Positions 1-64,000 of a stretch of 64,000 bases of DNA are shown piece after piece (positions within the stretch are counted from its first letter, which is position 1; every line of letters begins with the position of its first letter). Below the pieces are notes generated by a model, which saw nothing but the letters and a program-made list of their open reading frames with translations, did no database searches and had not been told where the DNA came from. A program made the translations under genes and the position numbers. Origin of the DNA: Octopus sinensis (Eukaryota). The stretch lies in NCBI RefSeq assembly GCF_006345805.1, contig NC_043016.1, positions 29,636,001 through 29,700,000 on the forward strand, read 5' to 3'.

Positions 1-398
1 ATGTTATATAAGTATATATACACTACTGTCAGAAATTAATTAGCATCCTTGATTTGCTCTTCACTCAAGGTATTTGCTGTCACCTAGTGGCCATATCTCG
101 AACTATTGCTTTGTTGCGAGTTCACTGTTGCGCAGAACGATGACGTAACTTTGTTTGCAGAGCGGTTTGAGTGTCTACAGCCTAATGATGTTGACATAGC
201 AGTGCAACAACAACTTGGAGTGTGGATGCAGACAAATCTTCCTTTGTTTAATAGATATAGGTAGCGCCTCGCAAGGACCGAAATCACACCATACTAAGTT
301 TTCTCATCGCGTAAGACGTTTTGAACAGCTCGTAGGTTAATTGATTTGTGTATTTGCAAGATTTTTTTCCCTCACAAATTCTCCTACACTCTGCTTTG

Positions 399-413
399 TG
401 ACGTCACTTCCGG
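399..413. promoter_or_regulatory. Overlapping CRE/ETS motif TGACGTCACTTCCGG in the Tc1 5' region
   Basis: Exact palindromic CRE (TGACGTCA, 399-406) abutting an ETS core (CTTCCGG, 407-413), ~165 bp upstream of the transposase ATG. Function not shown. Confidence 0.45.
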
Positions 414-578
414 TCCACAAAACTTTCTGTTATACATCAAATAAGGTGAGAAATTCTGCTTTCTCTTTCTTTTTTTTTTGTTTAATGAATATAACTCATA
501 GTAGTTTTGTTTATAGCATAACATTATTCAAATGAATAGTTTTAATGAAAATAACTGGTTTTTATCGTTCATTCCTAG

Positions 579-1556
579 ATGGGCCCAAGACCTCGCATGA
601 CCTTGGAGAGACGGTACGAGGCTCTCTCGTGGCGTGGGAAGCTGTCGGAGGTTGCAATAGCCAGAAAACTTGGTGTAGCCAGGCGCACAATTCAGTGCTT
701 ATTTAAGAAATACGAGGAAACCGGATCAGCAGCTGACAAAAAGGGTAGGGGACGGAAGAGGCTGACGACCCAGCGGGAGACCGGATCATGATCCGAATGT
801 CACTGTACAACCGAAGGGCAACGACCCGGCAACTGGCGGAGGAGAGTGCAAAAGATGACAGGGAAGCAGTTGTCTACAACCACCGTCAAGACCAGATTAC
901 TGGAAGCTGGTCTAAAATCCTGTAGGCCGCCCCCAAAACCGGAAGAGGCGGCTGCTCTGGGCCCGTGCCCACAAGACATGGACCGTGCAGCAGTGGCGGA
1001 CAGATGTTTCACTGACGAGTCGCGATTCAGTCTCGTCAGTGACAAGCCTGTCCATGAGCGACGCCGCAGGGGTGAGCGCTTCAACAAAGACTGCATTGCT
1101 CCCACCATGAAGCATGGTGGGGGTGGTCTGATGGTGTGAGGGGCGTTCAGCTACAGTGGTGTTGGGCGGCTCTATGCCGTCGAAGGCAACATCAACGCAG
1201 CAAAGTACGTTGAGATAGTACGGGATACCTCTTTGGTGGCGAGGAGTACGTGCTCCAGCAGGACAACGCGCCTTCCCACACAGCCAAGCTCACCCGGTTC
1301 TTCAAGGAACCATGGGGTGACGGTCATGGACTGGCCTGGCCAGTCACCTGACCTGAACCCTATTGAGAACCTCTGGAGTCGATTGGGTAGGGATTTGAAT
1401 GTGCAGCAATACAGGAACCGACACGAGCTGTTTGGGGCACTTCTTGTTGCATGGGGGGGGCCATCCCCTTCACAGTACCTGCAGGCACTCATAGACAGCA
1501 TGCCGACCCGCGTAGCAGCTGTCATTGCTGCCAAAGGAGGAGCAACAAGATATTGA
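579..1556 (+). pseudogene. Tc1 transposase pseudogene (several frameshifts, one W-to-stop)
   Basis: HTH-like N-terminus (VAIARKLGVARRTIQCLFKKYEETGS..GRGRKR), RKRRLLWARAHKTWT in a shifted frame, FTDESRF (first D), KHGGGGLMV*G, QQDNAP (second D), WPGQSPDLNPIENLW (E), C-terminal AVIAAKGGATRY. 100 nt separate the second D and E codons, i.e. DD34E with a 2-nt deletion. Confidence 0.93.
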
Positions 1557-1705
1557 CTAAATTCACGATAATAACAATTATGTGGTGTGCTGGGATATGT
1601 TTTAATAAATTTTTGATTAAAAACGAGTTCGTTTCTGATAATAAGTTAATTAAATTAAGAAAATGTAGAAATTTGAGAAGTGCTAATTAATTTCCGATGC
1701 AAGTG

Positions 1706-2030
1706 TATGTTATATAAGTGTGTATATATATATATATGTGTGTGTGTGTGCGTGTGTCTTATATGTATATATATATATGGTATATCTTTGTTAAATTTAT
1801 GTTATATATGTATGTGTTAAATATATATATATATATATTATATGCATTATGTGTATATATATATACATATATGTTGTGTGTGTGTGTATATATATGTATG
1901 TATATATGGTATGTATGTATATGTTATATATCTATATATATGTGTGTTATATATGTATGTGCATATATATGTATGTATGTGTATGTGTGTGTATATAAAT
2001 ATATATATGTATATATATATATACACCATG
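1706..2030. repeat. Degenerate (TA)n/(TG)n microsatellite field
   Basis: Alternating TA/TG/TATG runs; the ORFs here (YIYI/VCVC) are low-complexity artefacts. Confidence 0.9.
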
Positions 2031-2228
2031 CTTGTGTGTAGACATGTAAAATGATGATAATGTATGGATAGATAAATGTGTTAATTCTTCGATGTGCATA
2101 TGTATTTCCATTCGGTTGCTCATTTCGTATACATAACAATAGCTAATATTAGATTTATAGGAATTTGACCTCTGAAGCAGAACAATAACCAATCGCTACA
2201 AAATTAAACACACACACACACACTCTTT

Positions 2229-2260
<32 letters not shown>

Positions 2261-2699
2261 CTCTCTAACAATATGAATTAAGTTCTGTCATGCGTAGTAT
2301 TATAAAGGTCATTCGCCATGATTTTAACTGTCCTCAAATAATTTCAAATGTTATCCATTGATAATGCAAATACTTGTAGTGCTAATGATTATCCAAAACC
2401 ATTCATGGTTATACATGCCTAAGCCATAACTTTCTACAGCTTTGTAGCCAGTTTTCAATTAGTTATCACCCTACTCTTACATCCATCCAAAGTCAACTTA
2501 TGCTTATATATATACTGCAAGCAATTTATTCTCCCCTGCAATTATGAATAGCCTAACCCAGTGCAAAATTCTGAGTGGACTACCAACTTTTGATATATTT
2601 ATTCATTTGAAAAAATTCTGTTGAGTTCTATATCAGAAATGTTTGCATTATTTATAATGCACTTTGCAAGGCATACTTTATTGTAAATATTTGAATATA

Positions 2700-3675
2700 T
2701 TTATAAGTATGTTGTCAGCAAGGTGAAAGTTAGCATGAAATATAGTAATGAATTTAGTGTGCAGGTAGGATTTCACCAGGGCTCAGTTGTCAGTCCCCTC
2801 CTACTTATCATTGTTCTCCTAGAATAGTTTAACACTGGTCGCCTGTGTGAGCTCATTTATACTGATGACCTTGTTCATATAGCTGAGACTAGTAGAATTT
2901 TGAAGTTCCTGGTACCGAATCGAAACTTAGCAAAGATCAAAGTTCTAGTAAGCCGGAAAAATGAGAGGATGCTAATTTCTTGAGATAAATGGTTTTATTC
3001 AATACATAGAAAGAGTTTAGGTAGGAATTCTATACAGCCCAGTGCAAACTATGGACACAAGTGGTGCAGTAGCATCAAAGGGAGGTTAACAGGAAAGTAT
3101 TTTTGGCATGTGATAGGTGTGCAAGAACAATAAACTCTAAGAACACATGCAAAACAGATTTCCTGAAAAGCTGTGGCAGTTGTGACCTAGGTGACCTACT
3201 TAGCAGTGGAGGAGGATGTTCTGAAAGCATAGCTGCTAGAATAAGGACTGGCTAGTGAAAGTTGGGAGAACTACCACTTCTGTTAGTAACAAAAGTCTTC
3301 TCTCTTAAAGTGAAAGGGTAGATTGTATGATCCATGTAATGCTACATGGTAGTGAAATGTGGACAGTGCATGCAGAAGACATGCAAAGACTGAAAAGAAA
3401 TGAAGCTGGTTTGTTCTATTGAATGTGTAACATCTGTGCATGTGCAACAAAGTACAATTGTGTTGAAAGAAAAATTGAATGTCAGGGAATGAGATGTGGT
3501 ATGCAAGGGAGAGGTCTGCATTGGTATGGACATGTTATGCATATAGACGAGGACAACTGTATAAGGAAGTGCTGATCACTTAAATGGATGGAGTTTGTGG
3601 AAGAGGGGAAACCCAGGAAGGCATGGGATGAAGTTATGAAGGCTGAACCTCATGGAAGAAATGACAAATGACTTG
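2700..3675 (+). mobile_element. RTE-clade LINE fragment (RT C-terminal half to near 3' end), decayed
   Basis: Conceptual translation VGFHQGSVVSPLLLIIVL, ELIYTDDLV (YADD-like), LGDLLSSGGGCSESIAARIRTG, LHGSEMW, RGLHWYGHVMHI..KPRKAWDEV, with stops and frameshifts. Confidence 0.85.
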
Positions 3676-4529
3676 ATCAACTTGCATGTGTGCTTGTACC
3701 TCTTTGTCATAGCATTACATGATAGTCGTAAATAAATGAGTGACATTTTCATACAACTGACATCCTTGGTTTCCAGCCTTCTGGAAAAACCTGTTTAGTC
3801 AGGACAAATATTATCTTGTTTGGAAACAGGTGAGTGGCTGGCAACAGGAATGGCATCTAACTATTGAAGATACCTCAACAAATGCTGTTTGTTTTGTGCA
3901 AATATGGAAAATAAACATGGCTGTTACATGTGTGTGTGTTGTCACCATCATTTAACATTTAATTTTCTATATTTGCCTGGTCAGATAGAATTTGTTGAGG
4001 CAGATTTTCTGCATTTGGATGCCAGCCCTCACTCGTTTCCAGGTAAGGTAATATTTCCCCATGTTTGGACATGTTTTTTTTCACAGAGGAATGGAAATGA
4101 ACGACCTTGCTTATATGATGAAAATTCCCATTTACAACCATCTTGTAATAACTAGACAAAGGTATACCCTAACACACATGCACACATATACATGCACGTA
4201 CACAATGAGAGTCTTTTAGTTTCTGTTCATCAGAGTCGCTCACAAGAATTTGAACTTGAGGCTATAGTTGAAGACACCTGCCCAAGATGCCATACAGTGG
4301 GACTGAACCCAAGGCCATATGGTTGGGAAGCAAGCTTCTCAACTACACAGCCATGCCTGTGCCTACATACACACACACCCACCCACCACCACTACCACCA
4401 TCATTATCATCATTATTTCTATGTCAACTTTTCCATGCTTGCATAAATTGATTGTAAGCTCTCCAACACAGCATCTCTCCAATTATTGCATTCTTTTGTT
4501 ATTTACTTTGTGAGGTTTAAGATGTTTAA

Positions 4530-5420
4530 GTTTCTGAGATCAGCCTTCTCCATCTCTGCATGTATCTTTCTTTGTCTTCTTCTTGGATCCTTCCATATGT
4601 ATCTCCTGGCATTTCTTCACCCTCTGTGTTGAGGAGCCCCATGTAAAGATCAAAGTACGTAGATGAGTCATCTATTTACTTTGGTTAAAATGTTGAACAA
4701 GAATTAATCTCTGTTAGCTGAAAATTTCAAGAAATAAAATAGTAATACGTTGTACCTGCAAAAGTTACTTCTATAGAGCCCTCTGAGCATTACAAGGAAT
4801 TTCTTTTACTGATGCTCTGAGAACTTGTTAATCCTGTACATCTTCCATAGGTAAAGACTCCATTCACTGTCAGCATGCCTTCAATTCCATTACATCTCTT
4901 GTGTACCCACAGATCACATAGGATACACTCAATGGAATTTCTGCTTATTCCTTTTCTGTACATTGAGTCCAGCCATTTTACTGATGGTATCAGTCTTTTT
5001 CTATCACCTAAAATCTTAGTCTTCATTAAGTATACTGAGAAACCCATTAATTCTAAATTGTGTCAATAAGTGTGTGTCTATGAAAATCCTGATGGAAAAT
5101 GTGGTATATATGCCATCAAAGCAACCTTGAAACTCTCCTTCCAGTTTTTTTTTTTCTCTGGAGACAAGAATGCTCTCTACACATACTGTCCTGAAGAAGG
5201 CCTGTCTTGTTGACTTTGAAATAATTGATTGTTAGCTGTTTTGAAGCTTGTTACAAACACTTCAAGCAAGTAAAGAAGTCTTTCTTACTGTCAGCTATGT
5301 AGAACACAAAAGAAATATTTTGAAGTCATAGAATGCTACAAAATTCTCAAGTGATATTAACAAGTCTTATATGTCACACAGCTAATGAGCTCTTGAGAGT
5401 AAAATCTTCAAGATAATCAA
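4530..5420 (-). mobile_element. RTE-clade LINE fragment, antisense, internally deleted
   Basis: ORF 4790-5047 MKTKILG..RKGISRNSIECILCDLWVHKRCNGIEG (RTE Cys-rich motif); FVAFYDFK-like RT motif near 5330; VKKCQEIHMEG-like C-terminal region near 4600. Confidence 0.75.
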
Positions 5421-5598
5421 AATTAGAGAGATACAGGTCCTGGTAATGTCTTGACTGCTTCTGTTTGAAGGTGAGACCTATGTCTTGGATGGGGGTCAAG
5501 AGTTTACCTAAGGATGCAGTGCAGTACAATGATAATGAGAAAGAGAACAAGCGTTTCTCCCTAAAGGTTCCTTGTTGTTGAGAACTCTTTACGTAGAC

Positions 5599-6039
5599 CT
5601 AGGGTTCTCAACCAGGGTCCATATTTGGCCCTTGGGAGTCCATATAAAATTTTGTTGCTAAAATTTATCTGCCATAAATTTTGTTTTGGGATTTGGTTTG
5701 CAAAATTCTCTCTATGAGATCGTGTGTTGAAACATATTCTGTTGTGTCTGGGGAGAGTCGTTTTCTTTTTCTGCCTTATAATTTAACACACTCACTGGTA
5801 AAATTTCCTCTCTATTCCTTATTTTTATTTTCCTAAAATTTTCGTTGCATCTTGAAACCTTTTCAATATATACTTTTACAGTTCATGAAATAGTTTAACA
5901 ATTGCTTTCATATAAATTCCTTGCAATATTTAATTATAAAAGTATAAGATTTTTAAGCATCAAATGACTTGGGGGATCCACCCAAGTAAAGCTGAAATCA
6001 AAAGGGTCTATAGATTAAGAAAATGGTTGAGAAACACTT
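5599..6039. mobile_element. hAT (Charlie-like) MITE with 8-bp TSD
   Basis: Ends CTAGGGTTCTCAACC / GGTTGAGAAACACTT. Left flank ACGTAGAC (5591-5598); right flank reads ACATA+GAC once the mariner at 6045-6838 is removed (7/8 match). Confidence 0.7.
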
Positions 6040-6044
6040 ACATA

Positions 6045-6838
6045 TGAGGTGTTATCAAAAAGTTCCTGGATTAAAATAAGCTATGTTTAATAAAACAACT
6101 TATTTACCTCCTCTGAAATAGTCACTTTGTGTAACAATGCACTAATCCCAGTGTTCCTACCACTTTTAGACTCTAGCCTTGAAGTCATTTTCTGTAAGCG
6201 CATTAAGAACCTTCTGCAAGTTGCTCTGGATTTCAACAATGGTGTTAAAACAGTGACCTTTGAGCTGCATTTTCATGGGGAAGAAAGGAAACTCTGCAGG
6301 TGCTAAATAGGGGGGATGCAGAAGTAATATCATGTTGTTTTTGGTGATAAAACTCACAAGTGAGGAGAGCTTGGTAGAGAATCCATTTCTTTGCGCTCCA
6401 TAGATCTGGTCGCTTTTGTCAAGTGTTCTCCGTTAAGTGCTTCAAAATGTTGCAGTAGAACTCTTGATTAATGGCTAGCCCCGGGGGATGAATTCTTAAT
6501 AACAATACCATATTTCTGGTGGTGATGCTTGTGGCAGGTTTTCTAGATTGCTCATCATCTTCCGAGGATGTTCTTCTGCTTTTGAAGTGCCCATGTCACT
6601 CAAAACATTGCGTATGACCCATTGCTTTGTTGCCATAAGCTTTCTGAGGCATGCTCAATGTCTCTGTAGCAGATTTCCCAAAAACACAAATTTCACAACT
6701 TGCAAAGTAAACACAGTGATGTTGTTCAGAACACTAGAGCATAAAGGTCACTGCTAGGTCTCACTGGACTCGCAACTGTGTGCTGCCATCTGTTGGTGTG
6801 CTACAAAACTAGTCCAGGAACATTTTGAAACCACCTCG
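6045..6838 (-). mobile_element. Mariner element, internally deleted (794 bp), TA-flanked
   Basis: TA|TGAGGTGTTATCAAAAAGTTCCTGGAT ... GTCCAGGAACATTTTGAAACCACCTCG|TA. Minus-strand ORF 6166-6357 LLHPPYLAPAEFPFFPMKMQLKGHCFNT is a decayed HPPYSPDLAP motif. Confidence 0.9.
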
Positions 6839-7049
6839 TAGACTTGTGCTTTACACACATTTTGTTGATATTTTAGTACTTGATGGTGATGTCTTTAACA
6901 ATCTTATCTGGGATACATTAGTTCAGCAAGATATATAACTTGATATTTCTGTTGACATTATTTATTAAATGCCTGGGAAAAATCCAAAATTACAATTGGT
7001 ACCTTTTGCTTGAAGATTCTAAGCTCTTCTTTAATTCTTCTAATGGCAT

Positions 7050-7345
7050 GAATCCTTTTAATGTTGATCTGATTTAGCAGAAGTTATTCTGGATCTGCCT
7101 TATAAGAGGAATCAAGTGCAGTGTACAAGAGAGGTGACTGTACTAGTATGGACATGTGGTGCATATGGAATATGACTGCACTAGTATGTATATGCTGTGC
7201 ATATATAGCATGAATGCTGTATAAGAAAGTGCCGAGTATTCCAAGTTAGTAGAACCTGTAGAAGAGACAGATCATAAGTAAGACTTGCAATGGTTTGTGA
7301 CTTGTCCAACCCTTGTAAGAATGGAAAACAGATGTAAAAAAAAAA
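7050..7345 (+). mobile_element. RTE LINE 3' terminal fragment
   Basis: GAGAGGTGACTGTACTAGTATGGACATGTGGTGCATATGGAA aligns with the WYGHV region of the copy at 3530-3545; ends GTCCAACCCTTGTAAGAATGGAAAACAGATGTAAAA plus an A run. Confidence 0.6.
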
Positions 7346-8318
7346 AAAATAATTGTCTGTATATGCATATGTACACATATGAGTATATATATCCTTCAAT
7401 TTTTTATAGATTGTCATAGGATTGTGGCCATGCTGGGCACCACTTTAAAGTGTTTAGTTGAACAAATCAGGACTAACCCTTTTTTTCTTATTAAAGTCAG
7501 ATACTTATTCTGTTGGTCATTCTTTCTTTTTATTTTGCTAAACTGGTTATGTTAAAGGGATGTAAACAAAAGAACATCATTTGTCAAGTGGTGTTAGGGG
7601 ACAATCACAAAAACACACATGCACATACATATGATTGGCTTCCACACAGCTTCCCTTTTCCAAAATTTGCTCACATGGCATTGGTCATTCTGGGGGCTAT
7701 AGTAGAAGAGATTTGTCCAAGATGTCATGTGGTGGGAGTGACTAAAATTCATGTAGTTACAAATTCATGTAGTGTGGTAAGAAGCTTGCTTCCTAACCAC
7801 ATGGTTCTAGGTTCAGTCCTACTGCGTGGTACCTTGGGCAAGTGTCTTCTACTATAGCCTCAGGCCAACCAAAGCCTTGCAAGTGGATTTGGTTGATGGA
7901 AACTGAAAGAAGCCCATTGTATATATATATTTATGTATATATTTGTGTCTGTGTTTGTCCTCCCACTATTGCTTGACAACTGATGTTGGTGTGTTTACAT
8001 CCTCTGTAACTTCGTGGTTTGGCAAAATGGACCAATAGTATAAGTACTAGGCTTACAAAGAATTTGTTTGACTAAAAGCAGTGCTCCAGCATGGCCGCAG
8101 TCAAATGACTGAACAAGTTAAAGAATAAAGAGAATAATATATATATATATATATATGTACATGGGCACAAATGTATGTCATCATTATCATTTGATGTCTG
8201 TTTTTCCATTTTTCCATGCTGGTGTGTGTGTATGTATATAATATATAGATACCACACACATACATGTATCTAGTACATATACATATGGTAACAGGTGCTT
8301 CATTTAGTGCTATAATAT

Positions 8319-8379
<61 letters not shown>

Positions 8380-8581
8380 CCTCTTCTTGTAGTTATGTAT
8401 CTTACCTTACAACCACCATCAACGTTTCTATCACCTTCACTCAGGAAACCCACTTTAGAACAGTGCATTAGCTTTAACATTAGAGTGAAATTTCAAATTT
8501 GTACTTCAATGCACTTTCACAGGTACTTCCAAGCTTTTAAGTGACATTTGTGTATATATATATGTTTCTCTTTTATTGCGT

Positions 8582-8834
8582 TATTAATATTATTATTATT
8601 TATTATTATTATTATTATTATTTATTATTATTATTATTTATTATTATTATTATTTATTATTATTTATTATTATTATTTATTATTATTATTTTTTATTATT
8701 ATTATTATTTATTATTATTTATTATTATTATTATTATTATTAGCAGTTGTAGTTGCTGTTTCAGATTTTGATATTTTCTCGGGTGTGTGCGCGTGTTTTG
8801 TTGTTGTTTATTTATTTTATTTATTGTTTTGTTG

Positions 8835-8869
<35 letters not shown>

Positions 8870-8870
8870 G
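8582..8870. repeat. (ATT)n/(TTA)n microsatellite tracts with periodic T insertions
   Basis: TTATTATTATTATTT-type units at 8582-8741 and 8836-8870. Confidence 0.9.
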
Positions 8871-9581
8871 AATTACTGATTCAGTGTGAGTCATCATTGC
8901 TTAGCAACCAAACCGATTCCACTGTAGATAGAATCTCATTACAGCAGCAGAAGGGTGCGGGGAGGGGAGGGGAGGGGGGGAAATCTTGTAGTCAGCGCCG
9001 CCACCACCACCACCGCTGCCACAACTGAACAAATCTCCCCCGCCCCCCTCTTCACCTCCAACCTGTTCCTCATTGATTTCATGGGTTTATTTATGTTCTT
9101 GCTCTCTTCACTCTTCTCTAATGACATTCCGTTAATGCTGCTGAATACTATGTTTTTTTTTGGGGTTTTTTTTTCAATAACAGTGCAACAACATATGAGG
9201 CAATTTCTCTCCCTGTAACAGTAGGTTGGTGGTGATGGGCGTGGTGGGAACGTTGTTTTTATTTAACATCTGCTACACCAGTATTTCCGTTATATATTTT
9301 AAAATTATTTTTGTGTTTTTTTTGTTTTTTGTTTTTTTTCTTATGCTTCTTTCTGTCTTTGTATTTGTGTTTATGCATCTTGTGGTTGGATTTGTATTTG
9401 TTACTGTTGCTTAAGCACCCCCCACCCACTTCCTCAATTCGGGCCCTGATTGAATAGTATTCCAACCATGACTCTTCCATATACCTGTGTGTCTGTGTCT
9501 GTGTGTATGTGTTTGTTTGTTTGTATGTATGTATGTATGTATGCATATGTACATATATGTTTATATTTAAGTATCTATGCA

Positions 9582-9629
<48 letters not shown>

Positions 9630-10179
9630 CATATATATATACATACATACATGCCTAAATTCATACATGTGTATAAAATGTAAAGTACATCTCGGACTAC
9701 TTTATCCAGTGTCTTCTTTTTCTTTTTTAAAAGATGGTAGGTGTGATTTGAAGGAAAGAAATTTGATTGCTATTTCTAACTACCTGAGTAACCACCTAGA
9801 GGCTCCCTTGTTAGCTTATTGTCTGCGTTCTGGTTTTCAATGTGAAAGGCATCTAATTTGTTAATTGGATTAAACCTGTGTCTTGGAAATTGTTTGGTTT
9901 TTTTTTGTTTTTATCCTTTCTCTTTACTTGTTTCAGTCATTGGACTGCAGCCATGCTGTGGCATTGCCTATAAGGGTTCAGTCAAGCTAATCAATCCCAG
10001 TACTAAGTCTGATACTTATTCTGTTAGTCTCTGTCACTAAACTGCTAAATTATGAGTATGTAAACAAACCAACTCTGGTTGTTGAGCAATGGTGGAGACA
10101 CAAAAACACATGCATGCATAATACTTATACATACATACATACAAACATACACACACATGGGCTTCCTCACAGTTTCCAT

Positions 10180-10466
10180 CAGGGTTGTGAAGTTGCAGTT
10201 GTGGAGTCAGAGTTGGAAACAATTGAAGGGTAGCTGGAGTCGGAGTTGGTTAAACTATACTGACTCTGACTCCGACTGACAATGTCTTTATTCTTTAATA
10301 TAAACCAGTTGTAACATATAGGCCCACTCAAAGTACAAGTGTATGTATATGCTTTATGAGATATGTAGACCACAATCACTTAATTACATAAAGAGGAGTC
10401 GGAGTCGCCAATAGTAGAGGAGTTAGAGTTGGAGTCAAAGTTTTTTGTTTCGACTCCACAGCCCTA
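10180..10466. mobile_element. hAT-like MITE with GGAGTC/GACTCC subterminal motifs, nested in a SINE
   Basis: TIRs CAGGGTTGTGAAGTTG / CGACTCCACAGCCCTA. Flanks GTTTCCAT (10172-10179) and GCTTCCGT (10467-10474) each differ by one base from the host SINE sequence GTTTCCGT. Confidence 0.7.
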
Positions 10467-10640
10467 GCTTCCGTCTATCAAATTCTCTCATAAGGCATTG
10501 GTTAATTTGGTGCGATAGGAGAAGGTGCTTGCTTAGGGTGCCATGCTGTAGGACTGAACCTGAAATCGCTTGGTTGCAAAGTGAACTTCTTAACCACACA
10601 GCCATGTCATATAGTGATGTGCCAAATTGTTTAAACTTTT

Positions 10641-11052
10641 TACTTCTCTTTTACTCTTTTATTTGTTTCAGTCATTTGACTGTGGCCATGCTGGACCACC
10701 GCCTTTAGTCGAGCAAATCGACCCCAGGACTTATTCTTTGTAAGCCCAGTACTTATTCTATCGGTCTCTTTTGCCGAACCGCTAAGTTACCGGGATGTAA
10801 ATATACCAGCATCGGTTGTCAAGCAATGTTAGGGGGACAATTACAGACACACAAACTTATACACACTCATACATATATATATATACACATATATATGACG
10901 GGCTTCTTTCAGTTTCCGTCTACCAAATCCACTCACAAGGCTTTGGTTGAGTCGAGGCTATAGTAAAAGACACTTGCCGAAGGTGCCATGCTGTGGGACT
11001 GAACCTAGAACCATGTGGCTGGTAAGCAAGTTACTTACCACACAGCCACTCC
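10641..11052 (-). mobile_element. SINE family 1 (tRNA-like head, CORE-like segment, internal TA/CA microsatellite, (AAGAGTA)n tail)
   Basis: Reverse complement starts GGAGTGGCTGTGTGGTAAG (A box), has a GGTTCAGTCCC B box and a ..GGCAAGTGTC.. CORE-like segment (resemblance from memory). About 20 related copies in the window. Confidence 0.88.
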
Positions 11053-12259
11053 AAGTTTTTTATTAATTCTAGTTTATTGCAGAAATGAAAGATGTTGTGA
11101 CTTTGATGCTTTTACAGTATACCTTAGTAATATGAATCAAGCACTGAATGGGAAATCAAAAACAAGGTCATTGATTTGATCCACTAAAAAATTTATTGAT
11201 ACATTATAGATTATATTAATTAATTTCTGATTAATTGATTACATTCTGTATAATTACATTTTCCATTCAATCTGATTTCAAAGCCTATTGTCTCTTACAT
11301 TTCTCTCTCAATTCACTGACATCATTCTGTACCTTGCTAAACCCAATCAATACACTCTTTTACCGATTTTTCACGTTGTGATATTTAGAAATAGTAACTT
11401 TCTAATTTATAAATCAGTGACTAGTTGTCACTTCGAAAACTATATATTTCGAACAGGAATTTGGCACCACCAACTCTAGCCAAACAATTAGTCCATGCTA
11501 ATGGAGGGAAATAATCCGGAAATTGTGATATACAGATATTGTTTTGAGCTGAGTGGGGGTGTTAGATTCCCTTGTTCGAAAATATAAGGACACAGATCGT
11601 GTCGTATAGCCAGCTGGAGATGATGTCTCCTGGGGCTAAATCACAGCAACATTTGTCCTAAACCAAGACTGCCATGTTATGTTGGCAAACACTCTTTACT
11701 ACAAAACTGATCTATCTAAGGAAATTGCTGGGCTCCATTGCGATAGGTAGAAACTCCAAGCAATGTAAAATATGGCCCAGACCGTGATTAGCAGCTTGAA
11801 CATCAAACTTCAAAAAGTAGTTAACATTTAATGTTTTTAGTAGATTTATACGGAAAAAGTAAGCATTATACTGTCCAGCATAAATAAAGTCAACTTCATT
11901 ATATTTTTCCTGTAAAAACCGGCATTAAATGAATCAACTTCCTGTACATCATTTTTTGACAAATAAGATTTCTAAAAAAATTCTGGAAATGATCTACTCA
12001 TGTAATTTACACACCTCCTAATGTTTATTCTTGTTTTTGTAAAAAAAAATGTGCGTAAATTACATGGGTTTTTACAGTATACCTCTCCCAATACTTGACT
12101 GGTACCTATTTTAGCAATTCTGAAGGAATGAAAGGCAAAGGGACCTCGTCAGGCTTTAAAACTAGACTGATGAAACACTGCTAAGCATTTTGTTCAGTAT
12201 GCTAATGGTTCTGCCCTCCTCCTACTACCACCACCACCGGTAATAAAAATAACAGACCT

Positions 12260-12690
12260 TAACCAGTTGAGCATGTCCCTTAGTGGCTGATGATATGTGC
12301 ATCTCTGATCATCATGAGCAGAAGTAGTGGAGGAGCATCATAGCCATGTGTTGAGAGGATTTCTTTGGGATTTGATTAATTCACCTTTGGAAACATGGAT
12401 ATTTTGCTCAACATCCTTAAACAACCCTTATTCAGGGATCTTTTGAGTAGGATGGGCTACTCGACCTGAAGAAAATTCTAACATGGCCCCTACCTGCAAG
12501 GTCATGTGTCGTTTCTCTTGATATGAGATCACCATGTCACGCACATACGGTTGTGATGCATGTGCCTAGTGTACCCTTATCAGATGGGTAGTCATACTGG
12601 GTATACTGGGCTTCGTATATTTTACCCCAGTGTCACTTTGATGGCATGCACTGCTCTCTCACTCAATAATAATAATAATAACAATAATAG
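12260..12690 (+). repeat. Unclassified (AAT)n-tailed interspersed repeat
   Basis: Ends CTCTCTCACTC(AAT)n; a partial inverted copy occurs at about 53460-53560. Confidence 0.5.
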
Positions 12691-13552
12691 TTTCTAATTT
12701 TGGCACAAGGCCATTGATACCGGTAATCAACTTGTACTTATTTTATCTACCCTGAAAGGATGACCTCTGTGAAATTTGAACTTAGAACTTAAAGACAAGA
12801 AAATGTCACTAAGCATTTCAACCAGTGTGCTACCAATTCTGCTAGCTTGCTGCCTTAATAATGGTTATAATAATAATAATAGGTTGTGTCAGCTTGAGTT
12901 ACTTTAGCCACTCTTTATAAAAATAGTCTCAATCATCCATTTCATAATTTCCTGATTTTTAATTGATTTTTTAATTATGAATGTAGATTTTCAGGTCATG
13001 AAATCTCCATTTATTAACCAAGCAGGATTTAAAATGCTTTACTAAGGAGATTAAACTGACATCTCTCAAGTTTCTTGGAGAAAGATTACATTGAAATAAT
13101 CTAAAGCTTTGATCAAATAATGTCTGATAGGGTATTCACTTGAGAGAGGATTCCTGATGCAATATCTCAGCTATGTTGAACTCCACCCAAACAAATTAAA
13201 AATTTTTTTACTGTTTATTTTTCGGAAAGGTATTAAGACTCAAATAATGTTTTGGCTGATAATTATTTTTCAAGCTGTTGGAATGTAATCAAAAGAAGTT
13301 AAGAAAAATCTTGATAATTCAGTAGAAATGCGGCTTGACTTTGAAATAAAGGTACACTAGAAGTTCAGTTTTTAAATGATTGAAAACAAGATGATCAGCT
13401 AAAATCTTGCTACGCCTTCTGTTTCATCTCTAATATTATAATCTTTTCAAGACTCCAGGAATGGAAACCTTTCATAAAATGCTACAGTGGCTTTAAATCA
13501 GAGGGGCTGGACAGTAGCATTGTGAATACTGATGTTGAATAAATATTCAGTA

Positions 13553-14259
13553 TTAACCCTTCAGCATTTAAACTGGCCACATCTGGTTTGAATAATCTAT
13601 CTGTTTTAAGCTTAAACCAGCCAGATCTGGCCTCTCACACCTACCCTACAGTGTCATTGTAAAAATACACAATCATATGATTCAATATCTCAAAGCTCTG
13701 AGATAACGTATGATAAATTCAAAACAATGTGAATAAAAAAGCATTACATTTCACAGAATAATCTAATTAAAAAGGGGGTTAATTAACCCTTTTGATGCTA
13801 AATAACATCAGATCAGCCCTGTTCCTTTGAAACAAAATGATCTTATATAATATTTTATCTAAAAGAAATTTTGTTATGTTTCAAACATCAAATCAATATA
13901 CCAGCACATCCTTGAATCAATGATTTCCCGACATTATGGCAGCCAAATCTCCCTCAAATCATACCCTACCATGATCTAGGATAATATTGTTCCTGTTTAC
14001 ACAATGTCTTAATGAAGTGGTGATCACAGCTTAATCCTTTAGCATATAAACCAGCCATGTCTAGCCAAAATATTGTTTTTGTTTTATGTTCAAACTGACC
14101 AGATCCAGCCTCTCACACCTACCCCTCTATGTCATTCTATAACTAGACAATCACATCATTGAAATCTCAAAGCTACAAGATAATACATGATTAATTCAAA
14201 ACAATGTGAATAAATAAGCATTATGTTTGACTAAGTAATCTGAATGCTAAAGGGTTTAA
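13553..14259. mobile_element. Cluster of piggyBac-like (TTAA|CCC..GGG|TTAA) MITEs
   Basis: Copies at 13553-13782 and 14031-14259 (TTAACCCTTYAGCAT..ATGCTAAAGGGTT); a second MITE family starts immediately at TTAACCCTTTTGAT (13783). Confidence 0.75.
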
Positions 14260-15768
14260 AACACTTCTGTTCATAGATCTTGCTGGATGAAAGCTGACCT
14301 TGGGCTAAACAGCGACCAGTAAATGACAGTCAATTATTTTACTATATCTTCACAAGTTCTTGATTATTTTCAAAACTAATCGAAACATGAACTGTGTATT
14401 TCAGTAGGAAATTAATCAGAATTAAAGAATGGTATGGTTGGTATTAGATGCAAATTAGCAGAAATCAAAGAATAATTAGAGCATTTAGATATATCAGTTG
14501 TTTTAAACAATGATAATTGATGTGGTGCTTATTGTGTTGAAATGACAATGATTGAGACATTTAAATATATTAACTGTGTTAGTCTCCTAAAATAATGAGA
14601 TTTTCAAGTACTGCTGCTAACCTAAATAAAGTTTTGCACAAGAAGGTCGTAGCAATATGTTGGTGAGTGTAGGAGGAACATGTTCTGTCCTCTATCTGTG
14701 TTGACTGAGGTTGGGTTATATATCCAATGCTTACATCTGTTCCAAAGAGATGTCTGCCTGTTGACTGGATTGTTTTTCGAATGATCAGAATGATAGTACC
14801 TTATTTGGAATTGAGTGAATGTTAGCAACAGGAAGAGCACCCAGCTGTTGAAAAACTGCCTCAATAAGTCTAACCCATGCTAGCATGGAAAAAGTGTACG
14901 TTAAAATGATGTAGGATCTTTAATGTGAAGAAGTTTAGAAATAGCAATCAAGACAATAATATGAATTTATTTAGGTTTCATTGGCAGAATTTTAACTGAC
15001 ATTCTGTGAATGTATAAAGTTTGGCAGAGCAAACCTTATCATTCCTTCAGTGTGTTGAATGTAGTAAGTTGTGTACCGTCTGATCAACTTAACTCTCTTC
15101 GTGTCATTCTTACAGTGTCAGACCCACAAAACTTCAGTTTAAATACTTCAACCACTATTTTTTTGTCCTGAACTATTACCCTTGGCTGATTCCCATGCAG
15201 ACGTCAGTCTGCTGAACTCTGCTAATCACATGTTAGTCAGTGAAGAATATGGACTCTGATTGCTAGTCAACAAAGGGGAAACTGGTACTGTTTACTGTTC
15301 ATGGTTTACTGGTTAGCAACAGGAGCTGCTAAAACATTTGCCTTTGACAATGTATCACTATCCAAATTTGCAAAAGCTATTCTAATTATGCAACCATGGA
15401 GAATTAACTACGAAAGGTTTTTTTTTTTTATTGTTTGTCTTGAAAATTTTATGTATATTTGAAATACAAAAAACACACCTATTGATTTTTATTTTGAATA
15501 CTTGTGAGTTATTTACAAGATATTTAGATACACAGGATGATAAATTTGCAAGTATTATCAGTGCTTAATCACATGTAAATAAAACAGAATTTTGTTTCTG
15601 AGAACATCAAGTGCGTGTTTGGGAAGAATCCATCTACCATGCCATTACACTATAAACTGGGTCTAAGAGATATAAATCAACATTCTCTCATTTTTTTTTA
15701 ATGCATAGCTTCTAAAAATGTTGCTAATAAAGCTGTGGTTTAATAAGACTGAACTATGTTATGAAGAA

Positions 15769-16095
15769 TAGGCGCATGAGTGGCTGTGTGGTAAGTAGCT
15801 TGCTTACCAACCACATGGTTCCGAGTTCAGTCCCATTGCGTAGCACCTTGAGCAAGTGTCTTCTACTATAGCCTTGGGCCGACCAAAACCTTGTGAGTAG
15901 ATTTGGTAGATGGTAACTGTATCGGCCCCTTTACCCTTCCCTTGGATAACATCAGTGGCGTGAAGAGTGGGGAGGCTGGTATGCATGGGCAGCTGCTGGT
16001 CTTCCATAAACAACCTTGTCTGCACTTGTACCTCGAAGGGTAACTTTCTAGGTGCAATCCCATGGTCATTCATGACCGAAGGGGGTCTTTTCACT
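15769..16095 (+). mobile_element. SINE with the family-1 head but a different 3' body
   Basis: TAGGCGCATGAGTGGCTGTGTGGTAAGTAGCTTGC..GGTAGATGGTAACTG matches the family-1 head, then switches to unrelated sequence ending GACCGAAGGGGGTCTTT. Confidence 0.7.
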
Positions 16096-16632
16096 TTACT
16101 GAAAGCCATGAGCACAGATTCTTCCTCCAGATGGTAATCACCATTGAAATAATGGAGAAGTTTTTAGTGTTTGTGATCAACAAGCATACCATTTACCTTT
16201 GTCTTTTACTTGTTTTAATCTTTGGACTGTGGCCATGCTGGAGCATCACATTCAAGGGGGTGTTTTTTTAGTGAAACAAATTAGACCCAGTACCTTTTTT
16301 TTTTAAAGTCTGGTTCTCATTCTATCAATCTTTATTTGCCAACCTGCTGTTATAAAGATGTAAAAAAAAACCAACACTGGTTATCAAGTGGTAGGGTTGG
16401 GACAAACACACACACACACACACTTTTATACATGATAGTCTTTGACATAGTTTCTACCTACGAAATTTACTCATGAGGCATTCATCAACCAAGGGCTAAA
16501 ATAAAAGGTACTTGCTCAAGGTACCATGCAGTGGAACTGAATGGCAAACCATGTTAGCACAGAACAGATTTGTTAATCACGCAACTATGCCTGTGCTTAT
16601 AGGTTCTTAACCACACATGGATATAGTTATAT

Positions 16633-17039
16633 TACTCTTTTACTCTTTTACTTGTTTCAGTCATTTGACTGCGGCCATGCTGGAGCACCTCCTTTAGTCG
16701 AGCAAATCGACCCCGGGACTTATTCTTTGTAAACCCAGTACTTATTCTATCGTCTCTTTTTGCCGAACCGCTAAGTGACGGGGACGTAAACACATCAGCA
16801 TCGGTTGTCAAGCAATGCTAGGGGGACAAACACACAAACAAACACACATACATATATATACAAATACATATATACGACGGGCTTCTTTCAGTTTCCGTCT
16901 ACCAAATCCACTCACAAGGTATTGGTCAGCCCGGGGCTATAGCAGAAGACACTTGCCCAAGATGCCACGCAGTGGGACTGAACCCAGATCCATGTGGTTG
17001 GTTAGCAAGCTACTTACCACACAGCCACTCCTGTGCCTA
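16633..17039 (-). mobile_element. SINE family 1, near-intact copy
   Basis: Full head-to-tail match to the copies at 19416-19838, 48831-49242 and 54435-54851. Confidence 0.9.
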
Positions 17040-17470
17040 TTGTTACTAAAATCTCTCAAACTTTTTTTTTATCCAAAGCAGTGGAGCGCCAGAAACAGTA
17101 TTGTACTTTGTAATATACACAGTTATAATCCTGTGTGTTACGAGTTCATATTCCACAAGTGTTGATCAAATAAGAACCAATCTGTAACTGGGGTGGATTC
17201 CTATCACAATAACATACCACCTATTAAGGAAGTCCTCAGTGGGTTGTTTGTTGACCTTTTAGAGCAAAGAAAGAAATGGTTTCCTTTTGACAGCTGTTAT
17301 AGCATTGCTAATGTAATATCATTTCTGGTTGTGTGGGGCAGGCATGGTAGGAAGAACACTCTTTCAGGTATTCACTATGTTACTACAAGAGTTTGATTTG
17401 TGATAATGAGCCATTTTTTTTTTTCTTTTCTTTTCTAATATTTATATTGTTAATATTTTATCTGTTGCAG

Positions 17471-17554
17471 GCCGTAAGGAGTTAGCAATAGAATTCTACA
17501 GGAAAGGTATCACTGAACTTGAAAAAGGTATTTCGGTTGATGTTAACGGCCAAG
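17471..17554 (+). CDS. SPAST: Spastin exon (MIT domain): (G)[27 protein letters not shown](G)
   Basis: Polypyrimidine tract and TTGCAG acceptor, CAAG|GTAAAT donor, 84 nt, phase 1-1. Resembles vertebrate spastin [28 protein letters not shown]. Confidence 0.95.
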
Positions 17555-18104
17555 GTAAATAAAAATACATTTTTCAGTTTTAATTAGTCATTGTTTCACT
17601 TTAAGACTGGTGTAAAATCACTTTGTTTTAGTTATCAGCATTTACTATTTTCCATATTGACACGCATGCACACACACACACACACAATCTCAAGCACACA
17701 CCCACCTGCATACATCATCACCATCATTGTTTAACGTCCGCTTTCCATGCTAGCATAGGTTGGACGATTTGACTGAGGGCTGGCGAACCAGATGGCTGCA
17801 CCTGGCTTCAGTCTTGATCTGGTAGAGTTTCTACAGCTGGATGGCCTTTGTAACGCCAGGATGCCCTTTCTAACACCATATATACTTTTGATTCTGATTC
17901 TTGTTTCAATTTTTGTACTAGTTATGCTTAGGCATTGACATAATGGGTCTGCAATCAGCTATATTGAGCTCCTTGTTTATATGCATTGACCATTGTAAAA
18001 AAAAAGTGAAAGTAAATTGTGATACAAATTGGAATTGACAGTGTTGACCTTCCATAATTTTTTGTAAACAATGCATGTGACATAACCAATATGAAGAACA
18101 TATA

Positions 18105-19366
18105 CAGATAGTATCAAAAAGTTTCTGGACTAGCTATGCTTAATAAAAAGTAACTTATCTAAGTTTTAACATCATCTTCTTCGAAATAGTCATCTTGCAC
18201 AGCAATACGTTGGTCCTGCCATTTTTGGAACCTGGCCTGGCCTGGCAGTTGTTTTCTGCAAGCGAGTAGAGGAGCTTCTGTGATTCGCTCTGGGTATTGA
18301 CAACTGTGTTAAAATGGCGACCTTTGAGCTGCATTTTCATCTTGGGGAAAAGATGGAAGTTGACAGGTGCCAAATCTGGCAAATTGAGTAGGTGCAGAAG
18401 CAGTGCCCTGTTGTTTTTGGTGAGAACCTTGCAAGTGAAGAGAACTTGGTGATGGTTGTCATGAAGAATTCAATTCTTTGTGCTCCAAAGATCCAGTTGT
18501 TTTCACTGAAAGTCCTCCCTCAGATACTTCAAAACATTGCAGTAGAACTCTCAATTGACAGTTTGGTCCCAGAGGACAAATTCTCAATGCACAATACCAT
18601 AAATGTTGAAAAAAAAAAAAACAATGAACATTTTCTTGATTGAGCTGCGGCTCTGTTGTGCCTTCTTCAGTTGTGGAAATGAAGGGCTCTTCCATTGTTA
18701 TGACTGTTACTTCATTTCAAGAACATACCCATAGACCCAACTCTCGTCCCTGGTGATGATCCTCAATTATGAAGGACTGATCATCATCAGCAGCATGCTT
18801 ACAGAGATCTTGACAGACTTTGACATGGTGTTCTTTCTGTTCAGCAATCAGCAGGTGGGGGACAAACTTGGCAGACCCATAAGACAAACCAACAACATTA
18901 GCAATGTCATTGATTGTCCTCTGATGATCTTCATGCACAAGCTGATGAATTTTTACCACATTTCCAGGAATGACAATTGTGGCAGGTCTTCCAGATCACT
19001 CATTGTCTTCTAGGGACATTCTTCTGCTCTTGAAGTGCTTATGCCACTTGAAACATTGAGTACAGCCCATTGCCTTGTTGCTATAAGCTTTCTGAAAGCA
19101 TGTTCAATGTCTCTGTAGTAGACTTCCCAAGATTAATGCAAAATTTCATGTTGGCTCGTTGTTCCTGTGTATGAAGAAATTTCTGGCTACAGCATACACG
19201 TGATCACAAAAACACAAATTTCAATAATTGCAAAGTAAACGCAGCAATGTCACTCAGCACACTGCTTCATGAAGGTCACTGCTAGTTGTCACTGCACATG
19301 CACTTGTGTGCTGCCATCTGTTGGCGCACTACAAAACTAGTCCGGAAATTTTTTTATACCACCTCA
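18105..19366 (-). mobile_element. Mariner element, near full length (~1.26 kb), decayed, TA-flanked
   Basis: TA|CAGATAGTATCAAAAAGTTTCTGGACTAG ... CTAGTCCGGAAATTTTTTTATACCACCTCA|TA. Minus-strand fragments VHEDHQRTINDIANVVGLSYGS, AKFVPHLLIAEQKEHHVKVCQDL and PDLAPVNFHLFPKMKMQLKGRHF. Same family as 6045-6838. Confidence 0.92.
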
Positions 19367-19415
19367 TACATATAAAATATATGTATAGTTTTCATGTAAG
19401 ATGAAAACAATCATA

Positions 19416-19838
19416 TACTCTTACTCTCTTTTACTCTTTTACTTGTTTCAGTCATTTGACTGTGGCCATGCTGGAGCACCGCCTTTAATCGAGCAACTCG
19501 ACCCCGGGACTTATTATTTTTGTAAGCCCAGTACTTATTCTATCGGTCTCTTTTGCTGAACCGCTAAGTAACGGGGACATAAACACACCAGCATCGGTTG
19601 GCAAGCAATGCTAGAGGGACAAACACAGACACACAAACACACACACATACATATACATATATATGCATATATACGACAGGCTTCTTTCAGTTTCCGTCTA
19701 CCAAATCCACTCACAAGGCTTTGGTCGGCCCGAGGCTATAGCAGAAGACACTCGCCCAAGGTGCCACGCAGTGGGACTGAACCCGGAACCATGTGGGTGG
19801 TAGACAAGCTACTTACCACACAGCCACTCCTGCGCCTA
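19416..19838 (-). mobile_element. SINE family 1, near-intact copy
   Basis: Ends CACAGCCACTCCTGCGCCTA (head, reverse complement); (TACTCTT)n tail at the left. Confidence 0.9.
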
Positions 19839-20362
19839 TGTCTACAGGAAAACATAATCTTTAATGCATGTAATGGAATTTGTGAATACTTTACCATGAT
19901 CTCAAAATTTGTTTCTCTATACCTGCTCATGAAGATATAATGTAAATAAAAATCACAAGTTCCAAATTGTAGCATAAGTTTCCTCTTGGCAAGCATCAAC
20001 TATTCTTGTACAGTTTGTGTATGGATGCTGTCATCATTTGGATCAATAAAATTGAGTGGAAGATCAACAACTTCATGAGACCTATATAGGAAGCTAGCAA
20101 TATCTTGTGTTTTATAATCTTCTTTTCATGCCAGCAATATCCAATAACTTATAATGTTATTTTCATGAAATTTTGATATGTCACTTCCAGTTTCTTTTCA
20201 AATTTACTTTCATTTTGATGGTGAACTGCATGTAAACTGACCCCTTTCCCTCTTAGTACTTATTTTATAGAACTTGTAAAGGACAAGGGTCACTGTGTCA
20301 TAAAGAGACATAACTCAGGTGGAGCCACATGGCATTTTTTCTTTGATCATGCACACATGCAC

Positions 20363-20500
20363 AGACAGAGACAGTCAGACAGACAGGGACAGACAGACAG
20401 ACAGGGACAGACAGACAGACAGACAGAGACAAGCAGACAGACAGACACAGACAGACACAGACAAACAGAGAGACAGACAGACAGGGAGATAGACAGAGAG
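20363..20500. repeat. (GACA)n/(GA)n microsatellite
   Basis: Direct reading of the sequence. Confidence 0.9.
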
Positions 20501-20652
20501 AGAAACATTTCTAGTTACCAAATTTTACTCATATTGACATAGAAGGTACTTGCACTAAGTGTGTTATATTGGAATTGGACTTGAAACTGTATCATGTAGT
20601 TTTGAATTGAACTTTGTAAACACACAACAATATCTGTTTCATATCATGTTTG

Positions 20653-20712
<60 letters not shown>

Positions 20713-21076
20713 TGTGTATTTTATATCTTTTACATGTTTCAGTCATCAGACTGCAGCCATGAGAATTTTAATTGAATAAATCAACCCCAACACTTAATTT
20801 TTTTTCTAAGCCTGATATTTATTGTCAGTCTCTTTTGCTGAACTTCTAAGTTACAAGGAAGCAAACATTCCAACACTGGAGGTGGGGGACAAACACAGCT
20901 ACAAGGACACACACACACATGCATAAATGTGGTAGGCTTCTTTCAGTTTCCATCTGCCAAATCCACTCACAAGGCTTTTGTTGGCCCAAGGCTATGGTAG
21001 AAAAAAACACTTGCCCAATGAACCTGGAACTAAGTGGTTAGAAAGCAAACTTCTTATCACACAGCCATGCTTGCAC

Positions 21077-21110
<34 letters not shown>

Positions 21111-21840
21111 ACATACTAGGTAGTTGTGTTTTATTGGACTAATTATCCTTCACTAATTAGGCTAATACTTTAATCCATTTATTGACAGTTTCTTCAGCTT
21201 CTAAACATCTTTTGGAAATGATTCCGCTTCATTGATGATTGATTGGTTTCTATGAATTTCCAGTTCAATTCCAGTAGGTTTGATTGACCAGATTGAAAAA
21301 AAAAAACAAAGAAGTAAAAGAAATAAAGAAACGACTAAAAAGAAAAGCATGCTAATCCATAAAACTTGATAAACTATCCAATTATTAACTAAATGTTTTG
21401 ATAATCCTGTTTTCTAATTTCTTAATTATAGTTTTGTTGTTAATGTTGTCAAATAATTTTCTTCGTTATTGTTATCAGTATTTTTTTTTTTTTCATTTTT
21501 AAAAACTGTTTTCCTCTCTTGTAGATCAGATGATGTTAAATAATTCTTTCATCAATATTTTTCTAAATAAATTTCTACACCCATGCTCTGTCTGTATATC
21601 CACATTTACTCACTGAAGTAAATCATCATAATACCTCCCCCCCTTCCTCCTCCTCCCCTCCTCCTCCTCCTCCTCCTCCTCCTCATCATCATCATCATCA
21701 CCACCACCACCACCACCACCATCGTTCATCATTGTTGTTGTTGTTATCATTACCATTGTCATTGTCGTCATCGTTATTAGTCACCATTGTTGTTGTTTCT
21801 GTCATCAATCATTAGTCTCATCACTATCATGGCATAGATG

Positions 21841-21980
21841 CACTAGCTTAGCCAAGTGGGTGGTCTGCCCTGGGCGGCACTTTTGGGTCTGCTGTAGGTA
21901 GTGTGTTTTTTGTGGGGTCCGAGGAAGGGGGTGGGCGACACACAGAAGGGCTACTGTGGGAGACACTAGCTACACTAGTG
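21841..21980. mobile_element. 140-bp GC-rich hAT-type MITE with perfect 8-bp TSD
   Basis: CATAGATG at 21833-21840 and 21981-21988; ends CACTAGCTTAGC / GCTACACTAGTG. Confidence 0.8.
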
Positions 21981-23452
21981 CATAGATGGGTTAGCCAGGT
22001 TTATCTAGCAAGGTGTGTCTTTTCTTCTCTTCATCCTGTATCTAACATATCATGATATTTAATCTTTCCATATTCTTCTAGGTTTTCCTCTACCCTAACC
22101 GTAACCTTATATTGTCACCACCACTCATCATCCATTCTTCACTTGGCATGCATTAACTGATGTTTTTCAGTGATTTACCATTTTCTCTTTGTGACAACAA
22201 TAATAGTTGATCTGCTAGAAATGGCTGCCAAATCTCACACAAATCACACATCCCGATATCATAGAAAAGGACACATTGAATAGCATAGTCTTGGGTGCAC
22301 TAATTATATTTCTAGAAAAAAGACAAAGTGGTCACCGTTGGAACACTTTCACTAAGTTTGCTGTATCAGAGCTGATCTGAGATTTAATTCTTTTGATGCA
22401 GATTAAATCTAAGACATGCTTTGCTTCTAATCCATGTTTTAAAGTGTTTCATATTTACATTGAAATTTCCATAATTTTACAACAGAGCTTTTGTGCTCAG
22501 GAAAAGCATCAATGTTGCTGCTTGATTTGCTAGATATAGCAAACTGATCTCCCTCAAATCACATGCTATCTCTTTAAAAAAGAAAAAAAAAAACACTTTG
22601 AATAATGTAGTCCTAGATACACTAAACTGGAATAAAAAAAGAAAAATGATTTGATGGACTGGGCAGGAATACTTAAATCTACTGGATTACACCTGACATG
22701 GGATAACATACTACCAACTAATTCATGAATAAAATTAATTTACTAAATCTTCCCAAATTAATTAATTTTCAAAATTAATTAAAATCTCGCCAGTGTATTA
22801 TGTGAAATACAACAACTACAACCATTCACCTGAATTATTTCTTTCGTTATCAAGCCATTTTTCTCTTTATCTAACCATTTTTAGATTGTTTTCTTTACGT
22901 ACTTATTTATTTAATATGAAAATATTCTAAGTATAGAATATTCTGGAATCTTGAGAATTCAAGTTGATTATGAGAATTGATAACAACAAATTCTAAATCT
23001 AATAGACATTCTTAAATTTAAAAAAAACCCCAAAAATTCAAAAATGACATTTTTAAGTGAAACAGAATATTTCTGTTTATCTTTTGATGAGTTTGAAGGA
23101 ATTATTTTTATGATGGTGGCAAACTGTTATACTAAATCAGTATAACACCTTAACCTTTTTGTGGCCATATTTCTGAAGAACTACACCATCCTTGTTTCAA
23201 TTCATTTTGAAAATAATGAATTTAGTACAATAACCTCATCGTTATTAAGCTTGTATTTGGAACATAAATTAACATGGAAATTTGATGAAAGGTTTTAATT
23301 TAGATAATTTTAAAACAATAAATTTGTATCATAGGACCAGGGGCAGTTTTAGACCAGTTCGTATCAGAAGTAGTAACACTTGGCAATATTAGTGCTGTAG
23401 CTAAGTTGGTGAGCTGGCAGATTTGTGAGCATGCTAGGCAAAATGCTTAGCT

Positions 23453-23574
23453 GGGGTTAGTAGCCCATGCTCTTAACCACTACGCCATATGTCCATGGGC
23501 ATATGGCGTAGTGGTTAAGAGCACAGGCTGCTAACCCCAAGATTCCGAGTTCGATTCCAAGCAGTAACCTGAAC

Positions 23575-23605
<31 letters not shown>

Positions 23606-23703
23606 TCGAAAAATACCTTAGGAATGAGAAGGCTGGAGGGTATATCAGCCGAAACGTTGTGTTAACAACAAGATGAGGGCAAATATCTGTCGAATGTAAA
23701 TAA
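23453..23703 (+). mobile_element. tRNA-headed retroposon with an inverted duplicate of its head, inserted in a family-2 SINE
   Basis: A box TGGCGTAGTGG, B box GAGTTCGATTCC, (AAT)n, then GGCTG-GAGGGTATAT-CAGCC-GAAACGTT. Inverted repeat at 23453-23538. The host SINE resumes at about 23704. Confidence 0.65.
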
Positions 23704-25369
23704 AGCATTTCATCTGTCTTTATGTTCTGAGTTCAAATTCCACTAGGGTCAACTTAATGTTTCATCCCTTTTAGGTACTTAAATAAGTACCAGTTTATCA
23801 CTGGGGTTGATGTAATCAATTTAGCTGTTTCCCAGAAATTGCTGGCTTTGTGTCAAAATTTGAAACCAATATGTTGTAGTTAAGATGGCAATCTGGCAGA
23901 ACTATTTGCAAGCTGGGCACAAAAACTTAACAGCATTTTACCCATCTTAACATTCTGAATGCTATTTGCTTGACACCGTGGTGCTTATATATATATATAT
24001 GCCAGCATGGAAAACAAAATCTAATGGATGATGATGATTATATATATATATTTATATGCCAGCAAGGAAAATGAATGTTAAAGAATGATGGTGATATATA
24101 TATGTGTGTGTGTTTGTGTGTGTGTGTGTGTGCTACGTATATCATTTATCCTATTCCATTAAATTAACAAGGTAGGCATACCCCTCACGTAAAAACTGGC
24201 TTCATCAAATTAAATATCCTAAACCACTTCAATTCAAAATGTCGTCAAATAAAGTGAGAACTCCTAACAATTTCAGAATCAAATGTTTATCATAAGAACC
24301 TGTAGAAAAAAACGAAAAAAAAGTTCTGCAGTAAACACTACAAGTAAATGTTAGCATCCAACATTTAAACTTACGAACACATATAAACCACATATTCAAA
24401 CACTCAATCAATTTTAAGAATGCAATCAGCTTTCTTCACTGTATAATGAATATCAATGTGATTTTGACACCTACGGGTGGGATTATTTCTATTAGTGTCA
24501 AACAGTCTTAGAGACATGCAATTTGATGGTTCCTGGGAGTATACAAAGCTAATAGTTTTTGCAGGATCATAATTACAAACTTAACCACATGTAATGCGAT
24601 TACATTGTAACGCAAAATTCAGTTAAATAAATTAGAAAATCAATAATTGCCTAAGACAATCAACAATTATATATAATGTCATTTCATTTATAGTAAATTA
24701 TCAAATTAATGAAACACAAATAAAATTTTTAGAACTGGAAAATAAAATCTGTTGGAAATAATATAAACAAAGTGTTTAATAATAATTTTATGCAGATTAA
24801 CTATTGTTTAAATTCTGCTAATTGGTCAACAACAGAATGCTTTAATTCTTAGGTAATGCTGGATATTCTTGTAGTTACATGTTGCTTAGTGGTTAAGAAG
24901 TTTGCCTCCATACCACATGGTTTCAGGTTCAGTCCTACTTGATGGGTTCCTTGGACAAGTCTTTTCTCTGATTAAGACTGGACTGATCAAAACTTTGTTG
25001 GTAGATTTGGTAGATGGAAACTGAAAGTAGACCATCAGATGTGCGTGCATATGTGTATGTGTGTGTGTGTATGCGCGCGTGTGCATGTGCATGTGTGTAT
25101 CACCTTATCCTGACCTTGCATGATAATTGTAAAGGAGTGTCACCACCATACATGCAGTGTCACTAATTTTCATTATTCTGTGAAAACATACTCAGCCATG
25201 GGAAATTATTACTTGGAAACAGATGAGGGTTGGAGACACACACACACACACATGCAGAGAAAGAGAGACACATATTGATTGTACATATTAACAGTGACTA
25301 GAAGGCAATCTCCATTTTTCTCTTGAAATATTGTCTGTAGAGGAATCCTGGATATGCCATTAATATATC

Positions 25370-26316
25370 AACCCTCTTATGACTGTATGTCTGTAGAAAT
25401 ACACATCTTTTGTTTAAAATAATTTTTTTAAATAATGAAGAATTTAGTAAAATAATTCTGTTGTTTTTAAGCTGGCATTTGTAACATAAGTTAATATGGA
25501 ATTTAATAGAAGATCACTTTAATTGTTAGATTACTTTAAAGCAGGAGATTTAAGTCATAGAGCCAACAGTGTTTTCGGGCAGATTTGTATCAGAAGAGTT
25601 AAAACAAAGTATTTAACCTTTTATCATTCAAATTACTCTGTCAAATATAATGGTTATTTATTTATCCACTCTTTGAATTAATCATACACTATCCCATAGC
25701 TTTGAGATTTCAATGAAGTGATTGTTTACTTTTAGAATAATATTGCAGGGGAAGTGTGAGAGGCCAGATCTAGTCAGTTTGAAGATAAAGCAGGTAGAAT
25801 ATTTTGGTTGGATATGGCTGGCTTAACCCTTTAGCATTCAAGATTCCTCTGTGAAATGTAATGCTTATTTACTCGCTTTGTTTTGAATTTTTCACACATT
25901 ACTTTGTAGCTTTGAGATTTCAATGACACAATTGTTTACTTCTGGAATAACATTGTAGAGTAAGTGTTTGAAGATAAAACAGGTCAATTTTTTGGCCGGA
26001 TATGGCCAATTTAAATGCTCTTGGGTTAATGTTTATATTTTGCCTATAAAATATTGAAGTATTTGGGTAGATTAGAATGAATAAGTCAAAAGTAAAAATC
26101 GCTTTTTATTCATTAACTTTTTGTTACTATATTTCTGATGACATATAATGCTTTTGTTTCAATTAAATTTTAAAATGGAGAATTTGGTAATATAACTCTC
26201 ATTATTGAGCTGATAACTGGAATAAATTAACGTATAATTCTAATAGATTATAATTTAGACCACTTTAAGACAGTAAGTTTGTGTCATCGAACCTGGGGTG
26301 GTCTCAAAAGAGTTAA
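25370..26316. mobile_element. Second cluster of piggyBac-like MITEs (two families, four copies)
   Basis: TTAA junctions at 25613, 25823, 26026, 26113 and 26313; internal sequences match 13553-14259, 23150-23380 and 27168-27381. Confidence 0.7.
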
Positions 26317-27167
26317 TCCTTTCTACTGAGGTTCAACACCTGAAATTTTTTAGAGGTGGATACTAGTCAATTTACATCAACTTCAGTGTTCAACTGATAG
26401 TTATTTCATTGATTCTAAGAGAATGACAGGCAGAGCTGACCTCAGCAGAATTTGAACTTAGAATGTAAAAATGGATGAAATGCCGCTAAGCATTTTGTCT
26501 GGCATGCTAATGATTTTGTCACCTCACCACCTTTATTATATTCATTTAATATAAGCTATACATAAACAAGGTGACAGAAATATTGATATGCAAGAGGCCT
26601 TACAGTATATACTTTGTTCCTTCAGGTTCTCAGTTCAAATTTTAATGAAGTCAACTTGGGGCCTTCCATGCTTCATGGTTAATATTTCAGTGTTTTTTCT
26701 AAGTTCCATCCTTTTGACCATGTTCATGCTGGGGGAGATTTGTTTAGATAATATCATTAACTCCAGATCATACCTATGTTTGTAAATGCTTCAGCTGTGA
26801 CCATCCTGTGTTCTCAGACATCCTCCTTCACTGTATTCTTTTTAAAGATTATAGAATGTAATTTGAAAGATTTAGCATATATCATGAGAGACTTCCTCTT
26901 TAGTTTCCTACTGATTGAATCCGTCACTGTAGTATATTGGAGTGGATTCAGGTGAGTTCAAATTCCGCCGAGGTCGACTTTGCCTTTCATCCTTTCGGGG
27001 TCGATAAATTAAGTACCAGTTACGCACTGGGGTCGATGTAATCGACATAATACCTATGTCTGTCCTTGTTTGTCCCCTCTATGTTTAGCCCCTTGTGGGT
27101 AGTAAAGAAATATGTATTTCTTTCCAAATATATAAAAAAAATTTACCTTGTGTCATGTCAAAGATAA

Positions 27168-27381
27168 TTAACCCTTTAGCATTCAGATTACTCTGACAAA
27201 TGTAATGCTTATTTATTCACATCGTCTTCAATTAATTAGGTATTATCTCATAGCTTCAAAATTTTAGTTACATAATTGTTTATTTTTAGAATGATGTAGG
27301 ATATATGCAAGGGGTTAGATCTGGCTGGTTTGAACATAAAACAAGGGCTTGGCATAGCTGGTTTAAACACTAAAGGATTAA
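27168..27381. mobile_element. piggyBac-like MITE (TTAACCCTTTAGCATT family)
   Basis: TTAA at 27168-27171 and 27378-27381; ends CCCTTTAGCATT / CACTAAAGGA. Another copy at 55114-55335. Confidence 0.8.
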
Positions 27382-28957
27382 TATAAGAATTGTAGATTCT
27401 TTAAACCTACAGATTCCTTCAACCCCTCTTTCACCATCCTTTCTCCACAGCCTTCCTTATTTCTTGGATACTTTCTTTCTTTGCATCACACACTGCTCTT
27501 CCCCTCCTCCTTTATCTCCGATACCCTCCGACCACTCTTTCCCCATTATTACTCTCATAGCACTTGCCCACTTCCCCTCAACCCTCTATCATTTTCTCTC
27601 ACTGCCTTCTCATACCTTTCTGCATTCCTCTGCACCTTCTTGTTTTTACTCCTTCTCCTCCTCCTCCTCCTCTGGCCTATTTCCATGATCCACCTCACCT
27701 CTCTTTCCTTTGATGGCTCTCACATGATTCATCTCTACCCTGTCTATTGCTCCCTTCCTATCCCTTTACCCCATGTCTTCCATCCATGCTTGCCTTTATG
27801 ACGTAAGATAACCTTAGGTCTTTCACTACATAACCTACCCTAACACCTTTCCTCTCTGTCCTCATCTTTTCTTAACAACCCTTTTCACTGACTCCTTTTT
27901 CCCATGTTTTAAGCCACATGCTCTCCTCCACTTCACGCCTAGTCTACTACTCTATTACTCTCTCTGCTACCACTCTATCGCAATAACTCTGCTCCTCTCA
28001 TCTTACTTACTCTCTCTTATCACCCTGCCTAGACATTACACCCTCTCCTCTGTCTCCCTTAGGGGTCACTCTAGGTCTTGCAAATCACAAGGCACTATTC
28101 ACTAATGAAGAAAAAAGAAAAGAAGAGAAAAAAACGTGCATTCTGTACACTCTGCATAGTTTCTGATGTCAAGATGGACATCCAGCCTTAGAAACCATGC
28201 ATGATGCAGCCCCCAATTCATAAGATCTTTCAACCTATACCAGCATGGGAAACAAGCATCAAATGATGATGATGATAGTGGTATGTAGTTTTGCAACTAG
28301 TTATCCACACTAGCAAGGATATTATCATTATTGGAATATTTGGCCATTTGTGTCTTGGAGCAATTGTTTTTATAAAGAAATCTGTTATTTTTCTTTAATG
28401 TCAACCATTCGGATGTGACGCTGAAATGGAGCCTGTCTGTTGAGCCAGGGTTAGTGACAATAGCACAGGTAATTTTGTGGTAAAATTTGAACTTAAGACT
28501 TTGTGGTTCACTACCTTAATAATCCTAGTGTAACAACAAGCATCATCATTGTCATCATCATTTAATGTCCATGTTCCAGGCTGACATGGGTTGGGTGGTT
28601 TGACAGGGTACATTGAAATCAAGGACTGTATCATACTCCAGTGTCTGCTTTGGTATGGTTTCTATGGCCAGATGCCCTTCCTAATACCAAACACTTTACA
28701 GCATGTACTGTGTAGCTTTTACCATGGTACCAGCACTAGTGAGGTTGGCATGAAATGTGCAAGACTACAAACCCTGACTGGGGAGGCAGGAGCTTTATAT
28801 ACTTGGAAGATAAGGTGTAGAGCACTATTGAATTTTGTTTTTTCAAATTTACTGAAGAATTTTCCAAATTTTTTTTTTCAATGACTTAATAGTGATGATA
28901 CAATTTCATATACTTCTTTTTATTTTCACTTTTCTTGATGTATTTTTTTACTCACAG

Positions 28958-29041
28958 GAGATGCCTGGGACCGTGCCAAACGGTTGAAAGATAAAATGTC
29001 AACTAACCTTGTTATGGCCAAAGACCGCCTGGAAGTTCTGG
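28958..29041 (+). CDS. SPAST: Spastin exon (end of MIT): (G)[27 protein letters not shown]
   Basis: TTTTTTACTCACAG acceptor, CTGG|GTAAGT donor, 84 nt, phase 1-1. Resembles vertebrate [27 protein letters not shown]. Confidence 0.96.
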
Positions 29042-29606
29042 GTAAGTTGTCACAATTTTTCTTGATGTAGAAAATTATTTTCATGTCATCATAAATTAAG
29101 AAAATCAAAAGCTTATTAATTACAAAAAAAATTAATTATAATGCATTTTGAAGTGAGTTATTAAATGTACAGGCATTTTGTTGTTAAGATGGCAAACTGG
29201 CAGGATCGTTAGCACACTGGAAAAAATGCTCAGCAGCATTTCTTCTGGGTTTTACATTCTGGGTTCAAATTCCTCCGAGGTTGACTTTACTTATCATCTT
29301 TTTGGGATCAATAAAGTAAGTGCCAGTTGAACACTGGAGTTGATGAGCTCCTCCCACCAAATTTCAGACCTTGTGCCTAAAGTGAAAAGGATTGAGTTGG
29401 CAGAATTGTTAGTATGTTAGGCAAAATGCTTAGCAGCATTTCATCTGTCTTTGTGTTCTGAGTTCAAATTCTGCCAGGGTCTACTTTGCCTTTCATCCCT
29501 TTGGAGTTGATTAAATAAGTACCAGTTGAACATTGGGGTTGATGTAATTGATCTACCCCTCCCCAAAATTTCTGGCCTTGTGCCAAAATTTGAAACCATT
29601 ATTATT

Positions 29607-30855
29607 TTCTGATTGATTTGCATTTTAGTTCATCTTCTGACCTGACCTCAACCAATGGCCTAAGGCATTAGATAGAGAAAAGCTACCTGAGAATGTGGGT
29701 GGTTGATGTCAACACACTTTTTTGTGTCGCATAGATTGTTGGTTTCCCAGAGATCTGGTCAAAAAACTTGTCAGTACCTTTCTTGAACATTCCAGGGCAC
29801 CTATAATAACAGGGATGGGTTTGGTTTTTAATTGCCACACCCTAGATATCTCAATCTCAAAGTCCTTACATTTCGATAGTTTTTCAAATTCCTTTGCTGG
29901 ATATTTCTATCAGGCATGTTTTTTGTCTTAGGTCTTTGATGATGATATGTGGTCTGTTATCATTTATTTTCCTGTCTGTATGTCTCATAATCCCATAGGA
30001 TGGTAACATTCTCTCCCTCAGTGACTGGCTCTGGATGGTGTTCATACCTGTTCTTAGTGTATGGGATATCATAGTGACAGCACATTCCCCAGTGCTAGCA
30101 TTGGCCAACTCAATCATCCCCGGTTTATATTCTGTAGGAGCAAGGACTGAGTAACTGGCAACAATGTGGACAATACTCTTAAGTTTGTCATTGCAGAGTC
30201 TACACGTTTGTGTCTACCTCATTGTGTGTGATATTAGCTTGATAGTTTTTAGGTGAGGAGACTCTGATCTTGTGCTGCCAGAATAAATCCTTCTGTTTCA
30301 ACTTCCAAACCAACACTCTGCAGTCACTGATGGGTTCTTCTCATATCTACACCAGCTTCTCCAGCTCATTTAGGTTTTTCTTGCCACAGTCTTGATATTT
30401 CCTTCAGGCTTTTGTTTTACACTATTTTGCTCCCTTAGTGGGTGCTATGTCCTTATCGTCATCATAATCAAGGAGGTTAAGCTCTTGCCTGTATTTAGAT
30501 GCCTCTTTCGAGATTGAATGTAGTTTCTTACTCTTTTCATGTTACTTTACTGGCTCTATCATCCAGTCAGTGTTACTTTGGATGTACACTTGGAGTTCTA
30601 TTGTGGTCGTTTTGTAGGATGTTTTAAGCTAGATTAAGCCTTTCCTGCCTTCCTTTCGTGGGAGATAGAATCTGTGGACAGATGATTTTGGGTGGTGTAT
30701 CCTGTTTAGTGTCAACAGTTTCCTGATCTTTATGTCCATATGCTGGAGATCATTCAGATTCCAGTTGATGACATTAAGTCTATAGACAACTGGTACCACC
30801 AGGGAGTGCAATTCTATCCTGAGAGTTCAGCTCATATATTTAGGACCATCCTGAC
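29607..30855 (-). mobile_element. R4/Dong-clade non-LTR retrotransposon, 5'-truncated 3' portion (RLE type)
   Basis: DIKIRKLLTLNRIHHPKSSVHRFYLPRKEGRKGL; CRLC..IVHIVAS zinc knuckle; DNRPHIIIKD..CLIEIS restriction-like endonuclease; EKLSKCKDFEIEISRVW..PVIIGAL..QKSVLTSTTHILR. (AAT)n lies at both ends on the minus strand. Confidence 0.85.
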
Positions 30856-31082
30856 ATTATTATTATTATTATTTTCTACTCTAGGCACAAGGCCCTAAAT
30901 TTTGGGGAAGGGGTCCAGTCGATTAGATCAACCCCAATACACAACTGGTACTTAATTTATCAACCCTGAAAGGATGAAAGGCAAAGTCAAACTTGGCAGA
31001 ATTTGAACTCAGAATGTAAAGACAGACAAAATGCCGCTAAGCATTTTGCCCGGTGTGCTAACATTTCTGCCAGCTCTCTACC

Positions 31083-31123
<41 letters not shown>

Positions 31124-31340
31124 TTACTTCTCAGAGCTCTCGATCTCACTTTTCCTAGGTAATTTTGTGAGAGCAGACCGCATCCTGTTGTCAAAGATCT
31201 CACAGGGTCTCTCAGGGTCTTATTTCACAAATTATAAGACTTGGTACCTAGATGTTAAGTATTATGGAAGATACTTAACACCCAAGTATCAATTTCAAAA
31301 TCCTTGTTGTCCCCAATAGAGCAGTTTTGGGGGATAGCTC
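31124..31340 (-). mobile_element. Second R4-like 3' end (C-terminus, 3' UTR and (TAA)n tail)
   Basis: Minus-strand PKTALLGTTRILKLILGC* (stop at 31275-31277), then ~150 nt and (AAT)n at 31083-31123. Confidence 0.65.
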
Positions 31341-32983
31341 TTCTGTTGCTGTTGTTGCTGATTTTGGCATAAGGCCAACAATTTTGAGGGAGTGGGTTAG
31401 TTGATGCCATTGATCCTAGTACTTGACTGATTTTTTTTTTATCAACTTTTATCAACTCAAATGTTTGAGTTCTGAACCCTTTTAGAATGCATCAAATTAG
31501 TGTAGGCCTTTCAGTACCACTCCGATATAACAAAGAAATCTTGTAGAAGTTTGAAGAGCTCTGCCCAACTATTGGCTCTTTCTTTGAGGATAAAGTTTGT
31601 TACTAACTCCATGGCTGTTTCAGTTCTGTATCTAATGTAGATATGGATAAACAATTGAACTGTGCACTTATACATCGTTGGTTCAAAATTACTGTTAATG
31701 TTTTGTTATTTCTCGACAGAACACTATATTCTACATTGCTGCAGTTTACTTGGCTGTCAGTATGAATAGAGACTTGAACCAGAAAACCAAACAATACTAG
31801 ATAACATGGGAATGCTACCCGAAAAACGATCTATCACTCATCTAGGGAATTATTTAGCATGTATCAATTTCACATTTTGAAATCAGAGCCAAATACTGAC
31901 TTATAAAAGACTTTTAGGTCATCAGAGGTATTTATGTTTGTATATAATGGTACAGCATTGTTGTTAATATGCCAGCGAGTAGAGACATATTACAATGCAA
32001 TATATGGCAGTATGACATTAATCTTTATGCTATGTGTCTCTGTCTTGGGAAATATTTTTGTCAATTTTTCCTGTTATGTCAAACCAAGCTTGTTTGCTGT
32101 TGTCTAACTTATTTAATATTAGCATGTTAACATCTGGTTCTTTTAGAGAAGGTCCTTAGTACCTGATATACTCTTTTAATTCGTTTGGTACCAATCCAAC
32201 TGAAACCACACCTGGTTTTATGACACAAACTTTACATTTTAAATGAATCTAAAATAATAAAAAAAAATCTTCCATCAAAATTTTAATTCATGTTCCAGTC
32301 ACTAACTTCATGACAGAGTTTAGCAAATTCCTCATTAATTTCAAAATTAATTGAAACAAAAGCAGTATATTTTAAAAGAAATATGGTAACAGAAATGGTA
32401 ATGTTATAATTCTTTAATGTTACAATGCTTATACTTATATAATATTAATCGCACTCATGGAATTCTCTATGGTTCTCAGTTACATTTCACTTAAATTCTA
32501 TGTTCTTAATGTTGTAATATTAAAAATATTTATTTTAATTTTTGATATTTATTAACCACCCTCCCCGCCAAAAAATAAAAACGAAAAAAAAGAAAAAGAG
32601 GAGAAAAGATAGTTGAAATATGTTAAGATTCCTTTCATATTTTGTATCGCACTATCCCCACCTCCTTCACCAACAAAATACCATGCTGAGTTACAGCACC
32701 ATCAGCACCCGTACCACCACTTCTTTTGCTTCTTCATCACCGCTACCTTTGTCACCACCACCACTACCACCATCATCATCATCTTCCATCACCACACCAT
32801 CATCATCTTTGGGTAGAGCCTGCGATGATTTTTATCAATATTGTCACACCCATTACTGTGTCTGGTACTTTTAAGTCTATGGTTGGTCTTGCGAGAGGAG
32901 GAGAAGGGCAAACTTGATCTTGGTGCCAAAGGATGTAAGTCAAGCAGCAGTTGTTCTGTGCACTGGTTTTGTTTGACCATTCC

Positions 32984-33016
<33 letters not shown>

Positions 33017-34769
33017 ATGATGGGTTTACACACAGCCTTTATTATTTACCAAACTTCAATTATCCAAAATGCCACACAGAACCCTGTGTTTGCAAAATGT
33101 ATTTATCAACCATGAATCCATGCTCCCCACTCTACAATATCAATTTGATTTTGATAGAAAAGATAAACAGACCCACTAAAACTAAAGAGAGCTAATTAGT
33201 TTATAATATCTAATATCACATAAAATAAATGTTAATTAATTGTTTGATTCATCACAAACATCAAACAATAGCAGGGTGGTCTTTTACTTTGTCCGTATCA
33301 CCTACCTGGGTAGATTATCTTGTGAAGATAAAATAAACATTTAATTAGAATAATATGTAGTATCTTATTTAGAATAGAATGTTGTGTAAGCAGTAAAGCA
33401 ATCACATGGCAGGCTATAAATTTGTGATTTAAGCCCTATCTTTTAGTCTATTGATCATTATTGCCCCAGATTCATGTTTATAACATGTTGTTTAACATTT
33501 TTATTAGTATCACTAGCTTAAAAGCCACGCACCATGCGGATTTTTAAGCTAGCTCCTGCGGAGGGCTAATTAGACCTGCAGCCCAGAACTAAAGAGAGCT
33601 AATAAGCATGACTATAATACGTCTATAATGACTAGTGGTACATCTATGTGCCCTGGTGGTGTTTGATCAGAAGTTAAAAGATGGATGAGAATTAATTCTG
33701 TAATGCAATCATTCTATTGTGCCAGTCTCAAGTAAAATTCCAACTGTTGGCCAATTTGTTCCAAAGTTCTTTTCTTGACATGAAATTAACAAAGTGAATA
33801 TCATTTGTCTCTCTTTTGATCTCTGACATCATCTGACAAATGCCAACCAAGATAGCATGAATCAGCCATGCTTTACCTGCTAGAAATAGCAACCCAAATG
33901 CTTTTAAATCAGATCCCAATACTGGATGTTCAGAACCAAATGAAAGGCAGATTTTCAATCCTGGGATCATCCTGATTCCCAAAAAAGTATAATATGCCTT
34001 TGTAGAGCAAATGTAGACTGAGATACAGGGGTCCCAGACACAGAATTTCGCTTTTATTATCATAGATGATGAAAAAATTGGATAACTGGTGGAATCGTTA
34101 TCACACCAGACAAAATACTTTGCTGCATTTTTTACCAGCTCTATGTTCCGAGCTGGAATTTTCCCAAGGTTTTCTTTGTTGTTTATCCTTTAAGGAACAA
34201 TAAAATAAGTACCAATTAAATGCTGAGGTTGATGTAATTGGCCATCACCCCCCACCCCTCACACAAATTTTGAAGTTACAAGATAATGCAGGATCAATTC
34301 AAAACAATGTGAATATATAAACGTTACATTTGATAGAGTAATCTGAATGCTAAAGAGCTAATGTATATATTTCATTGGCCTAGATATATTACATCAATAT
34401 ACAATTTTATGGCTTACACAATCTTACTACATCATTACACAATCTGTTTCAATGGCTATGGGTCTCTCGACTATATTCATGTGGTAATGAAATAGAAACA
34501 TCAGAAAACTATTGGTAATATAAAGTGCAAGTAACTGTCATTAAAAAGTTATTTATGACTGAAAAGTAAGTCTGTTATCTTAATAATTCTATATTTAATC
34601 CAAACATTAATCTGATGTTCTAGTCTTCAGTTGATATTAGTTTACTGTTTACTCGAAAACATGTCCAGTTACCCCTGACTTTAAAGTGCTACTGTGTCTT
34701 ATCTGCTAAGAGGACAACCTTACCAATACTACCAACGCATCAAGCCTGCACATAGCTGCTCCACTGATT

Positions 34770-35030
34770 AGGATAAGGATAAAGATCCTTTCTGAGTCAT
34801 CTAGCCTCATAGGGCTGGTTTCCTAGTTTTCAAGGTATATAAAATCCCCCACCTGGACAGGATGACAGTCCCTCACAGGATTACTCACTTTTGCCTGCTG
34901 AGTGGACTGGATTAACATGAAATGAAGTGTTTTGCTCAAGAACACAACATGCCGCTTGGTTCAGGAATTGAAACCACAATCTTATGATTATGAGTTCAAC
35001 ATCCTAATCATTAAGCCAAATGCTTCCACA
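34770..35030 (-). mobile_element. Further tRNA-derived SINE family (GGAAGC..TGGCTTAATGATTAGG head)
   Basis: A box and GGTTTCAATTCC B box, then GTGTTCTTGAGCAAAACACTT. Related plus-strand head at 39668-39770. Confidence 0.65.
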
Positions 35031-36242
35031 TCATCTTAGCTATTAAACAGTATTTTCACAGTTAATAAACAGTATCACCTTAACTAAGAAAACAGTGTTC
35101 TTTTACTTGTTTCAGTCATTTGACTGTAGCCGTGTGGGTGCACTGCCTTTAGTCAAAGAAATCAACCCTAGGACTTATTCTTTGGAAGCCTAGTACTTAT
35201 TCTATTGGTCTCTTTTTACCAGACCGCTAAGTTACAGGGACATAAATACACCAACATTGGTTATCAAACACAGATATACAAACACACACACACACATATA
35301 TATCATCATCATCATTTAACATCTCTTTTTCATGCTGGCATGGGTTGGACGGATATATATATACATATATATATATATACATGTGATGGGCTTCTTTCAG
35401 TTTGCATCTACCAAATCTTTTCACAAAGCTTTGGTTGGCCCAAGGCTATAGCAGAAGATACTTGCACAAGGTGCCACCCAGTGGAACTGAACCCTGAACC
35501 ATGTGGTTGGGAAGCAAGCTTCTTACCACACAGCCATGCCTGTGCCTAGCTAGTATTGTCATAGCTAATTGTCACAGTTAATAAACAATATCATCATAGC
35601 TAATAAACAGTATTTTCATAGTTAATAAATAGTATCACCACCGATTAGAAACTGATTGAATCTCGTTTAAATTACTTCTTTAAAAAGGACACATTATACA
35701 ATGTATAAAAGAAGAGGTGGTTATGACTAGAATACCTGTGCTCATTGGTTTGTTTGATGAGAGCTGACTGGAAACTTAACAAGAAGAAGGAAAATAAAGT
35801 GGTCTGCTAATTGATTTTTCTTCTAAAGAATTATTCAGATAGGAAGTTTATCAAGGCATTATTTATCATAGGCTGGCAAGCAGGAGTACCTTAGGATATG
35901 AAACTTATCAAGACATTAATTAATCAGGTCTACCCTGGATCCCTATTTATCCCCTCTCATACATGCTAACCTCTTTCTATAACAACCCTTTCTATTTTTC
36001 CTTCCTCATCACTTCATCTAACATTTCTATCTCCTGCTAGAATTGTACAATGACTTATAAATTAAAACACTGCATGTAAGTTTAATATGCGTGCACCATG
36101 CATACACATGCACACCCACACACACACATACACACAATTTCTGTCAGAATTTCTAGCCACAACTGTACAGCTGCTCAATCAACTGGAATGCAGGGTTCAT
36201 TCAGTTAATATATAGGTGGCTGAATATTCCACAGACATTTGC

Positions 36243-36375
36243 ATGGCGACGGATCTGGCTCCTTTCATGGAATGGAAGCTTTCATCCATTTCTTAGGATT
36301 GACTGACCTGTGCGTGACTGCTGTTGTCATGGAACCCTTCTCCACTTCAGTCTTTAAAGGTCTCATTCAACATAT
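36243..36375 (-). pseudogene. Decayed 28S (LSU) rRNA fragment
   Basis: Plus strand CTTAGGATTGACTGACC..ACTGCTGTT..CATGGAACCCTTCTCCACTTC is the reverse complement of the conserved eukaryotic LSU stretch GAAGTGGAGAAGGGTTCCATG..AACAGCAGT..GGTCAGTCGGTCC (from memory). The 21-nt match at 36328-36348 appears exact; the 5' boundary is uncertain. Confidence 0.8.
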
Positions 36376-36891
36376 GTACCTTTAATGTATGTGACACAGT
36401 CTGTGACAAGACTATACCTGTTGAATTGCAGGTACCAATCCACCTACCTAAAAGCTTCCAGATAGTTTCACAAGGTATGGATTGATACATGGCTATAGAA
36501 ATGACATATAGCATAGGTATGGCTGTGTGGTAAGAAGTTCACTTCCCAAATATATGGATCCAGGTTCAGTCCCATTATGTAGCATCCTCGACAAGTGTCA
36601 TCTACTAAAGCCTCAGGCTGACCAAAGCCTTGTTAGTGGATTTGGTAGATGGAAACTGAAAGAAACCTGTCGTGTGTGTGTGTGTGTCTTCATGTATGTG
36701 TTTGTTCTCCTCCACTATTTGACAACAAGTGTTGGTGTGGTTATGACCCCCATAACTTAGCAGTTCAACAAAAGGGACTGATAGAATAAGTACCAGGCTT
36801 TACAAAAAAAAATAAGCACCAGGTTCAGTTCAGCTAGAATTCTTCAAAGTGGCACCTCAACATGGCCACAGTCTAATGACTGAAACAAGTA

Positions 36892-36928
<37 letters not shown>

Positions 36929-37293
36929 TAGATATTAATCATCATCATTTTTAACCTACACTTTTCCATGCTGGAATGGGTTGGTCGGAATTTTTCGAGG
37001 CAATTTATGTGCAGCTGGATGCCTTTCCTGTTGCCAACCTTCACCTGTTTCCAAGTAAATAATATTTCCCCCATAACCAGACATATTTTCATGGTAGATT
37101 GGAAACAAAAGAACACTGCTTACACAATGGTAACACTGTCATACGAAGTCAAGGCAAGCTTGCTAGGCTTTGGTCAGACTGAGGCTATAGACACCTGCCC
37201 AAACTGCCACTCAGCCATGCATGTCTGTGTGTGAATATAAAGGGAGATAATAGCTTCTTGGAAGTCAGACATCCTCTAATTTAGAGAAACTTT

Positions 37294-37510
37294 AAGGCAG
37301 CGAGCTGGTAGAAACGTTAGCATGCCGGGCGAAATGCTTAGCAGTATTTCGTCTGCCGTTATGTTCAGAGTTCAAATTCTGCTGAGGTCGACTTTGCCTT
37401 TCATCCTTTCAGGGTTGATAAATTAAGTACCAGTTACATACTGGGGTCGATCTAATCAACTGGCTTCCTTCCCCCCAAATTTCAGGCCTTGTGCCTATAG
37501 TAGAAAAGAA
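37294..37510 (+). mobile_element. SINE family 2 (GGCGGCGAGCTGGCAGAA head; GCCTTTCATCCTTTCGGGGTCGATAAATTAAGTACCAG core)
   Basis: About 20 related copies, e.g. 26953-27112, 29170-29600, 30880-31085 (-), 44186-44400, 45630-45862, 56620-56832 (-). The central motif resembles Meta/Nin-type SINE domains (from memory, unverified). Confidence 0.8.
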
Positions 37511-39489
37511 TTTAGATAAACTTTCGTTTTATAAGCTTCATCAATGCTTTGTGATTAACGTTACTAAAATACTGTTTAACCTTTCCCAATGTAACTCCAT
37601 ATTCCACTCAATACTAACCACATCAACTATTAGTTTTTCAAATGTCTTTATCACTGCCTTTTCTATTTTGGCCACCAAGACCACGAGGCAAACTAATGAG
37701 TCATTATCGTTATAGCTGTTGTAGTCATTTGTTTAATGACAAAAGTTAAGAAAATAAAGAATTAAAGTAATTTACTTGCTGTTAATTTTTAAGGCAATAT
37801 TTTACCTCTGTTAGTTTATTTTCTGCAAAAATAGGCCTTGTTAAGCCTTAGCTGATTTGGATATCTTTAGAAAAATGAGGTGTTACAAAGCATGATGTTA
37901 TTGTGTCTGGTTGAGCAGAGCAGAGCATACATGCATGTGTGTGTGTATATACACCCTTGCATCCATCTTCACCTTGAATTGATGCTGTAAGGGTACCTAC
38001 ATATTTAGTGTACCGTGGGCATTCTGAAACATAGCGAAACCTCTCCCCACCTCCTCTCCAGATCTAACCACAGCCAATTTCTTGCAGAAGAGAAAGTCAG
38101 ACAGGCAGAGAGAGAGAGAGAGAGAGAAAAGAATTGATTTCAAAAGGATGAAAAAGTTGGCCTTGGTAAGATTTGAACTTGGAGCATAGAGAAGTTGAAC
38201 GATTACCAGAAAGTAATGATTCTGACTCTCTGATGTCTTTTGTCAATTGCCTGTCCACACACACACTATAGAGTTTAGATAACTTTGTCTTGTTCAATAG
38301 TGCATAACCAAATGTGTGTGAGTGTGTACTTTAGTGTATAACATATATTTGACATTTATCGAAGCATTGTTGTTCCCTTGTTGCTTGTATGAACTCTGTA
38401 TCAAAGGATTTGCATCTTTTCAATTGAGTTAATGATATCGATAAGAGCTCGAAATACTCTGTCAAATTGAAATTACCATTTCTAGCCTTTGGAACCAGCT
38501 TTGACATTTGTTGACATGTAAAAATTCTTTGATGTAAATTTCTGGAATATTTCTTTTTCTGCTTTATTTATTGATTTGTATGTTTTTTTTAAAAACTTAT
38601 TCTGTGTGTGTGAGAGACTGACTAACTCCAACATTATTTCTTTGTTTAAACATGTTAAGTATGAAATGTTCTTCTGATAGACACACCCAACAGCGGAATC
38701 AGTGGTTTGTCGTCTTTTAGTATTTGTAATCCCACATATTCCTAGTTTCTAAATTCTTAGATATTTCTCTGTAATTTGCACTTTAATCAAAGACTTGAAT
38801 CAGGTAAAACTGCCTGACATTTAAACCAGCCGGCCCCAAGAGACACATTTGTGTCCATAGAACATGATTACCGCTTTATTTCGCTGAACCCTTATTTGTT
38901 GTTCACGATGAGAAAATCCATCATATATATAATGTCTTTCACTTATTTCAATCATTACACTGCGACCATGCTGGGACACCATCTTGAAGAATTTTTGCTT
39001 AAACGGGTTGACCCCAGTGCTTTTTTTTTTTAAAGTCTGGTACTTATTCTATCAGTAACTTTTGCTGAACTGCTAAGTTATGTGATGTAAACAACCCAAC
39101 ACTGGTCGTCAAGCACCAGTGGGGGACAAACACAGGCTTAAAGACACACACACACATATACTTCATGTTTCTTTCAATTTCCATCTACCAAATTCTCTTG
39201 CAAGGCTTTGGTCAACCTGAGGCTATAGTAGAAGATACCTTGCCTAAGGTAATATGCAGTGGGATTGAACCCAGAACTATGAGATTGAGAAGCAAACTTC
39301 TTACTACACGGCTCCACCTGCCCCTATTTGTATATCCATAATATATATATATATATACAAAATTCACTTTAACAAATTCTGTCTGACCCATGCAAGCATG
39401 GAAAAGTGGATGTTAAGTGATAATGGTTATGTGCCAGTAAAACTTCAGTCACTTTCTCATGATAGTAAAACTACATGCACACACACATG

Positions 39490-39544
<55 letters not shown>

Positions 39545-40365
39545 TTTCTAGGTAATTTGTCTAAAATCCTAATATTTGGCTTCAAATCAATTTTAAATGA
39601 GATCTTTCCAAATCAATAAAACTGTTGTTTAATCTTAGGTCATTCCACTTTAACCCTTTAAACTAGTGGAGGTGCGTGGTTTAGTGGTTAGGGTGTCGGA
39701 CTCACAATTGCAAGATTGTGGTTTCAATTCCTGGACTGGACGATGTGTTGTGTTCTTGAGGAAAAACACTACAAAGGGATGGGCTCTGCCAGGCTTTCTC
39801 ACCCTTGATACACTGCATGGCTGTATTGCCCCAATGATCCTCAAGGGGTTAAGAGACTTGTCAATATCCAACCAAAATATTCTACCTGTTTTATGTTCAA
39901 ACTGGCCAGATCTGGCCTCTCACACCAACCCTACAATATCATTGTAAAACATTAGCAGTTACCTTCTCAAAATCTCAAAGTATTACTTTTGACAGAATAA
40001 TGTGAATACTAAAGTGTTAAGCAGATCAATAATTACAGAGGTGTTTCAGCTTTTACCCGTGCCCCTCCTGTTTTCTTTTCCAACATCTAGGACTCTGTTA
40101 TCCAGTGTGTTAATTCTGTTTTTTCTTTTTAAGTTAGTGATAGTGTAAGAGTGTAATTTTTAGGTGAAAATTTCACAACCATTTCTAGCATTTTCAGTGA
40201 CTTCATAGACGTTTTCTTGTTGGCTCCTTCATTGATGGAATGTGTATTATTGATGAAAGCTGCAGAGTTATTGCCCTTGATATTGTTGAAGCTCCTAACA
40301 AATCACACACACACGCACACACTTATAATTTTTACAATGTCTTAAAGTGGCAGATTGTTCCATTT

Positions 40366-40397
<32 letters not shown>

Positions 40398-40591
40398 AAG
40401 ATTATTTATCACTTGAGAGACCAATTAGATGTTAGTATCATCAGTGAATCTGAATGGATGAACGAAAATTTATTTCTGAGAACCTACTACAGGAGGCAAA
40501 GAATTTCAAAGATTATTATTACCATTATTACTTTTGATTAACATTATTATTTCCTTTTAATTTTGTGACTTTATGTTTTCCCCGTTTTTAG

Positions 40592-40765
40592 AAAATTTAT
40601 TGAAAGTGTCTGGCACAGATGGCATGGATCGAGAAAATTGTGACCTGAAAGGCAAACCAATGACACCGCAACTGAAAAGAAAACATGATAACAGCCACAT
40701 CATTAGCCCTATACATCACCCCAGTATATATTCATGTTCATCATCATCATCATTGCCTCATCCAG
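40592..40765 (+). CDS. SPAST: Candidate spastin linker exon: (E)NLLKVSGTDGMDRENCDLKGKPMTPQLKRKHDNSHIISPIHHPSIYSCSSSSSLPHP
   Basis: TTTTCCCCGTTTTTAG acceptor, CCAG|GTAGAG donor, 174 nt, open frame, phase 1-1 so it fits between 29041 and 54116. Non-repetitive sequence; no homology recognised. Confidence 0.55.
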
Positions 40766-42473
40766 GTAGAGCAACAGCCATTCTTCATCCCTCAACTCAT
40801 ATATCGCTACCTCACATTATTATTATTATTATTATTATGCCATGTTGTTAGACACAGAATCATATATGCATGTTATTGACAAGTTTGACATTCACTTTTG
40901 GTGGAACCATAAATGTTTTATGTTGTTGGTGGTGGTAAATAAATATCTCGGATCAGGATTGTTCCAATGTCTCAAAGGATCTTTTATTGGCTATTGATCT
41001 TTCATTTATTACTACAGAAAGAATATGGGAATCAGACTTTTTTTTTTTATCTAGCTATTTTATGATATGAGAGTATAGTTGAGGGGTGGGGTAATTGACA
41101 TAGATACAAGGACACAAATTTTGGGGGAAGTGGGTTTGTCATTTAACCTTTAGCATGCTATAGATGCATCATGTTGCCGTACTGATTGTCTCCCTTCTCA
41201 ATGTAACACAATGTGCTTACAGCTGCAAGGGAGAAAAGTCGTACAACACCATGTTGCGCCTAAGCATGCTGAGGTTAAATTGATCCCAGTAGGTAACAGG
41301 TATTTTTATTTTATCAACCCTGGAAGGTATAAATGTCAAAGCCAATTTTGGCAGTGTTTAAAGTTAGAACATAAGTTCTGCTTCAATTGCATATGCTGGA
41401 TATTTAATCAACTAGGCAGCTATTTGCAACATCAGTGAATGTTTTACTCTCTTTTTCCTATATCAGAAATGATGAATTCTCATTTAATTATGTGGTTGGC
41501 TGTGAGTATGCACCATTGAAAAGGTCCAAAAAGGTTGAAATGTCTAGTATTCTTATTGGCCTCTGCTGAGATATATTTTTTGTCACTCTGCATGATATTT
41601 ATTCTGTTCTTGATGCGGCAAGTCCATAACAGATCTCAAGATAAAAACTGCAGTAACTATTGAGTATGTGTGTGTACATTAAGTATAATAAATAGATGGA
41701 TATTTTAATTAAATACTTCATCAATGGCCTATACCATATATCATGGTGTAAGCTAATGCTATAAGATATTTTGATCAATGCTCTAATAATTCTGCCAATC
41801 AATAATAATAATAATAATAACAATAATGATAATTTTGTGCTTTAGCACCAGATCAGAAATTTGTGTGTTTTTGTGTGTTGGGGGTGGATGGACAGACAAT
41901 TACATTGATTCTCATACTTTATTTTATTGACCTCAGAAGGAGAATGAATGGTAAAGTTAATCTTTGTAGGATTTGAACTAAGAATGTAAAGAGTTGGAAT
42001 GAGTGCTACGCTCATTCTGTTCAATATTCTAATGCTTCTATTAATCCCCTACTCACTCCGCTGATGTTGTTGTTGTTGTTGTTCTTCTTCTTATTATTAT
42101 TATCATTATTATAAAGGGGTGAGCTGGCAAAATTGTTAGCACACTGCACAAAATGCTTAGTGGCATTTCATCCATCTTTATGGTCCCAAGTTCAAATTCT
42201 GCCAACATCAACTTTGGCTGTCATCCTTAGATGAAATTGATGTAATTGTCTGTTTCCCTCCCACAAATTTCTGGTCTGGTGTCAATGTACAAAATTAATT
42301 AATCTTATTGATTCACAGAATTATTAGAGCATTGGTCAAAATATTTTTTTAGCATTAGGCCATGGAGGCAGTGTTTAAGGGTTGATAAAATAAGTACCAG
42401 TTGAGCACTAAGGTCAATGTAGCCAACTTACTCTCATGCCTGAATTTGCTGGCCTTGTGCCAAAATTTGAAAC

Positions 42474-42526
<53 letters not shown>

Positions 42527-42540
42527 TTATTATTATTATT

Positions 42541-42940
42541 CGGTGATACCAGTGCTGGTGGCACATAAGAGAACCATCCGAATGTGGCCATTGCCAGTGC
42601 TGCCCCGACTGGCTTCTGTGCCGGTGGCACGTAAAAAGCACCATCCGATCGTGGCCGTTGCCAGCCTCGCCTGGCCTCCGTGCCGGTGGCACGTAAAAAG
42701 CACCATCCGATTGTGGCCGTTTGTCAGCCTCGTCTGGCACCTGTGCCGGTGGCACGTAAAAAGCTCCCACTACACTCATGGAGTGGTTGGCGTTAGGAAG
42801 GGCATCCAGCCGTAGAAACATTGCCAGATCAGACTGGGCCTGGTGCAGCCTTCTGGCTTCCCAGATCCCAGTTGCACTGTCCAACCCATGCCAGCATGGA
42901 AAGCGGACTCTAAACGATGGTGATGATGATGATGATGATT
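42541..42940 (+). mobile_element. SINE family 3 (internal ~62-bp VNTR, GGAAGGGCATCCAGCCGTAGAAA motif, (GAT)n tail), 3 VNTR units
   Basis: Ends CCAACCCATGCCAGCATGGAAAGCGGAC..(GAT)n. Related copies at 43170-43680, 44637-44847, 46370-46680 (-), 17715-17870 (-), 50880-51300 (-), 58900-59105, 60380-60590 and 62080-62240. Confidence 0.85.
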
Positions 42941-43169
42941 ATTGTTATTATTATTGACAGAATTGTTAGCATGCTGGACGAAATGCTTAGCAGTATTTCA
43001 CCTGTTGCTGTGTTCTGAGTTCAAATTCTGCTGATGTTGACTTTACCTTTCATCCTTTAGGTTGAACACTGGGGTCAATGTAATTGACTCACCCTCCACC
43101 CCCACCCGCCCTAAATTGCTGCCCTTGTGCCAAAATTTGAAAGCATTATTATTATTATTATTATTTGTG

Positions 43170-43680
43170 GTACCAGTGCCGGTGGCACACAAGAAAACCA
43201 TCCGATCGTGGCCGTTCGCCAGCCTCATCTGGCACCTGTGTCGGTGGCACATAAAAACACCATCCGAGCGTGGCCATCTGCCAGCCTCGTCTGGCACCTG
43301 TGTCGGTGGCACATAAAAAACACCATCCGAGCGTGTCCGTTCGCCAGCCTCGTCTGGCACCTGTGTCGGTGGCACATAAAAACACCATCCGAGCGTGGCC
43401 GTTCGCCAGCCTCGTCTGGCACCTGTGTCGGTGGCACATAAAAACACCATCCGAGCGTGGTCGTTCGCCAGCTTCGTCTGGCACCTGTGTCGGTGGCACA
43501 TAAAATCACCCACTACACTCTCGGAGTGGTTGGCGTTAGGAAGGGCATCCAGCTGTAGAAACACTGCCAGATCTGACTGGCCTGGTGCAGCCTTCGGGCT
43601 CCCCAGACCCCAGTTGAACCGTCCAACCCATGCTAGCATGGAAAACGGACGCTAAATGATGATGATGATGATGACGATGA
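43170..43680 (+). mobile_element. SINE family 3 with five tandem ~62-bp internal units
   Basis: CATCCGAGCGTGGCCGTTCGCCAGCCTCGTCTGGCACCTGTGTCGGTGGCACATAAAAACAC units start at about 43199, 43261, 43324, 43386 and 43448. Confidence 0.88.
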
Positions 43681-44143
43681 TCAGGAGCAAGGGAAGTAGA
43701 TTGGCAGAATTGTTAAAGTGTTGAACAAAATGCTTTACAACATAAAGTTGCATTACACAATATTCTGAGTTCAAACCCAGTTTTCATTTTCACCCCTTTG
43801 GAGTTGAAATAAAAAATAAAGTACCAATCAAATACTGAGGTTGATCAACTAACCCCCTCCTCTCAAAATTGATGGACTTGTGCCTAAATCAGAAGCAATC
43901 ATTATTGTTATTTATCATTAATTATTATCATTAAGGTGGCAAACTGGCAGAATTGTTAGCAATGCCAAACAAAATGCTCAGTGGCACTTCTTCTGGGTTT
44001 ATGTTCTAAGGTCACCCTTATCTTTCATCCTTTTCGAGTCGATAAAATAGGTACCAGTTCAGCTCTGGGGATGATATAATTGACTAGTTCCCTTCCTACA
44101 AAGCTTCCAGTCTTTGTACCTATAGTAGAAATTATTATTGTTA

Positions 44144-44178
<35 letters not shown>

Positions 44179-44587
44179 GTTATTTAAGGTGGCAAGCTGG
44201 CAATATCGTTAGCACACCGGGCGAAATGCTTAGCAGTATTTCGACCATTGCTACATTCTTAGTACAAATTCTGCCGAGGTCAAGTTTGCCTTTCATCCTT
44301 TCAGGGTTGATAAATTAAGTACCAGTGAAACATAGGGATCAGTGTAATTGACTCGTCCCCATCCCTAAATTTCAGGCCCTGTGCCTTCAGTAGAAAGCAT
44401 TATTATTATTTTACCCATATTTATGTTCTGAGTTCAAATTCTGCAGAGGCTGACTTTGCCTTTCATCCTCTTGAGGGTCAATAAAATTAAGTACCAGTCG
44501 AGTAATGGGGTAAATATAATCAACTAGTCCCCTCCCTCAAAATTTCAGGCCTTGTGCCTTTAGTAAAAAGCATTATTATTATTTTTA

Positions 44588-44636
<49 letters not shown>

Positions 44637-45579
44637 CTCCGTCTGGCACCTGTGCGGGTGGCATGTAAAAAGCATCCACTACACTCACGGAGTGGTAGGC
44701 ATTAGGAAGGGCATCCAGCCGTAGAAACACTGCCAGATCAGACTGGGCCTGATGCAGCCTTCTGGCTTCACAGACCCCAGTTGAACCGTCCAACCCATGC
44801 TAGCATGGAAAGCGGACGCTAAATGATGATGATGATGATGATGATGATCTTCATCAGCATTGTTGTCTTGCTGGATAATGTATCGGTGAATTTGTTTACC
44901 GTCTGAGACCTAACATTTTCATCAGTTTCTCCTGGCAATTTCTATCAGTTTAATTAGCTCTTGCAAAGTAAAGTATAATTTGGTATTGTTCTTAGCACAA
45001 TACGGAAATGATTATTGAATTACCGAACAAGTATTAGATTTTACTAAGCGTTATGTATTTATATACATATCCAATTACATATATGATCATCTTCATCATC
45101 ATCATCACCCTCGTCATATGTCCATGTTCCATGCTGGCATGTGTTGATATGATCTGTTGGGGTCTAAGGACTGCACTGAGCTCAGTGTGTATTTTGCTTT
45201 GGTTTCTACGGCTGGATGCCCTTCCTAATACCAACTACCCTACAATGCAGTGTGTACTAGGTGTTTTTGACTTGAGACTGGCACTGTTGAGGTCATTATG
45301 CAGCTTTTGAGACAACAAACCCCAAGGGTTGCTTATTGCACACACACACACACCACACACACACACACACACATGGTGGACTCTTCCTTTGAAGATAACA
45401 TATGAGTATTCAGCTTTTGCAGAACAACTTGCACAAATGATTTGTTTATGGTGATCAAATGTTTGTGCCTGAACAGGTGCACAGTGTGCCATGTGTCAGG
45501 TGTTGAAGTGATTGCAGAGCAATGTAAAATTCCTAGACCATCTGGTCTAGGAATTGAAATCATGATCTAACCACTAAGC

Positions 45580-45617
<38 letters not shown>

Positions 45618-45629
45618 ATAGAGAGTATG

Positions 45630-45862
45630 TAAGGCGGTGAGCTGGCAGACACGTTAGCGTGCCGGGCGATGTGCTTAGCGGTATTTCATCTGTCGTTACG
45701 TTCTGAGTTCAAATCCCGCCGAGGTCAACTTTGCCTTTCATCCTTTCGGGGTCGATAAATAAAGTACCAGTTTCGCACTGGGGTCGATATAATCGACTCA
45801 ATCCCTTCGTCTGTCCTTGTTTGTCCCCTCTATGTTTAGCCCCTTGTGGGTAGTAAAGAAAT
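45630..45862 (+). mobile_element. Young SINE family 2 copy with 17-bp TSD
   Basis: ACATAATAGAGAGTATG at 45613-45629 and 45863-45879. Confidence 0.9.
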
Positions 45863-46187
45863 ACATAATAGAGAGTATGGAGACTTGTGCATTCACAAAA
45901 TTTATTTTATAGTTATATACAGCATGTTACAATGACCTAGATGTGTTTCCGCTGCAGCGGCTACTCACTGTTGCAAATGCAACCTTGCAATATTGTCAGT
46001 GCAGTAGTTGAATGAATTATCTTAGTATGGATAATTCGGTTAACCGATACCTGGGTAGCAAATTCACATCAGAAAAACACGGTTGAAGCTACATGCCAAG
46101 GGCAGAGATCACATGCTTTCGTGTGGAAATTTGTGTGTTTTTTTAATACAAATAAATGAAAGAATGGAGTTGAACAACGATTTAACA

Positions 46188-46292
46188 AAATTCCTTTATT
46201 CTCGACATATGTTTCGAAGGCTGCATATTCCTAATTTCGAAGGAATAAGGGGTGCATTATGCCGCCTTCTCATCAGGAAAAACAAGGAATTT
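46188..46292 (-). ncRNA. Type I hammerhead ribozyme (self-cleaving RNA motif)
   Basis: Minus strand: AAAUUCCUUGUUUUUC-CUGAUGA-GAAGGC...GCCUUC-GAAAC-AUAU-GUC^-GAGAAUAAAGGAAUUU. All core nucleotides are present. Stem I has 14 of 16 pairs (one G-U, 2x2 internal loop); stem II is 6 bp plus an extension; stem III is the palindrome ACAUAUGU. Predicted cleavage between 46204 and 46203. Confidence 0.85.
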
Positions 46293-46678
46293 ATGTCAGC
46301 ATCAAGATGAACAAAAACTTTTAGATGACTGCCCACACAGAGCCCATAGCGATAATATACACACATATCATCATCATCATCATCGTTTAACGTCCGTTCT
46401 CCATGCTAGCATGGGTTGGACGGTTCGACTGGGGATCTGGGAAGCCAGAAGGCTGCACCAGGCTCCAGTCTTATCTGGCAGTGTTTCTACAGCTGGATGC
46501 CCTTCCTAACGCCAACCACTCCGTGAGTGTAGTGGGTGCTTTTTACGTGCCACCTGCACAGGTGCCAGGCGAGGCTGGCAACGGCCACGGTCGGATTGGT
46601 GTATTTTATGTGCCACCGGCACGGAAGCCAGACGAGGCGGTGCTGGCATCGGCCACGAGTCGGATGGTGCTTTTTACG

Positions 46679-46895
46679 TGATATCAGTGATTCTGAGGTA
46701 TGCTTTTGGCGACATACAAAGTGTTGTCAAATTCCATTTTCGAACAAGTGGTGGACTATTCAATCGTCAGTGTTTCAAAGCCAGAACTCTGATACACACC
46801 AGTATTATTTGTGATCTACTTGTTGCAGATGATGCTGCACTAGTAGTGAGCTCCTTAGAGAAAGCTCAGGAATTTTTAAACTGGTTTTCTGTTGC
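46679..46895 (+). mobile_element. RTE/BovB-like reverse transcriptase fragment
   Basis: ISVILRYAFGDIQSVVKFHFRTSGGLFNRQCFKART..ICDLLVADDAALVVSSLEKAQEFLNWFSVA resembles the BovB-type R(T/S)DGxLFNL..DLLFADD segment. Abutted by SINEs on both sides. Confidence 0.75.
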
Positions 46896-47000
46896 ATGAT
46901 GGAAGTAATCCACCAACCAGTCGATTTGCTCGACTAAAGGCGGTGCTCCAGCATGGCCGCAGTCAAATGACTGAAACAAGTAAAAGAAAAAAAATGAGTG

Positions 47001-47083
<83 letters not shown>

Positions 47084-47864
47084 TTCATATGCATATGTAT
47101 AATATATATGTATGTAAGGAATATAGCAAAAGATGTGTATAATCTAAGATTTTTGTTGTTGTTGTTTAGTCAGCAGTGAGGGTATTTCTGCATTTACCTA
47201 TGTGCCAGTAAAGTGGCCACTCACACCATTGTCTTGAAAAGAAGGCATACATTTATTAGGCAATATCTGAGAGAAGATTGAGATCATTATGGCTGGAGTG
47301 CCTTTGATCATAGGCCAGATTTGACCTGTGGTTAAACAGCAACAACAGTCAGTAAGCAGTATGCTAAGTAATAGGAATTATTTATATCAGGGGCAACTTC
47401 CCTACTTTGCTAGTTTGCCAATTGCTTCCATGATTAGAGAAATTAAAGTTGACTGCTGGAAGGCTGTAAAAGCAAATGTTAATATTTAATGAGATTTGAT
47501 GCACACATGCCTCATGGCAAGTGTGTCTAGGGGTGAGAGATTTAGGAAAAAACGTATATATAAATAATAAATTTATGAAATAATGTGACTAAAGTAGTTT
47601 GAAATATTGGAAAAACTTTTTACCAAGAAGACCTTTATAAAACATTGGGTGTAATATAGGTGAATCTAGAAACTTGTCATTATCACATGGTTCTGTGTTT
47701 AACATAGCATGTTTTTATAGAACGCTTGGTACTCACATTTCATACTTTACAGCAGGAATTCCATTTCTTCTAATCTGTTCATTTCATTATCCTTGTTATT
47801 TCTTTGATAATTGGCTGTGGTTACTGCATGACTTCCAAACTAAAATATTCTAAGTCTTCAGTTT

Positions 47865-47901
<37 letters not shown>

Positions 47902-48796
47902 CCTTTGCCTGTCCTGTGTTTCCCCAGTAGCCATGTGTCAAAGACGATGAACATTCCTAAGTACTATTTTTTTTCCAACCACCAGTCTAACTCAAGACTT
48001 ATGAAAGGAAAGCTTTATATCACTCAAAACGCATGAAATGACAGCTAGCTAAAAGTTTGATAATAAGCATGGACATTTAGGACAGACTTATGAAAATGCT
48101 TTGGATATGTAAAGGGTTAATGATTTACTAATGTTTTTCTAATACCATCTTTTATATGACAAAGCTTTCATGAACCAAGTTACTAATCACTAATTCCTTC
48201 ATTTTTAACATCTTACAGTTCTTTGAAGGTAACAAATGCTAATGTGTTACTAATCTTGTTTTCTCATTTATGAACAATGTTTGAATTTAATTATTTAGAG
48301 AATGGTGCAACAGCTTGGGAAGTATTTTCTTTTATAACCCTAGGCCAACCAATGCTTTGTGAGGAGGAAATTGCTAATGGAAAACTTTGTGGAAGCCTGG
48401 CATTTGTGTGTGTGAATGTGGTGTGTGTATATTTGTGTGCTTGTGTGTGAATGTTTTACAAAACTACCTAGAAATATAAATATAGTTGATGTCAGTGTTG
48501 TTTGTGGTTAGGCTATTACAGATTGCCTACTAGCTCAGCAACCTTAAATTTGCCTGCATTTAAAAAAAATATATCTTTTACTTGAAAAACAAACAAGGTT
48601 TGGCAAACAAGAAATGATTGTAGCCATAAAAATCCTGCCTCAAATTTATTCCCATCTAAGCCATGTTAGCATGATAAACAAACAGTAAACATAACAAAAC
48701 TGTATTAACAAGCATTTGCATAGATTAGATTGGAAAAAAACTGTTGTTGACTTTATAAGTGTTTTGATATCATTTAGAATAACTTTGCAAGCATTT

Positions 48797-49403
48797 GTTT
48801 AGCATTTCTGATTGCTCTGTCAAATGTAATACTCTTTACTCTTTACTCTTTTACTTGTTTCAGTCATTTGACTGCGGCCATGCTGGAGCACCACCTTTAG
48901 TCGAGCAAATCGACCCCGGGACTTATTCTTTGTAAGCCCAGTACTTATTCTATCGGTCTCTTTTGCCGAACCGCTAAGTGACGGGGACGTAAACACACCA
49001 GCATCGGTTGTCAAGCAATGCTAGGGGGACAAACACACACATACACACACATATATATATATATATATATACATATATACGACAGGCTTCTTTCAGTTTC
49101 CGTCTACCAAATCCACTCACAAGGCATTGGTCGGCCCGGGGCTATAGCAGAAGACACTTGCCCAAGATGCCACGCAGTGGGACTGAACCCGGAACCATGT
49201 GGTTGGTTAGCAAACTACTTACCACACAGCCACTCCTGCACCTGTAATGCTTATTAATTCACATTGTTTTGAATTTTAATCGTGCATTATCTTGTAGCTT
49301 CAAAATTTCAATGGTGTCTTTGTATATATTTAGAACGACGTTGTAGGATAGGTGTGAGAGTTTGAACATAAAACAGGTAAAATATTTGGGCTGGATATAG
49401 TCA
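48797..49403. mobile_element. piggyBac-like MITE interrupted by a family-1 SINE (48831-49242) with TGTAAT TSD
   Basis: MITE sequence ..CTCTGTCAAATGTAAT | SINE | TGTAATGCTTATT.. resumes; TSD at 48825-48830 and 49243-49248. Confidence 0.8.
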
Positions 49404-50869
49404 GATTAAATACTAAAGGATTAAAGCACTTTCAGTACTTCATTTCATTGAAGAGCAGTTATTAGGTTGTGGAATTAATCCATCACCTAGTTTAACATCA
49501 TTAAGTGACCCTTGGGTGCCTTTCAGCAGAGTCCACTATGTTACAAGCATTTCAGCAAAGGGCCTCTGGGCTGCAAACGACTTTCTCCATTCTTGTTTTC
49601 AGTCTTGGAGGACCTGAAAAGCTGAAGAGGCATTAGTTGTAAATGATTGTTTTATCATTTATGATAATTGCAAATAACTGTTGTTAATTTCCAATACTCT
49701 GCAAGAAAGTATCTGGCCATGGGGCAAACATTATTTTCCAGGTGAGGGTCAGTGACAGGAAAGTCATAGAAAAATGGCATAGAAAATTCTTTTCAATAAA
49801 ACTCTGTCTGATCCATGCAAGCATGGAAAATGGACATTAAATGATGATTATTAGTATTATTATTATTAGTTGGCCCCGTGCCATCAAAAATGCTGGTTAA
49901 TTGTAGTATTTTATATATATATATATGGATGGTAAATCAAATTAATACACTTGACAATGTTGCATAGTTATTGTCTTTTGAGATGTGACATTGATTATTG
50001 TTTGTTACTGAAAGAACACCAATTCACACATACTTTCACATACTTCCCCTTGTACACGCATACACATATACTCGCACAGAGTTGAAACGCTGTTTGATTT
50101 TTCTTTTCAGCATTGAAAGTTCACTGTCCCACTTCCATTGAACACACACACACACACACACACGATTCCCTTTTACATACACACACATTTGAAACACTCC
50201 CACAACCAGTTTACCACTACCCCTTCTTCCCTTATTCATCTATCACTCCTTCCTTTCTCTCTTATGTTGTGATGGAGAAAGACACGAGTATTATTATAGT
50301 AGAAGATATATACTCACACATGAAAACACATGCATTTACACATACATGTGCACGCACACACACACATGTATAAACATACATACATAGAGACACATGCATG
50401 CACATATATACATGTACACACACTCATGCATGCACACACGCACACATTAGTTTAAAGTGCACAATCATCTGACTGTGATGGATGGATATTCTGTGCTGTT
50501 CTGTGCAACAACCATCACCAGCTTCCAGAAGTAGGCTCCACTAAATTAGCTGCCATTCTCCTGGTAGAACCTTACTCTGGACCTTGATTCACTCTTATTG
50601 TAATCAATTATCGTTAGTGGGCATCTACTGAGAATTCCTGTTGCATAGCAACTCTAGCATTACTCTGTTGCTGAACTCACTCAAGTCTGAGATATCATTT
50701 CCCACATGAGTGGTTGATATTTGCAAAGTGTCTGTTTAGTCTATAGAATTTTGGAAAGTCATATAAAGCTATACTAATCAATTTTTAACTGCCACAAACG
50801 CGCACGCGCACACACACACACACACACAGAGGCAAAATTTTGAAGTAGTTTTAGCATGAAATGCAATTG

Positions 50870-50903
<34 letters not shown>

Positions 50904-51309
50904 TATCATTTAATGTCCACTTTTCATGCTGACATGGGTTTGACGGAAACTGGTAAGCCGGAGGGCTACACCAGGTTCCAGTCTGCTTTGGCATGATTTC
51001 TATGACTGGATGCCCTTCCTAATGCCAACCACTCAGAGAGTGTAATGGGGGCGTTTTACGTTACATTTACATGACATCACCAACGGCCACAACTACAATT
51101 TCATTTGGCTTGATGAGTTTTCATAAGCACAGCATATTGTCAAAAGGTCTTGGTCACTTATCATCATGTCTGTTAAGCCTGACATTTGAAGATCATGCTA
51201 CTGGTAATGGCTACAATTACGATTTCGTGGGTGGTGCCATTCACATGGCACTGGCAACAGCCAGCTTTCATATTTCTTAAGTTAGCATGCTCCATAGGCA
51301 TGACTCTCT

Positions 51310-51353
<44 letters not shown>

Positions 51354-52738
51354 ATATGATGCTAACTGAGACCAGAAAATTATTACTTGCATGACTCTCT
51401 GATAAGAAGTTTGGTTCCGAACCACATGGCTCTTGGTTAAGTCCTACTGCATGGCACCTTGGGAAAAATGTCTTCTGCCATAGCTCCATCTCACCAAAAC
51501 TTTATGAGTGGATTTTTATAGATTTGTGTGTATGTGTGTGTGTCTTTGTTTGTCCCTCATCACCACTTGACAACCAATGTTAGTTTGTTTACATCCCCAC
51601 AACTTAACAGTTCAGCAAAAGAGACAGAATAAGTACCAGACTTAAGAAAATATAAATTCTAGAGTTGATTTGTGCAAAGTAGGGCCACAGCTTGGCTACA
51701 GTCCAATGACTAAAGCAAGTAAATGGTAAAAGATAACAGAAGTAATTAGTGTATTAACATTGGAAATGTTCTGTGTTGCTCACTAAGAGCTTGAAATTTA
51801 AGCAAATGAATTGGAAGTGGATGAAAATGCAAAAGACAAAGACAGTCTCACTATTTACTGATGATGTATAATATGGTACCTGGATATCTGGAATTATAAT
51901 TAATGAAAGACATAGTTTCCTCTCAAGAATATTGTTGTTTAACTCCAGGTCGGTCCTTATTAAGCAGATCTATAGTCAGTGGTGTTCCAGTTATGATCAT
52001 CCTGTCTATTTCCCGGCTGTGTTGCGCCTAGGGAATAGCTACTGTTTCTTGGAGATTGAACCCCTACTTACCCACACACACACACACATAATGGCAGAGC
52101 TTCAAAGACTGGGATGGAGAAGATTTCTGTGCCAACAATGCTTAAGCTGGTGACTCTTGGTCCTAAAATGTGGAAGAGTGCTTGCATGCATGGTTGCTTC
52201 CCAACCACATGGTTTGTGGTTCAGTCCCACTGCATGGCACCTCGGACAAATGCCATCTACTGTAACCCTGAACCAACCAAAACCTTTTGAGTGGATTTGG
52301 TAGAAGGAAACTGAAAGAAGCGTATCACATATATGTGTGTGTGTGTGTTTGTCCCCACCATCACTGCTTGACAACTGGTGCTGCTGTTCACATTCCTGTA
52401 ACTTAGCGGTTTGGCAAAAGAACTGATAGAATAAGTAGCAGGCTTTAAAAAAATCAAGTACTGGGGTCAGTACATTCAACTAAAACTACTTCATGGTGAT
52501 GCCCCAGAATGGCTGCAGTCTAATGACTGGAAAAAGTAAAAAGGTAAATAGATGCAAAGTGTCCAATTTGTAGTCAAACTTAAACGAGCTGTCTATAATG
52601 TTGTCTTCAGTTGTGGCTGGCAGACTTCAAAGAATAATTCACTGACTTCATCTTGAGGAAATGTGTTTTTAAATTTTGTGGTCAGCTCTTGAAGGGGTGA
52701 TTGAGCCTCTATGTAGTTGCTCAACTTGCAAGAAGTAA

Positions 52739-53142
52739 AGGCGAAGGAGTGGCTGTGTGGTAAGTAGCTTGCTTACAAACCACATGGTTCTGGGTTCAGT
52801 CCCACTGCATGGCACTTTGGGAAAGTGTCTTCTACTATAGCTTCGGGCCTACCAAAGCCTTGTGAGTGGATTTGGTAGAAGCAAACTGAAAGAAGCCCGT
52901 TGTATGTATATATATATATATGTATGCGTGTGTATATGTTTGTGTGTCTGTGTTTGTCCCCCCAACATCGCTTGACAACCGATGCTGGTGTGTTTAAGTC
53001 CCAGTAACTTAGTGGTTTGGCAAAAGAGACCGATAGAATAAGTACTAGGCTTACAAAGAATAAGTCCTGGGGTCGATTTGCTCGACTAAAGGCGGTGCTC
53101 CAGCATGGCCACAGTCAAATGACTGAAACAAGTAAAAGAGTA
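52739..53142 (+). mobile_element. SINE family 1, sense-orientation intact copy
   Basis: GGAGTGGCTGTGTGGTAAGTAGC ... GACTGAAACAAGTAAAAGAGTA. Confidence 0.9.
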
Positions 53143-53198
53143 AGTGGTATGAAGGATATTAACCAAATATTCTTCATACCACACCTTAGCATGGAGGA

Positions 53199-53242
<44 letters not shown>

Positions 53243-54115
53243 GTATTTGATAATATTGTTCTGAATGAACTGTGCCTGGGGAAAGGTTGGATGGTCAAGA
53301 CTGAAAACACCTTTGATTATGCTGTCTAACACAGTTTTTGTCCTTCAGTAGTAACTGTTATTTCCTATTTGCTTACCCCTAGGAAGTATGAAAAGTGGCT
53401 AATATTTCCATCAAAATTTGTTTTTGTTATATTTATTCAAAGCCCAAAGATTTTCTCTCAACTCATGACTATGATGCTCCCCCCCACTACTCCTGCTCAT
53501 CATCAGAGATGTACAAATTGTCAACCACTAAGGGATATGCTTAAATGATTAAGGTTAAGCAACTGACAACTGATCTGTAGTATTGAGCAGAATATTTGCT
53601 ATAACGATATTTCTGCTTCAGCAGTGAATCTGTCTGAAATGTAATGGAAAATAGGTCAGTTTCTAAACATTGATATCTAGTGACAAAAGCAAAGTTTGAA
53701 GGGAATAATTGTCATTTCCTTTGATTTCTAGATAGAAGCAAATAGGAAATAACACTGACCAAAGGCAATAAAATAGAAATAAAAATTTTGTTACACATTG
53801 TTATGGATTTGCTTAGATAGTGGTTGACTTGAGCCAAAATTATGACAACCACTTAGGGTGTTGTACTAGCTTGTGAGGCAGTGTTACCATTAAAGATTAA
53901 CATATGGTAAGGAGATGTGGTAGATATGGATAAGAGAAGATAAAAGTGAAAGGGGAAATGAATGGAGAGGAAGAGAGAAACATGTTGTAGAGACATGAGT
54001 GGAGAGGGAGAAAAACAGAGAGAGTGAGAAGAGAACAAGGAGTTGGATTAATAAGAAAAAGAGACAATGTTATTATTACCTTGTATTAAATGATTGATTA
54101 TTTTTATACTTTTAG

Positions 54116-54273
54116 TTGCAACAAAACCATTAAAGCCATCCAAAAATCAATTACTAGTGCATAAAAGCAACACGTTACCTCGAACTAGAAGTACATCAAC
54201 TTCAACCCTGCGAGAAAGTCCAACTTTATCACCTAAAAAACAGGTTCACAAACGACAGTTATCACAACCTGAT
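54116..54273 (+). CDS. SPAST: Spastin exon (basic Ser/Thr-rich linker, probable microtubule-binding region): (V)ATKPLKPSKNQLLVHKSNTLPRTRSTSTSTLRESPTLSPKKQVHKRQLSQPD
   Basis: TTTTAG acceptor, GAT|GTAAGT donor, 158 nt, phase 1-0. The SNTLPR motif resembles vertebrate SNSLPR. Confidence 0.88.
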
Positions 54274-54434
54274 GTAAGTTACTTTTTATTATTATTTCAT
54301 GTAGACAAAGTCAATATGATTGGAATTCTTTTTATGGCTACCATTGTTAAGGCAAAACAGTTTTGTTTTTATGCAATAAAAATTCTATATATTTTATCTG
54401 ATTTTATGGGTCTTAAATTTTTACATTTTTCTCA

Positions 54435-54851
54435 TACTCTTTTACTCTCTTTTACTCTTTTACTTGTTTCAGTCATTTGACTACGGCCATGCTGGAGCAC
54501 CGCCTTTAGTCGAGCAATTCGACCCTGGGACTTATTCTTTGTAAGCCCAGTACTTATTATATCGGTCCCTTTTGCCGAACCGCTAAGTGACGGGGACGTA
54601 AAACACACCAGCATCGGTTGTCAAGCAATGTTGGTGGGGGGACAAACATAGACACACAAACACACACACACACACACATATATATACATATATACGACAG
54701 GCTTCTTTCAGTTTCCGTCTACCAAATCCACTCACAAGGCATTGGTCGGCCCGGGGCTATAGTAGAAGACACTTGCCCAAGATGCCACGCAGTGGGATTG
54801 AACCCGGAACCATGTGGTTGGTTAGCAAGCTACTTACCACACAGCCACTCC
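54435..54851 (-). mobile_element. SINE family 1, intact antisense copy
   Basis: Inverted relative to 52739-53142; about 160 bp downstream of the exon donor at 54273. Confidence 0.9.
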
Positions 54852-55488
54852 AAATGAGTAGTACATGTATTTCAAAGGGCCAATCGTGTCACACTCAGTG
54901 TCATGCTGAATCTCCCCGAGAACTACATTAAGGGTACAATTCTCCACAGTGTCTGTGGAGTGCTCAGCCACTTCCATGTTGATTTCATGCGCAGGCTGTT
55001 CCATTGATCAGATCGACTGGAACCCTCTTCGTCATAACCGACAGAGTGACAGTAAATTAAGTTAGAAAAAATAAACAAATATTTTCTCTAAAACGCCTGT
55101 AATGTTATGTCTTTTAACCTTTTAGCATTCAGATTACTCTGTCAGATGTAATGCTTATTTATTCACATTGTTTTCAATTGATCATGCATTATCTCATAGC
55201 TTTGAGATTTCAATGATGTGATTGTTTTTAGAATATTTTTGTTTTTTTGCAGAGTAGGTGTGAAAGGCCTGTTTGAACATAAAACAGATAGAATATTTGG
55301 GCTGGATACGGCCAGTTTAAATGCTAAAGGATTAATACAAATTTAAAAGTAACATTATCTAGTATTCTCCTGTTGTCCAGTTCTCACTGTATTCTTTGAT
55401 ATATATTCAGGAGTGTCAAGGAATTTTAGAGGAATAAATATGTTTTAGAAAATTGGTATGAGATCTTATTAAAACTGTTTTCTTTCAG

Positions 55489-55615
55489 ATGAAAAGCTCT
55501 CCGAAAAAAGAAAAACAGTTACCTGCTAGTTTTAAAAACGTTGACAAAAAATTGGCTAACCTCATTTTAAATGAGATTGTTGATTCGGGCCCACCGGTTG
55601 CATTTAATGATGTTG
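55489..55615 (+). CDS. SPAST: Spastin exon: MKSSPKKEKQLPASFKNVDKKLANLILNEIVDSGPPVAFNDV
   Basis: TTTTCTTTCAG acceptor, GTTG|GTAAGT donor, 127 nt, phase 0-1. Conserved KNVDxxLAxLIxNEIVD motif preceding the AAA domain. Confidence 0.96.
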
Positions 55616-57169
55616 GTAAGTTTCATATTTATTTTATTTCATTTCTACTAATCTTAATAAGTGACATATTGATATATATATATATATATCGCCATGATAG
55701 ATCGCTAGCCACTACACATTCTTTATTTTCTTTCTGTGAAAGAGCGTAGGCTCGAAACATTAAAGACTTTTTCACTTCCCAAGCATCTGTTTGTTGTCTA
55801 CACCACCTGTCTTTGTCTTTTGTTTTTTTTTGTGAATTCTACCTATATATATATATATATATATATACAATACACACACACACACATACATACACACACA
55901 CTGAGTTTTATAATTGTCATATTGATATATATATATATATATTGATATGAGTTGCCAGTAGACTTAATTGTTTCCTGTATTGATACTATAATTTGGACCA
56001 TTACAGGGTTCCTTTATCAGGATCCACTCTAATACAAACATCCAGATTATATTTCTGATATAAGGATAAATTTTTATCTCAACCCATTGCTTCCTAATGT
56101 GTCTACTCCTACCTGTGTCTACTCATGATTTGTGGCACCTTCTTCCTTTTCCCCTACTGTCTCAGAAATCCTGCAAAAATGGTTTGTCTTGGACATTGTC
56201 TGCCTTCCTCTGTATAAGTCATAAAAGAAGCAGCAGCAGAGACTTGGAATATTTTATCACAGAGAAAATAGTCATACATTTTAAATTAATGGCAAATAAA
56301 TCAAAAAATGGATGCAGAAAAGGTATCAGGTCTTATGCCAACAAAGATCAATTATAAAGCTTTTATATTTCTTATGGTATATGTGAGAAAAGTTTCCACA
56401 AATTTAGAATTGTTTGAACATATTTTCTCCCAAAACAAGTTATTCTTATCCCCAAAACTACTGAACCAGAAACAGAGCTTGTAGATATTTTGCACATCTT
56501 CCTCATTCCATGTCATTCCTTTCCTACCTTTATACTAACAAGTCAGATTTTTATAGATGTGAGGTTTGCAGATATGACAAGGGTGTGAGAATTTGATACC
56601 ATTGTATATAGAATCTTTTGTACTCTAGACACAAGTCCTGAAATTTTGGGGGATGAGGAGGCAGTCGATTAGATCGACCCCAGTACACAACGGGTACTTA
56701 ATTTATCAACTCTGAAAGGATGAAAAGCAAAGTTGAACTCAGCAGAATTTGAACTCGGAACATAAAGACAGATGAAATACCACTAAGCATTTTGCCTGGT
56801 GTGCTAATGTTTCTGTCAGCTTGCCACCTTACATTGTATATAGAATACATCATCAACGATGCTTGTATTGGAAATGGGACATTACTGTATACATAATGAT
56901 GATGATTATATTGATGTTGACAACAGCTTCTTTCATCATCATTATAATTTCAGTGTTTGCTTTTCCATGCTCACTTGAGTTGGATGGGATTTGTTGAGGC
57001 AGATTTTCTATGGCTGGATACCCTTCCTGTTTCCAAGCAAAGTAAAATTTCCTCATAGACAGACACGTTTTTTTCATGGAAGACTGGAAATGGACACCAC
57101 ATGCATAATGGTGATATTCATTTACAACTATCATGTTCGGTCAAGGAATGGAGGCAGCAAAACATACAA

Positions 57170-58380
57170 CACACACACACACACACACACACTCTCTCTC
57201 TCTTTCTCTCTCTCACTCAACTCGCCACTCTCACATACACACACGCACACACACACTCTCTCTCTCTTTCTCTTGCTCTCTCACTCACTCCACCTCACAA
57301 TACACACACACGCACACACACACTCTCCTCGTCTCCCTTTCTCTCTCACTCACGCACTCTCACATACCACACACGCACACACACCACTCTCTCTCTCTTT
57401 CTCTCTCACTCACTCGCACTCTCACATACACACACGCACACACACACTCTCTCTCTCTTTCTCTCTCACTCACTCGCACTCTCACATACACACACGCACA
57501 CACACACTCTCTCTCTCTTTCTCTCTCACTCACTCGCACTCTCACATACACACACGCACACACACACTCTCTCTCTCTTTCTCTCTCACTCACTCGCACT
57601 CTCACATACACACACGCACACACACACTCTCTCTCTCTTTCTCTCTCACTCACTCGCACTCTCACATACACCCACAACGCACACACACACTCTCTCTTCT
57701 TTCTCTCTCACTCACTCGCACTCACATACACACACACGCACACACAAAATCTCTCTCTCTTTCTCTCTCACTCACTCGCACTTTCACATACACACACGCA
57801 CACCACACACTCCCTCGCTCTCCTCTTTCTCCTCACTCACTCGCACTCTCACTACACACACGCAACACCACACTCTCTCTCCTCTCTTCTCTCTCACTCA
57901 CTCGCACTCTCACATACACACACGCACACACACACTCTCTCTCCTTTCTCTCTCTCACTCACTCGCACTCCACTCTCACATACACACGCACACACACACT
58001 CTCTCTCTCGCTTTCTCTCTCACTCACTCGCACTCTCACATACACACACGCACACCACACTCTCTCTCACTCTCTCTCTCTCTCTCTCTCACTCACTCGC
58101 ACTCTCACATACACACACGCACACACACACTCTCTCTCTCTTTCTCTCTCACTCACTCGCACTCTCACATACACACAACGCAACACACACACTCTCTCTC
58201 TCTTTCTCTCACTCACTCTCACCTCTCTCGCACATACACACACGCACACACACACTCTCTCTCTCTTTCTCTCTCTCACTCACTCGCTCTCTCACTCAAT
58301 ACACACACACACACACACACTCTCTCTCTCTTTCTCTCTCACTCACTCGCACTCTCACATACACACACGCACACACACAC
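57170..58380. repeat. 60-bp CT/CA composite minisatellite, about 20 units
   Basis: Unit CTCACATACACACACGCACACACACACTCTCTCTCTCTTTCTCTCTCACTCACTCGCACT is identical four times at 57421-57660; flanking units are degenerate with small indels. Confidence 0.95.
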
Positions 58381-58427
58381 TTACGCATGTGCGTGTTTGT
58401 GTGTATGTCTCTGTGTATGTATGTATC

Positions 58428-58513
<86 letters not shown>

Positions 58514-59160
58514 TATATACATACATTCTGCAGAGTGGTTGGTGTTAAGAAGGGCATCCAGCTGTAGAATCCTTACCAAAACAGACACAGTAGCCTAAGG
58601 TAAATTTTCTACCTGGCCAACTCCTGTCATCCATCCTACTCATGCATGCATGGAAGATGGACATTAATCGATGATGATCCCCTCTCTCTCTTTCGGAGAG
58701 GCACTGAGCAGCTATACGCACACATACACACACGGCAGTAACTTCCACCTACCGAATTCAACCACAAAGCTCCGGTCGGCTCGGGGCTATAGTGGAAGAC
58801 ACGTACCCAAAGTGCCACGCAGCGGGACTGAACCCGAAACCATGTAGCTAGGAACCCCCCCACATACACATACATAAAGGATCTTCACTTTGCAAGTTAC
58901 TTGATGACCCTGCCAGTGCTGGTGCTGTGTAAAAAGTATTATGTTCACTCTGTAAAGTGGTTGGCATTAGGAAGTGCATCCAGCCATAAAAACCCTACCA
59001 AAAACATGCAGTAGAGCCTGGTGCTGGCCTCTGGCTTGCCAGCTTCTGTCTAACAGCCCAACCCATGCCAGCATGGAAAACGAATGTCAAATGATTATGA
59101 TGATGATTGAGAGATTGATATACACATGACAGGTTTCAGTTTTCCTCCTTTCAAATCCAA

Positions 59161-59499
59161 TACTCTTTTACTCTTTGTACCCTTTTACTTGTTTCAGTCA
59201 TTTGACTGCGGCCATGCTGGAGCACCACCACCTTTATCGAGCAACTCGACCCCGGGACTTATTCTTTTGTAAGCCCAGTACTTATTCTATCGGTCTCTTT
59301 TGCCGAACCGCTAAGTAACGGGACATAAACACACCAGCATCGGTTGTCAAGCAATGCTAGGGGGACAAACACAGACACACAAACACACACACGCATATAT
59401 ATATATACATATATACGACGGGCTTCTTTCAGTTTCCGTCTACCAAATCCACTCACAAGGCTTTGGTCAGCCCGAGGCTATAGTAGAAGACACTTGCCC
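59161..59499 (-). mobile_element. SINE family 1, head-truncated antisense copy
   Basis: Matches the family-1 body and tail and stops at CACTTGCCC, about 105 bp upstream of the exon at 59605. Confidence 0.88.
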
Positions 59500-59604
59500 G
59501 TTAAATTTATATAATAATAATTCGTATACCCATGCAATTTACTGTTGTGTGAGCTTTTTAGTTTTACTTTTAAAATTTTTAATTCTTTTTTTTAATGTTT
59601 TTAG

Positions 59605-59669
59605 CTGGACAACAAATTGCTAAACAAGCCCTGCAAGAAATTGTTATTTTACCTTCCCTGCGACCTGAG
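59605..59669 (+). CDS. SPAST: Spastin exon: (A)[21 protein letters not shown]
   Basis: TTTTTAG acceptor, GAG|GTAATT donor, 65 nt, phase 1-0. Near-identical to vertebrate [22 protein letters not shown]. Confidence 0.97.
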
Positions 59670-60635
59670 GTAATTATTTTTCCACTTGACCTTCATCCTG
59701 ACTACCAGTCATTAGTTTTATGTTTTCACATATGATTCTTTTATTCTTTTACTTGTTTCAGTCATTTGACCGCAGCCATGCTGGAGCAAAGCCTTAAAGG
59801 ATTTTAGACAAGCAAATTGACTCCCAGGAATTATTCTTTGTAAGCCTGGTACTTATTCTATCAGCCTGTTTTGCCAAACTGCTAAGTTAAGGGGACATCA
59901 ACACACCAGCACTGGTATATATATGATGGGCTTCTTTCAGTTTCCGTCTACTAAATTCACTCAGAAGGTTTCGGTCATCCTGACGCTATAGTAGAAGGCA
60001 CTTGCCCAAGGTGAAACACTGTGGGACTGAACCCAGAACCATGTGGTTGGCAAGCAAGCTACATACCCACACAGCAATGCCTGCTATATAGAAATTATTA
60101 ATATCTGTGTCTGGTGCTCAGTGAAAAGAATGTAACAGTGATGTTCACTGAATATGCTGCTCTGCATTTATTTCAGAAGAAAGTCACAATGTGTAACTAT
60201 GGGTTTGATTATTTCTTTAGAGGAGATGTAACATTGGAAACATAATTACATGCATGCACACTTGTGTACACACACACACACACACAATATATATATATAT
60301 GTGAATTGTAGTCATAGTTGTTACTGGTGCCATGTAAAGGACACCCATGCATTGTAGTCATGGTCGTTGTCAGTGCCATATAAATGGCACCCACCCATGA
60401 ATTGTAGTTGTGGTTGCTACCAGTGTCATGTAAATGGCACCTATGCCAGTGGCACGTAAAAACACCCATTATACTCATAGTATGGTTGGCACTAGGAAGG
60501 GCATCCAGGTGTAGAAACCATGCCAAATCAGACTGGAACCCGGTGCAGCTCCCTGGCTCATCAGCTCAAGTTAAACTCTGTAACCCATTTGTTATTTATG
60601 TTTGAGTTGCATAATAGTGGTTTTATCTCTAATTC

Positions 60636-60678
<43 letters not shown>

Positions 60679-61421
60679 ATTATGGAATGGAGTTGATAAA
60701 ATCCAGGCTACATAGGTTTCACAGCTAGCGGAACCTCAGCAGATGTAAATTATCCAAACGAGGGAGTAGATTGCAAGCCACTGAGGCTAACGACACTTTG
60801 ATTATACGAAGTTTACATTGTCATTAAGAGATCCTGTGTTAATTTGTTGGGAATTTGATTGAAATGCGCCAACCTTCTGTGCCAATTAATCACTATTGTT
60901 CCTGAAAGTTTTACATCTACGTTTTGCTTGAAGCTCACTAACTGCCTATACCTTGATCCTGGGATCTTATCTTTACATGTGTGTGTGTGTGTGTGTGTGT
61001 GTATGCATTTTTCATGCCTTGTTCGTGGGCTAACAAGGTAACGAATGGTTTAATGTGAAATGATCTTAACAATTGTTCAAGTGCCTCCAAAATGGAGATG
61101 AGTACCTTTGGTGTTGAGCATTCATTTTCTAACAGAATAAGTACCAGACTTTAAAAAATAAAAGTGCTAGGGTTGATTTGTATGTCTAAATCTTGTTAAG
61201 TGGTGCTCCAGCATGGTCACAGATTAATGAAAGAAACAGGTAAAAGATAAACTCAAATTTTGTAAAGTCAAACATTCAAATTCAGATGTTTTAAAATATT
61301 AATATTTTCAATATAATAAAACACTCGTATTTGTTGAAATGATTAGTTATTGATTAATGATAATTGTTAATTTTTGTCTCACCTTTCTTTTTTTTTTTTT
61401 GTTATTCTTAATTTCCTTTAA

Positions 61422-61523
<102 letters not shown>

Positions 61524-62810
61524 TAATATAGTTTCACATTTTGTTCCTGTCGTAAATGCAAATGCGTTTGTTAATTTTTTGTTTGGGGGTTACAAAGGAA
61601 AGCCAATGTTCATGACCCCTTTACAAGGTTTACATGACTAGTAAGAAGGAGGTAGGGAGAGAGAGAGTGGGGAGGAAGAAGAAAGAGAAAGCAGGTTCAC
61701 TGAAGACACCCAAAATGCCAGGTGGTGGTGGTGGTGGTGGTGTTGGTGGACCATATAATGGGTTAGGGATTAGTTTGTGAATCAAGAAGGCCATTATAAT
61801 ATTTGAACTCAGAAGGCAAAGAACTGGAATAATCACTACAAGGAATCTGGTTTGGTGTTCTTATAGTTCCTCCACTCCTATTGCCTTGCCTTTGCTCCCT
61901 CTAGATGTGAGTAACCATGCTGATCCTTCTACAAGACCCTTCCCACAAGCCTCTCATTGTAATCTCTCATTCCTGAGGAAATGAAGCTGAATCCCTTTTT
62001 CCTCACCAGGGTTCATAGTCCTGTGAATTACATGGCAGTCTTAATAGTGCAGAGGGAATGAGAGAAGCACCCAGTCCATGCTGTAAAGTGGTTGGCATTA
62101 GGAAAGGAATCCAGAAGGGCAGAAACCATACCAAAGTAGACATTGGGACTCAGTGTAGACCTTAGACACATCAGATCCTGTTGAACTGTTCAACCCATGC
62201 CAGCATGGAATGTGGACAGTAAATGATGGTGATGATGATAATAATCTAAGAAGGATGAAAGGTGAGGTCGACCCTTAGACGTTAGATGATGATGATAGCG
62301 TATTATGTTGGACTATATGATTTTTCTTTTTAAGATGGTTGTAAATTGAAGAAGGTTTTGTTGCTGTTTCTAGCAGGTCAAGTAAATGTTCTTCCATTGG
62401 CTTCATTTTCTCTTGGGTTTAATACTGCCTTGCAGAATCAATTGATGCAGTTTAATATAAATTGGTGCTTTGCCATTAGCAAGAGAAATTTGGATGCAAA
62501 ATAATTTTATTATAATATCTGAAGGAAAAAAAAAAAAAAATCAATTTTTGATTCCTAGAAAGAAAAAAAAATAATAATGTAAAATTTGAAATAAAGAAAT
62601 AAAAAAAAGGAAATGTAGAAAGAAAAATGAAAAAGAAAATTCTGCCAGCATCCATAAAGCAAGATTTGTAATACACTGCTTTAAGATGATGGTGGTGGTG
62701 GTGGTTGTGGTGTTAGTGTTGGTTGCAGTGGTGATGATGGTGGCAACGATTGTGGTTACATAAGAGATTTTGTAAAGTGGGGTGCAGGGCCGTTTTTTGT
62801 AGTTCTTGTA

Positions 62811-63036
62811 TCTTTTACTTGCTTCACTCATTAAACTGCGGCCATGCTGGGGCGCCGCCTTGAAGAATCTTGGTCAAACGAATCGACAACAGTACTAATT
62901 TCTATTTGAAGTCTGGTATTTATTGTTGGTCTCTTTTGCCGAACCGCTAAGTTACGGGGCCGTAATACACCAACACCGGTTTCAAGTGGTGGGGATGAAG
63001 GAAAACACAGACACAAAGACGCGGGCACACACACAC

Positions 63037-63091
<55 letters not shown>

Positions 63092-63650
63092 TAGCAGTAT
63101 CGCCCGGCGTTGCTCGGGTTTGTAAGGGAAATAACTATATAAGCATTTTAGAGATGTAAAGTATAATAGCCATCTCAATATGGTTAACCACAAAGGGTGG
63201 GGTGTTACTGTAGCTTTTTACGTTCTGAGATTTAATAATAAATTTTTAGAGAGTTACTTCCCTTATATATGCCAAAAATGCATTAAAAATGGGAAAAATT
63301 GATGGTAAATTTTTTTTAAAATCATAGACTCATTGTAGACGCACGCTAATACCCAGAAGGGCTTGATATGAATCACGACTATAAGATACCCGGTTTTGGT
63401 TAAACTGCACCGCAAAATGTGGAAGTAGTTAGGAATCTAAATCGTAGGAGACAGACAGCACACAACCTCACTTTTATATATAAAGATATATACACGACGG
63501 GCTTCTTTCAGTTTACGTCTGCCAAATCCACTCACAAGGCTTCGGTCAGCTTCAGGCCATAGTGGAAGACACTCGCTGAAGGTGGCATACAGTCGGAGTG
63601 AACTCAGAACCCAAAACTTTGTGGTTGGGGAGAACATTTTTTTACCACTC
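62811..63650 (-). mobile_element. SINE family 1 copy split by a Helitron inserted in its (TA)n tract
   Basis: Tail and body at 62811-63090, head at 63487-63650. Confidence 0.8.
63091..63486 (-). mobile_element. Non-autonomous Helitron (396 bp)
   Basis: Minus strand A|TCTTTATATATAAAAG ... CCCGAGCAACGCCGGG hairpin (63103-63118), CGATACTG, CTAG|T: 5' TC, 3' CTAG, subterminal hairpin, inserted between A and T without a TSD. Confidence 0.85.
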
Positions 63651-63878
63651 CCGTTATCATTGAAATGAAATTATTCTTTTTAATCAGCAGTAACGACTGT
63701 GGTGTAAAATATTTCAGGGGAGGTAACTTTATTGACAACAATGGACGGTTTGAAATTTCTATCTTGTTTTAGCCCGTTTTAGTCCCAATCCAGCATAGCT
63801 ATGACGAAAGCCATGACCATCTCGTCTTATTTTCACACATAGTATTAATGTAGTACTACATTATACCCATTGGTATAT

Positions 63879-64000
63879 CCTTTAGTCGAGCAAATAGACC
63901 CCAGGACTTATTCTTTGTAAGCCCAGTACTTATTCTATCGGTCTCTTTTGCCGAACCGTTAAGTTAAGGGGACGTAAACACACCAGCATCAGTTGTCAAG
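63879..64000 (-). mobile_element. SINE family 1, partial (runs off the window)
   Basis: CCTTTAGTCGAGCAAATAGACCCCAGGACTTATTCTTTGTAAGCCCAG.. matches the family body. Confidence 0.85.

What the first reader, a model, noticed from the sequence alone, without database searches (positions are those of the whole stretch)
46188..46292. Intact-looking hammerhead ribozyme with an unusual extended stem II, antisense within a spastin intron
Seen (minus strand): stem I AAAUUCCUUGUUUUUC/GAGAAUAAAGGAAUUU (14 of 16 pairs, UG/UA internal loop); core CUGAUGA; stem II GAAGGC/GCCUUC, G-A mismatch, GCA/UGC, a 12-nt bulge UAAUGCACCCCU, then a 7-bp hairpin UAUUCCU-UCGAAAUU-AGGAAUA; GAAAC; palindromic stem III ACAUAUGU; GUC cleavage triplet; AAUAAA 3 nt after the cut (plus-strand TTTATT at 46195-46200). 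Known: type I hammerheads with palindromic stem III next to a poly(A) signal occur in Penelope-like pseudo-LTRs and retrozymes and can cleave as dimers. No Penelope RT or GIY-YIG ORF was seen in the window, and the host segment (about 45880-46345) matches no other repeat here. Inference: a solo pLTR or non-autonomous retrozyme-like element of a possibly undescribed cephalopod family, or a retained ribozyme that processes an antisense transcript. It cannot cut the sense spastin pre-mRNA.
Basis: partly seen in the sequence, partly recalled or inferred. Interest (0 to 1): 0.9.

Follow-up and report, generated by a model that had tools for sequence, protein, structure and literature searches.

The report
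Lone hammerhead ribozyme in octopus intron
A complete-looking copy of the well-known self-cutting "hammerhead" RNA motif sits, backwards, inside an intron of an octopus spastin gene; it is real rather than chance, but it is most likely a stray leftover of a mobile element, and its only unusual feature is an oversized second stem.

Summary
On the minus strand, 46292-46188 carries every conserved hammerhead core base (CUGAUGA, G10.1-C11.1, GAA, A15.1-U16.1, C17). Helix I has 14 of 16 pairs, helix II is 54 nt, and helix III is 2 bp plus a tetraloop within the palindrome ACAUAUGU. The predicted cut is between 46204 and 46203.

Rfam Hammerhead_1 matches end to end, but at 22.7 bits against a cut-off of 34, and only when a 121-nt stretch is searched. 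The loss is at a 50-nt insert in helix II. Chance is very unlikely: 4 of 300 shuffles gave a relaxed hit, and none had helix II of 6 bp or more.

The host is an Octopus spastin gene on the plus strand, with exons on both sides, so the motif is intronic and antisense. It is a single copy in the window, in 491 bp of unique DNA between two SINEs. I found no reverse transcriptase or GIY-YIG reading frame, no intact tandem partner and no relatives in any collection I could reach.

The best reading is a solo retroelement-derived type I hammerhead, of retrozyme-like or Penelope-like origin (unresolved). Alone it probably cuts poorly. No evidence supports a retained function. It is a new member of a known kind, of modest interest.

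The parts
46188..46292 (-). Complete type I hammerhead motif (105 nt)
   Evidence: Sequence. Fold. Descriptor scan against shuffles. Rfam Hammerhead_1 at 22.7 bits, E = 0.0011, full model length.
46277..46292 (-). Helix I, 5' strand AAAUUCCUUGUUUUUC. Five pairs next to the core, a 2x2 internal loop (GU opposite UA), then 9 distal pairs.
   Evidence: inverted repeat I1.
46270..46276 (-). Core box CUGAUGA (C3-A9)
46216..46269 (-). Extended helix II (54 nt). GAAGGC/GCCUUC with G10.1-C11.1, a G.A mismatch, 10 more pairs around a 12-nt bulge, and the loop UCGAAAUU. It also holds an inner copy of CCUUCGAAA (46243-46235), and its terminal hairpin arms repeat the distal helix I sequence AUUCCU/AGGAAU.
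   Evidence: (I2, I7, D2, I4-I6). Rfam alignment with an insert of 50 nt where the model has 10.
46205..46215 (-). Core box GAA (G12-A14) and helix III. Helix III is A15.1-U16.1 and C15.2-G16.2 with the loop AUAU, and lies within the palindrome ACAUAUGU.
   Evidence: Two copies co-fold with an 8-bp intermolecular helix III.
46203..46204 (-). Predicted self-cleavage site: after C17 (46204), before G1.1 (46203)
   Evidence: Inferred from hammerhead numbering applied to the sequence. Not tested experimentally.
46188..46203 (-). Helix I, 3' strand GAGAAUAAAGGAAUUU. Contains AAUAAA at 46200-46195.
45864..46354 (-). Host segment of 491 bp, unique in the window, GC 0.375
   Evidence: Self-BLAST. nhmmer. 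GC content.
46063..46082 (-). Possible relic of a second hammerhead 5' half. CCGUGUUUUU-CUGAUGUGAA matches CCUUGUUUUUCCUGAUGAGAA, with A9 changed to U. Its core box lies 205 nt downstream of the intact one. Inconclusive.
   Evidence: Local alignment. Second-best score among 845 overlapping 300-nt windows of the real sequence, with a fraction of 0.0036 scoring as high.
45934..45970 (-). Possible heavily decayed hammerhead-like site: UUGCAA-CAGUGAG-UAG-CCGC UGCA GCGG-AAAC-ACAUCUAG-GUC-A-UUGUAA. Probably not significant.
   Evidence: Found only with a very relaxed descriptor, which gives about 2 chance sites per shuffled window. No Rfam hit at E up to 10. Not found by my own model.
46355..46680 (-). 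Flanking SINE-like repeat. In minus-strand reading its (GAU)n tail abuts the host segment. A T5 run at about 46316-46312 lies between that tail and the ribozyme.
   Evidence: About 90% identity to copies at 42705-42933, 43449-43674 and 44640-44842. The reading frame 46391-46678 matches Octopus vulgaris hypothetical proteins at 88% identity.
45577..45863 (.). Flanking repeat on the other side, from a second SINE-like family
   Evidence: 93.8% identity to 26953-27112, and many other copies.
17470..17559 (+). Spastin MIT-domain exon upstream of the ribozyme (context)
   Evidence: phmmer against PDB: spastin 7s7j and 3eab, E = 4e-8.
54116..55616 (+). Two spastin exons downstream of the ribozyme, 54116-54273 and 55490-55616. 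Further exons lie at 59607-59669 and at about 61440-61511 (context).
   Evidence: Splice sites read. Joined translation matches spastin 6pek at E = 1.2e-45. Coordinates.

Best explanation
This is a genuine, structurally intact type I hammerhead ribozyme motif, present as a single copy in antisense orientation in an intron of an Octopus spastin gene. Most likely it is a stray remnant of a hammerhead-carrying retroelement. That element could be a retrozyme-like short repeat or a Penelope-like pseudo-LTR; the parent family is unresolved. Two SINE insertions later boxed it in.

If an antisense transcript crosses it, helices I and II would form and the RNA could cut itself after C17 (46204|46203), leaving a 2',3'-cyclic phosphate and a 5'-OH. 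Helix III is only 2 bp plus a tetraloop, and there is no second intact copy nearby to form the 8-bp double-hammerhead helix III. Cleavage by the lone copy is therefore expected to be weak.

The 54-nt helix II looks like a secondary insertion or partial self-duplication. It repeats CCUUCGAAA and the distal helix I arms.

Shown: the motif, its statistical non-randomness, the fold, the antisense intronic context, and single copy within the window.
Inferred: retroelement origin, weak activity as a monomer, and no role for spastin.
For: - Core and helices are complete.
- Rfam Hammerhead_1 aligns over its full length, E = 0.0011, and the only large departure from the model is the 50-nt insert in helix II.
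- A chance origin is very unlikely.
- Two copies co-fold with an 8-bp helix III. This matches the published behaviour of metazoan type I hammerheads with 1-2 bp helix III and palindromic loops, which cut poorly alone and better as dimers (PMC4209133, PMC7229834).
- The published surveys found that most such motifs in the genomes examined occur as single elements, probably from truncated Penelope-like elements (PMC4209133).
- Octopus genomes carry Penelope-like elements (PMC13282606), and the giant squid genome has 235 Hammerhead_1 hits (PMC6962438).
- The spastin exons are on the plus strand on both sides of the motif.
- The site sits between two SINE copies in AT-rich intron DNA.
- There is a possible relic of a second 5' half, its core box 205 nt downstream of the intact one, on the same strand.
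- The internal 9-nt repeat and the duplicated stem arms in helix II point to a secondary insertion.
Against: - No other copy of the 491-bp host segment or of this ribozyme variant was found: not in the window, in 81 kb of O. vulgaris sequence, in the predicted-protein collections searched through the two open frames across the motif, or in JGI metagenomes. Membership of a repeat family is therefore not demonstrated. These searches had little power, because no cephalopod genome could be searched by DNA.
- No reverse transcriptase, GIY-YIG domain, target-site duplication or element boundary was identified.
- All 15 core bases and all three helices are perfect while the surroundings look like old, SINE-riddled intron. 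That would also fit purifying selection.
- The long M1-M2 alignment that suggested a tandem duplicate was no better than alignments to control regions.
Confidence: 0.62

Rival explanations
1. It is specifically a solo pseudo-LTR fragment of a Penelope-like element, whose hammerhead normally lies at the junction between the pseudo-LTR and the reading frame.
For: - Helix II is large (6 bp or more), G10.1-C11.1 is present, and 15.2-16.2 and loop 3 are palindromic. All of these are listed for Penelope-type hammerheads (PMC4209133).
- Most such motifs occur singly, from truncated elements (PMC4209133).
- Penelope-like elements expanded in octopus genomes (PMC13282606).
- The AUG inside CUGAUGA opens a reading frame, as in the Anolis Poseidon element (PMC11167929). 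Here that frame stops after 25 codons.
Against: - The unpaired base between A9 and G10.1, described as conserved in Penelope minimal hammerheads, is absent.
- Helix I is long (5 + 9 bp with an internal loop) rather than 4-5 bp.
- Helix III is of the canonical 2 bp plus tetraloop type.
- No reverse transcriptase or GIY-YIG signal was found in frames of 45 aa or more between 41 and 48.8 kb.
- No second pseudo-LTR copy exists in the window.
Confidence: 0.25
2. It is the surviving unit of a decayed retrozyme-like tandem repeat. Retrozymes are short non-autonomous repeats whose flanking hammerheads release circular RNAs.
For: - Canonical-style helix I (5 bp, then an internal loop at the place of loop 1) and canonical helix III.
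- Low GC of 0.375.
- A same-strand relic resembling the 5' half, its core box 205 nt downstream of the intact one, and a very degenerate hammerhead-like site whose GUC lies 270 nt downstream. Both spacings fall within the published 170-400 nt unit size (PMC7229834).
Against: - No second intact hammerhead exists in the window.
- The unit-to-unit alignment is no better than alignments to control regions.
- The relaxed descriptor that finds the second site gives about 2 chance sites per window.
- Rfam sees nothing there at E up to 10.
Confidence: 0.3
3. It is an exapted, selectively maintained ribozyme that processes an antisense transcript of the spastin locus or otherwise acts in cis.
For: The core and all helices are flawless while the surrounding intron is full of decayed repeats. 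The extended helix II is itself well paired. Conserved intronic hammerheads are known in amniotes; this rests on my own knowledge of HH9 and HH10.
Against: There is no conservation, expression or cleavage evidence at all. The orientation is antisense to the only recognisable gene. Helix III is weak and has no partner. One intact copy among the many insertions of a family is expected without selection.
Confidence: 0.07
4. It is a chance resemblance in AT-rich intron DNA.
For: Relaxed hammerhead descriptors do give chance hits at genome scale: about 1e-7 per base and strand.
Against: None of 300 shuffles reached helix II of 6 bp or more. Adding G10.1-C11.1, the 9-bp distal helix I and the palindromic helix III gives about 0.001 expected sites per genome (rough). 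The Rfam model aligns end to end.
Confidence: 0.02

Closest known systems
Canonical metazoan type I hammerheads of non-LTR retrozymes and satellite repeats (mussel, coral, newt/axolotl, Schistosoma; Rfam Hammerhead_1 RF00163)
   Same: Open helix I. The complete conserved core. Helix I with about 5-6 pairs followed by an internal loop. Helix III of 2 bp plus a 4-nt palindromic loop that allows a double-hammerhead dimer. A low-GC host sequence.
   Different: Helix II is 54 nt, against about 4 bp plus a short loop (insert of 50 nt where the Rfam model has 10). No recognisable loop 1 / loop 2 contact. No intact tandem partner. Scores below the Rfam gathering cut-off (22.7 against 34 bits).
Minimal and variant hammerheads in pseudo-LTRs of Penelope-like elements (Cervera and de la Pena 2014)
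   Same: Enlarged helix II. G10.1-C11.1. Palindromic helix III region. Usually found as solitary copies. Expected to need dimerisation or helper factors.
   Different: No unpaired base between A9 and G10.1. A long helix I. A real 2-bp helix III. No linked reverse transcriptase / GIY-YIG reading frame or second pseudo-LTR in the window.
Conserved intronic hammerheads of amniotes (HH9, HH10)
   Same: A type I hammerhead lying in an intron of a protein-coding gene as an isolated copy.
   Different: As far as I recall, those lie in the sense strand and are conserved across species. This one is antisense, and its conservation is unknown.

Membership tests
Hammerhead ribozyme, type I | Conserved core bases C3 U4 G5 A6 N7 G8 A9, G12 A13 A14, A15.1-U16.1, and H17 (not G) | tested here: met
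   CUGAUGA at 46276-46270, GAA at 46215-46213, A15.1 at 46212, U16.1 at 46205, C17 at 46204.
Hammerhead ribozyme, type I | Three helices around the core, with helix I open-ended and G10.1-C11.1 closing helix II | tested here: met
   Helix I has 14 of 16 pairs, helix II has 6 + 10 pairs, helix III has 2 pairs.
Hammerhead ribozyme, type I | Score at or above the Rfam Hammerhead_1 gathering cut-off (a curated threshold, not a biological definition) | tested here: not met
   22.7 bits against 34, E = 0.0011, full-length alignment. The loss is at the 50-nt insert in helix II. No hit in the whole-window or 301-nt searches.
Hammerhead ribozyme, type I | Site-specific self-cleavage after position 17 | not testable with these tools
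   Needs in vitro transcription and cleavage of monomer and dimer constructs.
Hammerhead ribozyme, type I | Helix I / helix II tertiary contact that gives fast cleavage at physiological Mg2+ | tested here: inconclusive
   Helix I has an internal loop 5 bp from the core. Helix II has a G.A mismatch after 6 bp and a 12-nt bulge. No canonical loop 2 is present. Whether these elements touch cannot be judged from sequence.
Metazoan non-LTR retrozymes | Short tandem repeats (about 170-400 bp) with a type I hammerhead in each unit | tested here: not met
   There is only one intact hammerhead in 64 kb. The downstream relics at 46082-46063 and 45970-45934 are weak. The unit-to-unit alignment is not above controls.
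Metazoan non-LTR retrozymes | Low GC content (below 45-50%) | tested here: met
   GC is 0.375 in 45864-46354, the same as the window average of 0.374. The feature is therefore uninformative here.
Metazoan non-LTR retrozymes | Expression as linear and circular unit-length RNAs | not testable with these tools
   No RNA data are available.
Penelope-like element pseudo-LTR hammerheads | Location in a direct repeat flanking a reverse transcriptase / GIY-YIG reading frame | tested here: not met
   No Pfam family at E up to 0.05 in frames of 45 aa or more between about 41 and 48.8 kb. No second copy of the host segment. Sensitivity to decayed frames is limited.
Penelope-like element pseudo-LTR hammerheads | Unpaired base between positions 9 and 10.1 | tested here: not met
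   A9 is followed directly by G10.1, which pairs with C11.1.
Penelope-like element pseudo-LTR hammerheads | Enlarged helix II, G10.1-C11.1, and a palindromic 15.2-16.2 / loop 3 | tested here: met
   Helix II has 6 bp before the first mismatch. ACAUAUGU is a perfect palindrome.
Conserved intronic hammerheads (HH9/HH10 type) | Conservation at the orthologous intron position across species | not testable with these tools
   No orthologous cephalopod spastin intron could be fetched. The only related locus (L001/L002) shares exons only.

The most novel reading that the evidence does not exclude
The ribozyme is not junk. In this reading it is a maintained antisense self-cleaving RNA in the octopus spastin intron. 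Its oversized helix II, built from a partial copy of the ribozyme's own 3' half and distal helix I, would act as a new tertiary contact or as a conformational switch between two alternative 3' halves. A second, minimal-type fold using the inner CCUUCGAAA copy is geometrically possible.
Probability: 0.05. Interest if true: 0.7.

Novelty: new member of a known kind. Interest (0 to 1): 0.3.

Why it matters
If the motif cuts, it adds a cephalopod example with a helix II far longer than the Rfam model allows. It also shows that routine Rfam annotation, with gathering cut-offs and speed filters, misses such variants. Hammerhead counts in cephalopod genomes may therefore be underestimates. The self-derived insert in helix II is a small case study of how these ribozymes tolerate insertions. 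There is no indication that it matters for spastin.

Tried and rejected
1. Rfam scans of the whole window and of a 301-nt stretch gave no hammerhead hit. Only the 121-nt search did.

2. I used the two open reading frames across the motif to look for relatives among predicted proteins.
   - The minus-strand 56-aa frame gave nothing.
   - The plus-strand 75-aa frame hit one protein, P0002, with 19 stretches. It turned out to be a 64-nt satellite in a metagenome contig, with no hammerhead core and no Rfam hit. I rejected it as spurious.

3. Exact look-ups of four window reading frames found nothing. This genome does not appear to be in the gene index.

4. A search with the spastin exons returned only a distant Logan contig, which shares nothing but an exon with the window. 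No orthologous intron was obtained.

5. The metagenome pattern CTGATGAG-N30-60-CGAAACATATGTC gave 3 hits from one unrelated family with no hammerhead helices.

6. In 81 kb of O. vulgaris sequence reached through SINE-derived proteins there was no copy of the host segment and no hammerhead.

7. Hits of my single-sequence covariance model in those loci were microsatellites or hairpins.

8. The tandem-unit hypothesis did not survive its controls. The long M1-M2 alignment (z about 2.3) was matched or beaten by alignments to unrelated control regions and to the reverse complement, so I rejected it as evidence.

9. Pfam found no reverse transcriptase or GIY-YIG domain near the site.

Full report
**What is there.** Read on the minus strand, 46292-46188 is: AAAUUCCUUGUUUUUC | CUGAUGA | GAAGGC-G-GCAUA-AUGCACCCCUUA-UUCCU-UCGAAAUU-AGGAA-UAUGC-A-GCCUUC | GAA | A-C-AUAU-G-U | C / GAGAAUAAAGGAAUUU. 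In standard hammerhead numbering every conserved position is present.
- C3-A9 lie at 46276-46270.
- G10.1-C11.1 closes helix II.
- G12-A14 lie at 46215-46213.
- A15.1 (46212) pairs with U16.1 (46205).
- C17 is at 46204, so the predicted cut is between 46204 and 46203.
- Helix I has 5 pairs next to the core, a 2x2 internal loop, and 9 more pairs.
- Helix III is only A-U and C-G plus AUAU, and lies within the 8-nt palindrome ACAUAUGU.
- AAUAAA lies at 46200-46195.

Both use the same number of pairs.

**Is it more than chance?**
- The 105-nt RNA folds at -30.5 kcal/mol, with z = -3.77 and 0 of 200 shuffles as stable. Helices I and II are in the minimum-energy structure.
- The exact hammerhead structure costs only 2.2 kcal/mol more, and the helices persist when 300 nt of context are folded.
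- A descriptor requiring CUGANGA, helix I of 5 or more pairs, helix II of 4 or more, GAAA, a helix III and UH finds only this site in the window. It hits in 4 of 300 dinucleotide-preserving shuffles, and never with helix II of 6 or more.
- That relaxed rate would still give hundreds of chance sites in a 2.7-Gb genome. Adding the features actually present (G10.1-C11.1, two more helix II pairs, nine distal helix I pairs, the palindromic loop) brings the expectation to roughly 0.001 per genome. This is my rough estimate and assumes the features are independent.
- Rfam gave nothing at gathering thresholds on the whole window, and nothing at E up to 10 on 301 nt. On 121 nt, Hammerhead_1 (RF00163) aligned over its whole length (positions 1-45) to 46282-46198 at 22.7 bits, E = 0.0011. 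The only major departure is a 50-nt insert in helix II where the model has 10. That score is below the curated cut-off of 34, so routine annotation would miss this site.

**Context.** Spastin exons lie on the plus strand on both sides of the site.
- An MIT-domain exon is at 17470-17559 (spastin 7s7j and 3eab, E = 4e-8).
- Downstream exons are at 54116-54273, 55490-55616, 59607-59669 and about 61440-61511. Joined, they match spastin 6pek at E = 1.2e-45.

The ribozyme is therefore intronic and antisense, and it cannot cut the sense pre-mRNA.

The genome is an Octopus. The reading frame of the flanking SINE matches O. vulgaris hypothetical proteins at 88% identity, and 81 kb of O. vulgaris sequence share the window's SINE families at 86-94%.

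The ribozyme lies in 491 bp (45864-46354) that match nothing else in the window. Repeats flank it at 45577-45863 and 46355-46680.

Read on the minus strand, the upstream SINE ends in a (GAU)n tail. A U5 run follows about 20 nt before the ribozyme. By inference, read-through from the SINE's own promoter would probably stop short of it.

**Search for relatives and a parent element.**
- No second copy exists in the window by BLAST, nhmmer or a covariance model built from this sequence.
- No Pfam family appears in reading frames of 45 aa or more between about 41 and 48.8 kb.
- No cephalopod genome could be searched by DNA. As a substitute I used the two frames that are open across the motif. The minus frame found nothing. 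The plus frame found only P0002, a translated 64-nt satellite with no hammerhead core, which I rejected.
- A metagenome pattern scan gave three unrelated hits.
- The only spastin-related contigs retrieved share exons only.
- Four O. vulgaris loci hold no copy.

These negatives have little power. Copy number in the genome remains unknown.

**Internal anatomy of helix II.**
- CCUUCGAAA, which is the 3' strand of helix II plus GAAA, occurs twice, 23 nt apart (46220-46212 and 46243-46235).
- The arms of the terminal hairpin (UAUUCCU/AGGAAUA) repeat the distal helix I arms (AUUCCU/AGGAAU).
- A very relaxed scan even finds a minimal-type alternative fold that uses the inner copy, with helix I of 4 bp and helix II of 5 bp.

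By inference, the long helix II arose by partial self-duplication or insertion into an originally shorter helix II.

**Traces of a tandem partner.**
- At 46082-46063 on the same strand, CCGUGUUUUU-CUGAUGUGAA resembles the ribozyme's 5' half. Its core box lies 205 nt downstream of the intact one, and A9 is changed to U.
- Among 845 overlapping 300-nt windows of the real sequence on both strands, this is the second-best match to the ribozyme, with a fraction of 0.0036 scoring as high.
- A degenerate hammerhead-like arrangement at 45970-45934 is picked up only by a descriptor that yields about 2 chance sites per shuffled window. Neither Rfam nor my own model sees it.
- A long alignment between the two putative units (z about 2.3) was equalled by alignments to control regions and to the reverse complement, so it is not evidence.

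A decayed tandem array is possible but not shown.

**How it most likely works.**
- The published work shows that metazoan type I hammerheads with a 1-2 bp helix III and a palindromic loop cut poorly as single units. They cut efficiently when two copies pair through an extended helix III (PMC4209133, PMC7229834).
- Here two copies co-fold into exactly that structure, at -68.4 kcal/mol against 2 x -30.5, but the locus offers only one intact copy.
- Penelope-type hammerheads show low activity in vitro. In the Anolis Poseidon element they needed the element's protein, yet were dispensable for insertion in vitro (PMC4209133, PMC11167929).
- My best reading is a retroelement-derived solo hammerhead that is structurally competent but would cut weakly, and only in an antisense transcript.

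**Which parent family?**
- Canonical, retrozyme-type features: helix I with an internal loop after 5 bp; a 2 bp plus tetraloop helix III; no unpaired base between A9 and G10.1.
- Penelope-type features: a large helix II and solitary occurrence.
- The defining context of neither family is met in the window.

**Comparison and novelty.**
- Hammerheads of this type are abundant in animal genomes.
- Cephalopods are already known to have them: 235 Hammerhead_1 hits in the giant squid (PMC6962438).
- Octopus genomes carry Penelope-like elements (PMC13282606).

This is therefore a new member of a known kind. The 54-nt, partly self-derived helix II is an unusual variant feature that defeats routine Rfam annotation. 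A retained function is not excluded, since the motif is flawless in an otherwise decayed intron, but nothing supports it positively.

Noticed in passing
window 792-1553 (+): Remnant of a Tc1/mariner-type DNA transposon. The frame 1140-1553 matches Pfam DDE_3 (E = 1.8e-7) and the frame 792-1136 matches HTH_Tnp_Tc3_2 (E = 2.3e-4).
   Followed up: partly
window 46740-46896 (+): A reading frame with ...LVADDAALVVSSLEKAQEFLNWFSVA, which looks like the YXDD region of a LINE-type reverse transcriptase. It lies on the strand opposite to the ribozyme, just beyond the flanking SINE. Pfam gave no hit, so the identification is by eye only.
   Followed up: partly
window 6169-6432 (-) and 18158-18995 (-): Frames with ...LLLHPPYLAPAEFPFFPMKMQLKGH... 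and ...LLNLPDLAPVNFHLFPKMKMQLKGRHF..., which resemble the C-terminal part of mariner transposases. Pfam found nothing at E up to 0.01.
   Followed up: partly
window 42400-44850 and 46355-46680: A cluster of at least four copies of one SINE-like family with internal short tandem sub-repeats (about 62-63 nt periodic matches at 42576-43448). Its reading frames are annotated as hypothetical proteins in O. vulgaris.
   Followed up: partly
window 56979-58598 (+): About 1.6 kb is open in all three plus-strand frames (frames of 471-539 aa), made of simple repeats (TC/AC-rich, HTHTH/SLSLS translations). This is a long compound microsatellite inside the spastin intron, not a gene.
   Followed up: no
L003 10112-13638 (ENA metagenome contig ERZ25074789:ctg47345): A 64-nt satellite in 55 copies (97% matches) is annotated as a 1245-aa protein. 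It matched the query only through repetition of a YSRHM-like word. This shows how repeat-derived open frames can give very low E-values.
   Followed up: yes
window 46151-46177 and 46288-46314: An imperfect 27-nt direct repeat (70% identity, ending in TGAACAA) brackets the ribozyme, with start-to-start spacing of 137 nt. It could be a chance match or a trace of an insertion or duplication boundary.
   Followed up: no
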